Shown here: positions 1 to 64,000 of the stretch, in pieces | How positions within the stretch are numbered: the stretch's first letter is position 1 | Layout of the letters: each line of letters opens with the position of its first letter | Source: Candidatus Hermodarchaeota archaeon | GTDB lineage: Archaea > Asgardarchaeota > Hermodarchaeia > Hermodarchaeales > Hermodarchaeaceae | Direction of reading: 5' to 3' | Assembly (NCBI GenBank): GCA_016839805.1 | Contig: JAEOTO010000032.1 | Span: 1 to 64,000, forward strand | DNA: 64,000 bases | Made by a program: the position numbers and the translations under genes | The notes under the pieces: model-generated | Seen by the model: only the letters and a program-made list of their open reading frames with translations | Databases searched by the model: none | What the model was told of the DNA's origin: nothing

Positions 1-187
1 CGGGAATTGCTACCATAAAGGTTCCAAGATGACTCAAATCTAGAGCGATTTGTGCACCGCCAAGGTGTACCATGTTAATAGTAAGAATGGATACTGCTGT
101 ACCTAAGGCCGCCATTACTGCTGCATACACAAGGACCTTAAGGTGAGGAAATACCCAATAGCGTTGTGCCAGTTCTTTCTTAGTCAT
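1..187 (-). CDS. Probable ECF transporter S component (partial, runs off window start)
   Basis: Manual translation from ATG at 187 after AGGAG: MTKKELAQRYWVFPHLKVLVYAAVMAALGTAVSILTINMVHLGGAQIALDLSHLGTFMVAIP; hydrophobic with an AxxxAL motif. Confidence 0.55.
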   Translation of the reverse strand, partial: MTKKELAQRYWVFPHLKVLVYAAVMAALGTAVSILTINMVHLGGAQIALDLSHLGTFMVAIP

Positions 188-326
188 CAAAGTATCTCCT
201 TAGGAGTGGGCGCATTGAAGGTTCCAGATATATAAGAGTAGCTACTCGTTATTGAGTAGAATCCAGTCGTGGTTATGGAGAAAGCTATTTCTGGTTTAGG
301 AAGCGAACAGTTGTGAGGTTGATTCC

Positions 327-1742
327 GTGCCAGAGATTCGCCATTCGTTTTTACCCATAGTAGGCAAGCAAGAAAGCGAAATGCTTGCTGCGATAGGGAT
401 TAAGGATATTGACGAGTTATTTCAGGATATTCCTTCGAAATTTCAACTAAAAACCAGATTAAAGATACCTGAGGGATTATCCGAGTTTGAAGTCTCTCGA
501 AGGGTTAAAGGGATTCTTGCCCGTAACTGGGAATCAGAGAAAGGAGAGAGCTTTCTTGGAGGCGGTGTCTGGTCACATATAATTCCTGAGGCTGTAAAGA
601 GCATCGTGAATCGTACAGAATTTCTAACTGCGTATACTCCATATCAAGCAGAAGTCAGTCAAGGAATGCTTCAAGCTCTTTTTGAATATCAGAGTCTAAT
701 GGCGGAATTGGTTGAGCTACCAATAGTAAATGCGTCCATGTATGACTGGGCTAGCGCTTTGGGCGAAGCTGCTTTGATGACTAGTCGTGTTACAAGTCGG
801 TTTAAATTTCTCATTCCCGATATCATCGCACCTAATCGGGAAGCTGTTTTGCGAACCTATACACAGCCTGCCGGAATCATCGTGAATACGATTGGTCATG
901 ACGACATAACAGGGCAGCTTGATTTAGAGCATTTGAAATCTCTGATCAATGATGATATTTCAGGAGTATATTTTGAGAATCCTGCGTATCTAGGACAGCT
1001 TCAATATGAGGTAGATGCTATCGCTGATGTTGTACATGATGCTGGTGCCCTACTTGTAGTAGGAGTTGATCCCACCTCCCTGGGAGTTTTACGACCTCCT
1101 GGTGCCTATGACGCCGATATTGTGATTGGAGAGGGGCAGCCACTAGGAAGCTCAATCAATATTGGCGGACCACTACTCGGAATCTTCGCCAGTCGGGATG
1201 ATAGAAGCTTAATGCGTCAACTTCCAGGACGGATAATTGGACTAACGACAACCAAGGAAGATGAACAACGGGGTTATGTGATGACAATCCAAGCACGAGA
1301 ACAACACATCCGGCGCGAAAAAGCCACCTCGAATATTTGTTCTAACCAAGCTCTCTCAGCGATTACAGCTGCCGTGTACCTGTCTTTGATGGGACCTCGC
1401 GGTATCGTCGAGCTAGGTGAAATGATTCTCCAATTGCGTAGTTATGCAGAACAAAAGCTTAACCAACTGGAGGGGATTAAAGCACCACTATTTGAAGCAC
1501 CGCATTTCAAAGAATTTGTGATTAAAATTGAAGATGAAAAAGCTGCAAGCCATTCGGAATTGTCAATTCAATCTATTCTGGATTATATACGAAAGGATCA
1601 GATTCTAGCCGGGATTCCATTGGATCAAAGCTTCCCAGATTTGGGTGAATCCGCATTAACTTGCATCACTGAGACTCACACTCAGGAATCAATCGATCAG
1701 CTTGTAGGATCCTTTCAAAAAGCGATGGAGGAATACCGATGA
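327..1742 (+). CDS. gcvPA: Glycine cleavage system P protein subunit 1
   Basis: FLTAYTPYQAEVSQG, NASMYD and REQHIRREKATSNICSNQ motifs. Confidence 0.95.
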   Translation: MPEIRHSFLPIVGKQESEMLAAIGIKDIDELFQDIPSKFQLKTRLKIPEGLSEFEVSRRVKGILARNWESEKGESFLGGGVWSHIIPEAVKSIVNRTEFLTAYTPYQAEVSQGMLQALFEYQSLMAELVELPIVNASMYDWASALGEAALMTSRVTSRFKFLIPDIIAPNREAVLRTYTQPAGIIVNTIGHDDITGQLDLEHLKSLINDDISGVYFENPAYLGQLQYEVDAIADVVHDAGALLVVGVDPTSLGVLRPPGAYDADIVIGEGQPLGSSINIGGPLLGIFASRDDRSLMRQLPGRIIGLTTTKEDEQRGYVMTIQAREQHIRREKATSNICSNQALSAITAAVYLSLMGPRGIVELGEMILQLRSYAEQKLNQLEGIKAPLFEAPHFKEFVIKIEDEKAASHSELSIQSILDYIRKDQILAGIPLDQSFPDLGESALTCITETHTQESIDQLVGSFQKAMEEYR

Positions 1743-3262
1743 AGTATCAGCAAGCTAGATGGGAAGAGGCATTGGTTTTTGAGCGATCAAGAAAAGGATC
1801 GGTTGGCTACTCCTTACCAAAGGTAAGTGAAGCTGTCCGCAAAACAATCCCAAAGCCGTTATCTGAGATACCAGAATCTCTCCGTCGATCAAGTCCACCT
1901 GGACTTCCAGAGCTATCCGAACCTGAGGTAATGCAGCATTTCATCCGTCTTTCTCAGATGAATTATTGTATTGATTTAGGCCTCTATCCACTCGGCAGCT
2001 GCACGATGAAATATAACCCCCCACTGAACGAAGAAGTAATTAGAAACCCGCAATTTTCTCTATTACATCCTCACCAAGATTGTTCCACTCTTCAAGGAAT
2101 CTTACACATTTTCTTTGAATTGCAACAATGGCTGGCTGAAATTTCTGGTGTGGATTCGTTTTCTTTACAACCAGCTGCTGGTGCACAAGGAGAGCTAGCA
2201 GGGGTTCTAATTATTCGAGCATATCACGCTGATCAAGGGGAACTGGAAACTCGTCGAGAAATCATTATTCCTGATTCAGCCCATGGAACTAACCCAGCGA
2301 GTGCGGCTATGGCAGGATTTGATGTAGTAGTCGTCCCTTCAAACCAACAGGGTCAAGTCGATCTCCAAGCCCTCCAAAGTGCAGTATCTGATCAAACAGC
2401 AGGTCTTATGCTTACCAATCCAAACACCTTAGGTCTTTTTGAAAAGGAAATTGAAACAATAGCGAAAATCGTTCATGATGCGGGTGGGTTGCTATACTAT
2501 GATGGAGCGAATTTAAACGCGAATTTGGGCCGCGTTCGTCCCGGGGACATGGGATTTGATATTATTCATATAAATCTGCACAAGACCTTCGCCACACCTC
2601 ACGGTGGTGGAGGACCAGGAGCCGGACCTGTTGGCGTGAAATCTCATTTATCACAATTTCTTCCCGTGCCCGTCATTACTTTTGACGGTAAGAAATACGC
2701 TTTGGATACTGACCGCTCAAAATCTATCGGTCGTCTTCACGGGTTTTTAGGTAATGCAGCCGTGTCGTTGAAAGCTTATGCATATATTATGAGAATGGGT
2801 TGGCAAGGCTTACAAGCTGTTTCAAATCATGCCGTATTAAATGCTAATTATATTATGAAACAGATTGAGAGGATAAAGGGTTTCAGTATCCCCTTTGCTC
2901 CAGGAGTATGGCGAAAACATGAGGTGGTCATTAGTGCGAAACCTCTGGAACGTGATACAGGGGTATCTGCACGAGACGTCGCAAAAGCGTTGTTAGATCG
3001 GGGTTTACATGCTCCCACATTCTATTTCCCAGCCATCGTTGAGGAAGCATTAATGATTGAGCCCACAGAAACCTTCAGTAAAGCTGAACTAGATCGCTTC
3101 ATTGCCGCCCTCCACGAAATTGGGAAGGAGGCATATACCGACCCACAAAAAGTGTGTGAGGCTCCCCAACGTACAGCGATTACTCGATTAGATGAAGTAA
3201 AAGCCGCTCATCCGCGTACCATGGCACTGACTTGGCGTATGTACCAGAAATACCAAAAGTAA
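1739..3262 (+). CDS. gcvPB: Glycine cleavage system P protein subunit 2
   Basis: PLGSCTMKYNP, SAHGTNPASA and the PLP-lysine motif HINLHKTFATPHGGGGPG. Confidence 0.95.
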   Translation: MKYQQARWEEALVFERSRKGSVGYSLPKVSEAVRKTIPKPLSEIPESLRRSSPPGLPELSEPEVMQHFIRLSQMNYCIDLGLYPLGSCTMKYNPPLNEEVIRNPQFSLLHPHQDCSTLQGILHIFFELQQWLAEISGVDSFSLQPAAGAQGELAGVLIIRAYHADQGELETRREIIIPDSAHGTNPASAAMAGFDVVVVPSNQQGQVDLQALQSAVSDQTAGLMLTNPNTLGLFEKEIETIAKIVHDAGGLLYYDGANLNANLGRVRPGDMGFDIIHINLHKTFATPHGGGGPGAGPVGVKSHLSQFLPVPVITFDGKKYALDTDRSKSIGRLHGFLGNAAVSLKAYAYIMRMGWQGLQAVSNHAVLNANYIMKQIERIKGFSIPFAPGVWRKHEVVISAKPLERDTGVSARDVAKALLDRGLHAPTFYFPAIVEEALMIEPTETFSKAELDRFIAALHEIGKEAYTDPQKVCEAPQRTAITRLDEVKAAHPRTMALTWRMYQKYQK

Positions 3263-3307
3263 CTGAATTCAGCAGGAAGAGCTGGATAAGGATTTGAAAT
3301 CCCTTAT

Positions 3308-4048
3308 CTATCCCCGCTTCTTCTTTCCAGTTCGCTTAGGAGCGATCAAACCAACTTTTCGACCTGGTGGAGTTGTGCGTTTAACAGAACTTGGTCCACC
3401 CGGGCGTTGCTTTGCACCACCACCATGCGGGTGGGATACAGCATTCATAGCTACACCCCTAACTTTGGGATACGTGTGACCCTTCGCGTATCGGGCCTTG
3501 TGTTTACTACCAGCTTTAAGGAAGGGTTTCTCAGGCCTACCACCACCTGAAACTACTCCAATGGTTGCTCGTCCAGTCGAGCTAAATGTACGAGTTTTTC
3601 CAGATGGTAAACGCACAGACGTTTTTCCACGAGAATGGGTGATAATTGTGGCATAAGTACCACTAGAACGAACAAATTTGCCTCCATCTCCTGGTTGCCC
3701 TTCAATATTGAAGATAGGAGTTCCTTCAGGAATTTTACCTAAAGGTAAAATATGACCAGCACGGACGCCAGCTTTGGGACCAATACGCAATTGTTGACCC
3801 ACAGAGGTGCCTTCAGGAACTAAAGCGAGATATTTTTCTCCGTTTTCCAACCTTACTTGAGCTACAGGTGATCCGCGACCTGGATCATGCATCAAATCTT
3901 CGATGTCTGCGGTCAGGAATCCACGCTTACCCATAAGCGCTAAAGGTGGATATTTGACTGCTCCTCGACGTCGGTGTGTTTTTGCACGGAATGTAGGAGA
4001 GCCACGTCCACGCCGTTGAACCAAGATTCTTTTACCCATTTTTTCCAT
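3308..4048 (-). CDS. rpl2: Ribosomal protein uL2
   Basis: MGKRILVQRRGRG, HDPGRG, VRGVAMNAVSHPHGGG. Confidence 0.97.
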   Translation of the reverse strand: MEKMGKRILVQRRGRGSPTFRAKTHRRRGAVKYPPLALMGKRGFLTADIEDLMHDPGRGSPVAQVRLENGEKYLALVPEGTSVGQQLRIGPKAGVRAGHILPLGKIPEGTPIFNIEGQPGDGGKFVRSSGTYATIITHSRGKTSVRLPSGKTRTFSSTGRATIGVVSGGGRPEKPFLKAGSKHKARYAKGHTYPKVRGVAMNAVSHPHGGGAKQRPGGPSSVKRTTPPGRKVGLIAPKRTGKKKRG

Positions 4049-4055
4049 CCTCCTA

Positions 4056-4319
4056 TTAGAAGAGTCCTAATTTTACCGCTAGATCCGCAGCGTTATCCTC
4101 AGGAGATAATTTGACCATAGCTTTCTTTTCCCCTTCAGGAGTGATCAATGTGTTTACTTTGATAACCCTGACTTCATACAATGTCTCAATAGCTTCTCGA
4201 ATTTGCCCCTTGGTCGCTCTCCGGTTTACAATGAAGGTTAATCGATTTTCTCTTTCAACAATTTCAGAAGCTCGCTCAGTAATCATCATACGAATTATTA
4301 CATCATAAGGATCCATCAT
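4056..4319 (-). CDS. rpl23: Ribosomal protein uL23
   Basis: ENRLTFIV...[18 protein letters not shown]; operon position. Confidence 0.95.
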
Positions 4320-5107
4320 TGACCACTTCCATAAAGGTCATTGGCGAGTGCATTTATCGCTGACTTTGTCCAAAGAGTTAAGCGTCCAGGTTGAGTTCCT
4401 GGAGCCAATGCTTCAGCATTCAGTTTTGATACATAAAGAACCTTCACGCCAGGTAGATTCCGAGCCGCTTTGCGTATCCCTTTGTCCTCAGTTATCACAA
4501 TAAGGGGTCCAACGGGTTTGCGATACTTTCGACCACGACGTCGAGCTGCACCACCGCGGAACTTTATGCCATTTTTTACACGAATAACGTCGCTCCACAC
4601 GCCGAGGTTTTCTAGGACTTCTTTTGCCTCTTCAGTAGATTGAATTTCCTGAACCTCATCTACGGTAACCAGAGGAAAGGCTTTAGCATCAAAAACATGA
4701 CCACGTGCACTAATCAACTCACCCTTTGCGGTTGCAGCAATCGCAGATCGGATCGCTAACCTACGTTCTTTCTTATTTATCCGTTCCACTGGATTCTTTG
4801 CAGCTTCGGGTGGATGAGTTCGACGTCCTCCGACCGTTGAAGGTGCAAAAGCACCATGGGAGGCTGACCGATAGCCGGAACCCTTTCTACGTGGAACGCG
4901 TGCACGACCGTGTCCGACACCCCAAGATTCAGCGGTTGTTCGCTTCCCTGCCATAGGATCAACGCCTTGCCGTTGATACCTTGCAGATTGTTGAGCAAGA
5001 ACGGCGCGTTTGATCACATCTTTTCGCAGAGGTGTTTCGAAGACTGGAGGCAAATCAACAGTTCCCTTTTTTTTACCCTCTAATGTGAGTACTTTTATTG
5101 AAACCAT
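4316..5107 (-). CDS. rpl4: Ribosomal protein uL4
   Basis: [35 protein letters not shown]. Confidence 0.97.
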
Positions 5108-5123
5108 TTTAAATCCTCCGTCA

Positions 5124-6134
5124 TTATTTTTTGGATGTCGTGCTGATGTAGGCTATTTCGGGCGCTTTATCGGGAATCGGCTTGGGGCGATTAGGGACGC
5201 GTAATTGGACCAGTCGGCGTGATGGGCCAGGTATTGAACCATCCAGAAGCAGGAAATCTGATTGAAGTACGCCGTAGTGTGAAAAGCCTCCAGAAGGTGT
5301 AATATCGTCACTTTTTTCACCAATTCTAAGAAGGCGTTTGTTGTATTCTGTTCGTTGATGGAATCCCATTTGTCCTGCCCGGGGTACTGTATACATGATG
5401 CGACTAGGATGCCAGGGCCCAAGAGTTCCCACTGCACGGACCCGTTTTCGGGATTTATGAGGAAGTTTCGAGACGCCAAATCGTTTCACTACGCCTTGAA
5501 AGCCCTTCCCCTTTGTAACTGCAATAACATCGAGTAATTGACCAGGTTGAAAGATATCACGTACTCGAATTTCTTGTCCTAACAGATTCTTGGCATATTC
5601 AAATTGATCATTAATCGAGCCACCTAACACTGCAACTTCTAAAATATCAGGTTTCTTCTTACCTATCCCAGCCTGTCGGGGTTGAGTTAGTAAACGTACT
5701 CGTAATCCAACGAGTTCATTCAAAGTCTTTGTAAATTTGGTCATTGAAGCCTTAGCATCGTAGTCCTTAGGCCAAGGCAAGGTACGGCGAATATCCCGAG
5801 GTAGGTTTTCCATCCAGGTTTCCCCGTGAACTCTTATGGTGCTCCCATTACGTCCATATCCTCGAATGGAAGCGACGAGCATCGGTGGTGTATCAACGAT
5901 GGTTACCGCCCGAGTTATTTCGCGACCAAACCATGGACTGTTTGGCTTATCCTCAATGAGGAGAACATGGGTCATACCTACTTTGAATCCTGCAAAACCG
6001 AGGATTCGGGGTTCTGTTGCAGTTGTAGCCCAATGACGAATCCGTCCACTAACCCGACGCGTACGCTTTCGGGGACGATAGGAAAGGCTACCATGTCTAG
6101 GGGCGCTTTGTTTTCGATGACCCATGGATTTCAC
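5124..6134 (-). CDS. rpl3: Ribosomal protein uL3 (start likely the ATG at 6125)
   Basis: APRHGSL, GFKVGMTH, VTKGKGFQGVVKRFG, PRAGQMGFHQRTEYNK. Confidence 0.97.
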   Translation of the reverse strand: MKSMGHRKQSAPRHGSLSYRPRKRTRRVSGRIRHWATTATEPRILGFAGFKVGMTHVLLIEDKPNSPWFGREITRAVTIVDTPPMLVASIRGYGRNGSTIRVHGETWMENLPRDIRRTLPWPKDYDAKASMTKFTKTLNELVGLRVRLLTQPRQAGIGKKKPDILEVAVLGGSINDQFEYAKNLLGQEIRVRDIFQPGQLLDVIAVTKGKGFQGVVKRFGVSKLPHKSRKRVRAVGTLGPWHPSRIMYTVPRAGQMGFHQRTEYNKRLLRIGEKSDDITPSGGFSHYGVLQSDFLLLDGSIPGPSRRLVQLRVPNRPKPIPDKAPEIAYISTTSKK

Positions 6135-6362
6135 TTCCAGGGATTATTTTCACCGGGGAAGGCAATGTCATTTACCAATAAGGAGTTGCCTCCGATGGCT
6201 TATCGGCTCGGAAGCGGATGGCGTGATTTAAGTCTTTCGAAGAAAAGTATACCATCTTTGTTGGTGAGTCCGGATATACCGCTATCCCTTTAAACTCGAA
6301 GTTCCATCATCAGGGAGATTACAAAAAAAAGTATCGCAGTTATGTCTTATGTTATAATTATT

Positions 6363-6476
6363 GCCGGGTTAGCCAAGTGGTTACGGCGCGGGCCTTGAGA
6401 GATGGGTATTAACCATAATTCCAAGGCAGCCTGTGGCTTCCGAGCCGCAAGGGTTCGAATCCCTTACCCGGCGCCA
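6363..6476 (+). tRNA. tRNA-Ser(TGA) with canonical 37/38 intron; CCA encoded
   Basis: GCCGGGT/ACCCGGC acceptor stem, CT-TGA-G anticodon loop split by a 28-nt insert, long variable arm, GGTTCGAATCC T arm. Confidence 0.88.
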
Positions 6477-6587
6477 CTTTTTCCTTATAGTAGTTGGACA
6501 GAGGATTTCTCTTTCATATCCTGGGAACGTCAACGTTAAAAGCTGGGAACCTGCTCTTTCGACATAAGCTTCGATAGGTGGTACAAC

Positions 6588-7010
6588 ATGCGATTTGAAT
6601 ATCCCGATGAAATCACATCAGACCAGATGTTCCGAGCCTTTGGTCAGACATTTCAAGAATTGCTCATAAACGCAGCAATGGCTCTATTTAGTATAATGTA
6701 TGATTTTGAAGAAATCAAAGGAGAAAGCACTGTTAGAGTCGAAGCAAAAGGTGTAGATAAAGAAAAATTACTTTATGATTGGTTGTCCAATCTATTAATT
6801 GAATTTGAAGTGGAAGGTGTGTTTTTCACAAGTTTTTCCATCGAATCATTCGAAAAAACCCCAGAAAAGGAATTTCATATAATTGGAACAGCGAAAGGAG
6901 GCCGGGAGATGCCTGAACTTCGTACTCATGTCAAGGGTATAACATTACACCGATTTGCCCTTGAAAGGGTTAATAACGAATATGTAGCTACAGTAGTAGT
7001 TGACGTGTGA
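6588..7010 (+). CDS. Archease (RtcB cofactor)
   Basis: N-terminal FEY..xTSD, LLYDWLSNLL, VKGITLH and C-terminal VVVDV; directly upstream of rtcB. Confidence 0.9.
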   Translation: MRFEYPDEITSDQMFRAFGQTFQELLINAAMALFSIMYDFEEIKGESTVRVEAKGVDKEKLLYDWLSNLLIEFEVEGVFFTSFSIESFEKTPEKEFHIIGTAKGGREMPELRTHVKGITLHRFALERVNNEYVATVVVDV

Positions 7011-7022
7011 AGAATCGATAAA

Positions 7023-8486
7023 GTGGTAAGATGTATCATGAAGGAAAAATTGAAACAACTGGATGAATATCGTTGGTGGTTAGACAAGTCAGCCCGGGAT
7101 CGTATGAACGTTGGGGCTAAAATCATTGGATCACGGAAGATTATTGATACGTTAGAAAATGCGGCTGTAGAACAATTAACCAATGTGGCGACTCTCCCCG
7201 GAGTTGTTGAACCTGTTCTTGCAATGCCTGATGCTCACTGGGGTTATGGATTACCAATGGGAGCTGTTGGAGCTTTTGATGCTGATGAAGGGGTAATTTC
7301 TGCAGGTTGCACTGGATTTGACATTAACTGCGGCGTTCGATTGATTCGCACTAACCTTAACGTTACTGAGGTGCAACCAAAGTTACGTCAATTAATGGAC
7401 GACCTCTTTAATCGTGTTCCTGCAGGTGTTGGATCTAAAGGAAAAATACGGTTAAGCGATAGCCAATTTACAGATGTCGTCCGGTTGGGGGCACGTTGGG
7501 CTGTCGAAAATGATCATGGTGTCGAAGCTGATTTGGCACATTGTGAAGAAAATGGTTCCATGGAGGGAGCTGCCACTAACGCCCCACGAATTACTGAAAA
7601 AGCCCGGCGTCGTGGTCGACCTCAACTTGGAACTTTGGGCGCTGGAAACCATTACCTTGAAGTTCAAAAAGTCGAGAAGATTTTTGACGAGGCTGCTGCA
7701 AACACCTTTGGTCTTAAATCAGGTCAAGCAGTTATAATGCTGCATTGTGGTTCCCGAGGATTTGGACATCAAGTAGCTACAGATTATCTTGAACGGATGG
7801 CAATAGCTGTTAAGAAGTACAATATCTGGCTCCCCGATAAGCAATTAGTCTGTGCTCCTGCCTCATCGCCTGAAGGACAGGATTATTACGCAGCCATGAA
7901 GGCAGCTGTCAACTTCGCGTTTTGCAATCGGCAGGTCATGACGCACTGGATTCGCGAAGGCTTTGAAAGTGTATTCGGTCGGGACTGGGAGAAACTTGGT
8001 CTAGATCTTGTTTATGATGTAACACACAATATTTGCAAGTTCGAGACCCACGAATTAAACGGATCTAAACGCGATCTTTACGTTCATCGAAAAGGAGCAA
8101 CACGCGCCTTTGGACCAGGTAATTTGAAAATCCCTGATGACTATCAGAGAGTTGGACAACCAGTATTAATCGGTGGTTCCATGGGAACTGCCTCGTATGT
8201 GCTGGTTGGAACTGATCAAGCGATGAAGGAAACTTTCGGTTCGACTTGTCACGGTGCGGGTCGTGCAATGTCCCGTAAAGCCGCAATTCGTCGATATCAT
8301 GGTAGGGACATCAAGAATTCCCTTGAGCAAAAAGGAGAAGTCATCCGGTCAACAGGCACTAAAATTCTTGCTGAAGAAGCGCCTAAGGCTTACAAAGATG
8401 TTCACATCGTTGTTGAATCTGTTCATGGTGCAGATATCTCTCGAAAAGTAGCTTGCCATGTGCCATTAGGAGTAGTGAAAGGCTAA
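7023..8486 (+). CDS. rtcB: tRNA-splicing ligase RtcB
   Basis: MPDAHWGYG, GFDINCGVR, LGTLGAGNHYLE, HRKGATRA, STCHGAGR, EEAPKAYKD. Confidence 0.97.
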   Translation: MVRCIMKEKLKQLDEYRWWLDKSARDRMNVGAKIIGSRKIIDTLENAAVEQLTNVATLPGVVEPVLAMPDAHWGYGLPMGAVGAFDADEGVISAGCTGFDINCGVRLIRTNLNVTEVQPKLRQLMDDLFNRVPAGVGSKGKIRLSDSQFTDVVRLGARWAVENDHGVEADLAHCEENGSMEGAATNAPRITEKARRRGRPQLGTLGAGNHYLEVQKVEKIFDEAAANTFGLKSGQAVIMLHCGSRGFGHQVATDYLERMAIAVKKYNIWLPDKQLVCAPASSPEGQDYYAAMKAAVNFAFCNRQVMTHWIREGFESVFGRDWEKLGLDLVYDVTHNICKFETHELNGSKRDLYVHRKGATRAFGPGNLKIPDDYQRVGQPVLIGGSMGTASYVLVGTDQAMKETFGSTCHGAGRAMSRKAAIRRYHGRDIKNSLEQKGEVIRSTGTKILAEEAPKAYKDVHIVVESVHGADISRKVACHVPLGVVKG

Positions 8487-8501
8487 GCTTGGTTTTTTAG
8501 A

Positions 8502-9383
8502 ATGACATCTCAATCCACGAAGCCAGGTCCACTCCCTCTATCCATTGCTATACCTTCCTCCTTTATCGACGTGTACTCAAATAATTCACAAAAAACCCAA
8601 CAAATAGGACGAATCGCCCGAGCTGCGGCTATCTTTCAAGTTGACGAAATCATCATTTATCTTGACCGACAAAATCAGAAACAAAGAAAGAATAACCAAT
8701 TGATCTCATTAGTGCTTAACTACATGGAAACCCCGCAATATTTACGCAAACATCTCTTCGGTCGGATTCCGGAATTGCGTTATGCAGGACTTCTTCCACC
8801 CCTCAGGACACCGCATCACCCCTTGGAAAAAGTCTCTAAAGCCCTCAGGGATGATGAAATTCGAGAAGGATATGCTTTCATCGACAAGAGGCAATTAGTT
8901 GTTGATATAGGAATTGAAACTCCTATTCCGCTCCTCAAAGCAAACTCATTGAATCCTCCGACACGATTGACCGTAAAAATCAAGCGGAATCAAAAAGGAC
9001 ACTTTGTTGCCTATCCCTGTATATCCCCGCGGACAGTTAGATACTGGGGATATCAAGTTATTGAACTTCAATCACTACTAAGCGAATTCCTAGCAAAAAC
9101 TTCAGATTACAAATATATCGTAGCGACCACACGCAAGGGGACACCGATTGATACTAAAGTAGATTTGCTTCTCCAAAAATGGCAGAAGGCTACTAGACTC
9201 CTACTGTTATTTGGAACCCATAAAGAGGGGTTATCCGAGATTTTAGGTCGGGAGGGTTACTCTCTTTCATCGCTAACAGATTATTCAATTAATATTCTTC
9301 CCCACCAAGGGGTGTCAACAATTCGAACAGAAGAGGCGGTTTTTATTGGGCTTGCTGGTTTTCGGCTTCTTGAACAGGAATGA
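8502..9383 (+). CDS. SPOUT RNA methyltransferase (SPOUT1/C9orf114-like)
   Basis: IARAAAIFQVDEI, ETPQYLRK, LPPLRTPHH, QGVSTIRTEEA. Confidence 0.9.
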   Translation: MTSQSTKPGPLPLSIAIPSSFIDVYSNNSQKTQQIGRIARAAAIFQVDEIIIYLDRQNQKQRKNNQLISLVLNYMETPQYLRKHLFGRIPELRYAGLLPPLRTPHHPLEKVSKALRDDEIREGYAFIDKRQLVVDIGIETPIPLLKANSLNPPTRLTVKIKRNQKGHFVAYPCISPRTVRYWGYQVIELQSLLSEFLAKTSDYKYIVATTRKGTPIDTKVDLLLQKWQKATRLLLLFGTHKEGLSEILGREGYSLSSLTDYSINILPHQGVSTIRTEEAVFIGLAGFRLLEQE

Positions 9384-9390
9384 ATAGAGA

Positions 9391-9879
9391 CTAAGAAGTC
9401 TCACCTGGTACAATTAACATTTCATAAGAACTCGAACCATTGAAATAACCTTCTTGGGAAACTCGTACCATTATCTTGTGGTAACCAGGGGAAATTTCTG
9501 GAATCTTAATTGAGAGTTGTGTAGGGTTTAGTTCAACCTTTTGGGTAGCAATATTCAGATCTCGTAGATAAGCTTCAAGGACTGCACCTTTGGGGGATGC
9601 GTTTCCCGGAAAACCAATGGCAATCGTCAAGCTCAAATCGTCCCCAGGTTCGGCGGCAGCGGGTTCGGGTCCGATTATTTTCACATCAATCCGGTATCGC
9701 CAGTAAACGTAACTGGAAGGAAGTAAGAAGACCAAGAATAGGAAAAAGAAAGCCAAAGCCCCTTGAAGTGAAAGAACTGGATACACATACGTGATTAGTA
9801 TAATTGCTATAGTGGCATAAACAATTAGACTTCCACAAAGTACAATTCCTAACGTTTTTTGGGGATTATCCAATGTCAC
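9391..9879 (-). CDS. Hypothetical membrane protein (two TM segments plus a beta-rich domain)
   Basis: Two hydrophobic N-terminal segments; fills the intergenic space. Confidence 0.6.
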   Translation of the reverse strand: MTLDNPQKTLGIVLCGSLIVYATIAIILITYVYPVLSLQGALAFFFLFLVFLLPSSYVYWRYRIDVKIIGPEPAAAEPGDDLSLTIAIGFPGNASPKGAVLEAYLRDLNIATQKVELNPTQLSIKIPEISPGYHKIMVRVSQEGYFNGSSSYEMLIVPGETS

Positions 9880-9994
9880 GAGTAACCGACTGAGTCTTCT
9901 TTATTAAATAGCATTTCTGTTACGGGCTTGTTGAATATCACAGGATGTTGTTAACTGACTAATTTCGAAAAAAAATGGTCTATCTTAGAAAGAC

Positions 9995-10309
9995 CTACTT
10001 AAGGGTAATTTCGATAAATACTTCGTCAGGAACCCGAATTCGCATAATCTGACGCATTGTTCGTTCATCAGCTTCGAGATCAATAAGACGTTTATGAATC
10101 CGCATTTGCCAATGGTCCCAGGTTGGCGTTCCCTCGCCACAAGGTGATTTTCGGGTGTGAACTTTGAGTGTCTTCGTGGGTAAAGGAATTGGACCCGACA
10201 TATGTACTCCTGTTCGGGAGACAATGGATTGGACCTGGCTACAGACATTATTTAGTTTAGGGATGTCTGTACTTGATAGCCGAATCCGAGCCTTTTGGAC
10301 CATTATCAC
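9995..10309 (-). CDS. rps10: Ribosomal protein uS10
   Basis: [26 protein letters not shown]. Confidence 0.97.
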
Positions 10310-10452
10310 TACACCAAGTTTATTCTAAGTTGAGGAATCAATTCCAATGAATGGTACCTTTTAACTCTTTTTGCATATCGAGAGGATTCTCTCATTTGAA
10401 AATACATAGAAAAAAGGGAAGGAGAAGTTGAGATAGTTGTATTTAGCTATCG

Positions 10453-11754
10453 TTACTTCTTCTCCTCAGTAATTTTTTGAACGATACCAACTGCAACTGT
10501 TCGACCACTGTCTCGGATTGCGAACCGCCCAAGTTGTTTCATATCTTTGTAAGTTTCGAGACAAATAGGTTGGACCGGACGCAGTTTCACTATTGCTGAG
10601 TCCCCCTGTTTGATAAAGTCGGGTTTCTCCTGTACAGTTTCACCTGTCCGTGGATCAATTTTGCTCATAATCTCAGTGAAGGTTGTAGCTACTTGAGCAG
10701 TATGAGCATGCATTACAGGTGTATATCCAGCAGCAATGGCACGTGGATGGAAGATGACAATGATTTGACCAACAAACTCAGCCGCAACGCGCGGCGGCTT
10801 GCCAACATGACCCATGACATCACCACGGCGAATTTCGCCTTTACCAATGCCACGGACGTTAAAACCAATGTTATCACCGGGTTCAGCAGTGTCCATGCGT
10901 TCATGGTGCATTTCAATGGTCTTAATTTCACCTTCCTTATTGGGGGGCATGAAGATGACCTTGTCGCCGATTTTCATTTGCCCAGTTTCTACACGACCAA
11001 CTGGTACAGTGCCTACACCCGTAATCGTGTATACATCCTGGACAGGAACACGAAGAGGTTGTTTCAACGGTTTAGGTGGTAGGGTAAATTCGTCGAGAGC
11101 CTCAAGCAAAGATGGTCCCTTGTACCATTCCATTTCCGTACTGGCTTCCGTTAAGAGGTCACCTGTCCAAGCGGACACCGGGACAAAGTGAACTTTGCTG
11201 GGGTCAAATTGTGCACCTTTCAGTAGATCTGAAACTTCTGCCTTGATCTCCTCGTATCGATCCTGAGACCATTTTGGCGTCGAGTCGTCCATCTTATTGA
11301 CGGCTACAACAAGCTGTTCGATGCCCAGAGTGCGTGCGAGGAAAGCGTGCTCGCGCGTCTGACCACCAGCACTCACGCCAGCTTCAAACTCACCCTTACG
11401 CGCTGAAACAACTAGAATAGCAGCATCAGCTTGACTAGCCCCGGTGATCATGTTCTTGATGAAGTCAGCGTGACCCGGGGCGTCAATGATCGTGAAGTAG
11501 TGCTTCTGGGTCTCAAATCGCCGGAACGCGAGATCAATGGTCAGTCCGCGTTCTCGCTCTTCTTTGAGACGATCCATCACGTAAGCGAACTTGAAGGATC
11601 CTCGATCCATCTCCTGGGCCAGCTTCTCGAGCTTTGTCATTTCCTGTTTGGATAATGCTCCCGTCTTGAAGAGCATGTGTCCCATCAATGTTGATTTCCC
11701 ATGGTCAACATGGCCAACAATGATGAGATTGATGTGAGGTTTCTTTCCAGACAT
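10453..11754 (-). CDS. tuf: Elongation factor 1-alpha
   Basis: GHVDHGKST, EERERGLTID, DAPGH, NKMD. Confidence 0.98.
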   Translation of the reverse strand: MSGKKPHINLIIVGHVDHGKSTLMGHMLFKTGALSKQEMTKLEKLAQEMDRGSFKFAYVMDRLKEERERGLTIDLAFRRFETQKHYFTIIDAPGHADFIKNMITGASQADAAILVVSARKGEFEAGVSAGGQTREHAFLARTLGIEQLVVAVNKMDDSTPKWSQDRYEEIKAEVSDLLKGAQFDPSKVHFVPVSAWTGDLLTEASTEMEWYKGPSLLEALDEFTLPPKPLKQPLRVPVQDVYTITGVGTVPVGRVETGQMKIGDKVIFMPPNKEGEIKTIEMHHERMDTAEPGDNIGFNVRGIGKGEIRRGDVMGHVGKPPRVAAEFVGQIIVIFHPRAIAAGYTPVMHAHTAQVATTFTEIMSKIDPRTGETVQEKPDFIKQGDSAIVKLRPVQPICLETYKDMKQLGRFAIRDSGRTVAVGIVQKITEEKK

Positions 11755-11913
11755 TGTATGTTCAGCTCACTTTAGTTAAGCTGGCTTTAGCAAGTTCAAG
11801 GGGTTTCAGCGCTCGATATAAAACTCTTTTGGCATTGTTGCTTTAAGCAGTTTGAGGGCTTCTACTGAATATCAGATGCCATAGGAATGTTGTGACTGAA
11901 TAAAAAAAGGGGA

Positions 11914-12552
11914 TTAGCGTGCTGAGAGAGCCATTCGTTCTTTTTCTTCGCGTCGACGAACAGCATTGCTGCGGGAGTCACGATTGGCAGCAGCTATGAG
12001 CTCATCAGCGATAGCTTCTTGGACAGTTTCAATAGTGCTAAAGCTGCGACGCCAAATGCTTTCGGAAATGAATCGGAGAGCAAGATCAATGCGCCGTAAG
12101 GGAGCGACATCACATGCTGTATGATAGCTAATTCCACCATAGGAAATACGGGTTGTTTCTTCTCGTGGAGCGGCATTTTCGATAGCTTGAATGAGGATTT
12201 GAATGGGATTTTGTCCAGTCCGTAAGTGGATGACTTCAAAGGCTGATCGAACCAAACGGATGGCTGTGGATTTCTTCCCAGCAATGAGTCCAGCTTGCCG
12301 AGCACCTTGACTTCGTCGACGTGCCCAACCTGGGGTCATTAACCGATTTATGAACCGTTCAACGATTGGAATGTTCTTCTTTCCGAATCTGCGATGTTCG
12401 TGTCGACCAAAAGTGTGAGGAATTATTACCGGTTGAAGGCTGATGTACTTAGCAAGCCCAGGATCACTTACTTGAACGTCTTTCGTGCTCCAGCGGCCAA
12501 AGACTTTGATTTCTGATGTGAGTGTTGTTTCCGGTGTAGGTTCAGTGGACAA
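11914..12552 (-). CDS. rps7: Ribosomal protein uS7
   Basis: ENAAPREETTRISYGG, DVAPLRRIDLAL. Confidence 0.97.
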   Translation of the reverse strand: MSTEPTPETTLTSEIKVFGRWSTKDVQVSDPGLAKYISLQPVIIPHTFGRHEHRRFGKKNIPIVERFINRLMTPGWARRRSQGARQAGLIAGKKSTAIRLVRSAFEVIHLRTGQNPIQILIQAIENAAPREETTRISYGGISYHTACDVAPLRRIDLALRFISESIWRRSFSTIETVQEAIADELIAAANRDSRSNAVRRREEKERMALSAR

Positions 12553-12574
12553 AGTGATTTTACACCTCGTGATG

Positions 12575-13018
12575 TTAGCGTTGTGGTTTTTCGACTTTAC
12601 CGATAATCATTGCTTCGAGGGAGGCGCCGTTACATTTGACGACTTTCCAACGAACTCCAGGTAAGTCACCCATTGCCCGACCACGAGAGCCACCGATACC
12701 TTCAACTATGACTTCGTCGTGTTCATCGACATAAGTGAGTGCTCCATCACCAGGAAGAAATGCAGTGATTTGTCGGCCATTCCGGATTAATTGGACTCGG
12801 ACGCATTTTCGAATCGCAGAGTTAGGTTGTTTAGATTCGATACCAACCTTTTCGAGCACAATAGCTCGTGCTTGTGGACTTCCTTCCAGTGGATCAGCCT
12901 TAACGTCGAGCCGAAGCATTCGTCTTTTATAATAACGATCTTTCCAGCGATGCTTCTTACGTTTCTTCTTAAGTTTTCGTGCTGCAAATTCTCCTGATGG
13001 TGATTTCGATCCAGGCAA
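12575..13018 (-). CDS. rps12: Ribosomal protein uS12
   Basis: [27 protein letters not shown]. Confidence 0.97.
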
Positions 13019-13233
13019 TCTGATTTTACCTCATGAATTGTAGGGATGCTGCGATTCCGTGAAATCCTTTAAAACTCTTCCGTTCTCCTAAGCCATCGAA
13101 AATCTGATGATTCACTCCGATAATCCTGTTTCATTGACAGCGATTCAAGGAATTAGAAGGTTGATTCAGGTAAGAATAAAGAGATCGAATTAAGCCGAAT
13201 GATTGCCTCCATCTATCGGCTTGGTGAGAGTAT

Positions 13234-13689
13234 TTAGGGAGATTCCGGTTCGGTAATGATGATTGTGTCAATGCCATGATGGCGTTTTGCTAAAAGCCGG
13301 GCCCGTTCAATATTTCGCCCATTTCTTCCTATTACTCGCCCACGATTCTCATTTTTAACTGTGACCACGGCTACGCGCCGTCCCTTCGACTGTTCTTGCA
13401 CATTGACTGTTGTAACTTTGGCTGGTGCTAAGGCGCTACGAACAAATGCTTCAGGTGTTTCAGCATGCTCAACAACATCAATGTCGCGTTTAAGGATTGT
13501 CCGAGCTCGTTTGATGGTAGCCCCGCGTTTACCGATAGCAATACCAAGATGCCCTAGACCGACTACAAATATGATACGTGAGCCATCTTGATCGACTATG
13601 CAGTCTTTTACTTCAGCGCCTGTGATATCACTAAATAGCGCCATCAGCTTGATTTCTTCCATGTTGAGTTTAATATCCGATGTTGTCAC
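13234..13689 (-). CDS. nusA: Archaeal NusA (two KH domains)
   Basis: GIAIGKRG and VIGRNGRNI KH motifs; located between rpl30e and rps12. Confidence 0.93.
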   Translation of the reverse strand: MTTSDIKLNMEEIKLMALFSDITGAEVKDCIVDQDGSRIIFVVGLGHLGIAIGKRGATIKRARTILKRDIDVVEHAETPEAFVRSALAPAKVTTVNVQEQSKGRRVAVVTVKNENRGRVIGRNGRNIERARLLAKRHHGIDTIIITEPESP

Positions 13690-13997
13690 TTTTTGCCAGC
13701 CCCAGTCAAGGCAGCAATATCAGCATCACCCGGATCTAAGACGGCCATGGCAGCTACCATATGAGGACGTCCACATACTTGTCCCAAATCCCAACTATTA
13801 CTCCGATATGTATGAATAGGAACATCTCTCGCTTTTGAGAGCATATCCACTTCATTCATGATTGCAGGTGGTGTGTTCGCCGCAAGCACCACCACACGTG
13901 GAGAACCAGTTCGAAGTAAATGTAGAGTTCGTTTGGCACCAAATACTGTTTTGCCAGATTTCACAGCCAATCGAATTGCAGTTTCAGCATCCATCAA
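13686..13997 (-). CDS. rpl30e: Ribosomal protein eL30
   Basis: AVKSGKTVFG, LGQVCGRPH, VLDPGDADI. Confidence 0.95.
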   Translation of the reverse strand: MMDAETAIRLAVKSGKTVFGAKRTLHLLRTGSPRVVVLAANTPPAIMNEVDMLSKARDVPIHTYRSNSWDLGQVCGRPHMVAAMAVLDPGDADIAALTGAGKK

Positions 13998-14204
13998 TGA
14001 CCCACTCTTTCAAACCATATTTACAATACACAGTTACATCGTGTTACGAAGGTTGCGCCACACCATCGCATATAAGAGCTACGGAAGGTAGTAACACGAC
14101 CAGCAGAATTCTAATAATCCCTTTTAAGTTCTATGCACACCCCGCTAAACCATTAAACATTAGTGACATAATATTTTTGAGAAGATCTTGGATTTCTGCC
14201 AATC

Positions 14205-18067
<3,863 letters not shown>

Positions 18068-18089
18068 GATAACCTCCTTTCATGTAACA

Positions 18090-21000
18090 TTATGTTCGGT
18101 CTGCTAACTTCAAACGAGGCCATATGCCGAGAGACATAAGTTCTTGAATAACTAGTTTGAAAGCATATGACATCTCAACTTTGCTGATAGTCGTGGTTTT
18201 AGGTGTGCAAACCCGACACCGATACCGATCTCGGTTTCGGTCGTATTCAGCAAGCATTCCACATTCTTCACAGACCATTGCAGTGTATTTATCAGATTCC
18301 TCCAAGAGTCGTTCGCGTAAAAGTAGGGCGGCTCCATGGCCAATTAGGCAGTCGCGTTCCATTTCTCCAAAACGCAACCCACCCTCCCGAGCACGACCTT
18401 CAGTGGGTTGGCGTGTTAATATTTGAACGGGACCACGAGCTCGTGCATGCATCTTATCCGCGACGAGATGATGAAGTTTTTGATAGTAAACGACCCCAAC
18501 AAAGAGATCGACATTGTATTTGTGCCCGGTGACACCGTTATACATGGTTTCACGGCCACTGAATTTGAAGCCCAAGTCATGAAGCTCCTTGAACATATCC
18601 TCAAGTTTTTTACCCGAGAAAGGCGTGGCATCAAGTGAGTGCCCTTGCATACACCCAATTTTTCCACCCATTGATTCAAGGATTTGACCAAGAGTCATCC
18701 GACTGGGAAAGGCATGAGCGTTAACAACCAGATCGGGAACAATGCCAGTTTCAGTGAATGGCATATCTTCTTGTGGCGCTAGTAAGCCAATAACACCTTT
18801 TTGACCATGGCGGCTAGCGAATTTATCACCTAATTCCGGGATCCGTTCATCACGGACTTTCACCTTCACGAGCCGGTTGCCATCAATAGTCTCTGAGATT
18901 AGGACCTTGTCAATCGTTCCTTCTTCACCATGGCGTAAACTAACCGATGTCTCTCGACGTTTTGGTCCGGGAACTTCTAACTCAGTATATTCTTCTAAGA
19001 ACCTTGGTGGACTGGTTCGTCCAATAAGAATCTCATCTCCACCAACCTGAAATTCTGGTTCAATAATACCGTCTTCGCTTAGTAATCGATAGGCTTCAGA
19101 CGCTCGATATCCACGCACTTCACGGCTTGGGATTTCAAATTTATCTTCTTGACCACCTGGATATTTGCGTTCTTCTGCGTCATAGCACCTGAAGAAGGAG
19201 GATCGAGCAATACCTCTTTCAATAGAGGCTTTGTTAATCACCAAAGCGTCTTCGATGTTATAACCTTGGAAGGAATGAATAGCCACAATGAAGTTCTGAC
19301 CGGCAGGTCGTCTATGGTATCCAATTACCTCCATTGGTCGTGTTGTAACGATTGGACTTTGCACGTAGTGAAGGAGATGGCTTCGTGTATCCACCCGAAG
19401 ACCGAAGTTAGCTGAATAAAGACCCAGGGCTTGTTTTGCCATTCCCGCCTCATAGGTGTTACGAGGTGATTGATTGTGTTCGGCAAATGGTACAAGTGCT
19501 GCTGTCATCCCGAGAATTGTTTCAGGCACGATCTCCAGATGGGTGTGTTCAGGCGTCAATTCCGGAGGTGTTAAAGCAATCAGTGTGTTTTCTTCTTCCT
19601 CTGCATCAAGGTATTCAATAATTCCAGCTTTAACGAGGTCTTCCCAAGTGAGTTCCCGGTTACGAACACGTTCCACATGTTGTTTTTCAAGAAGCGGAGT
19701 TCCACCTTTTACGATTATAAGCGGACGGCGAACCCGTCCGGCATCGGAATTGATCTGAACCTCGTTAGTATCGGGGTAAAAAGCAATATTGACCTGATCA
19801 CTAAGTTCACTTCTCTGACGGCGATCGCGAAGCCGTGTTACTAATAATTCAGGTTGTGAATGGGTCCCCACGAATCGTCCGTTCAAATAAACATAGGCAC
19901 CTTTAGGTTGTTCTTTTGATTTGGTATCTATCGTTTGGATTTTTAGAGAAAGTAAGGCCTCTTCAACTTCCGATTCATTGGAGCCAACTGATATGAAGGA
20001 CATTAATGCGAGATTTTTCACGAGCCCACAATTGGGACCTTCAGGTGTTTCATTTGGACAGATTTTTCCCCAATGTGTGGGATGAAGGTCACGTGCTTCG
20101 AAGTGAGGTTGGCTCCGACTTAAGGGAGAAACGACGCGGCGTAAATGGCTCAGTGAGGACATGTAATTTACACGATCAAGAAGTTGGCTGACACCAGCTT
20201 TTCCACCAACCCAATTACCAGTGGCTAGTGCATGTCGTAGTCGTTCGGTGATGACATCGGCGCGAACAGCTGTTTTGATATTGGGTGTTCGTCCTCGTGT
20301 CGCAGTTCGTTCTAGCTGATATTTGATATCGCGGCAGAGATTGAGAAAAGCTACACGGAACAGACTTGTAAGTAAGTCTCCTGCCAACTTCAATCGCTTG
20401 TTGGCATAATGGTCCTTATCATCTTGCTCACGTTGATCAACACTGAGTTCCAAGAGTCGTTGAGTCATTTGACCTACGTAATGTGCTTTAGCCATTGCAG
20501 ATCCTGAATCAGTCCCGATATGAGGAAGGAGATATCTATTGAGAACTTGCTCAGCGCGTCGTAAACGATAATCTTTCGTTTGTCCAACAGCAACACGTTT
20601 TCCAATGTAATCTAGAGCATTTTCACGGGTTGCCTTGGAATCTTTGGGAACTACTAGGGACTCAGCTGCATGAAAACTTGGTATTAATTCCTGGGCTAAT
20701 GATGGATCATCTGTAATTGTAGCAACGACTTCTCGGTCAGTTACCAATCCTAGGGCTCGCATTAACACTACAAGAGGAATTTTACCAGGGACTGATGGGA
20801 AGGACACCCGGAAAGTATGATCCGTACGCCGTTCCATCGTTACAGGGGCACGGAATCCTCGGGCGGTAGAAAAAACTTTGGCCATATGAGTGCATGCACT
20901 ACTGCTAGTAGCTTCTTCGATAAGAATTCGATTTGGTGCTAGATCTTCCTGAGTAACCAGGACCCGTTCTGATCCATTGATGATAAAATATCCACCGGGA

Positions 21001-21458
21001 TCATTCGGGTCTTCTCCAGCCTCAACCAGGTCTTCAGGAGTCATTGCCGAAAGCCGACAAAACGCTGACTTAAGCATTATCGGGAGACGCCCAACATAAA
21101 CACTAGTAGTTTCCTCATCATATTCCATACCCGTTTTCTTGTCTCGATATACCGGTGTCATTTCAAGATAAATGGGAGATGAATATGTGAGGTTACGAAT
21201 TCTAGCCTCAGCGGGGGCGATATTACGAACGGAGCCATCGGCTTCACGGACCGAAGGATTCTGGATTTCCACACGCCCTAACCGCACAAAATAATCCTTA
21301 TCAGGAATGTCAGGCTCGATTTTACCAACATCGCTAATAATTTGTTGAAGACGCCGTTCAACAAAGTCATTATATGAATCCAGATGCTGGCGTACCAATC
21401 CCTTCGAAATAAAAAAGGATTTCATAACTGCCCAACGGTCTTCAGATGTAAGTACCAT
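18090..21458 (-). CDS. rpoB: RNA polymerase subunit B (unsplit Rpo2)
   Basis: ETPEGPNCGLVKN, GDKFASRHGQKG, GGLRFGEMERD; single 1122-aa chain. Confidence 0.98.
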   Translation of the reverse strand: MVLTSEDRWAVMKSFFISKGLVRQHLDSYNDFVERRLQQIISDVGKIEPDIPDKDYFVRLGRVEIQNPSVREADGSVRNIAPAEARIRNLTYSSPIYLEMTPVYRDKKTGMEYDEETTSVYVGRLPIMLKSAFCRLSAMTPEDLVEAGEDPNDPGGYFIINGSERVLVTQEDLAPNRILIEEATSSSACTHMAKVFSTARGFRAPVTMERRTDHTFRVSFPSVPGKIPLVVLMRALGLVTDREVVATITDDPSLAQELIPSFHAAESLVVPKDSKATRENALDYIGKRVAVGQTKDYRLRRAEQVLNRYLLPHIGTDSGSAMAKAHYVGQMTQRLLELSVDQREQDDKDHYANKRLKLAGDLLTSLFRVAFLNLCRDIKYQLERTATRGRTPNIKTAVRADVITERLRHALATGNWVGGKAGVSQLLDRVNYMSSLSHLRRVVSPLSRSQPHFEARDLHPTHWGKICPNETPEGPNCGLVKNLALMSFISVGSNESEVEEALLSLKIQTIDTKSKEQPKGAYVYLNGRFVGTHSQPELLVTRLRDRRQRSELSDQVNIAFYPDTNEVQINSDAGRVRRPLIIVKGGTPLLEKQHVERVRNRELTWEDLVKAGIIEYLDAEEEENTLIALTPPELTPEHTHLEIVPETILGMTAALVPFAEHNQSPRNTYEAGMAKQALGLYSANFGLRVDTRSHLLHYVQSPIVTTRPMEVIGYHRRPAGQNFIVAIHSFQGYNIEDALVINKASIERGIARSSFFRCYDAEERKYPGGQEDKFEIPSREVRGYRASEAYRLLSEDGIIEPEFQVGGDEILIGRTSPPRFLEEYTELEVPGPKRRETSVSLRHGEEGTIDKVLISETIDGNRLVKVKVRDERIPELGDKFASRHGQKGVIGLLAPQEDMPFTETGIVPDLVVNAHAFPSRMTLGQILESMGGKIGCMQGHSLDATPFSGKKLEDMFKELHDLGFKFSGRETMYNGVTGHKYNVDLFVGVVYYQKLHHLVADKMHARARGPVQILTRQPTEGRAREGGLRFGEMERDCLIGHGAALLLRERLLEESDKYTAMVCEECGMLAEYDRNRDRYRCRVCTPKTTTISKVEMSYAFKLVIQELMSLGIWPRLKLADRT

Positions 21459-21725
21459 ATTCCACCCTCAGAGACGATTCTGCTCAATATGCGACGGGAA
21501 TCTCACCCTCACCAGACGGCATCATACTTCCATGAGCCCATATAGCTAAAGCCCGCATGAGAAACTTAGAATCCTTTGCCCTATGAACCAGAGCGGGTAC
21601 ATCGTCTCATTAGCAATTTTTGCCCAGGCAGAAACATGCGGCGCCAAACCAGCCGTCGCTCCAGCGAAGCATACCGTCTGCGGAGTTAAGGCGACAATGT
21701 ACAAACGCCTTTTTAAGCTTTCGAT
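21459..21725 (-). promoter_or_regulatory. Putative BRE/TATA promoter and ~230-nt structured 5' leader of rpoB
   Basis: CGAAAGCTTAAAAA on the minus strand near 21710-21723; several long-range complementary blocks in 21471-21680. Confidence 0.5.
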
Positions 21726-21737
21726 TAAACATTGCAG

Positions 21738-21860
21738 GTTTCGATTAAACACTTCGTGAGCTACCCCGTCTTTGCAGATGAGGTTTCCTGCTTCATCGTT
21801 TCAGCCAGTGCTGACAGCTCCACAGGCTCTTCCCGAGGCTCCCTCGGTGCCATGACGGAC
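21738..21860 (-). ncRNA. Predicted omegaRNA/right end of TnpB-1; scaffold ends ...GGGGTAGCTCAC (21756), guide GAAGTGTTTAATCGAAAC follows
   Basis: Hairpin plus TCAC terminus overlapping the stop codon is typical of IS200/605 right ends; 5' boundary approximate. Confidence 0.65.
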
Positions 21861-22975
21861 CGAAGTCCTATCATCTTGATATTTTTTGCAGCATTGATGT
21901 CCCGATCATGATGAGTTCTACATTCTGTGCAAACCCATTCACGATCTGCAATTTGAAGCGCGGTATTCTTGAATCCGCAAGTTGAACATAGCTTGCTAGT
22001 TGACTCAAAGCGTCCAATCTCGATTAAAGTCACGCCATGCATTTCGGCTTTATCTTTCAACATCCGAAGAAAGCTAGACCATGCCGCGTCTGAGATTTGT
22101 CTTGCCAGCTTTCTGTTACTCATCATACCTCGAACATTCAAACTCTCTACTATAATCGCTTGGTTCTCGCGAATTAGTCGTGTAGATAGTTTTTGTTGAA
22201 AGTCCATTCGCTGATTGGTAATGCGTTCGTAGCATTGAGCTAGCCTGTGTCTTGCCTTCTCTCGGTTTTTCGAGCCTTTCTTCTTTTTGCTTAACCTTTG
22301 GTGTAGACAGCGTAACCTTTTGAGCGCATGCTGAATCGGTCTGGGATTTCCGATTTTCTCACCAGTGGATAGTGTAGCATAGGAAGTGAGTCCGACATCA
22401 ATTCCAACTGAACCCTGTGTGGTGACCAAGCTCTTCTCAGGAGGTTGTTTCCCATCCTCTACAACGATACAAATGAAGAACTTACCCGTGTTAGTAGAAA
22501 CGATTATACATTCTTTCGGATTGCCCGTGAACCTTCGATGGAAGACGGCCTTTACTTTCCCAATTTTAGGAAGACGCACTCTTCGAGCTTCAAAGTCAAC
22601 CTTAAAATTAGGGACAACAAAGGACTGACGATGAGCTTTTCTCCTCTTGAACTTAGGATATCCAGGGTTCTCACCAAGCTTTACTCGCCGAAAGAAGTGT
22701 TGATATGCTAGAACTACCCGCTTAACAGCATGTATAAGAGACTGCGAGTAGGCTTCCTTCAGAAAAAGATTGGCTTGTTTCAGACTTGTGAGTAAATAGT
22801 TTAATTCGTACCAGCTGAGACATTTACCATCAGCCTCATAGGCATGTTTCTTCCTTTCGAGAGCCCAATTATAGACGAACCGACAAGCATCGATATTTTT
22901 TCGAATTTGTTCACGCTGAACCTTATTCGGGTATAGGCGATACCGGTAGGTCCGCAGCATATAATTACGTTCCAC
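21761..22975 (-). CDS. tnpB: TnpB, IS200/IS605 type, with no tnpA nearby
   Basis: YRYRLYP N-terminus, GYPKFK, RuvC GIDVG / VESL / DRDINAA, CxxC..CxxC zinc finger. Confidence 0.95.
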   Translation of the reverse strand: MERNYMLRTYRYRLYPNKVQREQIRKNIDACRFVYNWALERKKHAYEADGKCLSWYELNYLLTSLKQANLFLKEAYSQSLIHAVKRVVLAYQHFFRRVKLGENPGYPKFKRRKAHRQSFVVPNFKVDFEARRVRLPKIGKVKAVFHRRFTGNPKECIIVSTNTGKFFICIVVEDGKQPPEKSLVTTQGSVGIDVGLTSYATLSTGEKIGNPRPIQHALKRLRCLHQRLSKKKKGSKNREKARHRLAQCYERITNQRMDFQQKLSTRLIRENQAIIVESLNVRGMMSNRKLARQISDAAWSSFLRMLKDKAEMHGVTLIEIGRFESTSKLCSTCGFKNTALQIADREWVCTECRTHHDRDINAAKNIKMIGLRSVMAPREPREEPVELSALAETMKQETSSAKTG

Positions 22976-23027
22976 AGGTAGCTATTTGAAGTCCTTGATT
23001 CGTACCTGCTTCACGCAAAAGGAAAAG

Positions 23028-23165
23028 TGGCGCCCGCTCCGGGATTCGAACCCGAGTCCTAGGAGATCCGCAAATCTATGAATCATCATAGACCGTTGAC
23101 AGTCCCAGATGATAAACCTGGCTTCGTGTTCGCGCCAAAATGGCAACGAAATACACTAAGCGGGC
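23028..23165 (-). tRNA. tRNA-Asp(GTC) with two introns (~14/15 and 37/38)
   Basis: GCCCGCT/AGCGGGC acceptor stem, CT-GTC-A loop; BHB-like junctions restore the cloverleaf. Confidence 0.88.
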
Positions 23166-23239
23166 CCTTGTGTTTTTGTGAGAATTACATTGCGTGATTT
23201 AAAGGTTCCTCTGGTCTGAGTTACTTGTTCGGAAGGATA

Positions 23240-23371
23240 TGGTCCCGGCGCCCGGATTTGAACCAGGAACCATCTGGTATCTGCGTTGGTTGACACCGGG
23301 TCATTGCCATATGGCTCAGGGTGCGGTGGTTACCTACAGCCAGACGCTCTACCAGGTTGAGCTACGCCGGG
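23240..23371 (-). tRNA. tRNA-Tyr(GTA) with canonical intron
   Basis: C1-G72 CCCGGCG/CGCCGGG acceptor stem, TCTGG-CT-GTA-G...A-CCAGA anticodon arm. Confidence 0.9.
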
Positions 23372-23414
23372 ATGGTGCGAAAAGTAGCTTTGGTTGAGTA
23401 GCTTATAAGAGTTT

Positions 23415-23903
23415 TCAAAGGATTTCATGGAATATCTGGGTTAGGGTGTCAATGATTGATTGTGCAGCAACTTTTACAGGTTTAGAGAAAGGTTGGGCGA
23501 ATTCGTCCGTGAAGGGCTGGATGCCAAGAATTAGGATTGTGGTTGTGATACTATTTTCGATGTATTCAATGAAGAAGGTGAGGGGAAGTTGGTGTGATGA
23601 GAAGGCAATGCCTCCGATTGAGGTTTTATCTATTAAACGAATTGTTCCGGGTTCGGCTTGCATGAGAGCAGCGTCAATGAGTAGAATGAAAGAAGGATTC
23701 GAGTCGATGAGGTGGGTAATGAAGTTTTCAGGCACAGTACTGGCGTTAATTAATTCTATATTTGGTGGATTAAGAGCTTGAAGGTGGTCTATAATGTAGG
23801 GTCCGATACCATCATCAGCTTTCATGTCGTTGCCAATTCCGACGATTACACTTTTGTTTGATTTCTTGAAGGTGGTTTTAAGTTGTTGCTGCCAGGATTG
23901 CAT
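23415..23903 (-). CDS. Hydrogenase maturation protease (HycI-like)
   Basis: VGIGNDMKADDGIG, VPEN, IDAA, SSHQLPL; start trimmed to ATG 23903 to avoid overlap with endA. Confidence 0.88.
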   Translation of the reverse strand: MQSWQQQLKTTFKKSNKSVIVGIGNDMKADDGIGPYIIDHLQALNPPNIELINASTVPENFITHLIDSNPSFILLIDAALMQAEPGTIRLIDKTSIGGIAFSSHQLPLTFFIEYIENSITTTILILGIQPFTDEFAQPFSKPVKVAAQSIIDTLTQIFHEIL

Positions 23904-23973
23904 TGTATTTTTGGAGACGGGAAGAATGTTATATAGCTTCGCCTCTTTTCGGTTCAGTAAGTGGTGAAGGATT

Positions 23974-24570
23974 GTGACAGATGAGAAATCCTTGGAGATA
24001 AAAGCTCCTGAAGATGAACGTCCACAACTCCCGGATGAATCTATCCCTGCACAATTTTCACGCGGTCGAGTCACTGTGAAGGGAGAGCAGGCGCCCCTAC
24101 TGTATGAGGCTGGATATTATGGTACCTTGAAGAATGGAAATAAATTGATATTAGAGCCAGAAGAAGTTTTATTGTTAGTTCGACGCCAACGCATTCAAGT
24201 ATCGGATTCAAAGGGAACTAATTTTGAATTTGCTGATTTACTGGAACAACTTGGTGAACGGCATCCAGGTTTGTGGACTAGGTTTCTTGTATATAGTGAT
24301 CTACGAAGCCGTGGATATGTCGTCCGGACAGGATATGGTAAGGGGTTATTATTTCGGGTATATCCACGTGGAGCTAAACTCAATGAAGCGACAGCAAAAT
24401 ATTTCGTGTGTGTCATTTCAGAGGGGGTGCCATTAAAAGTTACAGAAATTGAGACTTTCAGTAAGCAGGCAAAGCGCAATCGAAAGAAGCTAATGCTTGC
24501 TGTCCTAGACCGACAAGGTGAAACGACCTACTACCTTGTAGCTCCTGCAGATATTGTTGCAGAGAAATGA
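23974..24570 (+). CDS. endA: tRNA splicing endonuclease subunit (possibly the structural subunit)
   Basis: FLVYSDLRSRGYVVRTG..FRVY, RKKLMLAVLD..TTYY; the catalytic His position reads TAKY. Confidence 0.85.
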   Translation: MTDEKSLEIKAPEDERPQLPDESIPAQFSRGRVTVKGEQAPLLYEAGYYGTLKNGNKLILEPEEVLLLVRRQRIQVSDSKGTNFEFADLLEQLGERHPGLWTRFLVYSDLRSRGYVVRTGYGKGLLFRVYPRGAKLNEATAKYFVCVISEGVPLKVTEIETFSKQAKRNRKKLMLAVLDRQGETTYYLVAPADIVAEK

Positions 24571-24584
24571 TATAATTGGAGGAG

Positions 24585-24706
24585 TGGCGGGCCCGCCGGG
24601 ATTTTCGGCGTCTCTGAAGAAAGACGCATTCGAACCCGGGATTACCAGCTTAGGAGGCTGGCGCCTTCTTCGGGGATATGCTCCAATCCGACTTGGCCAC
24701 GGGCCC
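24585..24706 (-). tRNA. tRNA-Arg(CCT) with D-loop and T-loop (59/60) introns
   Basis: GGGCCCG/CGGGCCC acceptor stem, CCAGC-CT-CCT-AA-GCTGG; BHB helices TCGG/CCGA and TTCG/CGAA. Confidence 0.88.
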
Positions 24707-24753
24707 TTGACCTTCAATTGCGCAAAGAAGTTAGTACTTATGCTCTTTTTGCT

Positions 24754-25440
24754 TTACCGTTGCAGTAGCGTCGCACCTTTGCCCTTACCGACGTAGACGA
24801 CATCTGCATAAGTGGGGAAGAGACCGTTTTCGAGAACCCCTGGAATGACGTTCAGACGTTCTTCTAGCCTAGCAGGGTTTGGAATTTGTGGAAATGTTAC
24901 ATCTAGTATGAAGTTTCCATTATCAGTGATTATTGGTCCAGCCTTTCGATCAGCTTGACGAAGCCTCGGTGAGCCGCCTAGTTTTTGGATTCGATCCATA
25001 GTAAGAGCAAGAGCGTCTGGCAGTATTTCTACTGGAACTGGCATCCTGGTGCCCAACTTATCAACGAGTTTGGCACTATCCACGATAATAATTAGTTGTT
25101 GGGCTGCTGCGGCTAATATCTTCTCCCGCAGGAGTGCAGCTCCACCCCCCTTGATAAGTGCAAGTTTCGTGTCAACTTCATCTGCACCATCCACTGCACA
25201 CACAAGACTTGTAACACGCCCAAGCGGCAGAGTAGCGATTCCCGCATCATGAAGTCGCAGCTCTGTGGCATAAGAGCTAGGAACGGCCGTAATTGAAATA
25301 TTTTCAGCCGCGACCTTCTCGACTAGTAATTCAATAAAAAGTTCAACTGTTGATCCAGTTCCAACGCCTAGACACATTCCATCTGAAACGTGGTTGATTG
25401 CCGCTTCTGCAGCCAGACGTTTTTCCTCAGCAGATGTCAT
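24754..25440 (-). CDS. rpiA: Ribose-5-phosphate isomerase A
   Basis: GVGTGST, DGADEVD, IKGGGAALLREKI, TDNGNFILD. Confidence 0.96.
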   Translation of the reverse strand: MTSAEEKRLAAEAAINHVSDGMCLGVGTGSTVELFIELLVEKVAAENISITAVPSSYATELRLHDAGIATLPLGRVTSLVCAVDGADEVDTKLALIKGGGAALLREKILAAAAQQLIIIVDSAKLVDKLGTRMPVPVEILPDALALTMDRIQKLGGSPRLRQADRKAGPIITDNGNFILDVTFPQIPNPARLEERLNVIPGVLENGLFPTYADVVYVGKGKGATLLQR

Positions 25441-25548
25441 TTTGTATCCATCCTTCTACCAGATACACACGTATATCATTTCAAACACTTGACCCTTAAA
25501 AATCCCATATAGAAATCAAGTTACTTAAAGAAAATAAATAGTGTAAAG

Positions 25549-25765
25549 ATGGAGCCTCGGGCGAGAAAGTTCGTGTCCATGAAGTACACGATTCGTTGGA
25601 ATAGTGCCGATATCGAGAAAAGGGAAATACACTAGCGTTCTTGCTAAGCAAGAAGGCTGAAAAATATCGGTCTTATCCGTTCCATATCAGGGCCCTTTCC
25701 GTTGCCCTCACCATCCAGCCATTTATGGTCATGGAGGGCGTGTTTGCGTTACCGACAAACATAGC
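25549..25765 (-). ncRNA. Predicted guide-RNA scaffold plus guide for the Cas12f-like nuclease
   Basis: Successive hairpins after the stop codon (TGTTTG/CAAACA, GCCCTC/GAGGGC, CCGATAT/ATATCGG, TTCTTGC/GCAAGAA, TCGTGT/ACACGA), then GAAC and a tRNA-like 20-mer. Confidence 0.6.
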
Positions 25766-25768
25766 GAG

Positions 25769-27121
25769 TTATTCCATCTTTACTATTTTCTTAATTTGAC
25801 GTTTACCACGACGTGCTAGTTCAATTGCAGCGTTTACATCTCTTGGGAGTTTTATGCCACAGGCAGGACACCGAAAAACAGAATGACTAAATCTCGTTAA
25901 CAGACAAAGACATCCCCGAGGGCAGATGCAACTAGAATAAGCTGCATTTACCCAAATGACCGGAATACTATGTAATGCCGCGTTTCTCTGGATGGTTTTC
26001 CCCATTTCTCCTCTAGCCCATTTACTAAGTTGATCCCGTAATTTCGGCTTTGCCCAAGGTGTTCTTCTTCGAGTAGGTTGATAAGTGCTAAGATTTTCAA
26101 GAGAAATAATTGGGTGATTAAACTGGGCTGCGTAGCGTACTATCACGTTAGCAGTTGTGTTAATCCAATGTTTAATTATACGTTGGGTTTTTTTGTCGAG
26201 GGCTTGGATCTCTTCAGACTTATTTAGTCTTGAAGCTTTTTTTCGTTTCCCCCAAAGTTGTCCTAGCTGATGTTTAAGCCGTTTCCCGGATACTACCTTT
26301 GCAGGAAGTATTCGTTCGTCATTGGAAATTGCTACTGCAGCAGCAAGAGAATTAATTCCCAAATCAACACCTATCACTGTTGGATTGGTTAAATTTTCTA
26401 TTTTGGGAACATTGACTTTAGTTGTCACTGGAACAGCCAAGTAGACTTTCTCTTCACGGTTAATGAGCCTTGGAGCTCCTATCGAATATCCTTCTTTTCC
26501 ATTGAGTGCTTGACGGATAAGTTGTTCAGGTTTGCCACCAATAACAGCTCGTGTTTTAACAACCACCCTGTCAATAGATACATGGATATCTTGAGTGTCT
26601 GAGTCAATGAAAATCCGTAGGTTGGTCTGAGGCCATTGACCACGTTGACTGCCTGGCCAACCTTTGAGGTTATCTGAATATGAAACTATTCGGTTTAGCC
26701 CCGGCAAAGGTTCAGGTAAATCAATACATTTCTTCGAAGTCCATCTAGTCCAACTCTTTAGTATTTCGTAAGTTAGAACGCGTTCCTTTTTCCAATAAGA
26801 TAACCATTGATAGGCTTCTCGTCCTGCCCGATCCAACATACGTGCTGGAAGTTGAGCAAAAGTTGGATGTTTCCGTAATTCGTGATAGATTTCCTTTTCT
26901 GTACAGTTTCCCTCCTGTAAAAGGTTAATAAATCGTCGGATTGCTCGGGTGTATAATCGTCGTAATCGATAAACTACATTTGTAGTAACTTCAGGTAAAC
27001 TAAGCCAAACAGTTCGTGTAACGGATTCAATCGTTTGGATATGATTTTGAACTCCTTTAAGCGGTCGTTCAGAGGATTCAACTACTTCAGATAATGCCGC
27101 GATCTCTATTTGACCCATCAA
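25769..27121 (-). CDS. Divergent TnpB/Cas12f-like RNA-guided nuclease (450 aa)
   Basis: RuvC VIGVDLG / ISLENL / PRDVNAA, VNAAYSS..C and CPACG zinc finger; atypical N-terminal half. Confidence 0.8.
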   Translation of the reverse strand: MMGQIEIAALSEVVESSERPLKGVQNHIQTIESVTRTVWLSLPEVTTNVVYRLRRLYTRAIRRFINLLQEGNCTEKEIYHELRKHPTFAQLPARMLDRAGREAYQWLSYWKKERVLTYEILKSWTRWTSKKCIDLPEPLPGLNRIVSYSDNLKGWPGSQRGQWPQTNLRIFIDSDTQDIHVSIDRVVVKTRAVIGGKPEQLIRQALNGKEGYSIGAPRLINREEKVYLAVPVTTKVNVPKIENLTNPTVIGVDLGINSLAAAVAISNDERILPAKVVSGKRLKHQLGQLWGKRKKASRLNKSEEIQALDKKTQRIIKHWINTTANVIVRYAAQFNHPIISLENLSTYQPTRRRTPWAKPKLRDQLSKWARGEMGKTIQRNAALHSIPVIWVNAAYSSCICPRGCLCLLTRFSHSVFRCPACGIKLPRDVNAAIELARRGKRQIKKIVKME

Positions 27122-27192
27122 TCCAACCTAATACCAAATAACATGAACACGCGTTTATTTCCATTAGAGACTTGGTTATAAATGAAAAATAA

Positions 27193-27269
27193 TGGAGCCT
27201 CAGCCGGGATTCGAACCCGGGATCCCCACCTTACCAAGGTGGTGCGCTACCATGCTATGCCACTGAGGC
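27193..27269 (-). tRNA. tRNA-Thr(GGT), no intron
   Basis: GCCTCAG/CTGAGGC-T-CCA, CCACC-TT-GGT-AA-GGTGG. Confidence 0.93.
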
Positions 27270-27282
27270 TTGACAAATGATA

Positions 27283-27464
27283 TGGTGCCGAGGGCGGGCG
27301 TTCCGCGAACTCCAACGGATTTCGTTTCGAACCCGCGACCTCCAGATGTCTCCGGCGCCAGTCATCATAATATTCTGACCCTGGGGCAAAGCCCTATGAG
27401 TATCGCCCTAATATTCCAAGAATGGTTACTAGTCTGGCGCTCAACCAGGCTAAGCTACCTCGGC
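27283..27464 (-). tRNA. Elongator-type tRNA-Met(CAT) with three introns (30/31 at 27402-27433, 37/38, 59/60)
   Basis: GCCGAGG/CCTCGGC acceptor stem; removing three BHB-bounded inserts gives CCAGA-CT-CAT-AA-TCTGG and GCGGG-TTCGAAG-CCCGC. Confidence 0.85.
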
Positions 27465-27547
27465 AGGAGTTATCCTCAATTGGTTCCTTTTAAGCATTAT
27501 TCTACTTTCTCAACGTATTATCTAAACCCATTTCTAATGCAACAGAG

Positions 27548-27720
27548 AGACGCCCTATGAGTCTGGCCGTTGTCCGAAACCTATCCACTAAGACCTGCAA
27601 ACTTAGTAGTGTTCGGTTCCTGCATCATCGACGGGCACTGACCCGTAATAAGCCTGCAACCTCCCGTCTCAAGACAGGCGTTTTGTGTCTCCGACCAACT
27701 GGCGGCGACTAATTCTAAAT
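27548..27720 (-). ncRNA. Predicted omegaRNA of the IS607-type TnpB; scaffold ends ...GGTTTCGGACAACGG (27567), guide CCAGACTCATAGGGC follows
   Basis: IS607-like right end ending in AACGG just after the stop codon; 5' boundary approximate. Confidence 0.7.
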
Positions 27721-28798
27721 TAAGACTTGCATTCAGGTCACGGTCAATCACTAAACCACAATGTTCGCACGAAAAAAGGCGAGTAGATAAAGCCAGTTTA
27801 GATTTAATGTTACCACATTGAGAACATCGCTTTGAGGACGGAAAAAACCGAGGTGCAAAGATTAACTTGGATCCGTACCATTTCGTTTTATATTCGAGTT
27901 GACGACGAATCTCGGAAAAGCTCACATCTGAAAGAGCTTGGCTCAGAAATTTATTTTTAACCATTCCTTGAACATTTAGATCTTCAACAACGATTTGGCT
28001 GTGGTTCTTTGCCAAGTATGTCGTTAATTTGTGAAGACAGTCTATCCGAATGTTGCTTATACGCCAATGTAACCGACTCAGCCTGATAACGGCTTTTTGA
28101 CGATTCCTTGACCCTTTTTGTTTACGTGAAATCTGGCGAGATATACGCCTTAATTTTCGCATTTTTCTTGGAAGTGGACGTGGATTCTCAAAAACGGTTC
28201 CACAAGATAGTGTTGCTAAAGACTTGATTCCTAAATCAACACCAACTTTCGGACCTTTGATTAGTAATGGTTCTGGTCTCTCTTGTTCAACGGTGAAGCT
28301 GATAAACCAGCGATCTGCCTTTCTAGAAATTGTGGCAGAAAGTATTCGCCCCGAGACATTCGATTTTTCCTTCAGCCTTAATTGACCTAGCCGAGGAAGC
28401 TGAACTGATTTTTCAAATAATCTAATTGTACCCAGTAGTTTGAAACTATCATGACGTCCCTTCTTTTTGAACTTGGGAAATCCTACCTTCTTACCCTTCT
28501 TTCTCCCACGCCAGAAATTGGCAAAGGCTTTATGAAGGTCGCGAAGTGCCTCTTGAGGGGCACATTTGGACACTTCATACATCCAAGGATAATGGTATCT
28601 TTTTCTTCGATTCAGCTCACGGTGCTGTCGAAAATAATTCGTAAAACGATCCTTTCCTTTCTCTGAGTTAAAGCGTTTGATTCGTTCTTCCAATCCCCAG
28701 TTGTAAACAAATCGAGCGCAACCTGCGTGCTTCACAAGTAGTGTTCGCTGTCGGTTGTTTGGATCCAATTCGTACCGATATCCACGAAGAACTAGCAC
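27581..28798 (-). CDS. tnpB: TnpB, IS607 type, with no serine recombinase tnpA nearby
   Basis: YRYELDPN, SKCAPQEAL, GFPKFKKKG, RuvC GVDLG / VEDL / DRDLNAS, AASWSETQNAC tail. Confidence 0.93.
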   Translation of the reverse strand: MLVLRGYRYELDPNNRQRTLLVKHAGCARFVYNWGLEERIKRFNSEKGKDRFTNYFRQHRELNRRKRYHYPWMYEVSKCAPQEALRDLHKAFANFWRGRKKGKKVGFPKFKKKGRHDSFKLLGTIRLFEKSVQLPRLGQLRLKEKSNVSGRILSATISRKADRWFISFTVEQERPEPLLIKGPKVGVDLGIKSLATLSCGTVFENPRPLPRKMRKLRRISRQISRKQKGSRNRQKAVIRLSRLHWRISNIRIDCLHKLTTYLAKNHSQIVVEDLNVQGMVKNKFLSQALSDVSFSEIRRQLEYKTKWYGSKLIFAPRFFPSSKRCSQCGNIKSKLALSTRLFSCEHCGLVIDRDLNASLNLELVAASWSETQNACLETGGCRLITGQCPSMMQEPNTTKFAGLSG

Positions 28799-29029
28799 GT
28801 CTTTACTATCCCCAATATCTGTGGAACGCGTTTACCATCTGCACGCTAATTGCAAGTGTATAGTTTTTTAGAAAAAGTTGGTATATTATTCACAACAGAC
28901 CCGGTTGGAAAAGTGATGTCCCTAAGGGAAAAGCAATTACGCGAAGCATTTTTTAGCAACGAAATAACGTTGTCACGCCACTAAAGCGCGGGGGCGTGTC
29001 CATGGGTCAGCGCCCTCAATGACTAAGTG

Positions 29030-29140
29030 GCGGGGGTTTCTACAGTATCGTAGACCCCATAGCCAAGCTTGGTCAAAGGCGCAGGACTTAAGATCCTGTC
29101 TCGTAGGAGTTCCCGGGTTCGAAGCCCGGCCCCCGCACCA
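29030..29140 (+). tRNA. tRNA-Leu(TAA) with a 23-nt intron at position 8/9 (29038-29060)
   Basis: GCGGGGG/CCCCCGC acceptor stem, CAGGA-CT-TAA-GA-TCCTG, long variable arm; BHB GGGG/CCCC with GTT and ATA bulges. Confidence 0.88.
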
Positions 29141-29189
29141 ATTCGTCCTCCGAAGAATTAATCTACCGTGTTTGTATAACTGAAAATGA

Positions 29190-29264
29190 GCCTCCGTAGC
29201 ATAGTGGTGGTGCATTGGCCTTGTAAGCCAACGGTCCCGGGTTCAAATCCCGGCGGAGGCTCCA
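29190..29264 (+). tRNA. tRNA-Thr(TGT), no intron
   Basis: GCCTCCG/CGGAGGC-T-CCA, TTGGC-CT-TGT-AA-GCCAA. Confidence 0.93.
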
Positions 29265-29265
29265 T

Positions 29266-30045
29266 TTGCACCTAATACGGGGTTATAAACGGAACTCAGA
29301 AGGAGGGAATACAATGAAGCAACTTTGGGTGCTTAGTACCAACAAGCCGTATCAGACCATGATTACACTTGGAGTTGTGCTTGTTATACTTGCTTTAATT
29401 AATGGCCTTCTTAGATTGGTTCTTAGTTGGTTTCTTGGTTGGATAATTCCCCCATTTTTTGAGTTGATTTATTATTGGATAAGCGTGTTTTGGATTGTGT
29501 TGGGCGTATATTTTCTGTTCTTTACCGGATTTTTATATCACGAATCACGGAGAATCCACCGTGATCCCTTTCCTGAAGAGAGTATCTGCTCAAGTCAATC
29601 TGAACGGCTCGCATATGATTGGTGCGCGATTTGCGGACGCCTTGCTTGCCCAGACGAGTTGATACGAATCCAACAATCCTTAACTTCCTCTTATGGTATG
29701 TTTAGCTTTGATGGAGTAGCCTGTCACGATTGTGCACAGCGTCGTGTGAAAAGGTATGCAATTTTATCACCCGCCCTATTTGCCATTTTCTTCCCGTTGG
29801 CGCTGATTCCTCTAGTGAGTCTATTGCAAATGATGCCACCGAGTTTTAGCATCATCGTTTGGACCGTCTTAGTAGTTATTTTAAGTATTATTGCTATCTT
29901 CGGTGTTTGGAATTGGCGACGCCTTTTCCGTAAAGTGATTACCCCTTTATCTCAACAACCTGATCTGATGATTTCCATTAAAGAACGACTGGCAGAAAAG
30001 GGCATGGTGGGCAATAAGGCTGTATTTCGTAAGATTCCCAAATAA
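29266..30045 (+). CDS. Hypothetical 4-TM membrane protein with a Cys-rich (possibly Zn-binding) loop; start likely ATG 29314
   Basis: Hydrophobic segments flank C..WCAICGRLAC...CHDC. Confidence 0.65.
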   Translation: MHLIRGYKRNSEGGNTMKQLWVLSTNKPYQTMITLGVVLVILALINGLLRLVLSWFLGWIIPPFFELIYYWISVFWIVLGVYFLFFTGFLYHESRRIHRDPFPEESICSSQSERLAYDWCAICGRLACPDELIRIQQSLTSSYGMFSFDGVACHDCAQRRVKRYAILSPALFAIFFPLALIPLVSLLQMMPPSFSIIVWTVLVVILSIIAIFGVWNWRRLFRKVITPLSQQPDLMISIKERLAEKGMVGNKAVFRKIPK

Positions 30046-30116
30046 TGAGCCTTCTCTCTCATCTTACTGCATTAGATAAGATTTATCAAGCACCCGCCAT
30101 TTCCTATACGCGCATC

Positions 30117-30253
30117 GGGCCGGTAGTCTAGTTATCCGGTTACAATATGTGCTGGACTAGAGCGGTATGATGCGAGAAGATAAAACGGGTTCTGTTTTTC
30201 TCGCAAGGTTTGGGACCTCGTGGTCCCGAGTTCAAATCTCGGCCGGCCCACCA
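30117..30253 (+). tRNA. tRNA-Pro(TGG) with D-loop and 30/31 introns
   Basis: GGGCCGG/CCGGCCC acceptor stem; spliced arm CGAGG-TT-TGG-GA-CCTCG; BHB helices CTAG/CTAG and TGCG/CGCA. Confidence 0.87.
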
Positions 30254-30308
30254 CTTTTTCAACGCAGGAGAGTTCGTAACCTTTTTATAGCAGAGATTGG
30301 TGATGCTG

Positions 30309-30430
30309 GGTGGCGCGGTCATAGAAGCTGGGTCACACCCGGTCTCGTCAGATCCCGGAAGTTAAGCCGGTTTCGTCGCTGTGAGTACTGATGTCCGAGA
30401 GGTGTCGGGAAAATGGTGAACTGCGCCACT
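30309..30430 (+). rRNA. rrf: 5S rRNA, unlinked from 16S/23S
   Basis: Terminal helix GTGGCGCGG/CTGCGCCAC, CACACCCGGTCTCGT, GAAGTTAAGCC, AGTACTG, GGGAAA; about 122 nt. Confidence 0.92.
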
Positions 30431-31651
30431 TCTTTTCCTTTTGAGTTTACCTCGAAGTTGTGTAACCCTAAGCAAAGGTTTTTATTTTACGCAGAACCCG
30501 TTCCGGCATCACCTCTAGGAACCGTGAAGCTGATGATGCAAGTTCCGGGCACAGAATTCAACTGGATTTTTAATTTGATCTTTATAGTCATGTTTATGTT
30601 CATCTATTTGTACGGCACCCGCCTACAGTCCTATATTTGGACAAGGCAAGCTGAAGCAGGGTTAGCTCAGTTAGAAGCTTTGGCTAGACAGGGAAGACAA
30701 ATTGCTCATAATACACTTAAGGATCTCAAGGTGAAAGAGCAGGACATTAAACCTACAATAGATGACTTCATAGAATACTTCGTAATCGAACCAGTTGATA
30801 GAGATCCGGCAGGTGTTATTGGTCGAATTGATCATCTGCTCACTGTGCGCCAGGACGAATACGAAAAAGAAATGGAACAACTAGCCCCAACAGCAACCCT
30901 AGAGCAAAGAGCCAATGCCGAGAGTGTTCTGTCTGGTGTGATGGCTCTCAATTATGTCTACCGTGTCGTTCGACATTTCTTACTCTTAGGAAAGAAAACA
31001 AAGAGCATCTACTATACGATGCAATTACAAATGCAATTACCTATGATCATTCAAATGGCGAAAGCCTATTTTGAAGCCGTTCGGGCCTTTTCCGATGGCA
31101 AACCCATCGGTGACGGAATGGGACCTCTTGCTATTGCTCACTTTGCTAAAGAGATAAAAGCGGATAAGATCGAGGAGTTAGACCCACGGACAATAGCTGT
31201 TGCGGGTGAATTTGAAGGACGGGACTTGTGGTTTGTTCGTGCCAAGGGGCCAGCAAGCTTTGTGGGACATCCAGGTAAGGGCGTTGAAACCCTTGTTGAG
31301 CGGAATAAAGGTAAGATTGCAATGGTCATTACAGTCGACGCTGGGATGAAACTTGAAGGCGATGATAGCGGTCATGTTATTCGAGGTGTTGGTGCAGCGA
31401 TTGGTGATGCGGGTCCTGAAAAAATCGCAATTGAAGAATCGTGCCGGAAATACAATATTCCATTGTATGCCATCGTTATCAAAGAAGCTCTAGAAGATGC
31501 ACTTGCTCCAATGAAGAAAGTTCTTGTGGATTCTGTCCATTTGAAAGAGAAAGGTGTAATTGATAAAATCAAAAAACGTATACTGGATAGAACCAAGAAG
31601 GGCGAACGCATTATTGTGGCTGGAATTGGCAATACAATTGGCATTGGTTAA
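30413..31651 (+). CDS. DUF1512-like conserved archaeal protein (true start probably near 30532)
   Basis: IEPVDRDPAG, GKPIGDGMGP, TVDAGMKLEG, GVGAAIG, GIGNTIGIG. Confidence 0.75.
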   Translation: MVNCATSFPFEFTSKLCNPKQRFLFYAEPVPASPLGTVKLMMQVPGTEFNWIFNLIFIVMFMFIYLYGTRLQSYIWTRQAEAGLAQLEALARQGRQIAHNTLKDLKVKEQDIKPTIDDFIEYFVIEPVDRDPAGVIGRIDHLLTVRQDEYEKEMEQLAPTATLEQRANAESVLSGVMALNYVYRVVRHFLLLGKKTKSIYYTMQLQMQLPMIIQMAKAYFEAVRAFSDGKPIGDGMGPLAIAHFAKEIKADKIEELDPRTIAVAGEFEGRDLWFVRAKGPASFVGHPGKGVETLVERNKGKIAMVITVDAGMKLEGDDSGHVIRGVGAAIGDAGPEKIAIEESCRKYNIPLYAIVIKEALEDALAPMKKVLVDSVHLKEKGVIDKIKKRILDRTKKGERIIVAGIGNTIGIG

Positions 31652-31744
31652 TTATTCACAACGAGACCCCTCAATTTTGAAGAATCTTGGCTAGGAGTAA
31701 AACTTTTCCAGCAGAACATTAGAGCAGGGCATGAGGACTGAATC

Positions 31745-32242
31745 TTGTCCAATGAACCGTATGAATGGGCAGCCATTGGTGGAACCTTTGATCAATTACA
31801 TAAAGGACACATGACACTGCTCCGTCGGGCTTTTGAATTGGGCAAAAAAGTTCTCATCGGGTTAACCACCCAGGAAATGGTTAAGCATAAACAAGACTGG
31901 GAAATCATCGCTAGCTACGATGAGCGAAAAGTCGAGTTGGAAAAGTGGCTGAACTCCGAGGGATATGAAACCCGTTACATCATACGCCCGTTGCACGATA
32001 AATTTGGTCCAGCCATATCGGTGCCCGAACTCGAACTAATTGTTGTCAGTGAAGAAACCTGCCCAGTAGCAAAGGAAATTAACGAGATCCGTCGAGAACA
32101 TGGACTCTCCCTCTTACATATTGCCGTTCTAACGATGGTTATGGCAGAGGATCAAATTTCAATATCTTCAACCCGAATCCGAGCTGGAATCATCGACCGT
32201 GATGGTCATGTAATTTATCGAGAAGTAGCTAGCCACCAGTGA
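31745..32242 (+). CDS. coaD: Phosphopantetheine adenylyltransferase (archaeal/eukaryotic type)
   Basis: GGTFDQLHKGH, IVVSEET, ISSTRIR. Confidence 0.9.
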   Translation: MSNEPYEWAAIGGTFDQLHKGHMTLLRRAFELGKKVLIGLTTQEMVKHKQDWEIIASYDERKVELEKWLNSEGYETRYIIRPLHDKFGPAISVPELELIVVSEETCPVAKEINEIRREHGLSLLHIAVLTMVMAEDQISISSTRIRAGIIDRDGHVIYREVASHQ

Positions 32243-32271
32243 AAGACTTTAAGAGGCGCCGTTGACTTTTG

Positions 32272-32592
32272 GCTTCCAGCAATGAAGGGATAACAGCCAC
32301 TTTCGAGGACGAACCTGAAGAGTTCCTTCTTATGATGGTTCGTGCAAATTCGTGGCGACACTGGAGCAGCGTTGAAGGTTATGAGGCATGTGACAGGCTC
32401 CTGCTTGATCTAGGACGTGTAGTCCAGAGGTGATTGTGGGGGCAACCCACGATGTCCACACTTCGACGCCGGGTCGCACTGTGCTCATTACGCCCGACAT
32501 ATTAAGAGAGGACCTGTCGGAGGACTCACGGCGATTCGCCCACCGATGATGATGGGGCGTTAGTGTATCGGTCGACAGGGCCTAAGCGACCC
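32272..32592 (+). ncRNA. Multi-motif box H/ACA guide RNA (three hairpin-ACA units)
   Basis: TATA-like CTTTAAGA at 32247; three stem-pocket-stem-K-turn units with ACA at 32358, 32458 and 32575, each 14-15 nt from the upper stem. Confidence 0.75.
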
Positions 32593-32619
32593 ACCCTTTC
32601 TTACTGAACCTTAAACCAG

Positions 32620-33474
32620 GTGACGAAAATATCCCGTCGACCTTCACCCTTCCATGAATTTCTGACAGCCCAACTTGGTACACAGATTCCTTCAGAACTG
32701 CTCCCTCGCCGTCTCAGAATATTAGGTCATGTAGCTGTCCTCTGGTTACACCCTCAAGTGGAACAGTATAAGGAATTAATCGGTCAAACGGTATTACGAT
32801 ATAGCCCAAAAATCCGGTCAGTCCTCAGACGAACAGCAGCTATTGCTGGTCCATTCCGTCAACCGGCAGTTGAATTGATAGCAGGTTCTCCTGAAACCGA
32901 GACTGTTCTCAAAGAAAACAACATCATTTTTCACCTAGACCCAATGAAAGTAATGTTCTCACTAGGGAATAAATCAGAACGGCTTCGAATGAGTCAGGTT
33001 GGATCTGGTGAGACGGTTATTGACATGTTCACAGGAATTGGCCAATTTTCTCTCCCCCTTGCAGTTCACGCTCACCCAATTGTCGTACATGCAATTGAAT
33101 GGAATCCAGATGCCTTTGAATACCTTAACCAAAATATTATGGCGAATAGGATTTCAAAGATTGTCAAGGCGCATTTTGGTGATTCAGCAATTATAGCTCC
33201 GAAAATTAGTCAAGGATGTGCGGATCGTGTCATAATGGGATTGATTCAAGGGACATCTAGATATATCAAACAAGGAATTTCGAGTCTTCGACCTGGAGGA
33301 ATTATGCACCTCCATGAAGTGGAACCAAAGGATAAGATCCCCGCATCGATTCTTTCCAATCTAGAAAATTCTGCTGGCTTACTTAAACGTGAAATAGCAT
33401 TACTTGAGACCCGTATAATTAAGACCTATAACCCACAATTGAACCATTTTGTAATGGATGTCCAGGTTAATTAA
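32620..33474 (+). CDS. Trm5/Taw2-family SAM-dependent tRNA modification enzyme
   Basis: KVMFSLGN..ER, IDMFTGIGQFSLP, EWNPDAF, ADRVIMG. Confidence 0.85.
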   Translation: MTKISRRPSPFHEFLTAQLGTQIPSELLPRRLRILGHVAVLWLHPQVEQYKELIGQTVLRYSPKIRSVLRRTAAIAGPFRQPAVELIAGSPETETVLKENNIIFHLDPMKVMFSLGNKSERLRMSQVGSGETVIDMFTGIGQFSLPLAVHAHPIVVHAIEWNPDAFEYLNQNIMANRISKIVKAHFGDSAIIAPKISQGCADRVIMGLIQGTSRYIKQGISSLRPGGIMHLHEVEPKDKIPASILSNLENSAGLLKREIALLETRIIKTYNPQLNHFVMDVQVN

Positions 33475-33490
33475 CAGAAAATGGACTCGT

Positions 33491-34684
33491 CTATCGAGTA
33501 ATTTGATATTGCGAAATTTCTTGAAATAATTTTATGGCTTCAGGTGTATCATCAAAGTATTTTCGGACAGGCTCAAGGAGATCGATAATTGCCTTCGTTG
33601 CCGCCTGCTTGAGATCCAGTGGATGAACTGCACCTGACGCATATAATTCCTCAAGTTCATCAGCACTTGTAACGCTCAATGCACCGCCGTATTTTTCTGA
33701 TCTCTCTAGGTGTAATGTGAACCCGTCCTGTGAAAATAAGAGATTACGAACATAGTTGAGTATAGGATTACCTTCTACAGTCTGAGCCGGACAATAAGCA
33801 TTACGAATTTTCTTCGTAATTTCTCGTGACGAATCATGAATCAGGATTGAATCCCCGGGCTTAGATTTCGACATTTTAGAAGCCGTGGCTAAGTCTTGAG
33901 CAGAAAATTCGATTCCTATATCCATTCGCGAAGTTCCAGTTAGACCAGGCAAAAGCGGCATATGGATTCCCACTGGTTTCCAGTCTAGCTTCATTTTATC
34001 TGTCACTTCGCGAGCTAGAACATGAGCACGTCGTTGATCCATTCCTGCTAGACAAACCTCATACTGTTGGTCAATAATATCTGCAACCTGCAAACAAGGA
34101 TAAATTAACTTGGAAAAGTCTATTGTGGCTTCTTCTTCACTTCGCCCCATAATATCTGTTGACCTTCGGACTCTTGCTAAAGTCAGATTTTTAGCAACTT
34201 GTAAAACCTTTTCCCAATACTCTAATCGACGCATTAGGTCCTCAGCTGTGACGATGTGTACTTTGCGCAGATCAACATTAAGTGCCACAAAGCAATGTCG
34301 AAGATATTCAGCACACTGTCGAATTCGTTCAATATTGCCACCTAGTTTGTCATTAATTTGTGCATGCCATGTTGCAAGCAATATTTCCATTCGGACACCC
34401 AAATCTACGAGTTTGTTGAGTTTCTGAACCCAGCCAATCCAGCCGATATGGAATAACCCACTGGGTTCAACACCCACATAACCTCGAGGTTTCTCCTTGC
34501 GTTCGAATATCTTAGCAAGATCTTCCAACGTTAAGATTTCCTGTGTGTGTAGTGCAGCTTGTTCAACATCAGGCGGAAGGTTATTCACAGGTAACACGTC
34601 CACGTGTCTCGGGCATGTTTTGTTTAATATAAAAAGACACCGATGTAAACCTACTCCCTTTATGAAAGGGTAATAAAAATACAA
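33491..34684 (-). CDS. tyrS: Tyrosyl-tRNA synthetase (true start probably near 34596)
   Basis: YVGVEPSGLFHIG, IYPCLQVAD, GMDQRRAH, KMSKS, VHPLDLK. Confidence 0.95.
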   Translation of the reverse strand: MYFYYPFIKGVGLHRCLFILNKTCPRHVDVLPVNNLPPDVEQAALHTQEILTLEDLAKIFERKEKPRGYVGVEPSGLFHIGWIGWVQKLNKLVDLGVRMEILLATWHAQINDKLGGNIERIRQCAEYLRHCFVALNVDLRKVHIVTAEDLMRRLEYWEKVLQVAKNLTLARVRRSTDIMGRSEEEATIDFSKLIYPCLQVADIIDQQYEVCLAGMDQRRAHVLAREVTDKMKLDWKPVGIHMPLLPGLTGTSRMDIGIEFSAQDLATASKMSKSKPGDSILIHDSSREITKKIRNAYCPAQTVEGNPILNYVRNLLFSQDGFTLHLERSEKYGGALSVTSADELEELYASGAVHPLDLKQAATKAIIDLLEPVRKYFDDTPEAIKLFQEISQYQITR

Positions 34685-34717
34685 ACCACAGTAATTGCTT
34701 GAAATTGGCGAAGCTTC

Positions 34718-35116
34718 ATGGTTCGACAGCGTAAAAACACTAATAGAACTCAGGAAATATTCGAAGAGCGTTTCAAAAAAGGAGTTAAGCTCTTATTAGA
34801 GCTTTCTAGTAAGGGTGTGCCCATTGCCGTGGAGGGAATTAAAGATATTACTGCTCTTCGTAGGATGGGATTAACTGGGCCCATACATACCCTAACGGGT
34901 CATAGCATCGTGAGTCTAGCTGATGAGCTTGCGGATTCAAATCAGCTTTTGATTTTATTTGACTTTGATCGCCGCGGAGAACAACTTTCTAGGCAATTAA
35001 CACACCAATTACAAGGTCGAGGCGTACATTTGTTATTGAAGGAACGGAGTCAGTTACGACGTGCTTTCTGTTGGTATTCTCGAGTTATTGAAGGACTAAG
35101 ATTCCCCGTGAAATAG
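34718..35116 (+). CDS. Small TOPRIM domain protein
   Basis: VEGIKD..AL and DFDRRG motifs; upstream of dnaG. Confidence 0.8.
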   Translation: MVRQRKNTNRTQEIFEERFKKGVKLLLELSSKGVPIAVEGIKDITALRRMGLTGPIHTLTGHSIVSLADELADSNQLLILFDFDRRGEQLSRQLTHQLQGRGVHLLLKERSQLRRAFCWYSRVIEGLRFPVK

Positions 35117-35282
35117 TTCGAAAGGCGGAAAGTTTTAATGTGTTTCATTCAAGTGGCTATTTGCATCACGCTTACAAAGTTGCATTATCTAATCAAAAAC
35201 AATCAGAAAAAATAACGGCGCACTCACAATCACGCGCCGCCACTAAAAAAAATTACAATTCACTAATCACTAGGTGACGATT

Positions 35283-36594
35283 ATGGTAGCAAATGCAGAA
35301 ACCACTGGTACCACTAAATATTGTATTCGTGGGAAAATTGAAATTGATGGAGTAGTAGAAACCCCGGATGTTGTAGGCGCCCTCTTTGGCCAAACTGAGG
35401 GCCTACACTTCATATCATTGATTTGAAGGGGCAATCGGCGAAGATTTGGACCTCAGAGAATTGCAACAATCGGGACGAATTGGTCGAATAAAAGTTGAGC
35501 TGCACTCGGAAAGTGGCAAATCAAAAGGTACTATTACCATTCCATGCAGTCTTGATCGAACGGAAACTGCAATCCTTGCAGCAGCCATTGAAACGGTGGA
35601 CCGCGTGGGTCCCTGTGCTGCTAAGATTACACTAGAAAAGGTAGAAGACGTTCGAGAAGAAAAACGTAAACGCATTATTGACCGTGCTGTAGAACTATTA
35701 CGCGACTGGGAGGGAGAAATCTCCCCAGATTCGCAGGAAATGACCGACACTGTAGTTAGCGAATCCCGTACAGCCGATATAACGAAAATTGGTAAAGATA
35801 GGCTTCCGGCAGGCCCTGATACGCAAAAATCTGATACCATCATTATTGTCGAAGGACGTGCTGACGTACTCGCACTACTTAGAGCTGGTATTAGAAATGC
35901 TGTTGCAGTTGAAGGTACCTCGATTCCAAAATCATTACGCGAAATTATTAACTCAAAAACGGTAATTGCCTTCCTTGACGGAGATCGAGGAGGCGATCTG
36001 ATTCTCAAAGAATTATCTCAAGTCTCGAATGTAGATTTTGTTGCAAGGGCACCTCATGGTAGAGAAGTAGAAGAGCTTACACATAAAGAAATTACCAAGG
36101 CGCTTCGCCATAAGGTTCCTGCTGAACAACTAACTGGGAAACCAAGGAGAAGGAAACCTACAACGACCCCGAGGACAAAACAGCAGATACGTCGGACCAA
36201 ACCACAGAAGACCAAAGAACCGCCTCGGAAGACAAAAACCACTACTACAAAAAGGACTTCACGAGCTAAAGCGATTGAAAAAGCGAAAGTAGAACCAAAG
36301 GAGTTGGGCATTCCAAAACCAGTTCTTGATTCTGCCGAGAAGATACAACAGACTATGATGGCTGTTATTTTTGATGATAATTTCAAACAACTTCAAGAAC
36401 CGCATGTTGGAGAACTAGCAAACGAGTTACAGAAGCTTGACAAAGCAAATACGCTTCTTCTAGATGGCGTGGTTACTCAGCGTCTCATTGATATTGCAGA
36501 GGAACGAGGGGTTAGGTTGATTATTGGTGTTCGTATTGGTAATATTGTCAAGAAGCCTGCAAAAATGCGAATTCATACATTTGATGAGTTATAA
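35283..36594 (+). CDS. dnaG: Archaeal DnaG (exosome-associated); exons 35283-35406 and 35435-36594, 427 aa after splicing
   Basis: Exon 1 encodes [22 protein letters not shown]; exon 2 encodes [34 protein letters not shown]. Confidence 0.9.
35407..35434 (+). other. 28-nt BHB-type intron in dnaG mRNA
   Basis: Helix GCCT/GGGC, bulges ACA and AAT, intron stem CTTCA/TGAAG; contains an in-frame TGA and shifts the frame. Confidence 0.85.
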
Positions 36595-36683
36595 CATGCC
36601 ATCATCCTGTCAAGTCAGCAAGGCTTAAATATCGAGCACTCTCAGGTTCGCCTCGACCCTATCAATACAGTGAGTGTGTTTTC

Positions 36684-36980
36684 GTGGCTGAAACAAATGC
36701 AAAGCTCATCCGAGTCCTTCGAGCAGTCGCATTGCTCTTCCTAGTTGCAGCAGCAGCCCTTATCTTGTTAAACCTGGTTCCCGGTATTTCTTGGGAACTA
36801 CCTTCTGCCGTTGTTTTTTTGGGCTTTATACTCATCGGCGGTCTTAGCTTTGGTATTTCTGGATTGATGTCAGAAAATCCTCAAATAACCCGAAAGTTAT
36901 TCTTTGAATGGCTTATTGTTGTTGCCGTGATTCTCATATGGGTCGTTGGTGTCTATTCTTTACTAATTCCAATTACATGA
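36684..36980 (+). CDS. Small hypothetical 3-TM membrane protein
   Basis: Three hydrophobic segments; upstream of atpD. Confidence 0.6.
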   Translation: MAETNAKLIRVLRAVALLFLVAAAALILLNLVPGISWELPSAVVFLGFILIGGLSFGISGLMSENPQITRKLFFEWLIVVAVILIWVVGVYSLLIPIT

Positions 36981-36989
36981 GGTAGCATC

Positions 36990-37643
36990 TTGTCTGAATC
37001 GGCTGGAATCATTGCAGGTGTTCGTCCAACACGAATGGAGTTACTAGCCTTAAAGGAGAGACGTGAACTAGCTGCACGTGGTTATGAACTTCTCCGAGAA
37101 AAACAGGATGCATTGGTCCGTGAATTTTTCGCAATATTATCTGAGGCGAAGAAGTATCGAGAAGAAATGGAAACTACTTTGGCTGAAGCTTTTTCATCGT
37201 TTATGGAAGCAAAATTAGTTGAAGGCGGAGCAAAATTAGAAGAACTATCTTTGGGTGCAAGAAGTCCGATAGATTTTGAAGTTGAAACAAGGAACACGAT
37301 GGGGGTTTCAGTGCCCATATTCCGGATTACACAACAGAATGAAGAACACCACCTACATTATAGTCTGGCCAGTACTTCTGCTGCCGTAGACAAAGCCACT
37401 CAGAAGGTACGTTCAGCCCTCGATAAAGTTGTGCGCCTTGCGGAAATTGAAGCAACAGTCAAACGGCTTGCTGCTGAAATTGAGAAAACAAAACGGCGTG
37501 TAAATGCCTTAAACTACGTGGTTCTTCCCCGAATCAATAATACAATCCGATACATTGAGCTCATGCTTGAAGAGCAAGAAAGAGAGGATCTATTTAGAAT
37601 GAAACGTGTTAAGGCTATGTTGGAACGCAAAGCTCGTATGTAA
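36990..37643 (+). CDS. atpD: A/V-type ATP synthase subunit D
   Basis: PTRMELL, GYELLREKQDAL, EIEKTKRRVNAL. Confidence 0.93.
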   Translation: MSESAGIIAGVRPTRMELLALKERRELAARGYELLREKQDALVREFFAILSEAKKYREEMETTLAEAFSSFMEAKLVEGGAKLEELSLGARSPIDFEVETRNTMGVSVPIFRITQQNEEHHLHYSLASTSAAVDKATQKVRSALDKVVRLAEIEATVKRLAAEIEKTKRRVNALNYVVLPRINNTIRYIELMLEEQEREDLFRMKRVKAMLERKARM

Positions 37644-37648
37644 CTGTC

Positions 37649-38074
37649 TTAGCCTTGAGTAAGAGTAATTATTGCCTTAGCCAGGTTCCCGTCCGTCGCT
37701 CGCAACGCCTCTCGGGCGTCCTCCTCAGAAACATTAGCTTGACTTGCTACTAGTTGAACATCCTCTTCTGTAAAAGATCGAGGAGGAGCTATTGAAGTTC
37801 CTTCTTCAACTGCAGTGGAAGCTGTTATTCCTCTTTCCTCAGATTGGCCTACTATTTGATAAATATCGTCACCTTGTGCTTTCATTAAGAGTACTTGAGG
37901 TTCGGGAAGGATTAATTCTTTGTCAGGAAAACGAATAAGGACCTCTGTGACGTCATCTAATTGTTGAAAATCGACGCCCATGCGTCGCATTTGTCGCTCC
38001 ATTGAGCGCTTCTTTGACTTGACTTTTTTTACTTTTACCAAATTTGATCCCTCATTTTCACAACAAATTCGCAT
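37649..38074 (-). CDS. nac: Nascent polypeptide-associated complex protein
   Basis: MRRMGVD, YQIVG and the UBA-like EEDVQLVASQANVSEEDAREAL..GNLAKAI. Confidence 0.92.
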   Translation of the reverse strand: MRICCENEGSNLVKVKKVKSKKRSMERQMRRMGVDFQQLDDVTEVLIRFPDKELILPEPQVLLMKAQGDDIYQIVGQSEERGITASTAVEEGTSIAPPRSFTEEDVQLVASQANVSEEDAREALRATDGNLAKAIITLTQG

Positions 38075-38090
38075 TATTGATTGACATAAT

Positions 38091-38603
38091 TTAGGTTTTT
38101 CTTTTCTTGCTTGAATGCCGCGTTTTAACAGCTACACCACGGGACAACTCAAGCATTTCTTGAGGACTTAATTGAGCCATCCCCACAGCAAGAAGAGTAT
38201 CTTTGTCATCTACGACAAGGACTTCATCTCCTGCCCGCAAATCGGGATCTACCTCTTTAATGTGTTTAGCAAAAACGCTGCGGCCTTCTTTAATAAAAGG
38301 TGCGATCTCTTGGCTTACAATTACACGAAGCTTCGGGTAGGGAGCTGTTTGATGTAAACGCATAGCACCAGTCATGGTTAAGACAATTCGTCCATCATGT
38401 GCTCGAATAGTAGCAAGAACTTTAGATTCGAGTAACACTCTACGAATTTGACCTGATCTTTTGGAAATCTCTAACTCACAATTATCTGGGAATAGCAGGT
38501 GTCCAATTGAAGAGCTGAATTGATAGTTCGCTATACCTCTTGCCCTAAGCAATGGATCATCAATCTCGATTTGGCTCGCCTCGTCTTTCTTACAATAGAT
38601 CAT
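38091..38603 (-). CDS. PUA domain protein (archaeosine TGT C-terminal-like)
   Basis: [32 protein letters not shown]. Confidence 0.85.
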
Positions 38604-39814
38604 CCATAAATGTCTGTCGCGTCGCTACGGTCAGCAATGTTGCCTAAAACTTTGGTTATGGCTTTGTTGAAGTCATCCCGGCTAACAACATCCCGAAGTT
38701 CTCGAATAGCGAACATTCCCGCTTCGGTGCAAATTGCTTTTAGATCGGCTCCAGATGCCCCATTTGTTTTGGCGGCAATTAAGCTAACATCTACATCAGA
38801 TTGGATGTTCATATTTCGCATATGAATTTGGAGTATCTGTATTCGAGCTTCTTTATCAGGAAATGGAAATTCGATAATGCGGTCAAATCGTCCTGGTCGA
38901 GTTAACGCATTGTCTAGGATGTCGGGTCGATTAGTGGCAGCGATAATTCGAACATCACCACGAGGATCAAATCCATCGAGCATGCTGAGGAGTTGCATAA
39001 GAGTACGTTGCACCTCGCGATCTCCGCTTGTTGCTATATCGAGTCGTCGACTTGCAACAGCATCTAATTCATCGATAAAAACAATACTTGGAGAACGTTT
39101 ACGAGCCATATAGAAGATTTCTCTAACGATGCGTGCTCCTTCGCCAATGAATTTCTGCACTAATTCGGAACCAATGACGCGAATAAAGGTGGCTTTTGTT
39201 TCATGGGCTACCGCTCGGGCGAGTAGGGTTTTTCCTGTGCCAGGTGGACCACATAAAAGAACGCCTTTGGGCGGTTCAATACCGACTTTTTCAAAGAGCT
39301 CAGGGTGTAGAAGGGGAAGTTCAACTGTTTCACGAATCTCTGCAATCTGCTCTTCTAATCCACCAATATCCTCATACGTAACATCGGGACTTTCTTCTAC
39401 ATTCATAGCCTGAACAAAAGGATCAACCGAAATGGGTAAGACATCTACAACCGCCAGGGTTCGCTGGTTAAGAGCTACTTTCGCTCCAGATTCAAGTTTG
39501 CTTCCAATAATTGATTCGGGGTAATTAACAACGAATTGTGGTCCCGTGCTACTTTTCACAATTACTCTGCCATCACCAAGAACATCGATTACTGTGGCTG
39601 AGACCAATGGAGGTTGTCTTAGCTTATTCAGCTCTGCCTGTAAAATCCGAACTTCATTTTCAAGTCGAGTACGTTCAGCTGTGATTTGTTCCTTTTCGAG
39701 TTCTAACTCACGGACTCGTTGCTCCAATAAGATTGTACGTTCAGCAAGAGACATGTAATCTTCAGGGGAGATCGCTTTTTTACGAATATCAGTGGAATCG
39801 GTCATTGCAAGCAC
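38600..39814 (-). CDS. pan: Proteasome-activating nucleotidase
   Basis: Coiled coil, [35 protein letters not shown]. Confidence 0.96.
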
Positions 39815-39947
39815 TCTGAGTTAAACGCGCTAAAAGCTTTTTTTATTCCTCCAGTGTTAATATAAAACCTCATTAGGAATCAGTTAGAATGAAAAGATAC
39901 TTTTAGATATTCGCGGGTAAAGTGTTAGATGGTGGCGAAAAAGCGTC

Positions 39948-40448
39948 ATGCCAACCTGTGAGATATGTGGTCGCGAATGCAAGTCAACGAGAGAAATTTC
40001 CCTTGAAGGAGCATGTCTCCAAGCCTGTAGTCGTTGTGCACAGCTAGGAGAACCTGTGCAACGAAGAAAAAAACCAAGCTCTCAGACTCGCCCAATAGCA
40101 AAACCCCGTTCTTCCTCAACTCGATATACCACAGTTCGCCCTCGTTCTCAAAGACGCGAGTTGGTACCGGTAGAAGATTTTACTAAGTTAATTCGAAGGG
40201 CAAGAGAAGAGAGAAAGTGGTCACAAAAAGACGTTGCTAATAAACTCCATGAAAGAACATCAGTCATCACAAAAGTTGAGAGTGGAAAAATGGCTCCCAC
40301 TATCAATCTGGCAAGAAAACTGGAACGCCTGTTTAAACTAACACTTCTTGAAGAAACAGAATCCATTGACCTTTCACCCACTCCTTCACACAGTACAGCA
40401 ACATTGGGAGATGTTGTTCAGATAAAACGAAAGAAACCCAGCTCCTAG
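39948..40448 (+). CDS. Multiprotein bridging factor aMBF1
   Basis: CEICG..CSRC zinc ribbon, HTH, TLGDV tail. Confidence 0.9.
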   Translation: MPTCEICGRECKSTREISLEGACLQACSRCAQLGEPVQRRKKPSSQTRPIAKPRSSSTRYTTVRPRSQRRELVPVEDFTKLIRRAREERKWSQKDVANKLHERTSVITKVESGKMAPTINLARKLERLFKLTLLEETESIDLSPTPSHSTATLGDVVQIKRKKPSS

Positions 40449-40475
40449 ATTGATCGTAGCCGAGAGAGATACATA

Positions 40476-41045
40476 TTGAAAGGTCGAGATTCCTTTATGA
40501 AACCCCCAAAATGGCGCATAGTTGTATTAAGGCTGGATCATCGCCCTGAACGTGATAAACGAGTAACAACACATATTGGATTAACCGCACGGGCGTTTGG
40601 GGCATCAGGTCTTTGGACGGCAGGATTGAAGGATCTCAAAATTGTTGAGTCAATGAAACAGGTGACTTCACAGTGGGGTTACAAGAGATTTGAAGTCATA
40701 ACTGGAGTTAATTGGCGTCACCGGTTACGGAAGTGGAAAGAAGAAGGAGGTGAAGTTATTCATCTTACGATGTATGGGTTACATATTGACAAGGTAATAT
40801 CAAAAATTGATTCTTCACCTCGAGCTAAACTCATTGTAGTGGGTAGTTCAAAGGTTCCCATTGAGGTTTTCAAAGTTGCTGATTATAACGTCGCTATCGG
40901 TCATCAACCTCATAGTGAAATTGCTGCGCTGGCAATTTTTCTCGACCGACTTTTTCAAGGAAAAATGCTTCATAAAAGGTTTCTTGATGCTAAAATGGAA
41001 ATAAAACCTACAGCAGATGGGAAACGGGTTAAGGAACCGGAGTAA
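40476..41045 (+). CDS. trm56: tRNA (C56) 2'-O-methyltransferase aTrm56
   Basis: HRPERDKRVTTH, HLTMYG, QPHSEIAAL. Confidence 0.93.
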   Translation: MKGRDSFMKPPKWRIVVLRLDHRPERDKRVTTHIGLTARAFGASGLWTAGLKDLKIVESMKQVTSQWGYKRFEVITGVNWRHRLRKWKEEGGEVIHLTMYGLHIDKVISKIDSSPRAKLIVVGSSKVPIEVFKVADYNVAIGHQPHSEIAALAIFLDRLFQGKMLHKRFLDAKMEIKPTADGKRVKEPE

Positions 41046-41118
41046 TCATGATACGGATTGGGTCCAAGAACTGGATTTTGTGAAACAAAAAGGTCTATAT
41101 TCCATGCCGGAGTAGATT

Positions 41119-41640
41119 ATGTGTAAATCTATGTCTGGACGTGAGATGCTAATTAAGCAGGTTGTCATTGAGTTCGCCGGTGATGACGCATTTGAAGTTG
41201 CGTCGCGTTTGAAAGAGGATGAAGAAACTACAGATGAGGAAATTGCCAATCAAACAGGCATGCGCCTCAATGCTGTTAGGAAAATTCTCTACAAGCTTTA
41301 TGACCTTCATTTGGCGTCCTATCGCCGTACCCGCGATAAAGAAACCGGATGGTTTGTCTATTACTGGATATTAGAGCCGGAACGCATCCATGATCTTTTA
41401 CGCGAGAAAAAAAACAAGGTCCTTGAACGACTAAGACAGCGTCTAGCATACGAAGCAGAAAACACCTTCTACCATTGTAATCATGATGGCTGTCCACGTC
41501 ACACCTTTGATGAAGCCATGACAAACGCCTTCAAATGCCCAATATGTAATAACCAACTTGTCCACGTCGACAATACCCAAATAATCTCGATTCTACGCAA
41601 ACAAATTGAAGTCTTAGAGGAAGATATCAAGCCAAATTAG
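41119..41640 (+). CDS. tfe: Transcription factor E alpha
   Basis: TDEEIA, VRKILYKL, RDKETGWFVYYW, FKCPIC. Confidence 0.94.
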   Translation: MCKSMSGREMLIKQVVIEFAGDDAFEVASRLKEDEETTDEEIANQTGMRLNAVRKILYKLYDLHLASYRRTRDKETGWFVYYWILEPERIHDLLREKKNKVLERLRQRLAYEAENTFYHCNHDGCPRHTFDEAMTNAFKCPICNNQLVHVDNTQIISILRKQIEVLEEDIKPN

Positions 41641-41711
41641 TGTGTGCAAAGAAGGTTTCTTTATTCCAAGGAGACCTTTTTAGGGGAGCATCGAATAACG
41701 GAATTCAAGTT

Positions 41712-41820
41712 GGGCCGATGGTCTAGCTATCTACTGGGATACTCCCCCGGTGGACTAGAAGGTTATGATATCGCGCTTACACCGCGATGGTCGGGGGTTC
41801 GAATCCCTCTCGGCCCACCA
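41712..41820 (+). tRNA. tRNA-Val(TAC) with D-loop intron
   Basis: GGGCCGA/TCGGCCC acceptor stem, TCGCG-CT-TAC-AC-CGCGA; BHB CTAG/CTAG. Confidence 0.9.
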
Positions 41821-41931
41821 TCTTGTTACTCATCTTCACAATCATGATGAAAGACTACAGAGTTTGTCGCTGCCTAAAACCAGCAACATAAACTTATTAA
41901 AGAGCGTTATTTGTACCTGCAACGACCCCGT

Positions 41932-42017
41932 GCCGGGGTATCCTAGCCTGGTAGGGAGCAGGCCTGCTAAGTCTGTGTCCATGGGACTCACGGGTTCGAA
42001 TCCCGTCCCCGGCGCCA
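41932..42017 (+). tRNA. tRNA-Ser(GCT), no intron
   Basis: GCCGGGG/CCCCGGC acceptor stem, CAGGC-CT-GCT-AA-GTCTG, long variable arm. Confidence 0.92.
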
Positions 42018-42051
42018 TAAACTCTTTAGTACAAGTAGACTCGGAGATGTT

Positions 42052-42564
42052 TTGTCTATGCCGTTTACTCCCTTTCATCTAGGTCCTGGACTCCTCATTG
42101 GATTGATTTTTTTTCCCCTGTTATATCTTCCAGCAGTCTTACTTGGAAGTATAATTGTGGATGTTGAACCACTAAGTTTTCTTATTCTTGGTCTCCCCGT
42201 TCTTCACCTATTTTTTCATACTTTTTTGGGAGCAACAATCATGGCTCTCATCCTTGCCCTAATCGTGTTTCTGCTCCAAGAATTATTGGGAAGCATAATG
42301 AGAGTTTTTCGTCTTCCACAAAAAGCCTCTCCTATGAACATAACTCTCGCCGCTCTGATAGGAGCCTATTCACATATTATTTTAGACGCGTTTTTGTATC
42401 CTGAGATGCAACCATTTTGGCCCCTATTGGGCAATCCCTTTCTTGGCCTTGTTTCGAGTTCCACGGTGTACCTTTTCTGCATAATCTGTTTCATTATAGC
42501 TATCCCATTATACATTTTCCAGATTTGGCGGATAAAACAGCAGACGAAGAAAATGATTATATAG
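42052..42564 (+). CDS. Membrane-bound metal-dependent hydrolase-like protein
   Basis: MPFTPFH, DVEP, HTFLGA, SHIILDA, PFWP. Confidence 0.75.
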   Translation: MSMPFTPFHLGPGLLIGLIFFPLLYLPAVLLGSIIVDVEPLSFLILGLPVLHLFFHTFLGATIMALILALIVFLLQELLGSIMRVFRLPQKASPMNITLAALIGAYSHIILDAFLYPEMQPFWPLLGNPFLGLVSSSTVYLFCIICFIIAIPLYIFQIWRIKQQTKKMII

Positions 42565-42582
42565 CGCCAAGTTGTGGAAGCT

Positions 42583-42935
42583 GGTTGGACGGTGAGCCTA
42601 GGCGGGGGGCTAGAAGCCCCGCAGCGCCGCTACGGGCTGGCTAAGGCTCCCCTGTACCGCAGATGCTCTATACGGCGGGCTGAATGCCGACACTAGGCTT
42701 TCTGACCTGTTGTACGACTTGCTGTTCGTGGCAGTGACGATCCGCCTCGGAGGATCGCTGGTGGCGGTAGGCTTTTCGTAGGAAGGGCTGAATCGCCTTT
42801 ATCAGGTAAACCCAGCGAGACCCGGGAGGGAGCAGCGTAAGCCTGTACTGTAGATGCTTCCGAGATCCGGGTCCGAGACCTGGCGGTGAGTACGGCATCA
42901 GTGAGGGTTGACGACCGTCGGGGCTCCCGTCCGCC
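42583..42935 (+). ncRNA. ffs: Archaeal SRP (7S) RNA, about 350 nt with extra helices
   Basis: Terminal GGACGG/CCGTCC, Alu GGGGGG..CCCCTGTA, helix 6 GTAG tetraloop, helix 8 GACCCGGGAGGGAGCAGC. Confidence 0.88.
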
Positions 42936-42941
42936 TTTTCT

Positions 42942-43901
42942 TCATGTATTTTGTGTAGAAAAACCTAGTTTCTGGCGGTATAAACAAACAGCGCATATGT
43001 CCTGAGAGGTTATTTCGCTACAGCTGTTGCATTTCTGATAGGGCTCGTCTTTGCTGCTTTTAATTGAATTAATAATTTTCAAAAAAGACGCATGTAGATT
43101 GAACTTAGAACCGGAATGTCGGTCTTCGAATGTATTCAGCCATTCACGGATTTCCGAGCGCAATGAAGTCTCCTTATATGGACAGGGTGGGTGGTAAAGA
43201 GGAAGTTGTAATAGTTTTGAATAGAGTGCAATATCCTTTTCCAGTAGGTGATACATGGGTTTGATTCGAGGAATAAGCCATCCCTCAACGCCTTTGAGGA
43301 AAGGAGTTATCCGGGCTAATCGTTGTAAATCACCCCGTACGAGATTCATCAACATAGACTGAACTTCATCATCTAAATTATGTCCTAAGGCTAGTTTGTC
43401 CGCATTGATTCTTCGAGCAAGGATGTTTAATCCCTGTCGTCGAAGTGTACCACAATACGCACAAGGAGAGAGAGGTGATTGGGTTTTTTGTGCCCGTTCA
43501 GCGATTTCATCTAGAGTTAGTGAAAAGATGTCTTGATAAGATGACGTGACATGTTCCACACTGAGTTGCTGAGTTACTTGCCGTAACACCCTTTGGCGTT
43601 CTTTATCTTGCCTATTACCTTCTTGAAGTGTAATAGCAATAACCTCAGACTCAGGAAACTGCTTTTGAATATCCACAAGTATTGCGAGCAAAACCGTGCT
43701 ATCTTTACCACCTGAATAAGCTACAGCTATTCGATCAGTCCGGTGGAGCATTTTGTACCTAGAAATTGCAGTTCGTATTGCTGCGATAACGGATACCCGG
43801 AAACAATTATCACATAAGGCTTCACCAGAATAGGGACGGGAGATGATCGAAGGAGCTTTGCAAATACTACATTCGTTAGTCATTTGGAACCAACTTAACA
43901 A
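42942..43901 (-). CDS. tRNA 2-thiolation protein (TtuA/NcsA family)
   Basis: CxxC motifs, SGGKDS PP-loop, CAYCGTLRR, GHNLDDE. Confidence 0.88.
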   Translation of the reverse strand: MLSWFQMTNECSICKAPSIISRPYSGEALCDNCFRVSVIAAIRTAISRYKMLHRTDRIAVAYSGGKDSTVLLAILVDIQKQFPESEVIAITLQEGNRQDKERQRVLRQVTQQLSVEHVTSSYQDIFSLTLDEIAERAQKTQSPLSPCAYCGTLRRQGLNILARRINADKLALGHNLDDEVQSMLMNLVRGDLQRLARITPFLKGVEGWLIPRIKPMYHLLEKDIALYSKLLQLPLYHPPCPYKETSLRSEIREWLNTFEDRHSGSKFNLHASFLKIINSIKSSKDEPYQKCNSCSEITSQDICAVCLYRQKLGFSTQNT

Positions 43902-43930
43902 GGAACACTAGCCAATAAATTTGCGTTTCT

Positions 43931-45181
43931 TTACCTAAAGAACATAGCTAGTAAAACGGGGTTCAGGATGGTAAAGAGAACATTCACAATAAGAATTGTT
44001 AGAGCTGTGATTCGGAGGCCCCAGAGCAGTACTCTACCACTTGTTCGCTCCAATGAGACAGTCACATCGATCAATTCCTTCCAGAGTCGATCACCATCTA
44101 AAGGCGGAATTGGTAGCAGGTTAATGAGACCGAGACTAATGGTGATAATGAAGAACCAGGCGAGGGCTTCCCGGAATTGAGCACCTCCGAGTGGCCCAAG
44201 TAAACTAAAGGGATAATGTAGTGGAACATACGTTTGTAAAAATATTCCAATAAAGGCTTGAGAGGAATTAGCCGGATTTCCACCAACATTAAGCGAAATT
44301 GGAGACAGCCCCTCCACAGTGAGAATTACTAGATCACCGGGATGAGCTCCCCTCATGAAATTACTAAGATCATCACTAGTCTGAATTGCGGTTCCATTCA
44401 TTCCAGTGATGACCATACCCGGTGCTAGGACACCATCAGCAGGGCTACCTGTTACAACCCTATTAACCAGCACACCACTTGGAATTGGGATTACAATAAG
44501 TGTGGTAAATACTAGGGCTATGAGCGCGACAGCTAGATTTGCTCCAGACCCAGCAGCAAAGAGCCGTGCACGTTGCCTGCGATTCGACTTGAGTTTAATA
44601 TACTCATCATCGGGTTCAACAAAGGCCCCGAAAAAGACCAGAAAAAGAAAAATCCCAGAACTCTTTACAGGAAGGTTATCAGCCCGTGCAGCTATACCAT
44701 GAGCAAGTTCGTGTGCAACGATGGCAACAACCAAAGGAATTAGAATCATCAAGAAAAACTGATAGGACATGGTAATTCCGGGGATGAGGGGGGCGACTGC
44801 ACCAGGGGTTCCGGGTTGTCCTAGAAGGACTTTGAGAAATTCCCAAATATTACTGCCCAAGGCGTAAAGTGAATAGATTGAGAAAAAGAAGCAGATCCCG
44901 ATAAAGGCTGACCATATGTATCGCCATGCGCGGGGATGCCAATTTCCGATGCGGTCTAAGAAATTATTAAATCGTTCAGTTCGGGCAAAAAGCATGAATG
45001 GACCGACTTCGATCCCATAGCGTTCTAGCTTGAAGTAAGAGGCAAGACCGATTATTATCATCCAGATAAGAAGGATTGCAAACCACGGTAGTAATAGGAG
45101 CAGGATGTCGGTTTGTAGCATTCGTGTTATCGCCTCAGAGGTCTCCACAGTCCACATATGCGGTATAAATGTGTGATGCAC
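43931..45181 (-). CDS. Site-2 protease (M50) with PDZ domain
   Basis: HELAH, GAFVEPD, AGSGAN, NLLPIPPLDG. Confidence 0.92.
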   Translation of the reverse strand: MHHTFIPHMWTVETSEAITRMLQTDILLLLLPWFAILLIWMIIIGLASYFKLERYGIEVGPFMLFARTERFNNFLDRIGNWHPRAWRYIWSAFIGICFFFSIYSLYALGSNIWEFLKVLLGQPGTPGAVAPLIPGITMSYQFFLMILIPLVVAIVAHELAHGIAARADNLPVKSSGIFLFLVFFGAFVEPDDEYIKLKSNRRQRARLFAAGSGANLAVALIALVFTTLIVIPIPSGVLVNRVVTGSPADGVLAPGMVITGMNGTAIQTSDDLSNFMRGAHPGDLVILTVEGLSPISLNVGGNPANSSQAFIGIFLQTYVPLHYPFSLLGPLGGAQFREALAWFFIITISLGLINLLPIPPLDGDRLWKELIDVTVSLERTSGRVLLWGLRITALTILIVNVLFTILNPVLLAMFFR

Positions 45182-45226
45182 CGATGAGAGAGAAGCTTTT
45201 AAAAAATGCGGTAGGGGCTCGTTTTC

Positions 45227-45562
45227 ATGAATGTGAATCTAATGTCAGAATTTATTATCGTATTTGTCACTGTTGGAAAAGAACCCGAAGCGCAAACCAT
45301 TGCTAGAACCCTTGTTGATGAATCAATTGCAGCTTGTGTAGGAATAGTACGTCAGAAATCGATCTACCGATGGAAAGGAAAAATTGTTGATGATAACGAA
45401 TTCTTGTTAATAGTTAAAACTAAACACGATCAGTTTTCGAAACTTCGAGATACTGTGTTAAGGTTACATAGCTATGAAGTCCCTGAAATTATTAGTATTG
45501 AAATCCAACAGGGACATACTACGTATTTGGAGTGGATAAAAGAAAACGTTGAGACTGGTTAG
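45227..45562 (+). CDS. cutA: Divalent cation tolerance protein CutA
   Basis: AACV, SIYRWKG, HSYEVPEI, YLEW. Confidence 0.93.
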   Translation: MNVNLMSEFIIVFVTVGKEPEAQTIARTLVDESIAACVGIVRQKSIYRWKGKIVDDNEFLLIVKTKHDQFSKLRDTVLRLHSYEVPEIISIEIQQGHTTYLEWIKENVETG

Positions 45563-45586
45563 GTGTCAAATTAGGAACGAGCAAAA

Positions 45587-46300
45587 ATGCCACGAGAAAA
45601 ACCTGTACGCCGCGACACTGGAAGTCGAGAAGTAGAATATGCACCAGAACAATGGGAGATCCTTTCAGCCCTTCGAGAGCAAGCACTGACACTAATGACG
45701 GAACTTGAAAGCACTGGTGTAGAACCAATAGCCCATGGAAGTATTTGTCGTGGTGATGTATCTGAACACAGTGATGTGGACATATATCTTCCACGTGTCT
45801 TACCATCTTTTACTGTGGAATTGGCCTTAACCCAGGCTGGATATCAAATGATCCATCGGGAGTTAGTTCACGCAACTCCTTTCCATGCAATCAAAGCCCA
45901 TGTCTATTTACCGAAGAACTCGGTGGTCACGTTCCCATTGACTAGCCCTGCACCCATTGAGCTCGAATTTTACCGATTTGGTGGAAGTTTAACAAAACAG
46001 GTTATTCAAAATGAGATACGAGTTCCTGGAGTAGATAAACGACTTGTACTCATCGAACCGACCAAAACAGGTCACATAGAAACTCCTGTCATTGGTAATG
46101 AAATGATAGTAGCGAAAAAAGTCGGTGTTAACCTCAAAATCGTTGAAGAACGTGTGAAAATCCTAATGCGCCGAGACGAGGTTGGTCGAACTGGAGTCTA
46201 CTTAAAACGCCAACTTGCCCCAGAGGACACATTCGAATCACTACTCAAACAGGTTTGTGATCGTGATCCAGTCGTTCGTCGGAGAGTACAAAAGGGGTAA
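45587..46300 (+). CDS. Archaeal nucleotidyltransferase domain protein
   Basis: HGSICRGDV..SDVDI, EFYRFGG, RVPGVDKRL, GRTGV. Confidence 0.82.
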   Translation: MPREKPVRRDTGSREVEYAPEQWEILSALREQALTLMTELESTGVEPIAHGSICRGDVSEHSDVDIYLPRVLPSFTVELALTQAGYQMIHRELVHATPFHAIKAHVYLPKNSVVTFPLTSPAPIELEFYRFGGSLTKQVIQNEIRVPGVDKRLVLIEPTKTGHIETPVIGNEMIVAKKVGVNLKIVEERVKILMRRDEVGRTGVYLKRQLAPEDTFESLLKQVCDRDPVVRRRVQKG

Positions 46301-46306
46301 TTCAGT

Positions 46307-47392
46307 GTGACACGCGAAATTACTCTTTCACGAGGGAATTCTCCCCATATCGGAAGCCTTGTGAAGGGATGTCGAGAATGCATGAAAGGTGCAAAACTTG
46401 TCCTTTTTATTACAGGAAAGTGCTCAAAGTCGTGTTTTTACTGTCCCATTTCCGAGGAGAGACGTGACCGAGATATCGTTTTTGCTAATGAAGTAGAGGT
46501 AGATCACATCCAACAAGCTCTAACTGAAGCGAGACTCATTAACGCAACAGGTATGGGAATTACGGGTGGTGAGCCTTTAATTGAGGTGGAACGCACGTGT
46601 CAATTTATCCAAGCCTTCAAGCAGGAGTTTGGACCGAAATTCCATGTTCATCTTTATACGGGTCTTGAACCTGTGCCCATTAATGCCGTGGAGCAATTAC
46701 TAGAGGTTGGTCTCGATGAGCTTCGTTTACACAGATTCCATGTGGGACAAGATTACTCTCGATTACGTGAAGTGACTAAAGGTCGTGCCCGGTTGGGTGT
46801 GGAGGTTCCGATGATTCCCGGAATGATAAATCAATTGAAGAAGATGTTTCGCCAGCTTGATGAAATCGGCATCGACTTTGTGAATATTAACGAATTGGAA
46901 TATTCTGAAGTAAATGCAAAGGAGCTGAAACAGCGAGGATTACAGCTAGATCCTGATACGATGACTGCAGTTCAAGGCAGTGAAGAAGAAGCGATCACCC
47001 TTTTAGAATGGGCAACTACCGAGACACAGTTAAATGTTCACTTTTGTCCCTTATCACTAAAGGATGGCATTCAACTTCGAAATCGCTTCAGACGACGAGC
47101 AAAAAATGTAGCTAAACCATTTGAACAGATAACCGAAGAGGGATTACTGTTGAAGGGGATTATCACGCCACCCCCCAATATTTCCCTGATTGCTTTATCT
47201 AAGATTCTTCTAAACGAGTATCAGATTCCCCTTGACCAGTTTTGGATTAATGAATCACTCGGGCGAATCGAAACGTCAACTACTATTGTCCATCGGTTAG
47301 TTAACCAACTAAAGGTGAAGAAAATTCAAGTTGGTATCGCAGAAGAATATCCAACAATCAACCGAATTCAAGTATCTTATGTTCCCCTTTAG
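46307..47392 (+). CDS. Radical SAM protein (conserved archaeal family)
   Basis: CSKSCFYC, ITGGEP, HLYT, LDELRLH, NINELE. Confidence 0.88.
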   Translation: MTREITLSRGNSPHIGSLVKGCRECMKGAKLVLFITGKCSKSCFYCPISEERRDRDIVFANEVEVDHIQQALTEARLINATGMGITGGEPLIEVERTCQFIQAFKQEFGPKFHVHLYTGLEPVPINAVEQLLEVGLDELRLHRFHVGQDYSRLREVTKGRARLGVEVPMIPGMINQLKKMFRQLDEIGIDFVNINELEYSEVNAKELKQRGLQLDPDTMTAVQGSEEEAITLLEWATTETQLNVHFCPLSLKDGIQLRNRFRRRAKNVAKPFEQITEEGLLLKGIITPPPNISLIALSKILLNEYQIPLDQFWINESLGRIETSTTIVHRLVNQLKVKKIQVGIAEEYPTINRIQVSYVPL

Positions 47393-48525
47393 TTTTCAGG
47401 TAAGGAGAAGCGCAGAAGCGCCACAATTCCACCTAGTCCTTCAAGCTGTTTACCAGCCTGGTGTTCAGCACTAAATATTTCAATTGAACCCGCCTGCTCT
47501 TCGACTTGTCGCATCATGATTTCCATTTTTCGCCGTTGCTCCGGAGGAACCTCACGGAACGTCTTGTCAAGGATGAGCAAGGTTTCAACGGCCCCAAACT
47601 GAACTGCCCGTTTAATTTCATCCCACCCATACGTGGTTTTTCCTGTACCTTGACCTAGGTGCCGCATCACCTCATCCATAAGATGAACCTCTTGGTTTAA
47701 TCGAATCTCACTGGCGATTCGCTCGATTACACCCCGATTAAGAGCTTCATAGATACCACCTATTGTTCCAGTACTTACATGTTCTAAGAGAATGCGATCC
47801 TTGCTATTAGGCACTTTATTCTTCAGATAGGCAGCAAGTTTTTCTTTTGTTGAGCCAGGACCAACGATTACTACTCGAGTCACATCTGGTAATCGGTCGA
47901 GGAGCTCATGAAGCTGGGTGGCTATTCCGGCAAACATCTGGGTGATTGTATCGCCAGATTGAACATATTTTCCGTACTTTCCCCGAGCCGTGCCATGCAC
48001 TTCAACTCGAACATCAATACCTGAATCATCAATAATTCCAATCGACGCCTGGTCTTCTTCTACTGCTATGATAATGAGACGTTGACCTTTTCGTGACACA
48101 GCATCCTGTAACCGACGAAGTAGTGGACGTGGCCAGCTTTCCTTGACAATTTCAACCTTTAGTCCGGGTTCGATATTTATTGTGTGATAGGTTCCAAGCG
48201 AAACAAAATCTTGTGGACCCTCAAGTATTTGCCCTTTGACACGAAGACGGTTAGAGTACTTGTGCAAAGCTACTTCTTCCACCGTCAAACGAATAAACAT
48301 CCGACGACGTTCACCCTTATCCGGGCGAGCAGTATCTCCTAGATCTCGACGCACTCGGCGAACAGTTCGTGCTGCCACTTGATCACCAGGGAGGATAACA
48401 TTGTACAGGTGCCATAAGTCATCCATATCTTCAGGAACGACTACAACAAGTCCGGCTTTTAGTTTCTTAGTGACAATCTTCACGAACAACAGCCTCAGTA
48501 ACTGATTAGACCAAGATGCACACAC
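47389..48525 (-). CDS. pelA: Pelota (start probably GTG 48483)
   Basis: PEDMDDLWHLYN, RLRVKG, YHT, GAVETLL, LGGIVALLRF. Confidence 0.94.
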   Translation of the reverse strand: MCASWSNQLLRLLFVKIVTKKLKAGLVVVVPEDMDDLWHLYNVILPGDQVAARTVRRVRRDLGDTARPDKGERRRMFIRLTVEEVALHKYSNRLRVKGQILEGPQDFVSLGTYHTINIEPGLKVEIVKESWPRPLLRRLQDAVSRKGQRLIIIAVEEDQASIGIIDDSGIDVRVEVHGTARGKYGKYVQSGDTITQMFAGIATQLHELLDRLPDVTRVVIVGPGSTKEKLAAYLKNKVPNSKDRILLEHVSTGTIGGIYEALNRGVIERIASEIRLNQEVHLMDEVMRHLGQGTGKTTYGWDEIKRAVQFGAVETLLILDKTFREVPPEQRRKMEIMMRQVEEQAGSIEIFSAEHQAGKQLEGLGGIVALLRFSLPEN

Positions 48526-48556
48526 ATATTTCTATCCACTGCAAGATTACATTGAA

Positions 48557-49027
48557 ATGTTAAAGATTCGACCAATTGAAAACCACGAAGTAAATCAAAT
48601 AACTCAAATTGAATTTGAATCGTTCACTGACCCATATCCAAAGGACCTGTTCCAATATCTGGCAAAAATGTCGCCGGAATTATTTCTCGTTGCCGTTGAC
48701 GAAGACATAGAAGAAAAGGGAATTTTAGGATATGCAGTGGCTGATATTAAGCGCCACGTCCCATACCGAATTGGCCATATTCTGTCAATAGCCGTATGTA
48801 AGCAATATCGTCGAAGGGGAATTGGAAATCAATTACTCTCTGAACTAATACATTTGTTCAAGTCAAAAGGGTGCAACAGCATTGTGCTTGAAGTTCGAGA
48901 ATCGAATCTCAAAGCAAAAGCTTTGTATCAAAAGTTGGGTTTCTTCGAAGTGAAGCGAAGACGCAGATATTATGAAGATGGGGAAGATGCTATTGTAATG
49001 ACCTTGGATTTGGAGGCCGCGTTGTGA
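48557..49027 (+). CDS. N-alpha-acetyltransferase (RimI/Ard1 family)
   Basis: GHILSIAV..YRRRGIG, LEVRESN..A..LY, YYEDGEDA. Confidence 0.9.
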   Translation: MLKIRPIENHEVNQITQIEFESFTDPYPKDLFQYLAKMSPELFLVAVDEDIEEKGILGYAVADIKRHVPYRIGHILSIAVCKQYRRRGIGNQLLSELIHLFKSKGCNSIVLEVRESNLKAKALYQKLGFFEVKRRRRYYEDGEDAIVMTLDLEAAL

Positions 49028-50091
49028 ATCCCCCTGAACCCCAATTATGCTTATTCATCCTATCAGGTGAGCACGAGACACTTCCACAAGCAGAACTCTG
49101 TGCAGCATTAGAAGCAGAGGGCTATGCTTTTACGATTCATAATCGTCATCGCCGAATTTTACTTCTTAGAGTTGATCCTGAAGGGGCAAAAATTGCGACG
49201 CAACGCGCTGGGCTAGTCAATCATGCAAGCATTGTAGCTTTTGAATCTCCTACAATTGAGGAGACAATCCTTCAATTTATGAAAAAGACAAAGTTTGAGC
49301 AGTGGCTCAAACCCCAAAATCGGTTTAGCGTGAAAATTACCCGCGTTGAACGAGAATCTATCCCAATTGATGTAGATGAACTTCAAGGTAAACTGGGCTC
49401 TCAAATTTGGCATGTCATGAACGGAAGCGTTGAAGTAGACTTAGCAGCCCCGGATGTTTTATTCCTAGGCGTAATCGCTGGTAATCTGTTCTTTTTTGGT
49501 CCTCATCTCGCTTCACGCGATCGAGTTGGGTTTTTTCAGAGACGCAGTCCACATCGCCCATTTTTTGTTCCTAGCGCAATTCACCCCAAAATTGCTCGGG
49601 TAATGGTCAATTTGAGTCGGGTAGCTGCCAGCGACCGGTTCTTTGATCCCTTCTGTGGCACAGGTGGACTTCTCATCGAAGCCGCAGACATTGGTAGCTT
49701 TCCCATAGGTCTTGATATCGATATTTCAATACTCGCAGGGTGTCAAAAAAACCTGAATCATTATGGGTTTAATTTCAATGGGATAATAGCTGATGCACGA
49801 GCACCACCAATACGTTCGGAAAAAGTAGAGGCAATTGCCACAGACCCTCCTTATGGAAGGTCGAGTTCGACAAAAGGGTCAGCGGTTGTCAATCTTATCG
49901 AAAAAAGTCTAACGGCAATTGCGGATACCCTCGTACCAGGGGGTTATCTCTGTCTTGCTTTGCCCTTAGAGTATTTTAAAGAAGAAATTATACCTAAAGA
50001 CAGCTTTGAAATTGTAGAGATGCATACAATGCGAATTCACCGAAGTTTACAACGACATATTGTTGTCTTACAAAAGAAAGAGCAGTGTTGA
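49024..50091 (+). CDS. tRNA (G10) N2-methyltransferase Trm11-like (THUMP plus MTase)
   Basis: LSGEHETLP, RPFF.P, ARVMVNL, DPFCGTGG, TDPPYGRS. Confidence 0.87.
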   Translation: MNPPEPQLCLFILSGEHETLPQAELCAALEAEGYAFTIHNRHRRILLLRVDPEGAKIATQRAGLVNHASIVAFESPTIEETILQFMKKTKFEQWLKPQNRFSVKITRVERESIPIDVDELQGKLGSQIWHVMNGSVEVDLAAPDVLFLGVIAGNLFFFGPHLASRDRVGFFQRRSPHRPFFVPSAIHPKIARVMVNLSRVAASDRFFDPFCGTGGLLIEAADIGSFPIGLDIDISILAGCQKNLNHYGFNFNGIIADARAPPIRSEKVEAIATDPPYGRSSSTKGSAVVNLIEKSLTAIADTLVPGGYLCLALPLEYFKEEIIPKDSFEIVEMHTMRIHRSLQRHIVVLQKKEQC

Positions 50092-51011
50092 AATTAGAAA
50101 TGAGGGTACATTTCTTAGGAGTAGGGGGTGGCATTCCTTCATTGAAACGCTCTTTACCAGCGATAGCTATCTACTTCCGTGGGAAAATCATACTCTTTGA
50201 CTGTGGCGAAGGCACTCAAACTCAGTTAAAACACGCTAAACTTAGCCCTCAACAGATAATTGAAGTCTTTATCTCACATCTTCACGGTGACCATGTTCTT
50301 GGTTTACCGGGATTACTTTCCACAATGGCCATGCTTAACCGTTCAAAGCCATTGACTGTGTACGGTCCGATCGGCATCAAGAAATTCATTGAAGTCACGT
50401 TAGAATTGACTAAGGCACAACTCGAATTTGATTTAACAACCAATGAAGTTGAGGAAGGAACTATCTCCCGCCAACCCCAATACCGAGTAGACTGTCTTCC
50501 TGCTCTCCATAGCATTCCTTCGCTTTCCTTTATTCTTCGAATGGCAGACAAACCAGGGAAATTCGATGTCTCGAAGGCTCAAAAATTAGGAATTCCATCA
50601 GGTCCACTTCGTAAACGCCTTCAGCAAGGAACTCCTGTGAAAGATTTGACAGGAAAAACAATCTATCCAGAAGACGTGATTGGACCTTCACAAAAAGGTA
50701 TAATTATTGCCTATTCGGGTGATTCTGCACCAAATCCTAAATTTGCAGCAAAAGCAATGAAAGCCCAACTTCTCATTCATGATGCCACTTTTTCTGATGC
50801 ACACATTGATAAAGCAGCAGAATTTCTTCATTCAACCGCCTCACAAGCAGCTCAAATTGCCGTTCAAGCCAAAGCAACACAACTTGCATTAGTGCATATT
50901 AGTCCACGATACATCGCATCCACGGAACATGAAAACGAAGCAAAAATAATTTTTCCTCGGAGCTTTGCCCCTAATGATCTTGACGTGATTTACCTAGATG
51001 CTTATGGCTAG
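50085..51011 (+). CDS. rnz: Ribonuclease Z
   Basis: FDCGEGTQ, SHLHGDHVLG, GP-rich exosite, YSGD, HST, HISPRY. Confidence 0.93.
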   Translation: MLKLEMRVHFLGVGGGIPSLKRSLPAIAIYFRGKIILFDCGEGTQTQLKHAKLSPQQIIEVFISHLHGDHVLGLPGLLSTMAMLNRSKPLTVYGPIGIKKFIEVTLELTKAQLEFDLTTNEVEEGTISRQPQYRVDCLPALHSIPSLSFILRMADKPGKFDVSKAQKLGIPSGPLRKRLQQGTPVKDLTGKTIYPEDVIGPSQKGIIIAYSGDSAPNPKFAAKAMKAQLLIHDATFSDAHIDKAAEFLHSTASQAAQIAVQAKATQLALVHISPRYIASTEHENEAKIIFPRSFAPNDLDVIYLDAYG

Positions 51012-51045
51012 AAGAGATCATCACTTGATCTATATTCATAGCAGA

Positions 51046-51483
51046 TTATTCGAGTTTAAGGTCTTTCCGAAACTGCGGTTTTCCTTTTACCGTTGGTGGA
51101 GCAACATAGTCAATAACATCCTGCAAATTATTTGCTTGGATTTCAACTCGTATTGGACCCATACCTGAGACGTCATTCTCATCAGAAAGATGAAACCGAT
51201 TCATGAAAGCGGCTTGGCGTTGCATCCAAAAAACCAACGTATCATTTTGAAGAGATTTCATGAACCGTTGTCTAACCGCCTCTAAAATGCGCTGCTCACG
51301 AAACTTCTTAGCCAAAGTAGTAATGGACTCAGACCCTGTGGCAAACCCCTTTAATATTGTCCGATTTTTTGAACCCTTGTCCGCATCTATAGTAATCGGA
51401 GGGCACAGATTTTTGAAGGCTAACTTAACCTTTTCTAAATCCTCGGTCGGTTTGATATCCGCCCATAATCTGAAATGAATTAT
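51046..51483 (-). CDS. UPF0201-like RNA-binding protein; extended upstream to a probable ATA start
   Basis: In-frame IKPTEDLEKVKLAFKNL upstream of the ORF-track start; EQRILEA, RQAAF, GPI. Confidence 0.8.
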   Translation of the reverse strand: MIHFRLWADIKPTEDLEKVKLAFKNLCPPITIDADKGSKNRTILKGFATGSESITTLAKKFREQRILEAVRQRFMKSLQNDTLVFWMQRQAAFMNRFHLSDENDVSGMGPIRVEIQANNLQDVIDYVAPPTVKGKPQFRKDLKLE

Positions 51484-51502
51484 TGACTAACCCTCCATTG
51501 CC

Positions 51503-52069
51503 TTAATCGAGGTTGAATATGTCTTTCAATATCTTGCGAACGCAGGTAGTCAATTCCTCAATATTTTCCTCATTGACTAACATGATATCTGCTTGAGCAA
51601 AGATGCGACCTAATCCGATATCAAGCTCTCGGGCATCTCTTTCAAGGAAGACCTCTTTCGTAAAAGTATCATCAGCACGACCCCGTTTTTGTAAACGTTT
51701 GAATCGAATTTGCGGAGATGCATGAACAGCCACGACGGTAACAAAATGAAATGCCTCTTGAAACGCTCGAATTTCAGACTCACTCCGAGCCCCATCAATT
51801 ACAATATGAGAGCTGGAAACCTTCCGGATTTCATCAATACATCTTTCAGCAATAACGGCATCACCGAATTGCTCACGGAGTTCAAGCATAACAGTCCCCA
51901 GACTTTGAGGTGTAAGCGGGAGCTGCTGGCTAGTAACTTCTTTGCGAACCACATCTCCCATTACAAAGACTGGAATTTTTAGTTCCTTGGCCACAGTCGC
52001 ACCGATGGATTTTCCTGATCCTGGCATTCCACAAAAAACGACAGCATGTTTTACCTGCAATGCAACCAC
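51503..52069 (-). CDS. UPF0200-like P-loop kinase
   Basis: GMPGSGKS, MGDVVR, IDGARS..E, RDAREL..G. Confidence 0.8.
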   Translation of the reverse strand: MVALQVKHAVVFCGMPGSGKSIGATVAKELKIPVFVMGDVVRKEVTSQQLPLTPQSLGTVMLELREQFGDAVIAERCIDEIRKVSSSHIVIDGARSESEIRAFQEAFHFVTVVAVHASPQIRFKRLQKRGRADDTFTKEVFLERDARELDIGLGRIFAQADIMLVNEENIEELTTCVRKILKDIFNLD

Positions 52070-52085
52070 AAGGGATGATTAAGGG

Positions 52086-53204
52086 TTATTTGTAAAGTTC
52101 CTTTTCTTTTAAAGATTTGATCACTTCTACATGTTTAAATGTGGACTCATTAAGTGAAGAGAGTCCATTTGAGAGGGCATGATGAAGAGCACCTTTTAAG
52201 ACGCGGTCCTTTAAGTCACGACCTGAATATCCTTCCGTACGCCGAGCAAGTGATTTAAGATCAGCCTCAATAGGCATTGGAAGAGTTGAAGCATATTTTT
52301 CTAGGATTTCAAGTCTCTGGTCGTAGTTTGGAAGTGGAAACTCGATTTCCTCTTCAAATCGACTTCTTAATGCAGGATCTAAAAATTCTCGGCTGTTAGT
52401 CGCTGCAATTACTACAACGCCTTCCTGATCCTCAACAAGGTCAAATTGAGAGATAAGTGAATTCACAACTTCTGTAACATCGCCACGTACGGATTGGAAA
52501 CCACGATCTAGCCCAATTGAGTCAATTTCATCAATAAACACGATGCAGGGTTTCTTACGGGTAATATCTTCAAAAAGCTTGTTGACTTTATCTGCTCCAG
52601 CACCTACATGCTGTCCAATAAGAGAAGTAGCTTTGATATAGAAGAACTCCGTTTGAGTTTCCCAGGCTAATGCCCGTGCGAGCATTGTTTTACCGGTTCC
52701 AGGGAATCCATAGAATAGAACACGTCGGGGAGCCCATTCTGCAAACCGGGAGGAATCAGCAATGTACTTTTGGATTATGAGGCATTTTGCCTTCGCGTTT
52801 TCATGTCCGATCACATCAGCAAATCCTATTTTTTTACCCTTACTTGGAATCAGGTCAGGTGGTTCGACAAGTCGTATCTTTGTTTCTGAAACGATGTGCG
52901 CTTCAGTGGGTACTACGGATACAACTTCAAAGGCAAAATCTGGTAGTAGTAATTGGTCGAAGAGGTAGTCATTGGGTTTGACTTTGATTCCTTGCCATTG
53001 ATCCACCGCATATGCACTGAAGAGTTTCTCATCCCGTATTCTTAAAAGTGGATTGACGGGGACATTATTAACTTCGAGGGGATAACCCGCAGGTCGTAAT
53101 ACGAGCTCCTTTGCTGGAACTATTTGCTGTGTAAGAGGATCTCCAGATGTTCGAGAGATTTCTGCAAGCGGTTTTCGTGAACGGGATGATTTCTTTGTCT
53201 TCAA
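52086..53204 (-). CDS. AAA+ ATPase (archaeal family); start approximate
   Basis: LRPAGYP, WAPRRVLFYGFPGTGKT, FIDEID, RSRFEEEIEF; ORF-track N-terminus overlaps thpR and was trimmed. Confidence 0.85.
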   Translation of the reverse strand: MKTKKSSRSRKPLAEISRTSGDPLTQQIVPAKELVLRPAGYPLEVNNVPVNPLLRIRDEKLFSAYAVDQWQGIKVKPNDYLFDQLLLPDFAFEVVSVVPTEAHIVSETKIRLVEPPDLIPSKGKKIGFADVIGHENAKAKCLIIQKYIADSSRFAEWAPRRVLFYGFPGTGKTMLARALAWETQTEFFYIKATSLIGQHVGAGADKVNKLFEDITRKKPCIVFIDEIDSIGLDRGFQSVRGDVTEVVNSLISQFDLVEDQEGVVVIAATNSREFLDPALRSRFEEEIEFPLPNYDQRLEILEKYASTLPMPIEADLKSLARRTEGYSGRDLKDRVLKGALHHALSNGLSSLNESTFKHVEVIKSLKEKELYK

Positions 53205-53304
53205 CCAATCAATGCCTCCCAAAAGCGAGCTGTTGGCTTTTGGTAATGGAGAATGATATAAAGTTTCCTGCTGATTTAACGTAGAATCTCTGAGATGAGT
53301 AATT

Positions 53305-53874
53305 ATGTCGGCAATTCGATGTTTCATTGCTGTTGAGGTAGACGATGCCGCTGTGATACGACATATCCAGAAGATACAGCGAGAACTCTCCTCCAGTGGA
53401 GCTAGACTTAAACTAGTTGAACCGGAAAATCTGCATTTTACGCTCCATTTTCTTGGTAATATTGACGAACAACGAATCCCCGAATTGGCGAACATACTTA
53501 ATGAGATTGAAGGAGAAGCCTTTGATGTAGAATTAGTAGGTGTAGGATGTTTTCGTCCTCAACGTCCACGAGTTATCTGGATTGGGTGTACAACTGGTGC
53601 CGATCAACTTGTCAATCATCAACAGTTCCTGGGAAAACAACTTAGAACACATGGGTTTCCCTCTGAGAAGCGAAAATATTCACCACACCTCACCATTGTG
53701 AGAGTACGTAGCGGAGAGAATCGAGCTCAATTGATGAAGCTAGTAGATGAACATGCGAACCATAATTTTGGCACCTTCAAAGCTCATGCAATCAAATTAA
53801 AGAGAAGTACTCTTACCCCAAAGGGTTCTATTTATGATGATTTGGCTGTGCAGCAATTGAATGATGGTGATTAA
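53305..53874 (+). CDS. thpR: RNA 2',3'-cyclic phosphodiesterase (2H family)
   Basis: RCFIAV, HFTL and HLTI motifs, STLTPKGSIY. Confidence 0.92.
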   Translation: MSAIRCFIAVEVDDAAVIRHIQKIQRELSSSGARLKLVEPENLHFTLHFLGNIDEQRIPELANILNEIEGEAFDVELVGVGCFRPQRPRVIWIGCTTGADQLVNHQQFLGKQLRTHGFPSEKRKYSPHLTIVRVRSGENRAQLMKLVDEHANHNFGTFKAHAIKLKRSTLTPKGSIYDDLAVQQLNDGD

Positions 53875-53912
53875 TTTCCGATCCGAACAACAGTGGGTGG
53901 AGGTTTGACTCG

Positions 53913-54929
53913 ATGAAGATTCTTGTAACTGGTGCGACGGGATTCATTGGTCGTAAACTGGTAAGGAAGTTAATCAAAGAGGGACATGAGGTCTCTGCAC
54001 TAGTCAGAAGAACAAGTGATGTCCGTGAACTTCCGAAAAGACTTCGTTTAATTGAAGGGGACATGCTAGATTTACGTTCTTTACAAGAAGCCATACAAAA
54101 TAAGGAAATCGTGGTGCATCTTGCTGCTTATTTTGATTTTTACCCGAAAGATAAAGAATTACTATATCGGGTGAATGTGGATGGCACTCAAAACATTCTT
54201 GATGTGAGTGTAGCATCGTCGGTTTCGCGTTTCATTTATATTTCCACAACAGAGGTAATTGGTCCGGTAAAAGAGCCCCCTGCAACAGAAGAGACGGAAT
54301 TACGTCCCCAGTTTGATTATTCAAAAAGTAAGATCCAAGCAGAAGAACTTGTTCGAGCCACGACAGCTAAAACAGGGCTTGAACATGTTATACTTCGATC
54401 CACGGGAATAATGGGAGAAGGAGACTTTTATACGGCTTTTGAAGCAATTGAAGCGGTTAATGAACGCCAAATCCCACTGCTCCCGGGAGACGGAAAAAAG
54501 CATATTATGTACATTCATATCGATGATGTAGTTCGAGGAATAATTGCCGCTATAGATGCTAAACCTGCAACAAATCAAACCATAATCCTCTGTCCCGATG
54601 AACCCATGACTTGGAATGATCTCTTCGAATTCTTGGGAAAAACTCTGGGAGTAGACCCACCACGTCGCAAAATTCCTACAGCTCTAGCAAAGTTAGGAAT
54701 TGGAATTCTTAGCCCATTCAAAAACCGAGGAAAAAATACCTTCCTGTGGCACATGAAAACGACACAGAGTATGGATGAAGAACGCTGGTATTCGAATGAA
54801 AAGGCGAAAACCCTTCTTAGCTGGGCACCTCAAATCACCATGCAGGAAGGTTTGATCCGCACGATAAACTGGTATTATGAACATGGCCATCTCGATAATA
54901 AACACCTGAAAAATGACACCAATAAGTAA
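53913..54929 (+). CDS. NAD-dependent epimerase/dehydratase (extended SDR)
   Basis: TGATGFIG, HLAA, YSKSK. Confidence 0.9.
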   Translation: MKILVTGATGFIGRKLVRKLIKEGHEVSALVRRTSDVRELPKRLRLIEGDMLDLRSLQEAIQNKEIVVHLAAYFDFYPKDKELLYRVNVDGTQNILDVSVASSVSRFIYISTTEVIGPVKEPPATEETELRPQFDYSKSKIQAEELVRATTAKTGLEHVILRSTGIMGEGDFYTAFEAIEAVNERQIPLLPGDGKKHIMYIHIDDVVRGIIAAIDAKPATNQTIILCPDEPMTWNDLFEFLGKTLGVDPPRRKIPTALAKLGIGILSPFKNRGKNTFLWHMKTTQSMDEERWYSNEKAKTLLSWAPQITMQEGLIRTINWYYEHGHLDNKHLKNDTNK

Positions 54930-55030
54930 ATACTCCAACTTCTAATCCATACTCAATCGCAAGAGCATTAGTTATTTTTCTTTAGAGAAAAGGAATTAAA
55001 AGGACGAGTGAAGTTTAGAGACAAGTTCGT

Positions 55031-55163
55031 GGGCCGGTGGTCTAGATCCCACTCGGCAAACGCCCATGGCTAGATTGGTATGATGCCTGCCTGGGGCGTG
55101 GTTTATCAAAAAGGTAAATCCCCTATCAGGTGATCCCGCGTTCAAATCGCGGCCGGCCCACCA
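55031..55163 (+). tRNA. tRNA-Pro(GGG) with D-loop and 39/40 introns
   Basis: GGGCCGG/CCGGCCC acceptor stem; spliced arm CCTGC-CT-GGG-GC-GCAGG; BHB helices CTAG/CTAG and GGGG/CCCT. Confidence 0.85.
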
Positions 55164-55182
55164 TTCCATTCTTCCTAATATT

Positions 55183-56247
55183 TCACTTACTGATCTTCCA
55201 CCAGGGTTTGAGGGCTTTCTTCGTCTCCGCGAGTAACATTGTAATGTATTTTTTAATTCGGGAGTCTTCGGTTGGTGGTTTTTCCGAAACAGGGTCGCCA
55301 TGACCACTCATAGCAACAAGTGTGTTGTAAATTGATTCTGAGAGAGCTCGAAGCTCATAACCGCCTTCGAGAAACATGACTGTCTGCCCTTTAGAGATTT
55401 TTTGAGCGAGTTCCATCACAAGTTGCGTCGCTTTGAAATAAGCTGTGGCACTGAACTGAAGGTTTGTCTGATAATCACGAAAATGACCATCGTACCCAGC
55501 GGAGACAAGAATAGCTGTTGGTTGAAATTGTTCAACTATAGGAGGAAATATTGTGGATAGGGCCTGGAGGAAAGAAAGATCGGTTGTTCCTGGAGGGAGA
55601 GGAAGGTTGACAGTATATCCTCTGCCTGGTCCTTCGCCAAGTTCATCTGTATACCCCGAATAGCCTGGATATAATGTGCGGCCATCCTGATGAAAGCCGA
55701 GATATAGGGTGTTGGATTCGGTGTAATGGATTTCTTGGGACCCATTCCCATGATGAGCATCAATATCAAGAATTAACACCCGACTATCTGGTATAGTGGT
55801 TGTGATGTGACGAGCCAACACTGAAATGTTATTAAAAAGACAAAATCCCCGGGCTGATTGAGCGTTAGCATGGTGTCCGGGTGGACGAATTAATGCGAAG
55901 GCATTTTTGAGGTTTCCAGCCTGTATTTCTTGCCATGCTTTGATTCCTGCACCTGCCGCAAGTAGTGCAGCAGTAAAGGATCCCTTTGATGTACGGGTAT
56001 CAGCGTCTAATCGGGCTTCTCGATCTGATGCGTTGTGGATGAGATCAATGTAGTCTTTGGGATGGACCTGTTCCAAATCAGATAAGGTTACAGCAGGAGG
56101 TTTTTGCAGTGTAATATTGACATCGTCAAAGACTTTTCGTTCCTTGAGATACTTCATGACTGCCGTCAGACGTTCAGGTCGTTCGGGGTGCCCATATCCC
56201 ATGTCATGTTTCAAGCAATCAGGATGGTAGAATAAACCAGTCGTCAA
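55183..56247 (-). CDS. Histone deacetylase family amidohydrolase
   Basis: HPERPERL, RPPGHHA, GFCLFNN, DIDAHHGNG, SAGYD, LEGGY. Confidence 0.93.
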   Translation of the reverse strand: MTTGLFYHPDCLKHDMGYGHPERPERLTAVMKYLKERKVFDDVNITLQKPPAVTLSDLEQVHPKDYIDLIHNASDREARLDADTRTSKGSFTAALLAAGAGIKAWQEIQAGNLKNAFALIRPPGHHANAQSARGFCLFNNISVLARHITTTIPDSRVLILDIDAHHGNGSQEIHYTESNTLYLGFHQDGRTLYPGYSGYTDELGEGPGRGYTVNLPLPPGTTDLSFLQALSTIFPPIVEQFQPTAILVSAGYDGHFRDYQTNLQFSATAYFKATQLVMELAQKISKGQTVMFLEGGYELRALSESIYNTLVAMSGHGDPVSEKPPTEDSRIKKYITMLLAETKKALKPWWKISK

Positions 56248-56275
56248 AGAGTAATCCTCACGCTAACCAACTTAT

Positions 56276-59200
56276 TTAATCAAGAGTAAGTTGTGTTTGA
56301 CGTGTGGTTTGGCGCTGCGTTGCCTTTAATGCTTGTTCATCTTCGGGTTTGATAGCTCCACCGCATTGTTGTTTAATTGATTTGGCGATTTGAGCTCCAA
56401 TGGTTGGAATCGCTGCAAGTTGTGCGATGGGTGCATCTCGAATTCGATTCTGCGATATGAAGCCAGCTCGGAATAAGAATCGTGCGCGAACCCGACCGAT
56501 ACCTTGGAGCTCAACTAATTCAGTTAATTCACGTCTCACCCCGTATCTTAACCGTAGCTCAAGCTCTTCTAACTCCGGAATTACTTCTTTGTGATTAAAA
56601 ATTGGGGCTAGTTCACGACACGCATATAGGATCCAAGCTTGTGTATCTACTAGTCGAAGTAGGTCCCCCGAGCCGATTTTGAATTGGTTAATGAGTTGAT
56701 CTTCAGGGAGCTCTTCAACCCAAGCCTTTGCTAGAAGAGCCGTTTTCACTTCGGCAAGAAAGAATTCATAACGATCTCGGTGGTAACGCGGATCAGGAAC
56801 CGAGATTAAAAATTCGTCGATGTGTTCAATGACATAATCATGAAATCGCTCATCTTCTCCACGGCGGAGATAGAGGTTGGCCATATCAGGTGTGTGACAG
56901 ATTAAGTGTAAAAAGGAGACGTCTGTGGTTTGGTCCATGTTGTTTGAAGCTTTGGCAAGCCCATCGCGAATGATCACTGCAGACTTGGGATCGATGTACA
57001 ATTGTGAGGTTCGTCGACCAAAGGAAGTTGCGAATAATCGTTTATTTCGCTGTTCTAACAAAGCTTCATCCTTAAGGAATTTAACAATCAAGTCAATCAT
57101 GTATTCGACTTCGTCAGGGTCCCGTTGGTGACCGAAGAAGGTTTGTCGAATGAAGTTCATGATGCCTTCCTTATCAGAGGCATAATTCATTGCAATCGTT
57201 GAAAGGACATGACTGCGAAGTGCAGATTCGCTTGCAAGTTTGGAAGTTATACTCTCAGGATTTCCAAGGATGTAGTAATCGAGAAGAAAATCCCGTTCTC
57301 CTTCGTTCCGAGCCAAAAGAATTGCAGTGCCCTTTTTGTCGTATTTTGGTCGACCCGCGCGTCCAGCCATTTGTTTGTATTCTAAAACTGGAATGGGTTG
57401 GTAGCCTTCTATTCGGTCAAACCGTCGATATTCTTGGATAATTACCACACGCGCTGGAAGATTAACACCTGCCGAATTATGAACGATGAATCCGTTAGCT
57501 ACAAACATATGATCGTGGTTATTTGAAGGGGGCAGAACAACGTCAAATACTGTTGAAGCCGCGTTGACTGTTTTTATTTCTCGAATCTTATCCCAAAAAA
57601 TGTCGTTATCCAGATCTTTTGATCGCCAGTTTCCTCTCAGTGTTCTTTCTAATTCAGTCTGGCATAAAGGGCAATGACTCTTTCGATAAAAATTCGATAG
57701 GTCTTGATTCTTTACTAAATAGTTTGAATATATCCATTTTCCAATTTCATTGAGGCTCCAAAACCATTCCGTTTTGCTTCGTTTCCCAATCTTACGCCTG
57801 GAAATTAACTCATAATGATGGTTTAATCTAGTCTCAGGTTTCCTTGGTTTGAAGCTTAAGGCACTTTCAATCTCATTTGATCCTAATTCCCCTTTTTCAC
57901 CAAGAAGTTTAATTACCGCATACTTTTTCTTTCCCCATTCTTTTTGACTCTTTGAACGACCAAAAAATAGTGATTTGAAAATTCGATAATCGCAGCTAGG
58001 ACAAGCGATGTATAAGACGTTTTTTTGTATCTTAGAAACTAGCTTTTGTAAATCAGTAGCCTTTCTTTTGATTCCAAATCCTATGTACTTTTGAAAATCT
58101 AATATCGACTGATTTTGGCTAATTAGTAACTCAAAACTCGGTTTTGTTGCATACTCTTTTTGCGCATATCTCATTATTCCCTTTTTTCGCGACCTAAGCC
58201 GAGACACAATTCCAAAGCGCAGAAGTAATTTCTTTGATTGCATTATTAGTTCTTTTGAGGAATTGCCTAACCCAATTTCCTTTTCCTTTACGACGTACCC
58301 ATCAGTATCATAAAGACCACGCAGAAGAGCTGCGATGGATGAATTATCTGTTTTCATTAGTTTTGGATGGATGTATTTCTTATTTCCTTTCTCAACTCCA
58401 CAACGGACTAAAAATTCCCTAAACCACTTATTCTTCCCTAAAACTAGCTCCGGAATTCCATAGGTATTAATTCCTCTTCGAGTAGAGATAGAGAAGGCAT
58501 CACAGGTTTGCTTAACATGAGCAAGAATTTCATCACCTAACCCAACAATAGAAGGCGCGCCCTTGTACCTGATTACGCCCCCATCGCTTTCAGCCCCCGA
58601 ATGACCATCTCCTAACATTAAACCCAAAAAATATGAAAGGTCTAGAGTTATTTCGTAATCTTGCTTGGCAGTTTTATTATCAATCACAAAATCTCTCACA
58701 TAGCATGTGAAATGTTTTTGAAGTGACACCCTTCTCGCTGTGGCTAGTTTATCGTGTTTCTTAATCTCTTTAGCTGGAATAATTAATCGTTTGTTATCTC
58801 TTTTTACTAACATACGATGATTTTGAGTGATTTGTATATGATATCCTGATACAGATGAGACCTCAATGAGTGATTCAGAATTTTCCAAACTAACAATATC
58901 AGTCGCTTTTCCTGGAACAAGCCTGTTTTTTGATAGGACGTAGAGTTGATCTGTGTTTTTGAATTCCGTTACTTTAGTTTCTTCAAGTTCATGCCAAATT
59001 TCGGTGTTGGGACCTAAACAAAGGGTCGGAGTGGCGCATACTACTTTAATTAGATTGTTTCGAAATGCTTCTTCGATGAGTTTGCGTTCTGAATAACGTA
59101 ATCCAGCATGATGAAACGCTACTCCAGCCCGAATATTTCGGGCGAGGGCCTCAGATACCTGGGTGACTTCCCCTAAATGAAGCAGGTTTTCAGCGAGATC

Positions 59201-60085
59201 TCCTAATTGTTCTTGTTCACCTTTCTTGAGTCGAGGAGCAACGACAGAGCTTAGTTTCTGGGCGGTTCTTACTGCTGTACGGCGTGTGTTAAGAAATGCC
59301 AGAAGTTGCCCTTTTTTTCGAAGCACGCGACGTGTGATATCTCCGATAGGGAAGGTCGTTGAGGGTGAGTAGCTTTCCTCTCTGTCATCACCAAAGAGTA
59401 CTTTGCCCTCATAATAGACGCCTTCGCGGAGAGCAACTGGACGCCAATCACTTACTACTGAATCTCCGTTGAGCCATTCAGCTAGTTCTTCTGCATTATC
59501 CACAGTAGCACTTAGGGCCAGAATTTGGACCTTTGGAGCTATTTGGCGTAATCTCGCAAGTACAACTTCTAAGGTAGGACCACGCCCAGGATCATTAATG
59601 AGATGGACTTCGTCAGCAATGACTATTGCGATCTGAGACATCCACTTAGCACGGTGGCGAAGGAGTGAATCTGCACGTTCGTTTGTACATATCAATAGGT
59701 CATAGGTGCCATACTTTTCTTCAACAGTATCATAATCCCCAGTTGTGATTCCAACATTTACGCCCAGCTTCGAATATGATTGGAATTCTTCATACTTCTC
59801 TGAGGCAAGTGCCCGTAAAGGGCAAAGGTAGAGAGCCTTTCCCCCCTTTTCTAGTATTGATTTGAGCATACAGAATTCAGCGATGAGAGTTTTACCCGAA
59901 GCTGTTGGTATAGCTAAAACTACATTCTTCCCCTCAAGTATCCCCGTTTTGAGAGCTTCTTCTTGAGGAGGATACAAAGTAGAAATTCCTTTCTCCTGGA
60001 AGTATTCCTTGATACGGTTTTCTAAAGGTAAATCAGCAACCCGTTTAATCTCATTATCCCACCTAAGGCAATTAACTTCCAGCAA
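56276..60085 (-). CDS. hel308: Hel308 (Ski2-like) helicase containing an intein
   Basis: PTASGKT, DEVH, LSAT, FHHAGL, ATPTL-[intein]-SAGVNLPA, QMAGRAGR. Confidence 0.94.
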   Translation of the reverse strand: MLEVNCLRWDNEIKRVADLPLENRIKEYFQEKGISTLYPPQEEALKTGILEGKNVVLAIPTASGKTLIAEFCMLKSILEKGGKALYLCPLRALASEKYEEFQSYSKLGVNVGITTGDYDTVEEKYGTYDLLICTNERADSLLRHRAKWMSQIAIVIADEVHLINDPGRGPTLEVVLARLRQIAPKVQILALSATVDNAEELAEWLNGDSVVSDWRPVALREGVYYEGKVLFGDDREESYSPSTTFPIGDITRRVLRKKGQLLAFLNTRRTAVRTAQKLSSVVAPRLKKGEQEQLGDLAENLLHLGEVTQVSEALARNIRAGVAFHHAGLRYSERKLIEEAFRNNLIKVVCATPTLCLGPNTEIWHELEETKVTEFKNTDQLYVLSKNRLVPGKATDIVSLENSESLIEVSSVSGYHIQITQNHRMLVKRDNKRLIIPAKEIKKHDKLATARRVSLQKHFTCYVRDFVIDNKTAKQDYEITLDLSYFLGLMLGDGHSGAESDGGVIRYKGAPSIVGLGDEILAHVKQTCDAFSISTRRGINTYGIPELVLGKNKWFREFLVRCGVEKGNKKYIHPKLMKTDNSSIAALLRGLYDTDGYVVKEKEIGLGNSSKELIMQSKKLLLRFGIVSRLRSRKKGIMRYAQKEYATKPSFELLISQNQSILDFQKYIGFGIKRKATDLQKLVSKIQKNVLYIACPSCDYRIFKSLFFGRSKSQKEWGKKKYAVIKLLGEKGELGSNEIESALSFKPRKPETRLNHHYELISRRKIGKRSKTEWFWSLNEIGKWIYSNYLVKNQDLSNFYRKSHCPLCQTELERTLRGNWRSKDLDNDIFWDKIREIKTVNAASTVFDVVLPPSNNHDHMFVANGFIVHNSAGVNLPARVVIIQEYRRFDRIEGYQPIPVLEYKQMAGRAGRPKYDKKGTAILLARNEGERDFLLDYYILGNPESITSKLASESALRSHVLSTIAMNYASDKEGIMNFIRQTFFGHQRDPDEVEYMIDLIVKFLKDEALLEQRNKRLFATSFGRRTSQLYIDPKSAVIIRDGLAKASNNMDQTTDVSFLHLICHTPDMANLYLRRGEDERFHDYVIEHIDEFLISVPDPRYHRDRYEFFLAEVKTALLAKAWVEELPEDQLINQFKIGSGDLLRLVDTQAWILYACRELAPIFNHKEVIPELEELELRLRYGVRRELTELVELQGIGRVRARFLFRAGFISQNRIRDAPIAQLAAIPTIGAQIAKSIKQQCGGAIKPEDEQALKATQRQTTRQTQLTLD
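57476..59020 (-). mobile_element. Intein (515 aa) with LAGLIDADG homing endonuclease in Hel308
   Basis: Begins CLGPNTEI, ends FVANGFIVHN before Ser; LGLMLGDG and LRGLYDTDG motifs. Confidence 0.93.
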
Positions 60086-63000
60086 AGCGAAGAATTCCGG
60101 GTCGGGGTGAATAGATTTCTCCTTCTTTGACTAATTGATTTATGGCTTCTTGAACAAACGTCTCTGAGAGATTCGCGAGTTTTGCCCGTTCCATTAATTT
60201 CTCAATAGGCACGCCAGTAGGAGATTCTTTAGCGAGATCTCGAATCATCATCAAAATCGCTCGTAGTTTTTCACGCTGTGATCTGGGGCGGCCAATCATA
60301 ATATTATCAACATCATATTCTCCAGTTTCATGGTCGAAGCCAACCTGTTGGAGTGAAACTTGGACCAAACGAATCGCAGCCTGCGCATCCTCAACGATGA
60401 CTTTTTCCCGTAACGCCATTTTCGCATGGGCCTCAGCCAACCGAATTAGCGATTCCAGTTGACGGGCTGTAATTGGTACAGGTGCATTTTCCCGTTCGCC
60501 AGATTTTCGCATCCCAAGATAGAACTCCTTCACCACATTCAACGCCTCATCCGTTAGCTCAGGACTAATACTCCGACGCGCAAAGGCAATATACTTCCGA
60601 AGCAACTCACCCGGAATCGGCGGATCCTTCACACCGCCTCTTTGCTTATGCAACGCAATAATATGCTCCGCCGTCCGCTCATCCCTCTCCGATTCCGGCA
60701 AATCAGTCAACGTAAAAATCAGATCAAACCGCGACAAAAGCGTCACCGGCAAATTCACATTCTCCGCAAACGACCGCTCCGGCACATACCGCCCAAGATT
60801 CGGATTCGCCGCCGCCAAAATCGCCGTCCGCGCATTCAACGTCGCCACAATCCCCGCCTTGGCTATACTCACGGTATGTTGTTCCATCGATTCATGTATA
60901 GCCGTTCGATCTTGAGGACGCATCTTATCAAATTCATCAATACAGTTGTGCGTGATTAAGCCATCAGCAAGAAAGTTATGCGTTTTGGGGACGTAGAGAT
61001 CGTAGACTGGTCCGATGTAAGGTATTTCTTCGATTGACATTATTGGATCTAGGAAATAGTCTCGTTTCAGAAGATTATTGATTATTTCATGTTGGGATAA
61101 GGAGAGTTGGTTTTCTAAACGTGTTTGGATTTTTTGTAATTGTCCTCTACTTGGCGAATAACGTTGATGTTTATAGCTGTATATAGTACTCCAGAGCCCC
61201 TTCTTTATCAACATTGATGTATTCAGTTTTGAGATCTGAGTAGCTAGCTGTGCAACAGTCTTACTGGGGATTTTGTCACTTAAACTAGACAGCGTTCGTT
61301 TTGGCGAGGGGAGGGGTTTCACTTTTACACTAAAGGGTTTAATTGCAGAAAGTAATGCTTCAACATCTGTCCTAGCAGTTATTTGGATATGGATAACCCC
61401 ACGTCCCGGTTTAAGACGTCCATAGCAATCGAACCGTCTCAGGGCGAGAAGCAATGCTAGATTTTCACGCCGGTCATTAGAGCACTGAATATCAATATGA
61501 ACCGTATTATATTCAGAACTATTGCGGGTATCCCGTTTAATTTCGATACATCCATCAGAGTCTACAATTCCTGCAAGATATGCAGAAAGTGAGAGATCAG
61601 GCAACTTGTGAAGATTTGAAAGATGATCTTTTGTTAAGAAATTGAAGATGAGAGCAAGGAGGTTTGAATGAGCAGTTAATGTTAGAGAATTACTTAGAAC
61701 TATACGATCTTCGATTTTGTTTTTGGTTACACGTGGATAAATTCTTAGTGAACGATTTGAGAAAGTGGAATAAAATTCTTGTATGCGTTTGATTTGGGCT
61801 TGATTCACAATAGATTGACGAATAGGTAATACTGATCGCCGATTATTAATTCGTTCCCAACTATCTCCGAACACAAACCCGAAGAAATAGGCCATTTCAG
61901 GTGTAATTGTTGAGACTTTTAGCCGATCACCCTTATGTTTCCGTCCGAAGGATAAATTACGTTTCTTCCAATCTTCAAGAAGACCAAGGTATGCCAATAT
62001 TTCGCGTAATGAACTAACCTTCATTTGAGAACGGCCAGATAAAACATCTCTTCGTAACCCAAAGAACCGGTTTATGCTCGCAAGAGATGGAAAGTCACAC
62101 AAAAGTGCATCCCGTAATTCGGTTTTCTCAGATTTGTTAAGGCACACAATCCAATCATCTGGAATTATATCGAATATTTGAACTGGATTCTTATGCCCTG
62201 GCAATTTGAGAGGTGCGATTAGAGAGTCACCCGTTTTAAAGTTCTGTGCCATCTTCCAGTCTAGTGAAGCTCCATCTAATAGCATATGATCGGGCGTTAA
62301 TATTGTTTGAAATCCAGTTTCGGTCGTAATTTTTAGGAGTGCATCTGAACATTCTTTTTTGCGAATATAAGTCGACTTGCACTCAATTATGTCTAAACTT
62401 TTTGTAAGCGAAGGAACCTTGGCATCAATCTCCCCAATCATAACTTTTTTTCCATTCGATATGGCACTCTTGGGGGTAGTTGTTGTATAGGCTTCTTCTA
62501 TTGTCATTAATTGATTATTAATCAAGATACGAGAACTGGGATGAAGGCACGCGGTTCCGCGATCGGCGAGTACGAGGGCACCGGCTTCGAGGGCGAAGCC
62601 TTCGGTATCTGGATCTCGTAACACTGCGGCGGTTAACCCGGCTGCAGTGGAACCTTTACCTGATGTGTATAATCCGCGTGGAGCAATTTGGGCTACATAC
62701 TTGAGAAGTTGTGATTTTGCGGTTCCGGGGTCCCCTACGAGGAGGATGTTGGAGTCGCCGCGGATTTTGACGCCGTCGGCGAGGACTTTGCTGACGCCTC
62801 CGAATAGGAGGAGGCTGATTGCTTCTTTGATGTCGGTGAGGCCGTAGATGGAGGGGGCGATGGAGTTGACGAGTTTGCGGTGTACTAGGGGGTCTTTGGA
62901 GAGTTTGAGGATTTCTTTTTCTTCTTTGGGAGTGATTTCGACGCGGTCGGCTTCGCGTTCGGAGACGGCGATGTAGTTGGTGGCGAGGAAGACGCTAAAT

Positions 63001-63755
63001 GTGGGGGCTTTTCGGCGGGATCTTGCGGTGACGTCTTGGGTGGAGCGTAAGATGCCGACGACGCGGCAGGGGTCGCCTGGTCGTGCGGTGTCGACGATGT
63101 CATCTTGGAGAATGCAGTCGAGGGCGCGTGGGAGGGCTCCAGGGGGGAGTTCTTCGGGTTTTTCTTGGAGTCGGATTTTTTGCCAATCAACAAACTTGGA
63201 CCGTTCGGGTATGAGTTCAAATGGTCCTTTACTTCGGCAGGTGTCGTTAGGACAGGTTGTGGGGGTGACAAATTGGTTGCCTTGTGGAATGGGACCTATG
63301 AGGTCTTGGCATTGGCGGCATTTGAAGAGGCCTTCGACGAGAAGGGGTTTAACGTCACTAACTCGAGTTACTAATGCATCAACCATAATGAGTTGGCTGA
63401 TATTTTCTGCGCGAATGGTTCGTACGGAAACGCGATCAGGAACTTCTTTGAAGCGTGCGTGAAGTTTTTGCGTAATTGTAGTTTCATAGTAATCTGGATC
63501 AACGATGCGGAGTATTCGTTTAATGGCAGCTGAAGCTGCGTCTATTGCCTGTTGAGGTTTTTCTTTTGTAGCAGCAGCTAAATCAGGATCAAAAGTTAGA
63601 AGATGGTTGAAATCAACTGAGATGGAAACGAGTTTTTCAAGACTTAGTCGTGATATGGCATCGTGGTAAGGAGTTTCGCCTTCTTCGGTTTTATAGGATT
63701 TGAAAAATTCTTCAAAGCGGGTGATGTAATCAATTTCTTCAGTCACCAATTTCAA
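60072..63755 (-). CDS. mcm: MCM replicative helicase containing an intein
   Basis: DWQKIRLQE, SIAPSIYG, GDPGTAKSQLL, TA-[intein]-CIDEFDKM, SRFD, ITARQLE. Confidence 0.96.
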   Translation of the reverse strand: MKLVTEEIDYITRFEEFFKSYKTEEGETPYHDAISRLSLEKLVSISVDFNHLLTFDPDLAAATKEKPQQAIDAASAAIKRILRIVDPDYYETTITQKLHARFKEVPDRVSVRTIRAENISQLIMVDALVTRVSDVKPLLVEGLFKCRQCQDLIGPIPQGNQFVTPTTCPNDTCRSKGPFELIPERSKFVDWQKIRLQEKPEELPPGALPRALDCILQDDIVDTARPGDPCRVVGILRSTQDVTARSRRKAPTFSVFLATNYIAVSEREADRVEITPKEEKEILKLSKDPLVHRKLVNSIAPSIYGLTDIKEAISLLLFGGVSKVLADGVKIRGDSNILLVGDPGTAKSQLLKYVAQIAPRGLYTSGKGSTAAGLTAAVLRDPDTEGFALEAGALVLADRGTACLHPSSRILINNQLMTIEEAYTTTTPKSAISNGKKVMIGEIDAKVPSLTKSLDIIECKSTYIRKKECSDALLKITTETGFQTILTPDHMLLDGASLDWKMAQNFKTGDSLIAPLKLPGHKNPVQIFDIIPDDWIVCLNKSEKTELRDALLCDFPSLASINRFFGLRRDVLSGRSQMKVSSLREILAYLGLLEDWKKRNLSFGRKHKGDRLKVSTITPEMAYFFGFVFGDSWERINNRRSVLPIRQSIVNQAQIKRIQEFYSTFSNRSLRIYPRVTKNKIEDRIVLSNSLTLTAHSNLLALIFNFLTKDHLSNLHKLPDLSLSAYLAGIVDSDGCIEIKRDTRNSSEYNTVHIDIQCSNDRRENLALLLALRRFDCYGRLKPGRGVIHIQITARTDVEALLSAIKPFSVKVKPLPSPKRTLSSLSDKIPSKTVAQLATQISKLNTSMLIKKGLWSTIYSYKHQRYSPSRGQLQKIQTRLENQLSLSQHEIINNLLKRDYFLDPIMSIEEIPYIGPVYDLYVPKTHNFLADGLITHNCIDEFDKMRPQDRTAIHESMEQHTVSIAKAGIVATLNARTAILAAANPNLGRYVPERSFAENVNLPVTLLSRFDLIFTLTDLPESERDERTAEHIIALHKQRGGVKDPPIPGELLRKYIAFARRSISPELTDEALNVVKEFYLGMRKSGERENAPVPITARQLESLIRLAEAHAKMALREKVIVEDAQAAIRLVQVSLQQVGFDHETGEYDVDNIMIGRPRSQREKLRAILMMIRDLAKESPTGVPIEKLMERAKLANLSETFVQEAINQLVKEGEIYSPRPGILRFAGS
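60945..62549 (-). mobile_element. Intein (535 aa) with LAGLIDADG domain in MCM, just before Walker B
   Basis: Begins CLHPSSRI, ends FLADGLITHN before Cys; FGFVFGDS and LAGIVDSDG motifs. Confidence 0.93.
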
Positions 63756-64000
63756 TCTCCAAAACTTGTGTTTGCCAATTTCGTAGAAGAGTAACTAATC
63801 GGTCAAAAAGCCAACGTTCTTCGCCGGTCATTTTCTTTTTGATATTGCGTAAGCGTTCTTCGCGTAGAGATAATTTCATTAGTTTCAATAGTCTATTTGA
63901 GATTAAGTCACGCATTAACTGTTCTATTTTACTTTGGGCAGCTAATCGGATATCATTTGGTTGGTCTCTATTCTGTAGGGCTAGTTGCTCTATACGTTTT
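63739..64000 (-). CDS. Probable GINS23 C-terminal part (partial)
   Basis: Manual translation ...LMRDLISNRLLKLMKL...MTGEERWLF...NW; overlaps the mcm start as in gins23-mcm operons. Confidence 0.7.
   Translation of the reverse strand, partial: KRIEQLALQNRDQPNDIRLAAQSKIEQLMRDLISNRLLKLMKLSLREERLRNIKKKMTGEERWLFDRLVTLLRNWQTQVLEIEIGD

Follow-up and report, generated by a model that had tools for sequence, protein, structure and literature searches.

Three transposase-less TnpB/omega-RNA cassettes among the tRNA genes of a Hermodarchaeota genome look like natural RNA-guided homing elements

The window analysed here (64,000 nucleotides of contig JAEOTO010000032.1) belongs to a metagenome-assembled genome (MAG) of Hermodarchaeota, an Asgard archaeon, and contains a conserved block of tRNA, 5S, rpiA, endA and rpoB genes in which three TnpB-family genes, designated T1, T2 and T3, are lodged amid intron-rich tRNA genes. 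All of them are read from the minus strand: T1 at 21761-22975 (404 aa, with the ATG at 22960 as the likely true start), the divergent T2 at 25769-27121 (450 aa) and T3 at 27581-28798 (405 aa). T1 combines the Pfam domains HTH_OrfB_IS605, OrfB_IS605 and TNB and scores 313 bits against the NCBIfam model guided_TnpB, T2 reaches 112 bits with the same model (cut-off 100) and 88 bits with Cas12f2 (cut-off 450), while T3, also matched in NCBIfam, aligns with the structures of ISDra2 TnpB (E 4e-64). All three have an intact RuvC D-E-D triad and intact zinc-ribbon (zinc finger) cysteines. Neither Y1 TnpA nor a serine recombinase was found in the assembled genome (86.7% complete); across the order, Y1 TnpA occurs in one of 19 genomes and a Resolvase-family recombinase in none of the 19. 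No integrase was found in or near the three units, and a CRISPR array is absent. The initial annotation, which saw here three transposase-less genes of one strand with intact catalytic motifs, is confirmed in this respect; its division of them into IS605-type, Cas12f-like and IS607-type nucleases finds no support, and neither does a role for endA, which lies outside the elements and keeps conserved synteny in all relatives. Each element is single-copy, as had been anticipated, the nearest paralogs of T1, T2 and T3 showing 69%, 33% and 56% protein identity, respectively, and the flanks being unique. All genomes used for comparison are MAGs or metagenome contigs.

Adjacency of each element to a tRNA gene was likewise borne out. 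The left end of T1 begins about 12-22 nt past a multi-intron tRNA located just upstream (23165-23028, minus strand), probably tRNA-Asp with the loop CUGUCAA and the acceptor GCCCGCU/AGCGGGC plus CCA, which was read from the sequence and is missed by both ARAGORN and Rfam. T2 starts about 10 nt past tRNA-Thr(GGU) (27269-27193), and T3 sits between tRNA-Met(CAU) (27464-27283) and the divergent tRNA-Leu(UAA) (29030-29140, plus strand), which has an intron after position 7, is recognized by a partial Rfam match together with sequence reading, and acts as a conserved flank.

The boundaries between omega-RNA scaffolds and guides were set by family alignments: scaffold conservation stops sharply, and the match to a tRNA or promoter runs from guide position 1. 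The scaffold of T1 (21756-21900, minus strand) overlaps the 3' end of the ORF and shares 86% nucleotide identity, confined to this segment, with that of the paralog C41; it ends with ...GGGGTAGCTCAC (21756), where similarity to C41 and to L083/L090 stops, and it persists in L008 and L010 after deletion of the ORF. The first 16 nt past this end, GAAGTGTTTAATCGAA (21740-21755, read 21755-21740 on the minus strand), constitute the guide, which represents the sequence upstream of the rpoB promoter and recurs 20 nt further on with two seed mismatches, at guide positions 2 and 4. This native promoter copy (21709-21735, minus strand) is composed of the near-copy of the guide and the BRE/TATA-like GCTTAAAAAGG, a motif that precedes the rpoB leader in all relatives. 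The T1 guide itself is unremarkable flank sequence, and neither L011 nor L008 has the duplicate. On the other side the boundary is approximate (22976-23015, minus strand), as judged from the empty sites of L003 and L004 and the left-end alignment with C41. T1 occupies the same site in two lineages, that of the window and L011, and decayed remnants are retained in L008 and L010.

For T2, the scaffold (25564-25790, minus strand) lies in the 3' UTR; it is 83-92% identical to that of L011, where host spacers fail to align, and folds with a z-score of -3.9. Together with a paralog alignment, the terminal hairpin of L094/L097 serves as a model that locates the end of the scaffold to about 2 nt. The guide, CGCCCGAGGCTCCATC (25563-25548, minus strand), falls within a tRNA-Thr(GGU) remnant (25525-25563, minus strand) consisting of the ancestral 3' end, CCA and a T-rich trailer, so that it reproduces the T-stem, the 3' strand of the acceptor and CCA. 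It agrees at 15/16 positions with the alleles of L001 and L002, which are unoccupied, and is unchanged in L011, L179 and L182. The resident tRNA-Thr(GGU) (27193-27269, minus strand) is a recoded allele with 6:67 = A:U and 49:65 = C:G, mismatched to the guide at positions 3, 5 and 16; the changes at positions 3 and 5 are compensated in the stems. T2 is found at the same site in at least four divergent lineages (the window, L011/L106, L179-181 and L182-183), and the recoded 3' strand accompanies it in 4/4 of the T2-bearing lineages, L179 possessing a hybrid tRNA-Thr with a G6.U67 pair and a crossover inside the gene.

The scaffold of T3 (about 27567-27720, minus strand) ends with ...GTTTCGGACAACGG, a conserved terminus found in over 50 family members, and the guide CCAGACTCATAGGGCG (27551-27566, read 27566-27551 on the minus strand) starts exactly after it. 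This guide, which is not the native flank of the site, matches the anticodon arm of tRNA-Met(CAU) at 15/16 positions, and does so only in alleles devoid of intron 1. Alignment with the intron-less alleles of L001, L004, L002, L008 and L182 resolves the resident tRNA-Met (27283-27464, minus strand) into a gene with three introns, the first of which (27402-27433, 32 nt) splits the target after position 4 and folds as a canonical helix-bulge-helix-bulge-helix (BHB) motif. A spacer, a promoter and a cassette-specific tRNA-Met leader (27465-27550, minus strand) travel with T3; the leader is common to the window and L106 and differs in L001, L011 and L008. The left-end region (28799-28937, minus strand) was delimited by comparing L106 with L011 and by the empty sites of relatives, L001 among them. 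T3 resides at this site in at least three lineages; besides the window it is seen in L106 and, by gene maps alone, in three more contigs. Since intron 1 is also present in the T3-less L003, L012 and L011, it was not created by T3. Most members of the T3 family (about 43 of 45 distinct sites) have inserted in the ordinary way and show no link to a tRNA; in an independent case, L066/L067, a full tRNA-Leu(UAG) lies upstream and a 3' part of tRNA-Leu begins exactly at the guide.

A repeat finder independently recovered the same guide-neighbour pairs (D8 for T2, D9 for T3 and D10 for T1). The proposal that the guides nearly copy their neighbours holds once the scaffold ends are fixed by alignment. 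The mismatches number two for T1, three for T2 and one for T3 (after intron removal), as compared with random 16-mers of the genome, 0.8% of which have a near-copy with up to two mismatches within 2.5 kb and 7.2% with up to three. In relatives with naive alleles, 15-16 of the 16 positions of the T2 and T3 guides are matched, whereas the resident copies are seed-mismatched or split by the intron.

Spread of the cassettes between lineages is indicated by their synonymous divergence: pS is 0.24-0.49, far below the saturated 0.67-0.80 that the host genes beside them (rpiA, endA, HycI and rpoB) give when the same genomes are paired; the low values do not change when the omega-RNA overlap is removed. 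The cassette ORFs evolve under purifying selection (dN/dS 0.12-0.19), and nucleotide identity steps at the cassette ends. Presence or absence is polymorphic between L106 and L011, whose flanks are 97-98% identical, and between L179 and L002 (rpiA pS 0.13). The recoded arms of tRNA-Thr, and the leader and intron-bearing 5' half of tRNA-Met, are transferred together with the cassettes, and the window itself is a mosaic whose backbone resembles the sister L001, except that tRNA-Thr in its entirety and, in tRNA-Met, the leader and 5' half are L011-like. Conversion tracts have the predicted targets at their centre and reach no more than tens of nucleotides beyond the cassettes; the left crossover of T2 differs by lineage, including the whole tRNA in the window and only the portion from the T-arm onward in L179. 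Intron 1 without T3, and recoded tRNA-Thr without T2 in L010, imply that neither variant is bound strictly to its cassette. Cassettes that lack a nuclease and have tRNA repeats on their flanks, namely NUDIX, an MFS/HTH island and orf259 (pS 0.49), are exchanged at this locus too.

We consider it somewhat better than an even chance (about 0.55), judging from sequence comparison, that T1, T2 and T3, each an independent TnpB/omega-RNA cassette without TnpA, behave as RNA-guided free-standing homing elements at fixed sites. Each guide matches a conserved sequence beside the cassette, in the allele that is unoccupied; when DNA of an occupied genome enters a naive relative, the nuclease would cut the naive allele, and repair off the incoming copy would bring in the cassette and, with it, the adjacent tRNA variant. 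TnpB cleavage would be the driver of spread, and the resident alleles are predicted to be immune, with differences from the guide in the seed next to the TAM proposed as the means by which the linked variant escapes: tRNA-Thr may do so via two substitutions, with compensatory changes keeping its function, and tRNA-Met through a spliceable 32-nt BHB intron that interrupts the target. Flanks as ultra-conserved as these tRNAs and this promoter would provide both the guide target and homology arms surviving between diverged lineages. The short right-side homology of T2 counts against this scheme, and cleavage cannot explain every transfer, since L106 carries T3 although the allele of the conspecific L011 is already predicted to be immune. 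Of what the initial annotation proposed, locus-specific homing-like behaviour linked to altered tRNA genes is supported by same-site occupancy, low pS, polymorphism and co-transfer, with the nature of the T1 guide on the other side; remodelling of tRNA genes agrees with the co-transferred tRNA-Thr and tRNA-Met variants but not with the origin of intron 1. Multicopy elements at random sites with guides equal to flanking DNA were named there as the contrary expectation; the elements are single-copy at fixed sites, with a guide equal to the flank in T1 and T2 and not in T3.

Passive allelic exchange is a possible, if distinctly less probable, account of the same facts: old IS200/IS605-type insertions in or beside tRNA genes would be passengers of homologous recombination starting in conserved tRNAs, with no role for TnpB cleavage, and the relations between guides and neighbours would be by-products of insertion and later tRNA repair or duplication. 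It accommodates the identity of guide and right flank, which for T1 and T2 holds by construction, the swapping of nuclease-free cassettes and the arrival of T3 in L106, but it sits poorly with a T3 guide foreign to its flank that nevertheless matches the neighbouring gene from position 1, with selected ORFs retaining active sites and conserved scaffolds, and with tracts closely confined around the predicted targets. Partial duplications of tRNA 3' ends beside T2, L066/L067 and non-TnpB insertions in relatives might instead recall plasmids or viruses att-integrated at tRNA 3' ends, which duplicated tRNA segments and decayed leaving TnpB genes. A precedent exists in Caldiarchaeum subterraneum, where a 1.9-kb insertion at tRNA-Thr(GGU), polymorphic within the population, brings a replacement tRNA part with an extra intron and leaves the old fragment (PMC3293823); that element differs from T1-T3 in being multicopy, with an 813-bp ORF of unclear family and no guide RNA logic proposed (PMC3293823). 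Such an origin is unlikely here, given the lack of a detectable integrase in or near the units, tRNA remnants that begin independently at the scaffold end (without any offset in T3 and L066/L067, to about 2 nt in T2) and a left crossover that varies between lineages, unlike a fixed att core.

Vertical inheritance, which would require many independent losses and synonymous sites that change unusually slowly in these TnpB genes, is disfavoured as very improbable: decayed T1 in L008 and L010 shows that loss occurs, but TnpB paralogs saturate at pS 0.70-0.82, deletion cannot restore the clean naive sites, unrecoded tRNA-Thr and ancestral spacers of sister genomes, and the identity steps at cassette ends also contradict it. 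TldR proteins are nuclease-dead TnpB-like repressors with fixed guides, and T1-T3 share with them a fixed genomic position, conserved scaffolds and a hard-wired guide matching host sequence, upstream of a promoter for T1 and in tRNA genes for the others. That they are domesticated guide-RNA regulators, which would adjust transcription by binding tRNA genes or the promoter of rpoB, is nonetheless the least probable of these alternatives, as catalytic residues and zinc finger are intact in 3/3, presence or absence between close relatives and ORF decay mark selfish elements and not host genes, and resident copies are mismatched to the guides.

The published role of TnpB/omega-RNA in IS200/IS605 elements is to cut the unoccupied site, whereupon the element is restored by recombination (PMC13565253). 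T1-T3 share with IS200/IS605 TnpB (ISDra2, IS608-type) the RuvC D-E-D and zinc ribbon and a scaffold that overlaps the gene at its 3' end and is directly followed by the guide. Unlike those elements, they are devoid of TnpA, as is the case in 18/19 genomes of the order, and have one copy each, at a site that is the same from lineage to lineage; the guides of T2 and T3 move as fixed parts of their cassettes, and the predicted target is an essential neighbouring gene whose presumably protected copy is linked to the cassette. A second parallel is SegB of phage T4, a free-standing homing endonuclease in the T4 tRNA cluster that recognizes the conserved tRNA T-arm in relatives without the segB gene and is preferentially inherited with surrounding tRNA markers (PMC2330249). 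Here too the nuclease gene lies between tRNA genes, and the T2 target is likewise at the T-stem and acceptor end; unlike SegB, recognition is predicted to be by guide RNA instead of protein, the host is a cellular archaeon instead of a phage, and immunity would come from compensated stem changes or an intron.

The arrangement also invites comparison with engineered systems. Synthetic cleave-and-rescue, or toxin-antidote, drives direct a nuclease against the wild-type essential allele and link it to a recoded, cleavage-resistant copy; similarly, the nucleases of T1-T3 are predicted to be aimed at the wild-type allele and are tightly linked to a putatively resistant copy. In contrast to such drives, T1-T3 are natural, and their rescue copy would take over the very locus of the target, which implies that they would spread by conversion at the locus and not by killing of non-carriers. 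With guides matching unoccupied alleles and sideways spread in company with apparently protected tRNA variants, these homing-like TnpB units look like natural gene-drive cassettes.

Within the window, which is contig C22 of a 2.3-Mb MAG (86.7% complete), the 18-32 kb part is a block conserved among relatives, namely Hermodarchaeota/Promethearchaeota MAGs retrieved via rpiA (L-numbers denote loci of relatives and C-numbers contigs of the window's own genome). The block comprises, in order, rpoB (18090-21458), two intron-rich tRNAs, HycI, endA, rpiA, tRNA-Thr(GGU), tRNA-Met(CAU), tRNA-Leu(UAA), tRNA-Thr(UGU), orf259, 5S rRNA and DUF1512, and it accommodates three tnpB cassettes, T1, T2 and T3, with ORFs at 21761-22975, 25769-27121 and 27581-28798, all on the minus strand. 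Their products belong to the TnpB family, scoring 313, 112 and 318 bits, respectively, on NCBIfam NF040570 (guided_TnpB; curated cut-off 100, exceeded by all), and Pfam TnpB domains PF01385 and PF07282 were found. T1 is a typical TnpB, as is T3, which matches ISDra2 TnpB structures with E 4e-64; T2 is a divergent member.

The initial annotation was right in ascribing intact catalytic motifs to all three proteins, each having the RuvC D-E-D triad and zinc-ribbon cysteines, with GxDxG, xxExLx and xRDxNA motifs and CxxC pairs seen in 3/3; the intact triad and full length argue against nuclease-dead regulators of the TldR type. Its subfamily labels found no support. T2, described there as Cas12f-like, reaches 88 bits on the Cas12f2 model, far under the cut-off of 450, its PDB matches are as weak to Cas12f as to TnpB, and there is no CRISPR array in 21000-30500, so that a type V effector is rejected; T3, labelled as IS607-type, scores about equally on IS200 and IS607 TnpB models, under the cut-offs of both (IS607_TnpB, 334 bits versus 350). 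The proposed lack of a transposase was confirmed for this 86.7%-complete genome, which contains neither Y1 TnpA (PF01797) nor a Resolvase-type recombinase (PF00239), and order-wide the former occurs in 1/19 and the latter in 0/19 genomes. The copy-number check suggested there returned T1, T2 and T3 as single-copy with unique flanks. The genome also holds diverged tnpB paralogs, about nine in number, of which the closest to T1, T2 and T3 share 69%, 33% and 56% identity with them, respectively. An autonomous IS200/IS605 or IS607 transposon is thus rejected, given the absence of TnpA or serine recombinase and the single copies residing at one site in all lineages.

Element spans were set from empty sites in relatives as ~21731-23015 for T1 (L003, L004), ~25511-27182 for T2 and ~27508-28937 for T3 (both in L001, 91% nucleotide identity), all on the minus strand. 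Each cassette displays the hallmark of TnpB loci, a conserved 3' omega-RNA scaffold followed by a variable guide, and the end of the scaffold was taken as the point where family conservation stops. For T1 comparison with paralog C41 and L083/L090 gives a sharp boundary at ...GGGGTAGCTCAC (21756), and for T3 the scaffold terminates with ...GTTTCGGACAACGG (27567), a motif present in >50 family members, the sequences of which diverge right after it. The T2 scaffold, lying in a 3' UTR that is 83-92% conserved versus L011 (fold z-score -3.9), ends at ~25564 after a terminal hairpin and ~8 nt, as placed by analogy with L094/L097. Since scaffold ends are located at 21756, ~25564 and 27567, the guides, defined as the first 16 nt beyond them, occupy 21755-21740 (T1), 25563-25548 (T2) and 27566-27551 (T3) of the minus strand. 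No consistent motif that could serve as TAM emerged in 5' flanks when left ends were aligned for T1 with C41, for close relatives of T3 and for a T3 subfamily present in multiple copies.

The expectation that each guide nearly copies a neighbour held, the T2 and T3 guides matching naive, that is unoccupied, tRNA alleles and the T1 guide, which is native flank, having a near-copy beside it. The T2 guide reproduces the 3' strands of T-stem and acceptor together with CCA from a tRNA-Thr(GGU) of ancestral type, the trailer of which comes next, and agrees at 15/16 positions with unoccupied tRNA-Thr(GGU) in L001 and L002. The resident tRNA-Thr, with its 3' end 10 nt before the left end of T2, mismatches guide positions 3 and 5, which are tRNA positions 65 and 67; partner bases 49 and 6 are altered as well, so that pairing is kept. 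The T3 guide matches tRNA-Met(CAU) at 15/16 from its first position, extending over the anticodon stem/loop into the initial 4 nt of the canonical intron, only in alleles devoid of the 32-nt intron 1 (L001, L004, L002, L008 and L182). In the resident tRNA-Met, situated 80 nt downstream of the guide, this intron is placed after target position 4, at 30/31 of the tRNA, where it folds as a textbook BHB. Naive alleles match guides at 15-16/16, and resident ones are seed-mismatched or intron-split. The T3 guide is absent from empty sites and hence is not native flank; the 57 nt following it resemble neither tRNA-Met introns nor other sequence of the genome. The idea that intron 1 is a footprint left by a TnpB end was dismissed: the intron sits 4-7 nt away from where the guide begins, and its fold is that of a normal BHB. 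As for T1, its guide equals the sequence immediately upstream of BRE/TATA of the rpoB leader and continues directly into the rpoB promoter in L011 and L008; the window, L010 and T1-less L002 contain a 20-nt tandem duplication yielding a second guide copy mismatched at guide positions 2 and 4. The three guide/neighbour pairs were independently recovered by a repeat finder (pairs D8, D9, D10), and among random 16-mers a nearby near-copy is met in 0.8% of cases at <=2 and in 7.2% at <=3 mismatches. One more 15/16 match to the T3 guide (CCAGACTCATAAGGCG) was noticed in a non-tRNA region of contig C11 (~3600, minus strand), beside a second CAGACTCATAA; ~0.05 such matches are expected in the genome by chance.

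Sequence variants of the predicted target tRNAs accompany the cassettes. The recoded tRNA-Thr 3' strand was observed in 4/4 T2-bearing lineages, and 6/7 T2-less lineages are naive, L010 with its recoded tRNA-Thr being the exception. Intron 1 is present in both T3-bearing sequences with DNA at hand and also in three T3-less lineages (L011, L003, L012). The backbone of the window resembles its sister L001 save for two L011-like tracts, 27478-27363, covering the tRNA-Met leader plus the 5' half with intron 1, and 27264-27202, covering the whole tRNA-Thr, with L001-like sequence between them. In L179, tRNA-Thr is a hybrid composed of positions 1-48 of the naive L002 allele followed by the cassette-linked T-arm and acceptor 3' strand, having a G6.U67 wobble pair.

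Same-site orthologs of the cassettes are scattered over the relatives. T1 and T2 have them in L011 (a Hermodarchaeum yapensis MAG). In L008 and L010 the T1 ORF, between HycI and rpoB, is deleted between short CTTCAAAT repeats, and the left end and the last 130-200 nt with scaffold and guide (window 21756-21958) are kept and well conserved, making these leftovers orphan omega-RNA remnants. T3 is found in metagenome contig L106 with an identical guide and the cassette-specific tRNA-Met leader, and the L106 flanks are 97-98% identical to those of L011, where T3 is missing and the spacer is ancestral. T2 resides in L179-181, the backbone of which is nearly that of T2-less L002 (synonymous difference, pS, of 0.13 for rpiA), and in L182-183 on another backbone without T3 and intron 1. 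Three further contigs have T3 at this locus without T1 or T2, which implies that cassettes assort independently; these three and one T2-bearing contig are known from gene maps alone. For the same genome pairs, pS of same-site cassette orthologs is 0.24-0.49 versus saturated 0.67-0.80 for adjacent rpiA, endA, HycI and rpoB, and remains unchanged if the last 60 codons are dropped. TnpB paralogs do saturate (0.70-0.82), and dN/dS of the same-site orthologs is 0.12-0.19.

Vertical descent accompanied by losses does not fit the low pS of the cassettes, the presence of occupied and empty sites among close relatives and a step in nucleotide identity at the right end of T2. The cassettes entered the same sites of different hosts by horizontal spread. 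Chimeric assembly is an unlikely source of the mosaic, since assemblies made independently from different samples (L011, L106, L179-181, L182-183) share these structures. Integration into tRNA genes by an integrase would presuppose a fixed att core, and none is seen: the crossover position differs between the window and L179, in the latter lying inside the tRNA, and such variability fits recombinational repair rather than an integrase core or a transposase; Pfam search detected no integrase domain in T1-T3 units or neighboring islands. The main rival is passive recombination, in which TnpB would travel as a mere passenger.

The simplest account of these data is that T1-T3 act as RNA-guided analogues of free-standing homing endonuclease genes. 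As with the latter, alleles devoid of the gene contain the predicted target, which is altered in the carrier allele, close relatives vary in presence or absence, flanking markers are co-converted and spread is horizontal. The locus-specific, homing-like elements envisaged in the initial annotation are supported by fixed sites, horizontal spread and linked tRNA variants. Among 59 T3-family loci with an identifiable scaffold end, checked for right- and left-flank repeats and nearby tRNAs, tRNA-derived guides belong only to T3 (window, L106) and to L066/L067, so the design is not family-wide; in species-representative genomes the exact T3 scaffold plus guide pattern had no match. L066/L067 represent an independent case, where ~80 nt separate the end of a complete tRNA-Leu(UAG) from tnpB and the 3' portion of a tRNA-Leu(UAG), from anticodon loop to CCA, starts exactly at the guide, the anticodon stem of this partial copy differing from that of the complete one. 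T2 paralogs (51-52% identity) in L094, L095 and L097 (genomes G007, G006, G014) lie ~350 nt from the 5S rRNA gene, a further conserved-RNA-gene site occupied by the TnpB clade of T2, and have no rRNA- or tRNA-derived guide.

Several other peculiarities of the locus deserve mention. EndA, included in the TnpB finding by the initial annotation, keeps the same block position in every relative and therefore represents conserved synteny outside this finding. The protein (23974-24570, plus strand) retains catalytic Tyr and Lys and has Thr in place of the catalytic His, as aligned to M. jannaschii EndA (1a79), and a higher-scoring paralog is encoded on contig C26:78271-78525, which suggests a heteromeric enzyme where one subunit is structural and the other catalytic, an arrangement that would fit the many non-canonical introns. 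Between endA and rpiA (~24600-24700, minus strand) there is a tRNA-like sequence, caught by the repeat finder (D3/D4), with a T-arm and CUCCUAA anticodon loop suggestive of tRNA-Arg(CCU); it gives no ARAGORN or Rfam hit, presumably owing to introns. The rpoB leader (21460-21720, minus strand), located downstream of the T1 guide, shows 84-98% identity among lineages with saturated coding synonymous sites; Rfam search assigned this ~260-nt segment to no family, and rpoH was not found in front of rpoB. The slot of orf259 (29266-30045), an ORF common to the window and L011 only (pS 0.49, low), is filled in L182 (358-1020, minus strand) and in the gene map of the contig with P0020 by a LAGLIDADG-type homing endonuclease ORF; located between a tRNA and tRNA-Thr(UGU), the slot is another variable cassette position, possibly a homing one. 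Nuclease-free cassettes flanked by duplicated tRNA segments exist in L011 (2808-7302 and 2060-2608) and, after the T1-site tRNA, in L012 and L002. They include a 4.5-kb island, in which two tRNA-Leu(UAA) copies enclose genes for an MFS transporter, an HTH regulator and unknown products, and a NUDIX cassette of ~700 nt whose borders are marked by a 12-nt repeat from a tRNA 3' end; no integrase was revealed in such cassettes by Pfam search.

The published role of TnpB is to cleave the vacant site, after which recombination restores the element (PMC13565253). At the locus studied, the same role would be exerted without transposase by a predicted TnpB nuclease; the sequences on either side of its sites are so well conserved that they could provide, even between diverged hosts, a target as well as homology arms. 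The observed alleles fit a classical cycle of invasion and decay, with naive (L001, L002, L004), occupied and decayed (L008, L010) stages and putatively immune-but-empty ones (regarding intron 1, L011, L003 and L012; regarding tRNA-Thr, L010). Taken as a natural series, these forms, the last of which look resistant, point to homing without transposase, with conserved tRNA genes acting as the target and also supplying the homology arms. Among proteins, the nearest analogue is T4 SegB, which resides in a phage tRNA cluster, recognizes a T-arm motif and carries neighboring tRNA markers (PMC2330249). Synthetic cleave-and-rescue designs offer a parallel in the cassette-linked tRNA copy mismatched to the target, and the older Caldiarchaeum tRNA-Thr(GGU) case (PMC3293823) is of similar flavor without the nuclease-guide rationale.

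With guides hard-wired against naive tRNA alleles, TnpB cassettes could act as natural cleave-and-rescue drives; because they break the nuclease target, non-canonical introns (as the 32-nt one at 30/31 of tRNA-Met), like compensated stem recodings, would then be kept and spread either as the linked rescue allele of the drive or as free resistance alleles (L011, L003, L012, L010). That RNA-guided nucleases shape Asgard tRNA genes in this way, target-breaking variants persisting and spreading under such drives, is a tentative proposal, to which we would give about three chances in ten. An older idea is that tRNA genes are shielded from mobile elements by being disrupted, and here one guide, one intron and defined compensated stem changes make the idea of protection bench-testable. 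Compact TnpBs for which natural guides, targets and escape alleles are defined offer good material for work on seed and TAM rules, and the data bear on how very abundant TnpA-less (IS1341-type) TnpB genes persist and move. TnpB homing itself is already known; new is the combination of transposase-free horizontal spread into fixed sites, guides fixed on essential tRNA genes, linked and putatively immune alleles obtained via compensated recoding or a BHB intron, and perhaps a connection with the unexplained load of Asgard tRNA introns. The recent census of these introns names no route or agent explaining their gain (bioRxiv 10.64898/2026.10.13.758758); if true, the proposal would supply a concrete selective agent for part of this load.

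Follow-up and report, generated by a model that had tools for sequence, protein, structure and literature searches.

TnpB helps its transposon to persist by cutting the emptied donor site, and in synthetic 'home-and-rescue' or 'cleave-and-rescue' CRISPR drives an RNA-guided nuclease directed against an essential gene is combined with a linked, recoded and resistant copy of that gene. The closest described natural systems are the TnpB/omega-RNA (OMEGA) nucleases of IS200/IS605 and IS607, of which ISDra2 is an example (Karvelis 2021; Meers 2023, 'restorative homing'; reviewed in PMC13565253), together with the free-standing homing endonuclease genes and their 'intronless homing', represented by phage T4 SegB, which cuts a tRNA gene region, by SegF/SegG and by I-TevIII-like marker exclusion (PMC13565253). 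We found nothing directly relevant in the literature that would tie TnpB to tRNA recoding or homing in archaea. At the locus described here, a TnpB/omega-RNA cassette without a transposase appears, from comparisons of sequence, to behave like a free-standing homing endonuclease gene, a reading to which we assign a probability of about 0.62.

The source contig, JAEOTO010000032.1, belongs to Candidatus Hermodarchaeota archaeon, and the window is the whole 64-kb stretch of it that was analysed. The following features were annotated:

27193..27269, minus strand: tRNA-Thr(GGT), recoded allele (ARAGORN; Rfam 59.5 bits)
27122..27192, minus strand: left end of the cassette, with a T-rich, TATA-like block that is also conserved ahead of the homologues in subfamilies 2 and 3
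25769..27121, minus strand: tnpB-like gene of 450 aa (ORF; Pfam), with the RuvC triad D252/E341/D427 and a zinc-ribbon TNB domain
25569..25770, minus strand: putative omega-RNA scaffold, ending ...GGACACGAAC (alignment with subfamilies 2 and 3)
25549..25568, minus strand: putative guide segment TTTCTCGCCCGAGGCTCCAT, 20 nt, a copy of a tRNA-Thr 3' end
25532..25548, minus strand: cassette tail CTTTACACTATTTATTT, 3' of the guide and T-rich

The tRNA-Thr(GGT) gene is the only one of its kind in the genome, and the cassette lies immediately 3' of it: the left end begins 0-3 nt past the CCA, and the tnpB ATG is at 27118, 74 nt beyond the CCA. A preliminary description of this DNA, made from the letters alone, had placed a 450-aa RuvC protein about 70 nt past the tRNA, and the ORF, its Pfam domains and an intact D-E-D triad bear this out. 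The conserved T-rich, TATA-like block of the left end (TTTTTCATTTATAA...CCAAGTCTCT) probably serves as the tnpB promoter, and the T-rich cassette tail is probably a terminator. Behind tnpB lies a non-coding tail of ~200 nt whose last letters are ...GACACGAAC; what had been described as a multi-hairpin region 3' of the gene proved to be a conserved, covarying scaffold. The end of the cassette repeats the end of the tRNA (25549-25566 against 27192-27209, a direct repeat with 15/18 identical positions, as had been reported), and the tract between these two tRNA-end repeats holds tnpB and the omega-RNA alone, the whole insert measuring ~1.7 kb. This ~1.7-kb unit was found in three host clades. No integrase was found between the repeats, and the genome, which is 87% complete, gave no match to transposase families PF01797 (Y1) or PF00239 (serine). 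The earlier statement that no CRISPR array is present also held, there being no tandem or CRISPR-like repeats within the 64-kb window.

The protein scored 46.3 bits against Pfam Cas12f1-like_TNB (PF07282; cut-off 26.3) and 28.9 bits against OrfB_IS605 (PF01385), slightly below the cut-off of 30.5; a Pfam search of its 450 aa revealed no HTH_OrfB_IS605 domain. In an AlphaFold (AF2) model with a pLDDT of 78 the fold is that of TnpB/Cas12f, with AsCas12f as the best Foldseek match (E 1e-16, TM 0.61), and with ISFba1 TnpB (E 8e-11), ISDra2 TnpB and Fanzor2 among the further matches. The protein had been called a Cas12f-like nuclease, and while the TnpB/Cas12f fold agrees with this, it is better called a TnpB-type (OMEGA) nuclease. 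The genome holds one copy of the gene, together with one 33% paralogue. D252, E341 and D427 do not vary in 12 homologues and, since dN/dS is 0.18 and the catalytic residues are intact across a dS of 0.5-0.8, selection on the protein has continued. The cassette is best described as a transposase-less TnpB/omega-RNA unit, for which cleavage of a target is predicted.

The alignment of the scaffold with subfamilies 2 and 3 runs to ...ACGAAC/ACAAAC and then ends. In the RNAalifold consensus, compensatory changes occur in 11 of the 37 pairs, and no Rfam family matched the scaffold. A structured RNA at the 3' end of tnpB, followed by a guide, is the arrangement of an OMEGA system, and its transcription is predicted. 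The first base of the guide is uncertain by up to 4 nt, since the "TTTC" that follows ...AAC is common to subfamilies 1 and 2 and is absent from subfamily 3. In every occupied lineage the guide is the same (0/23 variable columns versus 23% of scaffold columns), an invariance that is modestly significant (P about 0.003), the scaffold holding a 33-nt invariant run too. No consistent upstream motif that might serve as a TAM was seen in the paralogues surveyed (subfamilies 2 and 3, L060/L062 and the C18 paralogue). The idea that the tRNA-like 17 nt are a transposon end, with the real guide downstream, was rejected because the scaffold shared with subfamilies 2 and 3 extends no farther than ...ACGAAC.

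Read in order, the guide consists of the end of a T loop, the 3' strand of a T stem (CTCGC), an acceptor strand (CCGAGGC), a discriminator T and CCA, then T. Its earlier parsing as a tRNA-Thr 3' end was confirmed in other archaea, where complete tRNA-Thr genes of Thorarchaeota (L116) and Aenigmatarchaeota (L122, L073 and L112), with a GCGAG/CTCGC T stem and a GCCTCGG/CCGAGGC acceptor, end in exactly the 17-mer TCTCGCCCGAGGCTCCA; the guide segment is therefore a true tRNA-Thr end and not a chance look-alike. Elsewhere in its own genome the 17-mer was not found, and all three tRNA-Thr genes there differ from the guide at 3/17 positions near the TAM side, which for the adjacent gene is where the preliminary description had put the mismatches when it assigned them to the seed. 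The guide is not the native flank of the cassette; it is a carried copy of the end of the neighbouring gene. A split tRNA, with the segment as an alternative 3' exon, was discarded as a candidate, the genome containing no matching 5' half (GCCTCGG...GCGAG).

Relatives showed what the site looks like when empty. The search took in 14 genomes of the same genus; the rpiA locus was assembled in 12 of these, and among the 12 the cassette was present in G006 alone. An ancestral tRNA-Thr(GGT), ~90 nt upstream of rpiA and ending TCCCGCCCGAGGCTCCA, was found in nine same-genus genomes and in 4/4 sister-genus genomes, all four of the latter being free of the cassette. As had been anticipated, then, relatives that lack the gene carry a tRNA-Thr of the targeted type at the same locus, in nine of them with a 16/17 match. 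The ancestral allele at empty sites has a GCCTCGG/CCGAGGC acceptor and a GCGGG/CCCGC T stem, and its single difference from the guide is at position 62, where the guide U lies opposite a target-strand G, an rU:dG wobble that would still allow pairing. Of the allele originally put forward as the target, the GCCTCGG acceptor therefore stands, whereas the T stem of the target in this genus is GCGGG/CCCGC and not GCGAG/CTCGC; the exact GCGAG/CTCGC allele was seen only in the more distant Thorarchaeota and Aenigmatarchaeota.

An alignment of the recoded tRNA-Thr(GGT) with 16 relatives defined its distinctive positions as A6 (27264), C49 (27220), G65 (27204) and T67 (27202). Set against the guide, its 3' end shows mismatches at tRNA positions 62, 65 and 67, and its stems are still fully paired (T stem CCGGG/CCCGG, acceptor GCCTCAG/CTGAGGC), as first noted. 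Every occupied locus (G000, G006/L001, L023-26 and L063-65) has C49:G65 and T67. The occupied allele matches the guide at 14/17 positions, with rC:dC and rC:dA mismatches at 65 and 67, so that the C49:G65 and T67 changes would bring two more mismatches, both of them true ones, to the stretch of guide close to the TAM. G000 and G006 have a changed anticodon stem and position 6 as well. The recoded T arm is the same as that of the neighbouring tRNA-Thr(TGT). One genome, G011, has the 6:67 swap yet no cassette, and matches the guide at 15/17 positions. Taken together, these comparisons support the proposal that the guide is aimed at a different tRNA-Thr allele and that a recoded, presumptively immune tRNA sits alongside the nuclease.

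Occupied and empty sites were found in three sister pairs, in three rpoB clades: G000 with the empty G013 (host dS 0.25-0.33), G006 with the empty G002 (host dS 0.29-0.37) and L065 with the empty G012 (host dS 0.14), the tRNAs of the last pair differing at 49, 65 and 67 only. The genomes are MAGs, 72-91% complete; they are few, and those that are related do not count as independent observations. We used rpoB, ~6 kb from the site, as the species marker; rpiA and endA were dropped for this purpose as both flank the cassette site. Between clades, tnpB has a dS of 0.53-0.79, whereas in the same genome pairs rpiA, endA and rpoB have reached saturation (pS 0.72-0.80, dS >2.4). The copies of the cassette are thus far younger than the divergence of their hosts, which argues for horizontal spread to the identical site. 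The earlier suggestion that the nuclease travels with an immune recoded tRNA gained strength from the same data, as both occur together in three separate host clades, with the cassette younger than the host split. No viral or plasmid vector for the cassette was found in IMG/VR.

The edges of the transferred tract vary. In a sliding comparison of G000 and G006, identity falls from 0.95 through 0.62 to 0.53 past about 25532, which puts the right edge of the low-divergence tract just beyond the guide, at the cassette tail, and a comparison with G013 shows the native trailer resuming at TTTTCTTTAAG. The left edge lies within or just before the tRNA: donor-type sequence reaches back to position 49 in L065, and to position 6 or earlier in both G000 and G006. 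Farther upstream, the spacer between the tRNAs remains native to each lineage. Tracts of such variable length are the co-conversion pattern that would be expected of homing. A canonical IS605 insertion into the T loop, its left end bringing the new tRNA 3' end, is not tenable as the whole story, because the 5'-strand partner C49 changes with the cassette, because the anticodon stem and position 6 are also changed in G000 and G006, and because the native trailer does not lie directly 3' of the guide. Two genomes have the recoded tRNA alone, joined in G003 to the post-guide flank TCTTTACA and in G005 to native flank; these alleles look like products of cassette loss and, if so, count in favour of homing.

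A homing cycle would tie together the anatomy of the locus, the empty sites, the linkage of cassette and recoded tRNA, the spread to the same site, the purifying selection and the variable tracts. In this cycle the omega-RNA, if expressed, would carry a fixed guide copied from the 3' end of tRNA-Thr(GGT) in its unoccupied form. On meeting an empty allele, in a second copy of the genome or once DNA has passed between related species, the RNP would bind the tRNA gene at the guide-directed target TCYCGCCCGAGGCTCCA, with a TAM, expected to be compatible with GGTTCGAA, in the invariant T loop. TnpB, which would cut ~15-21 nt downstream of the TAM, would then break the DNA at the CCA end, exactly where the cassette lies. 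Repair from cassette-bearing DNA would copy in the cassette and the adjacent part of the donor tRNA, and with it two compensated swaps: G49:C65 would become C49:G65, and G6:C67 would become A6:T67 (or G6.T67). The resulting tRNA should still fold. The two true guide mismatches, at positions 6 and 8 from T60, would protect the occupied allele from being cut again, and recombination between the two tRNA-end repeats could delete the cassette and leave resistant, recoded alleles behind.

Several observations would count against such a cycle. The guide differs at position 62 from the target in every sampled genome of the order, and an enzyme that did not tolerate a wobble so close to the TAM would leave the sampled empty alleles uncut. 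The 6:67 swap of G011 without a cassette also speaks against homing, as would the fact that the cassette is not a canonical insertion and that its guide is not native flank; ordinary homologous recombination, moreover, could carry the insertion between species with no part for the nuclease.

Two further nucleases within 5 kb share the design, using tRNA introns. The guide of TnpB-2 is identical to the intronless tRNA-Met arm, and the arm of the linked gene is split by a 32-nt intron. The subfamily-2 guide matches a segment of tRNA-Pro that is bounded by two introns; 3/3 genomes with this nuclease have the intron, and 4/4 intronless genomes are without the nuclease. No exact target of this guide beyond 13-14 nt was found in the order. 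The three nuclease-tRNA pairs within 5 kb thus involve stem swaps in tRNA-Thr, a 30/31 intron in tRNA-Met, and D-loop and 30/31 introns in tRNA-Pro. The tRNA/rRNA cluster could, tentatively, be a battleground of transposase-less RNA-guided homing nucleases, in which introns and stem swaps spread by conferring immunity to the guides, an extension that we put forward as a possibility and rate below an even chance. If true, co-conversion during TnpB homing would at least partly drive tRNA intron gain in Asgard archaea, the arrival route of whose introns has been called open (bioRxiv 10.64898/2026.10.13.758758), and would offer a testable reason why odd introns and stem changes accumulate in their tRNA genes.

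The rival account that fares best sees the cassette as a stranded relic: an old TnpB element that once inserted into or next to a tRNA-Thr gene, kept that flank as its guide and now moves between species only by ordinary homologous recombination in the conserved tRNA-rpiA region, which we consider rather unlikely. On this view TnpB would have been kept for some other reason or would not yet have decayed, and the tRNA differences would be linked neutral variation. This account draws on the guide being one base off each empty allele sampled in the order, on the 6:67 swap without a cassette in G011, and on the identity of the recoded T arm with that of tRNA-Thr(TGT), plain gene conversion from which could have produced the recoding. 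It sits poorly with the evidence of continued selection on the protein (dN/dS 0.18, catalytic residues preserved over a dS of 0.5-0.8), and three same-site acquisitions beside empty sisters are hard to obtain without drive or benefit. Nor does it predict that the changes linked to the cassette lie precisely within the segment matched by the guide and are compensated on the other strand, or that the same logic recurs with two other nearby nucleases.

A domesticated defence function is improbable. Here the nuclease would cut foreign DNA bearing an ancestral-type tRNA-Thr end (attP sites or virus-borne tRNA-Thr), and the recoding of the chromosomal tRNA would both avoid self-cutting and spoil the attachment site. 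The guide does match the kind of sequence typical of att sites in tRNA-integrating elements, for which particular sublocations within tRNA genes are reportedly used (Williams 2002); an intact nuclease under purifying selection, at a fixed locus and with no transposase found in the genome, would also suit such a role. IMG/VR, however, contained no viral contig with the T loop and either target allele, which leaves the earlier alternative of a guarded attachment site without support, and the four viral 17-mer matches were none of them tRNA-like. Defence would also lead one to expect vertical descent, whereas the host clades are far older than the cassette, which their sister species lack.

It is very improbable that the protein is a TldR-like regulator that binds without cutting at tRNA-Thr or nearby promoters and so tunes expression. 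A fixed locus, a fixed guide and the lack of a transposase are what TldRs reportedly display (Wiegand 2024, cited in PMC13565253), but they have lost the RuvC triad that is invariant here, the guide mismatches all three of the genome's own tRNA-Thr genes (3/17, near the TAM side), and the patchy horizontal distribution is unlike that of a host regulator. Finally, that the two tRNA ends are attL and attR of a decayed integrated element, which the preliminary description had itself named as a refutation, is scarcely credible: integration into a tRNA gene classically leaves a complete tRNA and, displaced from it, a 3' fragment, but the repeats flank only tnpB and its omega-RNA in a tract of ~1.7 kb, the fragment starts where the scaffold common to paralogous TnpB loci ends, the repeats (15/18) have no identical core, and the ~1.7-kb unit is seen in three clades.

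Set beside known systems, the cassette resembles OMEGA nucleases in its RuvC D-E-D triad, zinc-ribbon TNB domain and TnpB/Cas12f fold, in a structured RNA that is encoded at and beyond the 3' end of tnpB and whose scaffold runs straight into the guide, and in a guide that corresponds to the empty site, at which cutting would restore or copy the element. Unlike OMEGA transposons, it is a single-copy unit at a fixed site with no TnpA found in the genome; its guide is a carried copy of a neighbouring gene's end and not native flank; it lies at the predicted cut site and not at the TAM; its target stays intact after insertion, protection coming instead from compensated substitutions; and it spreads between species to one site and not to many by transposition. 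The best structural match, AsCas12f (TM 0.61), the similar size and the Pfam Cas12f1-like_TNB domain recall CRISPR-Cas12f (type V-F), but the 64-kb window contains no array, a single guide is fused to the scaffold and identity is 14-16%. The locus thus suggests another life style for TnpB, with no transposase, a fixed site, a carried guide and homing-like spread between species.

With free-standing homing endonuclease genes the cassette shares a nuclease gene placed between conserved genes, an apparent aim at the allele without the cassette, co-conversion of flanks, patchy distribution, horizontal transfer, and a cycle that leads from invasion to loss and to resistant alleles; presence and absence at the same site, an element younger than its hosts, an altered target in the occupied allele and co-conversion were all found at the level of sequence. 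It differs from phage homing endonucleases in recognising its target through a guide RNA and not through protein, in having an Asgard archaeon as host, and in an immunity that would rest on paired tRNA changes which preserve the structure. As a compact nuclease of ~450 aa with a defined natural target, it should be useful for studies of TAM and specificity, and natural "before", "after" and "after loss" alleles are at hand for testing. Like synthetic rescue drives, the cassette appears to be linked to a recoded, cleavage-resistant and functional copy of its target; unlike them, it is natural, prokaryotic and far smaller, and its rescue is the resident gene edited by co-conversion. The data suggest that the target, the essential and sole tRNA-Thr(GGT), keeps working through co-conversion to a structure-preserving, immune version, which, if true, would make this locus a natural counterpart of engineered home-and-rescue gene drives.

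The cassette directly follows tRNA-Thr(GGT) on the minus strand, where the features are arranged as follows.
27269-27193, minus strand: tRNA-Thr(GGT)
27121-25769, minus strand: nuclease ORF of 450 aa, starting 71-74 nt past the tRNA
3' of the nuclease ORF, minus strand: non-coding tail of ~200 nt, ending ...GACACGAAC
25568-25549, minus strand: tRNA-like 20-mer at the guide position, TTTCTCGCCCGAGGCTCCAT
start at 25440, minus strand: rpiA

The 20-mer forms a direct repeat of the adjacent tRNA 3' end (15/18 identical), and complete tRNA-Thr genes of Thorarchaeota and Aenigmatarchaeota end in exactly its 17-nt core. The source genome's own tRNA-Thr genes (GGT, TGT and CGT) each differ from this core at 3 of 17 positions, no second copy of the core was found elsewhere in that genome, and the 64-kb window contains no CRISPR array. 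The preliminary description, of a Cas12f-like nuclease with a built-in guide resembling a tRNA-Thr 3' end, beside a differing tRNA-Thr and with no CRISPR array, stands in every detail as an observation, because the anatomy, the repeat and the matches to the 17-nt core are as found. At two Aenigmatarchaeota loci (L084 and L102), a tRNA-Thr-like sequence, at which ARAGORN calls no tRNA gene, has a T-loop insertion directly 5' of the same 17-mer, TCTCGCCCGAGGCTCCA; the insertion, probably an intron, sits at the junction where the target-adjacent motif (TAM) would meet the guide's target.

Pfam matched the Cas12f1-like TNB zinc ribbon in the nuclease, with OrfB_IS605 slightly below threshold, and residues D252, E341 and D427 are unchanged across 12 aligned homologues. 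An AlphaFold model (pLDDT 78) best matched AsCas12f (TM 0.61), followed by ISFba1 TnpB, ISDra2 TnpB and Fanzor2. Close homologues are few (~16 among 5.8 billion proteins); one has a source name pointing to Promethearchaeota (Asgard), and Asgard MAGs are the origin of the related genomic loci. The non-coding tail can be aligned with those of two paralogous subfamilies (~51% protein identity) until ...ACGAAC/ACAAAC, beyond which the tails diverge completely; 11 of the 37 pairs in the consensus fold of the tail show compensatory changes. As judged from these alignments, the tail is an omega-RNA scaffold, with RNA ends inferred from sequence and the tRNA-like 20-mer exactly at the guide position. 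Within the guide 0 of 23 columns vary, against 23% in the scaffold (P ~0.003), although the scaffold itself includes a 33-nt invariant run. Together, fold, motifs and RNA identify a predicted TnpB-type OMEGA nuclease; neither a Y1 nor a serine transposase was found in the source genome (87% complete). The nuclease's sole paralogue there (33% identity; contig C18:6630-8303) is followed by AAGTGTCATAATAGCATTTTCCAGA. An almost identical sequence follows the scaffold of a distant homologue (L062), and AAGTGTCATAATAGCATTTTCCAGA resembles a motif on contig C33:13065-43463 of the source genome, present in five copies, four of them ~1 kb apart.

The source genome was placed in the genus of Ca. Hermodarchaeum yapensis; rpiA was searched in 30 relatives, and the DNA upstream of it was then compared. 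The nuclease is absent from the rpiA locus in nine same-genus genomes and in 4/4 sister-genus genomes, and at these empty loci tRNA-Thr(GGT) lies ~90 nt upstream of rpiA. The empty allele has the T arm GCGGG/CCCGC, the acceptor GCCTCGG/CCGAGGC and the 3' end TCCCGCCCGAGGCTCCA, which departs from the guide by a single change, C62 in place of T62; every empty allele sampled in the order is one base off the guide, a difference that would give an rU:dG wobble in the RNA-DNA duplex. Of the target allele proposed earlier, the GCCTCGG acceptor is present in these relatives and the GCGAG T stem is not, so that relatives lacking the gene carry a near-match at the same locus rather than the exact guide sequence. 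The suggestion that the nuclease travels with a recoded tRNA is borne out: every occupied locus (the window, G006/L001, L023-26 and L063-65) has C49:G65 and T67, with A at position 6 except for G in L065, and the empty allele described above differs. One genome, G011, lacks the nuclease yet has the 6:67 swap. Both swaps leave the tRNA stems paired, and against the guide they give rC:dC and rC:dA mismatches at positions 6 and 8 from T60. Since the T stem of tRNA-Thr(TGT) (29190-29264, plus strand; CCGGG/CCCGG) is identical to that of the recoded tRNA-Thr(GGT), the recoded T arm (the C49:G65 swap) may derive from it by ordinary gene conversion.

The rpoB tree divides the genus into three clades, each with an occupied genome and an empty sister: G000, the source genome, and G013 (host dS 0.25-0.33); G006 and G002 (host dS 0.29-0.37); and L065 and G012 (rpiA dS 0.14, flanks 95% identical), whose tRNA-Thr genes differ at positions 49, 65 and 67 exactly. 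Between clades, in a comparison of incomplete MAGs where related genomes are non-independent samples, synonymous sites of host genes have reached saturation (pS 0.72-0.80, dS >2.4), whereas tnpB copies have a dS of 0.53-0.79. This difference indicates that the cassette reached one and the same site in separate species well after those species had diverged, and the dN/dS of 0.18 among tnpB copies points to purifying selection on the protein throughout this spread.

Across the cassette, G000 and G006 are 80-95% identical in sliding windows, and from ~17 nt beyond the guide their identity drops to 53-62%; on the left side, both the inter-tRNA spacer and the tRNA-Met T-loop intron are lineage-native. 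The tRNA-Thr is of donor type from position 49 onward in L065, but already from position 6, or before it, in G000 and G006; such variable co-conversion of the break-proximal flank is the pattern that homing produces. Near the end of rpiA, G006 has ~220 nt more than its sister G002 (L157, G006:C36, ~3860-4080 in locus coordinates). In G003, the recoded tRNA-Thr is joined to the post-guide flank TCTTTACA, a junction that matches the expected product of recombination between the two tRNA-end repeats, and in G005 it is joined to the native flank. Both are predicted to be resistant alleles without the nuclease, a likeness to the homing endonuclease gene life cycle.

In the homing mechanism that we propose, the RNP would recognise the unoccupied tRNA-Thr(GGT) gene through a putative TAM in the invariant T loop. 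ISDra2 TnpB cuts 15-21 nt downstream; a cut at this distance from the TAM would fall at the CCA end, with the left end of the cassette beginning 0-3 nt later, and the break would be repaired from cassette-bearing DNA. Because the whole target is contained in the tRNA, insertion would not disrupt it, and the occupied allele would need protection by sequence change, which the compensated swaps are predicted to provide. As for the origin of the guide, one possibility is that the element once inserted canonically into the T loop of another copy of tRNA-Thr, whose 5' part was later lost.

Similar pairings of nuclease and tRNA occur in the same cluster.
28798-27581, minus strand: classical TnpB, 405 aa, with HTH, OrfB and TNB domains
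27566-27551, minus strand: guide of the classical TnpB, CCAGACTCATAGGGCG
27283-27464, minus strand: tRNA-Met(CAT), 182 nt, with three introns (30/31, canonical 37/38 and T loop 59/60)
30117-30252, plus strand: tRNA-Pro(TGG), with two introns (D loop and 30/31) around exactly the 13 guide-matched nt

Compared with G013, the window has the classical TnpB element as an insertion of 1.43 kb, and the guide of this element is identical to the anticodon arm in that sister's intronless tRNA-Met. The window's own tRNA-Met, which was missed by ARAGORN and whose anticodon was resolved by alignment to relatives without the first intron, carries at position 30/31 a 32-nt intron that interrupts this arm. 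Nucleases of subfamily 2, which belongs to the same family as the tRNA-Thr-linked nuclease, adjoin 5S rRNA and tRNA-Pro(TGG) in G005, G006, G008 and loci from metagenomes and other genomes. Their guide has 13 nt in common with a tRNA-Pro segment that, in the genomes bearing them, is flanked by D-loop and 30/31 introns, and in occupied loci the guide is followed by 61 nt that duplicate the tRNA 5' end and promoter in diverged form (75% identity; L030:2740-4680). Among genomes without this nuclease, the D-loop junction is intronless in G013, G002, G011 and G014 (the last three having a fully intronless tRNA-Pro), and the intron is present in G000, G001 and G009; the window is an empty site for the subfamily-2 cassette that still keeps the tRNA-Pro introns. 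This would be the same pattern, but with immunity from introns.

The tRNA-Thr locus occurs naturally in before, after and loss forms, so that the homing idea can be tested directly; in the literature searched, we found no account of a TnpB that homes into a tRNA gene and is accompanied by an immunised tRNA. The cassette differs from TnpB transposons in that TnpA was not found, the site is single and fixed, and the guide differs from the native flank. Functionally, it is similar to T4 SegB and other free-standing homing endonuclease genes, with a further resemblance to engineered home-and-rescue drives.

What the first reader, a model, noticed from the sequence alone, without database searches (positions are those of the whole stretch)
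27283..28798. IS607-type TnpB whose guide matches the neighbouring tRNA-Met only without its 30/31 intron: candidate RNA-guided tRNA-intron homing
Seen: right after the tnpB stop and the IS607-like end ...GGACAACGG, the minus strand reads CCAGACTCATAGGGC (27566-27552). The tRNA-Met gene about 100 bp downstream reads CCAG-[32-nt BHB intron, 27433-27402]-ACTCATAGGGC. Deleting the intron at the BHB-predicted cut sites gives a perfect 15-nt match (16 with the preceding G). The match runs 4 nt (GGGC) into the canonical 37/38 intron, so the target is a gene allele lacking only the non-canonical intron rather than mature tRNA. The resident allele matches only the first 7 guide nt. The RuvC D/E/D residues are intact and there is no tnpA. 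Established: TnpB uses the sequence 3' of the right end as its guide, and free-standing homing endonucleases can spread linked introns. Inference: this TnpB cuts intron-minus tRNA-Met alleles (predicted TAM within TTGAGCG), and repair copies both intron and tnpB, with the intron acting as the self-immunity element. This would be a mechanism for gain of non-canonical archaeal tRNA introns.
Basis: partly seen in the sequence, partly recalled or inferred. Interest (0 to 1): 0.97.

Follow-up and report, generated by a model that had tools for sequence, protein, structure and literature searches.

The report
TnpB guide targets intron-less tRNA-Met
A transposase-less RNA-guided nuclease gene (TnpB) in an Asgard archaeon carries a conserved 15-base guide that matches the intron-free tRNA-Met gene of sister species. 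Its own tRNA-Met is shielded by a small intron, and the pair seems to spread by recombination like a homing endonuclease with its intron, which suggests a testable route by which odd tRNA introns spread.

Summary
The tnpB gene (27581-28798, minus strand) is ISDra2-like and keeps its RuvC D/E/D residues. Its omegaRNA scaffold ends at ...GGACAACGG, and CCAGACTCATAGGGC follows at 27566-27552. The neighbouring three-intron tRNA-Met (27283-27464) yields this 15-mer only once its strict BHB 30/31 intron is removed.

New evidence:
- Eight related species representatives carry exactly GCGCCAGACTCATAGGGC, including the sister species G013. A ninth differs at one base.
- Three metagenome contigs carry the same cassette, always beside an intron-plus tRNA-Met. 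The guide is 15/15 invariant, while the sequence after it decays.
- tnpB is under purifying selection (dN/dS 0.12-0.21). Its dS of 0.44 is far below the saturated rpoB dS between the two host lineages.
- The window locus is a recombinant. It is cassette-like up to 28-35 nt past the guide match, then sister-like.
- No serine-recombinase TnpA was found in any of 19 family genomes, and a Y1 TnpA in only one.

Limits: five species have the intron without tnpB, so TnpB did not create it. "IS607-type" is not supported. The TAM and cleavage are untested.

Best reading (~0.55): RNA-guided "collaborative homing". This scan had already noted tRNA-scar guides elsewhere in this genome.

The parts
27581..28798 (-). 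tnpB ORF, 405 aa (GTG start, TAG stop), an ISDra2-like RNA-guided nuclease
   Evidence: Pfam finds HTH_OrfB_IS605, OrfB_IS605 and Cas12f1-like_TNB. The protein aligns over its full length to ISDra2 TnpB (8h1j/8exa, E 4e-64), with D, E, D in GVDLGI, VVEDLN, IDRDLN. dN/dS against the metagenome copy is 0.12-0.21. Two further copies, L103 and L104, are intact 405-aa ORFs.
28799..28939 (-). Left part of the cassette. The left boundary lies directly after the conserved GCTTCG(C/T)G (28947-28940) next to the tRNA-Leu(TAA) promoter region.
   Evidence: Similarity to the cassette-free relatives G013 and G006 stops at 28938/28939. Similarity to the cassette copies L082 and L103 starts there.
27567..27709 (-). 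Conserved structured core of the omegaRNA scaffold, overlapping the 3' end of tnpB and ending in GTTTCGGACAACGG
   Evidence: An alignment of 10 homologues gives 38 consensus pairs, 12 of them with compensatory changes. Conservation ends at ACAAC(G/A)G. No Rfam family matches.
27552..27566 (-). Guide CCAGACTCATAGGGC. It equals tRNA-Met positions 27-37 plus the first 4 nt of the canonical intron, as found in an allele without the 30/31 intron.
   Evidence: The 15 nt are invariant in four cassette copies, whereas only 61% of four-fold degenerate sites are invariant (P about 6e-4). Position 16 varies (G/A/A/T).
27508..27551 (-). Decayed remnant of the rest of an intron-less tRNA-Met copy. It retains traces of the canonical intron, such as ..TCAGAAAT...
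   Evidence: It is 67% identical, with gaps, between cassette copies. The resemblance to GGGC TTTGCCCCAGGG TCAGAATA of the gene was judged by eye.
27465..27507 (-). Promoter (GTAGAATAATGCTTAAAAGG) and cassette-type leader of tRNA-Met. The leader resembles that of the sister genus, not that of congeners.
   Evidence: Alignments.
27283..27464 (-). tRNA-Met(CAT) elongator-type gene with three introns and an encoded CCA
   Evidence: Read directly, with orthologues and the fold.
27402..27433 (-). The 32-nt BHB intron at position 30/31. It interrupts the guide match after 4 nt (7 nt counting the ACT repeat).
   Evidence: The fold gives a strict hBHBh': UGAG/CUCA, bulge AUA, CGCC/GGCG, bulge AGA, CUAGUA/UAUUAG, with covariation in G003, G008, G001 and G014.
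27348..27394 (-). Canonical 37/38 intron. A recombination breakpoint (cassette-like to sister-like) lies between 27363 and 27356.
   Evidence: Informative-site scan.
27299..27324 (-). Third intron, in the T-loop (exact splice positions ambiguous). It is sister-species-like (G013).

Best explanation
A tnpA-less TnpB-omegaRNA cassette sits about 100 bp upstream of tRNA-Met. The sequence after its right end is a decayed partial copy of an intron-less tRNA-Met gene. The first 15 nt of that copy are kept by selection as the guide.

The guide matches the tRNA-Met gene of relatives that lack the 30/31 intron. The resident gene is protected because the BHB intron splits the target after 4-7 nt, at the TAM-proximal end of the target.

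Proposed mechanism, by analogy with 'collaborative homing': when cassette-bearing DNA meets an intron-less allele, TnpB cuts that allele near the start of the canonical intron. Homologous repair from the cassette-bearing allele then copies leftwards across the intron, leader, guide and tnpB, as far as the conserved tRNA-Leu promoter region.

Shown here:
- the anatomy of the cassette;
- the exact target in relatives;
- selective constraint on the guide, the scaffold and the protein;
- lateral transfer of the cassette into the same locus in several host backgrounds;
- a recombinant structure with a breakpoint beside the predicted cut;
- near absence of any transposase in the family.

Inferred:
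- TnpB actually cleaves the intron-less allele;
- a compatible TAM is present;
- cleavage, rather than plain recombination, drives the spread.

The intron itself is older than this insertion. It is spread and kept by this process, not created by it.
For: Guide position and match:
-.
- The exact 18-mer GCGCCAGACTCATAGGGC occurs in four congeners and four sister-genus species. It includes the sister species G013, whose rpoB is 93.6% identical in nucleotides.

Cassette distribution:
- The same cassette, each time next to an intron-plus tRNA-Met, is found in three metagenome contigs (L082, L103, L104).
- A fourth contig, carrying P0004, has the same gene order but no DNA is available.
- None of 9 intron-minus alleles has the cassette.

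Selective constraint:
- The guide is 15/15 invariant, against 61% invariant four-fold degenerate sites (P about 6e-4). The next ~45 nt decay.
- tnpB has dN/dS 0.12-0.21.
- The D/E/D residues are intact.

Lateral transfer and recombination:
- dS of tnpB is 0.44 between G000 and L082. rpoB dS between the two host lineages (G000 and G006) is about 2.9, that is, saturated.
- L082's flanks are 97-98% identical to G006, whose representative genome lacks the cassette.
- Informative sites in the window are cassette-like from 27523 to 27363 (20 substitution sites plus the intron, 2 exceptions). They are then sister-like from 27356 to 27273 (16 of 17 sites). The breakpoint lies 28-35 nt beyond the end of the guide match.
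- Intron presence differs within three sister pairs on the rpoB tree.

No transposase partner:
- Y1 TnpA is absent from the genome and present in only 1 of 19 family genomes. Resolvase is absent from all 19.

Parallel cases:
- tRNA-Thr with the 450-aa TnpB-like gene.
- tRNA-Leu(TAG) in G003/G010.

The concept has a precedent in F-CphI and the psbA intron (PMC6083498), and in the view of OMEGA nucleases as homing endonucleases (PMC13565253).
Against: - No cleavage, expression or omegaRNA-end data exist.
- The TAM is unknown. The flanks left of the element in related copies and the bases 5' of the three tRNA targets (TTGAGCG, GCTGGA, GGGGAG) show no common motif.
- Five species representatives carry the intron without the cassette, so the intron persists and perhaps spreads without TnpB.
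- One cassette copy (L082) has a frameshift at codon 260.
- Conserved tRNA genes on both sides could allow transfer by ordinary homologous recombination without any cut.
- The three-block mosaic rests on a single MAG contig, and on the assumption that G000 rather than G013 is the recombinant.
- How cells of these archaea exchange DNA is unknown.
Confidence: 0.55

Rival explanations
1. Passive relic. The element once landed in or beside a partial tRNA-Met copy, and the 15-mer is just the old flank. The cassette moves between lineages only by ordinary homologous recombination through the conserved tRNA genes around it. TnpB plays no part in the transfer.
For: Conserved tRNA-Leu and tRNA-Met/Thr genes flank the cassette and offer homology arms. 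The sequence after the 15-mer looks like a decayed tRNA-Met remnant. One copy is frameshifted. No TAM could be defined.
Against: The 15 nt are invariant in four copies that differ at 12-15% of protein residues, while the adjoining remnant decays. The protein and scaffold are under purifying selection. A relic would not need the resident gene to be intron-plus in every one of four cases.
Confidence: 0.2
2. Retention or exclusion rather than spread. TnpB with this guide cuts any intron-less tRNA-Met allele that enters or arises in the cell, whether from incoming DNA of relatives or from loss of the intron-plus/cassette allele by recombination. It would then act as an addiction or barrier device that keeps the cassette and intron in place.
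For: The anatomy and constraint on the guide are the same as for the best explanation. The established role of TnpB is to cut the transposon-free allele so that the element is restored (PMC13565253). Intron state turns over often among sister species, which implies frequent allele exchange.
Against: Retention alone does not explain why the cassette appears at the same locus in at least three host backgrounds with dS far below host divergence. In practice this mechanism is hard to separate from homing, because the same cut does both.
Confidence: 0.15
3. TnpB cleavage is how the non-canonical 30/31 intron was gained in the first place, so intron and tnpB arose and travel strictly together.
For: G000 is intron-plus and cassette-plus, while its sister G013 lacks both. 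The conversion tract in G000 contains the intron.
Against: A homologous intron is present at the same site in G001, G003, G006, G008 and G014 without tnpB, and its sequence has diverged among these species. The intron site is at guide position 4/5, whereas TnpB cuts at the TAM-distal end of the target (established for ISDra2; my own knowledge). A cassette with this guide could not survive before an immune allele existed.
Confidence: 0.06
4. Defence. The guide targets viruses or integrative elements that carry a tRNA-Met fragment (an att site), and the intron protects the host gene.
For: Mobile elements of archaea often integrate into tRNA genes (general knowledge).
Against: A scan of IMG/VR for the 15-mer gave only five hits, none in a tRNA context. 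The match runs into the host-specific canonical intron, which an att site of a foreign element is unlikely to share.
Confidence: 0.03

Closest known systems
Collaborative homing: free-standing endonuclease F-CphI beside the intron-containing psbA of cyanophage S-PM2 (PMC6083498); related trans-homing by T4 mobE (PMC2790892)
   Same: A nuclease gene lies next to, not inside, an intron-containing essential gene. Its specificity spans the intron insertion site of the intron-less allele. The intron prevents self-cleavage, and nuclease gene and intron are expected to be co-converted.
   Different: Here recognition is by a 15-nt RNA guide rather than by protein. The intron is a protein-spliced BHB tRNA intron, not a self-splicing group I intron. 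The host is a cellular archaeon rather than a phage. Cleavage has not been shown.
TnpB-omegaRNA of IS200/IS605 (ISDra2, GstIS605): 'transposon restorative homing' (PMC13565253)
   Same: The protein fold and catalytic residues match. The scaffold overlaps the 3' end of the gene and the guide lies immediately 3' of the right end. The nuclease cuts the element-free allele so that recombination copies the element.
   Different: No TnpA is in the element or the genome. The target is not the excision joint of the element but a different allele of a neighbouring essential gene about 115 bp away. The guide is fixed and conserved across host lineages rather than changing with each insertion.
Phage T4 SegB and other Seg endonucleases: intronless homing in the tRNA gene region (cited in PMC13565253)
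   Same: A free-standing nuclease cuts tRNA-region DNA of relatives and biases inheritance of its own tRNA region. [quoted passage not shown]
   Different: Seg enzymes recognise their sites by protein, act in phage co-infection, and involve no intron.
tRNA-gene integration of archaeal mobile elements, and the idea that introns protect tRNA genes from them
   Same: The architecture is a full new tRNA copy, then the element, then a partial old tRNA copy. This is seen at tRNA-Thr (window) and tRNA-Leu(TAG) (G003/G010). The intron acts as protection of a tRNA gene target.
   Different: No integrase is present. The 'element' is only a TnpB gene with its guide RNA.

Membership tests
TnpB-omegaRNA (OMEGA, IS200/IS605-type) | RuvC-like nuclease with D/E/D triad, zinc-ribbon TNB domain and N-terminal HTH | tested here: met
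   Pfam domains. Full-length alignment to ISDra2 TnpB with the three acidic residues in place.
TnpB-omegaRNA (OMEGA, IS200/IS605-type) | Structured RNA scaffold overlapping the 3' end of the gene, followed directly by a copy-specific guide | tested here: met
   The consensus fold has 38 pairs, 12 of them compensatory. All homologues diverge right after ACAAC(G/A)G. No Rfam model matches.
TnpB-omegaRNA (OMEGA, IS200/IS605-type) | Partner Y1 transposase TnpA in the element or genome | tested here: not met
   PF01797 gave 0 hits in the own genome (86.7% complete) and hits in only 1 of 19 family genomes. No ORF beside tnpB.
TnpB-omegaRNA (OMEGA, IS200/IS605-type) | TAM 5' of the target, identical to the motif left of the element | tested here: inconclusive
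   The bases 5' of the target are TTGAGCG. The left flanks of related copies (GCTTCGYG..GGGAGG..CATTT) share no motif.
TnpB-omegaRNA (OMEGA, IS200/IS605-type) | RNA-guided double-strand DNA cleavage | not testable with these tools
   This needs a biochemical or plasmid-interference assay.
IS607-type element | Serine-recombinase TnpA (Resolvase domain) | tested here: not met
   PF00239 gave 0 hits in the own genome and 0 in 19 family genomes, while 12 of 14 control genomes were positive.
Archaeal BHB tRNA intron | Helix, 3-nt bulge, 4-bp helix, 3-nt bulge, helix, with cuts that restore a canonical tRNA | tested here: met
   The fold of the pre-tRNA has bulges AGA and AUA and central helix CGCC/GGCG. 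The spliced product reads CCAGACUCAUA.
Archaeal BHB tRNA intron | Conservation of the motif with covariation in orthologues | tested here: met
   The same motif folds in G003, G008, G001 and G014, with changed but pairing inner helices.
Archaeal BHB tRNA intron | Observed splicing | not testable with these tools
   No RNA data are available.
Collaborative homing (free-standing nuclease plus protective intron) | Nuclease specificity spans the intron insertion site of the intron-less allele, and the intron disrupts it | tested here: met
   Shown in silico only. The guide matches intron-less alleles 15/15, against 7 nt for the resident allele.
Collaborative homing (free-standing nuclease plus protective intron) | Co-conversion of nuclease gene and intron into recipient alleles | tested here: inconclusive
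   A recombinant tract in G000 runs from the cassette through the intron to 27363, and the cassette sits in three host backgrounds. This is consistent with co-conversion, but plain recombination is not excluded.

The most novel reading that the evidence does not exclude
TnpB-type RNA-guided nucleases whose guides are scars of tRNA genes may be a general force behind the turnover of tRNA alleles in Asgard archaea. BHB introns, or compensated stem changes, would be selected as immunity against such guides. They would then be carried into intron-less lineages by nuclease-triggered gene conversion. This would explain many of the repeated, terminal-branch 'intron gains' whose route a 2026 preprint (10.64898/2026.10.13.758758) reports as open.
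Probability: 0.3. Interest if true: 0.95.

Novelty: new variant of a known kind. Interest (0 to 1): 0.86.

Why it matters
How non-canonical tRNA introns arrive and spread in archaea is unsolved. A 2026 census of Asgard tRNA genes found many recent gains but no route, and no link to mobile elements (10.64898/2026.10.13.758758).

This locus offers a concrete, testable route for spread. An RNA-guided nuclease is specific for the intron-less allele, and the intron acts as its immunity.

It would also extend the natural roles of TnpB. Beyond restoring its own transposon, TnpB would act as a free-standing, transposase-independent homing endonuclease aimed at an essential host gene. That could explain how the many 'solo' tnpB genes of archaea persist without TnpA. 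A naturally fixed guide is also of interest for the path from TnpB to CRISPR-Cas12.

Tried and rejected
- TAM inference. I compared left flanks and empty sites of related copies (G013:C40 against G000 C13:17506-17511; G005, G006 and G008 copies). The intergenic sequence was too diverged or gave inconsistent motifs.
- Rfam. No omegaRNA family matched, and the tRNA-Met itself was missed.
- Genome-contig scan for right end plus guide. It returned only a chance hit in a Marinobacter MAG.
- First metagenome scan, using the window's own leader sequence. No hit.
- Local repeat search around 30 TnpB loci of the family. Only the G003/G010 tRNA-Leu locus showed a flank duplication, so a tRNA-scar guide is not universal in this TnpB family.
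- tRNA-Leu(TAG) guide of G003/G010. No relative carries an exact target; the best is 1 mismatch.
- DNA of the 108-kb JGI contig carrying P0004 could not be fetched.
- Virus/att-site target hypothesis. Only chance hits in IMG/VR.
- Assembly chimera as the cause of the mosaic. I judged this unlikely, because the sequence returns to sister-like on both outer sides and in the middle block, and because the cassette/tRNA-Met junction is seen in four independent assemblies. It cannot be excluded for the 84-nt middle block.
Full report
**1. Observation**

On the minus strand the tnpB ORF (28798-27581) ends in TAG. It is followed by GTTTCGGACAACGG (27580-27567) and then CCAGACTCATAGGGC (27566-27552).

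About 100 nt further on lies a tRNA-Met(CAT) gene (27464-27283) that ARAGORN and Rfam both miss. It has three introns:
- a 32-nt intron at 30/31 (27433-27402);
- the canonical 37/38 intron (27394-27348);
- one in the T-loop (about 27324-27299).

Removing only the first intron gives CCAG+ACTCATA+GGGC, a 15/15 match to the sequence after the tnpB right end. The resident gene matches for only 7 nt. In the own 2.3-Mb genome the only other near match is a 14/15 hit inside a coding region.

**2. The parts are what they seem**

- The protein has the HTH, OrfB_IS605 and TNB domains.
- It aligns over its full length with ISDra2 TnpB (E 4e-64), with the RuvC D/E/D residues in place.
- Ten homologues, at 66-88% protein identity, share a structured region that ends in ACAAC(G/A)G. 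It has 38 consensus pairs, 12 of them with compensatory changes. All homologues diverge immediately after it.
- The pre-tRNA folds into a strict helix-bulge-helix-bulge-helix motif (UGAG/CUCA, AUA, CGCC/GGCG, AGA, CUAGUA/UAUUAG). Its symmetric cut sites give exactly the 30/31 intron. The inner helix covaries in orthologues.

**3. The predicted target exists**

Named relatives of the TnpB identify the organism as an Asgard archaeon (Promethearchaeota, Hermod- and Thorarchaeota). I searched 60 related species representatives.
- The syntenic locus (tRNA-Leu(TAA) on the other strand, then tRNA-Met, then tRNA-Thr(GGT)) reads GCGCCAGACTCATAGGGC without the 30/31 intron in four congeners and in all four species of the sister genus. 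A fifth congener has one mismatch.
- The sister-genus alleles continue with GT, so the window's guide matches them for 17 nt.
- G013 is the sister species of the window genome (rpoB 93.6% nucleotide identity, dS 0.29). It has the intron-less allele and no tnpB at the locus.

**4. Intron and tnpB are not strictly linked**

Five other congeneric species representatives (G001, G003, G006, G008, G014) carry a homologous intron at the same site with no tnpB upstream.

On an rpoB tree, intron state differs within three sister pairs: G000/G013, G006/G002 and G014/G012. At least four gain or loss events are needed among 12 scored species.

The intron is therefore older than this insertion and turns over quickly. 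TnpB did not create it.

**5. The cassette recurs with an invariant guide**

A metagenome scan for right end plus guide, and a protein search, recovered three more copies with DNA (L082, L104, L103). A fourth contig (P0004) has the same gene order but its DNA could not be fetched.

Each copy has the same layout, in this order:
- conserved GCTTCGTG;
- the left part of the cassette, then tnpB;
- GTTTCGGACAACGG;
- CCAGACTCATAGGGC;
- a divergent stretch;
- the promoter and a cassette-specific leader;
- an intron-plus tRNA-Met.

Constraint on the parts:
- The 15-mer and the 14-nt scaffold tail are invariant in all four copies.
- Position 16 is G/A/A/T, and the next ~45 nt are about 67% identical with gaps. 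They look like a decayed remnant of the canonical intron.
- Only 61% of four-fold degenerate sites of tnpB are invariant among the three intact ORFs. Fifteen invariant neutral sites therefore have P about 6e-4.
- tnpB evolves under purifying selection (dN/dS 0.12-0.21). One copy (L082) has a recent frameshift.

**6. The cassette moves laterally into the same locus**

- L082's outer flanks and the 3' part of its tRNA-Met are 97-98% identical to G006, whose representative genome lacks the cassette.
- L103 comes from a third, unsampled background.
- dS of tnpB between G000 and L082 is 0.44. rpoB dS between the two host lineages (G000 and G006) is saturated at about 2.9.
- In the window, informative sites that distinguish the sister species G013 from the L082 copy are cassette-like from 27523 to 27363. 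This covers 20 substitution sites plus the intron, with 2 exceptions.
- They are then sister-like from 27356 to 27273 (16 of 17 sites).
- From 27264 onwards they are foreign again.
- The first breakpoint lies 28-35 nt beyond the end of the guide match (27391). That is where repair of a TAM-distal TnpB cut would be expected to end.

**7. A second, parallel case explains the third block**

tRNA-Thr(GGT) and the following 450-aa TnpB-like gene (27121-25769) are shared with G006.
- After the non-coding tail of that gene lies TCGCCCGAGGCTCCA (25564-25550).
- This is the 3' end of the other tRNA-Thr allele, the one carried by G013 and G002.
- Each host's own downstream sequence follows it.

In G003/G010, a homologue of the 405-aa TnpB sits between a full tRNA-Leu(TAG) and a diverged partial copy that starts in the anticodon loop, right at the right end of the element. 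The empty site in G000 has a single gene.

tRNA-scar guides are therefore recurrent here. They are not universal, however: 28 other TnpB loci of the family show no such flank duplication.

**8. No transposase**

- Y1 TnpA (PF01797) is absent from the window genome and present in only 1 of 19 family genomes.
- Resolvase-type TnpA (PF00239) is absent from all 19.
- tnpB occurs in 15 of 19, with up to 11 copies.
- 'IS607-type' is therefore unsupported. Spread of these elements needs a TnpA-independent route.

**9. Interpretation**

The best reading is an RNA-guided version of collaborative homing, as described for F-CphI and the psbA intron (PMC6083498). TnpB, with its conserved guide, cuts intron-less tRNA-Met alleles. 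The intron protects the carrier. Repair then copies intron, leader, guide and tnpB into the cut allele.

This fits the view of OMEGA nucleases as homing endonucleases (PMC13565253). It differs in three ways:
- the target is a neighbouring essential gene allele rather than the excision joint;
- the guide is fixed across host lineages;
- no transposase is involved.

Intron-plus, tnpB-minus alleles are expected from short conversion tracts or from later decay of tnpB, but they equally allow intron spread without TnpB. Cleavage, the TAM and the mode of DNA exchange remain untested. I put about 0.55 on the homing mechanism, about 0.2 on a passive relic, about 0.15 on a pure retention or barrier role, and under 0.1 on TnpB as the origin of the intron.

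**10. Context and novelty**

- A 2026 preprint reports many recent tRNA intron gains in Asgard archaea with no identified route and no mobile-element association (10.64898/2026.10.13.758758, section 2.5).
- My literature searches found no report of TnpB guides aimed at tRNA alleles.
- Earlier notes of this scan had already proposed tRNA scars as TnpB guides at other places in this genome. I re-examined the tRNA-Thr case myself.
- I rate this a new variant of known kinds (TnpB homing; collaborative homing), with high interest.

Noticed in passing
window 25550-27269 (-): tRNA-Thr(GGT) 'type A' (27269-27193) is followed by a divergent 450-aa TnpB-like gene (27121-25769) with a ~200-nt tail, and then by TCGCCCGAGGCTCCA (25564-25550). 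That 15-mer is the 3' end of the 'type B' tRNA-Thr allele of sister species. After it the host-specific downstream sequence resumes. The same element is in G006, while G013 and G002 have type B and no element.
   Followed up: partly
L055 (G003:C43) and L056 (G010:C37); empty site G000 C14:4094-4182: A 68%-identical TnpB sits between a complete tRNA-Leu(TAG) and a diverged partial copy of its 3' part (89 nt, from the anticodon loop on) that begins exactly at the right end of the element. The resident full copy differs from that guide in its first bases. No relative has an exact target; the best is 1 mismatch.
   Followed up: partly
window 21761-23371 (-): A third tnpB (404 aa, 35% identical) starts about 55 nt after a multi-intron tRNA that ends near 23030, which in turn follows tRNA-Tyr (23371-23240). 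The trailer motif ACTTTTCC after the CCA also occurs at the left part of the 405-aa cassette and of the G003 copy.
   Followed up: no
G000 C11:3601-3615 (L002): CCAGACTCATAAGGCGT lies inside a coding region. It matches the guide at 14 of 15 nt (mismatch at position 12), and the next two bases also agree. It could be an off-target, but a hit of this quality is close to chance expectation for the genome (about 0.2).
   Followed up: no
L029 (G005:C13 end) and L037 (G007:C123 end): The G005 contig ends exactly inside the guide target (its first bases are AGGGCTTTGCC), and the G007 contig ends inside tRNA-Thr. Such breaks could reflect mixed intron-plus and intron-minus strains in those samples. 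G005's tRNA-Thr is a hybrid of the type A and type B alleles.
   Followed up: no
family-wide (19 genomes): TnpB genes are common (15 of 19 genomes, up to 11 copies). Y1 TnpA was found once and serine-recombinase TnpA never. Several G006 copies have in-frame TAG or TGA codons.
   Followed up: partly
window 56276-63755 (-): The MCM gene and an adjacent archaeal helicase gene each contain an intein. The helicase intein has a LAGLIDADG domain.
   Followed up: no
window 29060-29129 (+) and G000 C22:264781-264858: tRNA-Leu(TAA) is only partly recognised by Rfam (positions 8-63), so it probably has an intron in or near the acceptor stem. ARAGORN also calls a tRNA with a CTA anticodon ('Pyl') elsewhere on the contig.
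   Followed up: no
L082 (JGI2171J19970_10030496) around position 985: This cassette copy has a 1-nt deletion at codon 260 of tnpB. The downstream frame still shows dN/dS of about 0.2, so this is either a recent inactivation or an assembly error. The close copy L104 is intact.
   Followed up: yes

Follow-up and report, generated by a model that had tools for sequence, protein, structure and literature searches.

A short endonuclease-type intron predicted within the dnaG coding sequence of Hermodarchaeota, with further candidate mRNA introns in Asgard archaea

The dnaG locus

The stretch of DNA analysed (64,000 nt, hereafter the window) belongs to contig C22 of a Hermodarchaeota genome of 2.3 Mb in 50 contigs that is 86.7% complete. 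Genes around dnaG follow the order TyrRS, small Toprim protein, dnaG, a membrane-like ORF of 94-98 aa, V-ATPase subunit D and NAC, and the same TyrRS-to-NAC order occurs on a 74-kb contig of another Hermodarchaeota species. The small Toprim protein (132 aa, 34718-35116, plus strand) is encoded directly upstream of dnaG and has weak Toprim similarity. An SRP RNA (42590-42929) and a lone 5S rRNA (30311-30429) are also encoded in the window.

The dnaG gene starts at ATG 35283. Its frame 0 opens with MVANAE and ends, after the residues HFISLI, at an in-frame TGA (35424-35426), and the +1 frame then carries the remainder of DnaG, open between 35437 and the stop codon at 36592-36594. The initial annotation of this locus, which was made from the letters of the DNA, had placed the start, the TGA and the change of frame correctly, and had proposed that removal of positions 35407-35434 restores the family consensus. 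Deletion of this segment indeed gives GAG GGC CTA CTC GGC GAA GAT (EGLLGED) and restores the DnaG family motif GQTEGLLGEDLDL. When all deletions of 25, 28, 31 and 34 nt starting between 35392 and 35424 were evaluated, 35407-35434 was the only one that yielded GQTEGLLGEDLDL, and it coincides with the bulge-helix-bulge (BHB) cutting rule. The residues predicted across the exon junction are GQTEGLLGEDLDLR.

The resulting exon 1 (35283-35406, plus strand) comprises 41 codons plus the first base of a split Leu codon, and is delimited by its translation, the NCBIfam profile for archaeal DnaG (NF003108) and its pN/pS value (see below). Exon 2 (35435-36594, plus strand) completes the Leu codon with two bases, continues for 385 codons and ends with the stop; it is recognized by NF003108 and by Pfam Toprim domains. 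Exon 1 matches NF003108 at profile positions 1-30 and exon 2 at positions 32-419, so that the split Leu codon alone is missing between the two; the profile is thus continuous across the proposed junction. A search of this genome and of related genomes found dnaG to be single copy.

As the initial annotation had anticipated, gene callers truncate this gene. The DnaG call on this contig has 377 aa and lacks the N-terminus, and none of the more than 80 public Hermodarchaeota-type DnaG calls (NCBI, JGI, ENA and Logan assemblies) has an intact N-terminus, their lengths being 325-411 aa versus about 427. Among exon 2 homologues and cluster members, no full-length (spliced) Hermodarchaeota DnaG was found, every one being truncated. 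DnaG is truncated in the public annotation because gene callers miss the intron-separated exon 1.

Structure of the insert

The 28-nt insert (35407-35434, plus strand) extends from the last base of a 5' bulge through the second base of a 3' bulge and contains the TGA at 35424-35426. In the minimum free energy (MFE) fold of positions 35380-35460 (-27.4 kcal/mol, z = -2.7, with 2 of 200 shuffles as stable), the exon strand GCCT (35401-35404, plus strand) pairs with the intron strand GGGC (35429-35432, plus strand), the latter being assigned from both the MFE fold and the family alignment. The helix H so formed (GCCU/GGGC) has four base pairs and is paired in 16/16 distinct family sequences as well. 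It is followed by the 5' three-base bulge ACA (35405-35407, plus strand), which is invariant, remains unpaired in 18/18 folds and would be cut after 35406. The intron hairpin h' (35408-35428, plus strand) pairs CTTCA (35408-35412) with TGAAG (35424-35428) around a variable loop; it has 5-9 bp and reaches 8-9 bp in most relatives. The 3' bulge AAT (35433-35435, plus strand) is replaced by ATT in three relatives, and its predicted cut after 35434 is set by the reading frame.

The fold had initially been described as a bulge-helix-bulge. Both helices (GCCT/GGGC and CTTCA/TGAAG) and the ACA bulge stand, whereas the strict form of the motif does not, as the 3' AAT lacks an outer helix. In the register of the strict hBHBh' motif the outer exon-exon helix is reduced to one G-C pair, and in the MFE fold the 3' bulge AAU falls in a 2x2 internal loop (GG/AA) accompanied by a 4-bp helix of coding bases. 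The single outer G-C pair and the 2x2 loop at the 3' site therefore assign the insert to the relaxed HBh' form. No Rfam family was found at the insert site, and a group I or group II intron or an intein was ruled out by the 28-nt size, the lack of an Rfam match at the site and the in-frame stop.

Conservation across related genomes

Forty related genomes were searched and dnaG was found in 17 of the 18 other family members, namely 14 of the same genus and three of the sister genus, a fourth sister-genus genome giving no match. The insert occupies the identical dnaG site in all 17 relatives, with a length of 28 nt in the same genus and 29-31 nt in the sister genus, and in each of them the junction CTA C-TC rebuilds Leu-Leu. 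At the level of the phylum, an insert at this site is present in all of this family and absent from the approximately 355 other Asgard genomes with a dnaG match.

Alignment of the 18 sequences revealed that 93.8% of the structure cells are paired, versus 34-52% after the partners are shifted by 1-3 columns. In h', 95% of the cells are paired, and the loop is free to vary in sequence; compensatory double changes are seen at three pairs (C-G to U-A, A-U to G-C and U-A to A-U) and are limited to five alignment cells among kindred sequences. Substitutions in helix H are exclusively G:C to G:U across the family, a one-sided covariation that arises because its 5' strand is coding. The pN/pS values are 0.07 for exon 1 and 0.065 for the start of exon 2 (15 genus members), the former indicating that the 41 N-terminal codons are translated and constrained.

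A contig with joined exons

Searching exon 1 alone against proteins longer than exon 1 recovered P0053, a JGI "DNA primase" that reads through GQTEGLLGEDLDL uninterrupted. Its contig (L183, Ga0395754_008471, 1524 nt, JGI sample 3300036486) carries dnaG alone, with flanks of about 100-120 nt on each side. At the junction, GAGGGCCTAC continues directly into TCGGTGAAG, which is identical to the predicted exon joint.

A counterpart of this protein is provided by the 74-kb JGI genomic contig mentioned above (sample 3300042731), whose gene order is the same as that of the window. The L183 protein is 99.65% identical to the product of the 74-kb contig over 286 aa, and exon 1 agrees in 43/43 residues; from those identities we infer that both contigs derive from the same Hermodarchaeota-type species. 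On the 74-kb contig, P0213 (49 aa) agrees with exon 1 at 43/43 residues before ending in HLISKI-stop, and P0034 (369 aa) begins 74 nt beyond P0213. These coordinates fit a 28-nt insert only (2784 + 189 + L = 3001, hence L = 28), and 2 + 41 + 6 codons account for the 49 aa of P0213. Judged from these contigs, one species has both an interrupted and an exactly joined dnaG, a pair that is, to our knowledge, new.

L183 could be a cDNA, or else an intron-less allele. If the sample is RNA, the contig is direct evidence of dnaG splicing; if it is DNA, it represents an allele from which the intron is missing precisely between the predicted cut sites, and such an allele would, by inference, be most easily made via a spliced RNA intermediate. 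At about positions 1150-1160, L183 has one extra A in an A-run relative to the 74-kb version, which shifts the frame of the last ~80 codons and may reflect either slippage or a homopolymer error. A scan of JGI metagenome contigs for the exact spliced-junction pattern gave MDSZ01222258.1 as sole match. It was rejected as a spliced Hermodarchaeota dnaG, being from an unrelated archaeon with an intron-less dnaG that shares the DNA of the motif.

Splicing machinery in the genome

The window encodes a structural (beta-like) subunit of the tRNA splicing endonuclease EndA (198 aa, 23974-24570, plus strand; Pfam tRNA_int_endo), which matches the N-terminal half of two-domain EndA models as well as beta-subunit models. 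A second, alpha-like paralogue lies outside the window (G000:C26:78271-78525) and matches the catalytic half of EndA models; the Tyr, His, Lys pattern of active subunits was read in it by eye. The RNA ligase RtcB is encoded at 7173-8483 (plus strand) and matches Pfam PF01139 over its full length (E = 1e-171). Asgard EndAs have an (alpha-beta)2 architecture with an L1 loop, and relaxed motifs are cut only by loop-bearing (alpha-beta)2 and epsilon2 EndA types (PMC5829648). The gene complement indicates that the host encodes RtcB and a two-subunit EndA of predicted broad specificity.

Many intron-bearing tRNA genes were predicted in the genome by ARAGORN, the intron boundaries being imprecise and a comparison with the dnaG intron uninformative. 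Two such genes occur in the window, at 6363-6476 and 23240-23371 (Ser-TGA with a 28-nt intron, and Tyr). Together with RtcB and one EndA subunit, both are located less than 30 kb from the dnaG intron.

Proposed splicing of the dnaG message

Taken with the unique consensus-restoring deletion, the conserved insert with its structure-preserving changes, the constrained exons and the encoded enzymes support the original proposal of an EndA/RtcB-type intron in dnaG. We estimate a probability of about 90% that 35407-35434 is a genuine spliced intron of the archaeal endonuclease type, of relaxed HBh' form, within the dnaG coding sequence, and the dnaG message almost certainly has to be spliced. In the predicted pathway, the exon GCCU of the pre-mRNA would pair with the intron GGGC beside the 5-9 bp intron hairpin, and the (alpha-beta)2 EndA would cut each 3-nt bulge behind its second base. 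RtcB would then join the 2',3'-cyclic phosphate and 5'-OH ends, composing the Leu codon from C+UC and giving a DnaG of 427 aa. The 28-mer would be released, probably as a circle. The unspliced mRNA would yield only a 47-aa peptide ending in HFISLI. The simplest view is that the intron is a tolerated, vertically inherited insertion that ties DnaG synthesis to the tRNA-splicing machinery, and no evidence of a function for the dnaG intron itself was seen.

Other interrupted genes in the same genome

A whole-genome scan for further BHB-split genes had been suggested along with the first description of the dnaG insert. Combining motif and frame under strict settings (three or more G-C pairs in H, an h' no shorter than 5 bp, and A as the first base of both bulges), a scan that is blind to introns with other bulge sequences returned 19 matches, of which three are considered real (dnaG, aEF-2 and cbf5) and the rest are chance-like. 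A loose scan was unusable: most of its 3175 candidates, of which 430 had introns no longer than 60 nt, were ordinary gene boundaries. A candidate in TFS/RpoM (contig C46) was discarded as a false positive, the full zinc ribbon being already present in the unspliced frame.

The aEF-2 gene (fusA) contains an HBh'-type intron of 31 nt outside the window (G000:C22:180577-180607; locus L121:777-807, plus strand), with helix H formed by GGGG/CCCC and bulges AAA and AAU. It splits EEQRRG-I-TIKSAN at the RGITIK motif, and the predicted exon junction joins CGAAGGGGAA to TAACCAT. Exon 1 covers positions 2-54 of the Pfam profile GTP_EFTU and exon 2 positions 56-186. The insert is found in 12 relatives from both genera, with many compensatory changes; none of the other sampled Asgard families has it.

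In cbf5, also outside the window, a 42-nt HBh'-type intron with an in-frame TGA (G000:C9:52493-52534; locus L122:2693-2734, minus strand) has helix H CUGG/CCAG and bulges AUA and AAA. It splits GIINLD-KPPGPTSHEV, the predicted junction running from AATCTGGAT into AAGCCTCC. As for aEF-2, Pfam matches are continuous across the cbf5 junction, and there is covariation in relatives. All 14 genus members that gave a match, counting this genome, have an insert of 40-43 nt there; the sister genus and other families lack it. The frame of cbf5 exon 2 (L122:203-2692, minus strand, 830 codons) also carries a LAGLIDADG intein (Pfam Intein_splicing, LAGLIDADG_3 and Hom_end), so that, with the HBh' intron, the gene would carry one interruption to be removed from the RNA and another to be removed from the protein. 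The corresponding frame has 836 aa in one relative and about 260-350 aa in others.

The dnaG, aEF-2 and cbf5 introns have no sequence in common beyond the motif, and their differing phyletic ranges suggest that they were gained successively.

dnaG introns in other Asgard families

In a survey of 400 genomes of the phylum, 373 of which had a dnaG match, the dnaG N-terminus was split in about 70 of the matched genomes, including many of one large family. Within that family, the split-match signature indicates that the presence of a split dnaG differs between species of two genera. Loci from 13 genomes of these other families were sampled, and two further ones had come up in the initial search of relatives. 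Of these 15 loci, 14 (L024, L029, L090-L092, L099-L103 and L110-L113, all from other Asgard families) could be resolved to an insert of 29-40 nt that lies 10 nt upstream of the Hermodarchaeota site, between a Gln and a Thr or Leu codon.

These upstream introns resemble that of Hermodarchaeota in their location within the same conserved motif of dnaG and in their geometry, with H of the form GGSC/GSCU and bulges AA-N and AA-A. They differ from it in their insertion point and have no intron sequence in common with it. The Hermodarchaeota family lacks the upstream intron and has its own site. On the basis of these comparisons, the two introns probably represent two independent gains within one motif. 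No publication on the upstream Asgard dnaG intron was found.

Alternative explanations

One alternative concerns the origin of the intron and is compatible with its splicing. The intron may disrupt the target of a homing or RNA-guided nuclease or of an integrating element, constituting an 'immunity mark', or may itself be mobile. All three mRNA introns interrupt stretches that code for highly conserved motifs (GQTEGLLGED, RGITIK and INLDKPPGPTSHE, the most conserved of their genes), other Asgard families have gained a separate dnaG intron 10 nt away, and cbf5 also holds a LAGLIDADG intein, all of which would fit a recurrent target or mobility. Against this, the genome contains no guide, spacer or repeat that matches either the intron or the spliced junction; the guide match to the junction that had been envisaged at first was not borne out, since BLAST of the genome with the intron and the spliced junction gave chance 11-13-mers only. 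The three introns are, moreover, without common sequence beyond the motif, and inheritance within the family looks vertical. An origin of this kind is regarded as improbable.

The insert might instead never be removed, leaving either an N-terminal peptide and a separate C-terminal DnaG or a truncated DnaG made from an internal start. Gene callers do report ORFs of 377-411 aa from TTG or other codons downstream of the insert, as well as an ORF of 47-50 aa for exon 1. However, the break falls inside a codon, within the most conserved DnaG motif, and TTG 35446 is TTA in several relatives, so that there is no conserved start codon downstream of the insert. Exon 1 is as constrained as exon 2, which argues against a truncated protein. 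Reading on into the insert gives residues (HFISLI, HLISKI, HFMSAM and others) that are unconserved save for what the stem imposes, and an uninterrupted protein with precisely the predicted junction is on record (P0053). A split or truncated DnaG is thereby rendered very unlikely, well behind removal of the insert by splicing.

Still less probable is passage of the ribosome over the insert, whether through programmed +1 frameshifting or by hopping across about 28 nt (translational bypass). The bypass site of phage T4 gene 60 is a stable hairpin with a stop codon, and the break in dnaG, where a stable hairpin and a stop codon coincide, resembles it. Yet frameshifting anywhere in the insert gives non-consensus residues such as ...EGLHF... 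or ...GAIGED..., and for hopping there are no matched take-off and landing codons that yield LL. Leu-Leu-Gly would be lost in a hop from GGC to GGC, and most relatives have GGT as the second codon. The same helix-bulge geometry, formed by different sequences, in aEF-2 and cbf5 also speaks against bypass and leaves it hardly credible beside excision of the RNA.

Finally, a pseudogene lesion or an assembly or sequencing artefact, the latter named initially as what might refute the intron and consistent with the insert having been seen in metagenome-assembled genomes only, can be practically discounted, since the same insert recurs across two genera (18 genomes) and in more than 80 gene calls made on independent assemblies, and dnaG is single copy and under purifying selection.

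Relation to known introns and implications

The system most similar to the proposed dnaG intron is the crenarchaeal cbf5 pre-mRNA intron (Watanabe 2002; Yoshinari 2006; Yokobori 2009, PMC2738675). Both are short, BHB-type, frame-breaking interruptions of a coding sequence that are mis-annotated, occur in hosts with hetero-oligomeric EndA and are gained and lost by lineage. The cbf5 introns are found in Desulfurococcales and Sulfolobales, whereas the Hermodarchaeota intron differs in its gene, its phylum (Asgard) and its relaxed HBh' motif. Splicing had been confirmed for cbf5 and for no other archaeal gene (PMC2738675), while that of dnaG is predicted here from sequence. No report of a dnaG intron was found in the literature, the only coding-sequence BHB introns in the literature searched were those of crenarchaeal cbf5, and a 2026 preprint on Asgard tRNA introns makes no mention of mRNA introns.

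In structure, the insert resembles the non-canonical archaeal tRNA introns of HBh' and hBH type (PMC5829648, PMC6379350). These share with it the 4-bp helix, the 3-nt bulge, the intron helix, the disrupted second bulge and cuts after the second bulge base, and are processed by (alpha-beta)2 or epsilon2 EndA. The dnaG intron is unlike them in that the substrate is an mRNA without a tRNA body and helix H is made of coding bases.

HAC1/XBP1 messages are cleaved by Ire1 in eukaryotes and ligated by RtcB in metazoa. Like the splicing proposed for dnaG, theirs is independent of the spliceosome, removes a short structured intron, proceeds through 2',3'-cyclic phosphate and 5'-OH ends and relies on a tRNA ligase to restore the frame. 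It differs in that the endonuclease is Ire1, not EndA/TSEN, and in being stress-regulated. The link of RtcB to splicing of the HAC1/XBP1 type is cited in PMC5829648.

If the dnaG reading holds, it would add a second gene family to the archaeal mRNA introns, with two more examples in one genome, in the archaeal group closest to eukaryotes, and the synthesis of proteins from essential genes could depend on the EndA/RtcB machinery. A broader proposal, put forward tentatively and with the odds against it, is that endonuclease-type mRNA splicing may be a regular layer of Asgard gene expression, in which essential genes (dnaG, aEF-2, cbf5) have repeatedly and independently gained BHB-type introns in their most conserved motifs. 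Such gains might be ongoing, because the cbf5 intron is confined to a single genus and the upstream dnaG intron differs in presence between species of two genera. The introns may persist by coupling genes to EndA/RtcB, or by protecting or exploiting conserved DNA target sites. Their gain at hot spots would be traceable through presence and absence between genera and species.

The introns would also explain the truncated annotation of DnaG, EF-2 and Cbf5, which matters for marker-gene phylogenies and completeness estimates. As a separate observation on public records, contigs of the Hermodarchaeota lineage (74-94% DnaG identity) are titled Odinarchaeota, Thorarchaeota, Hodarchaeota or Promethearchaeota in GenBank, a mixture which indicates that the names given to these metagenome-assembled genomes are unreliable.
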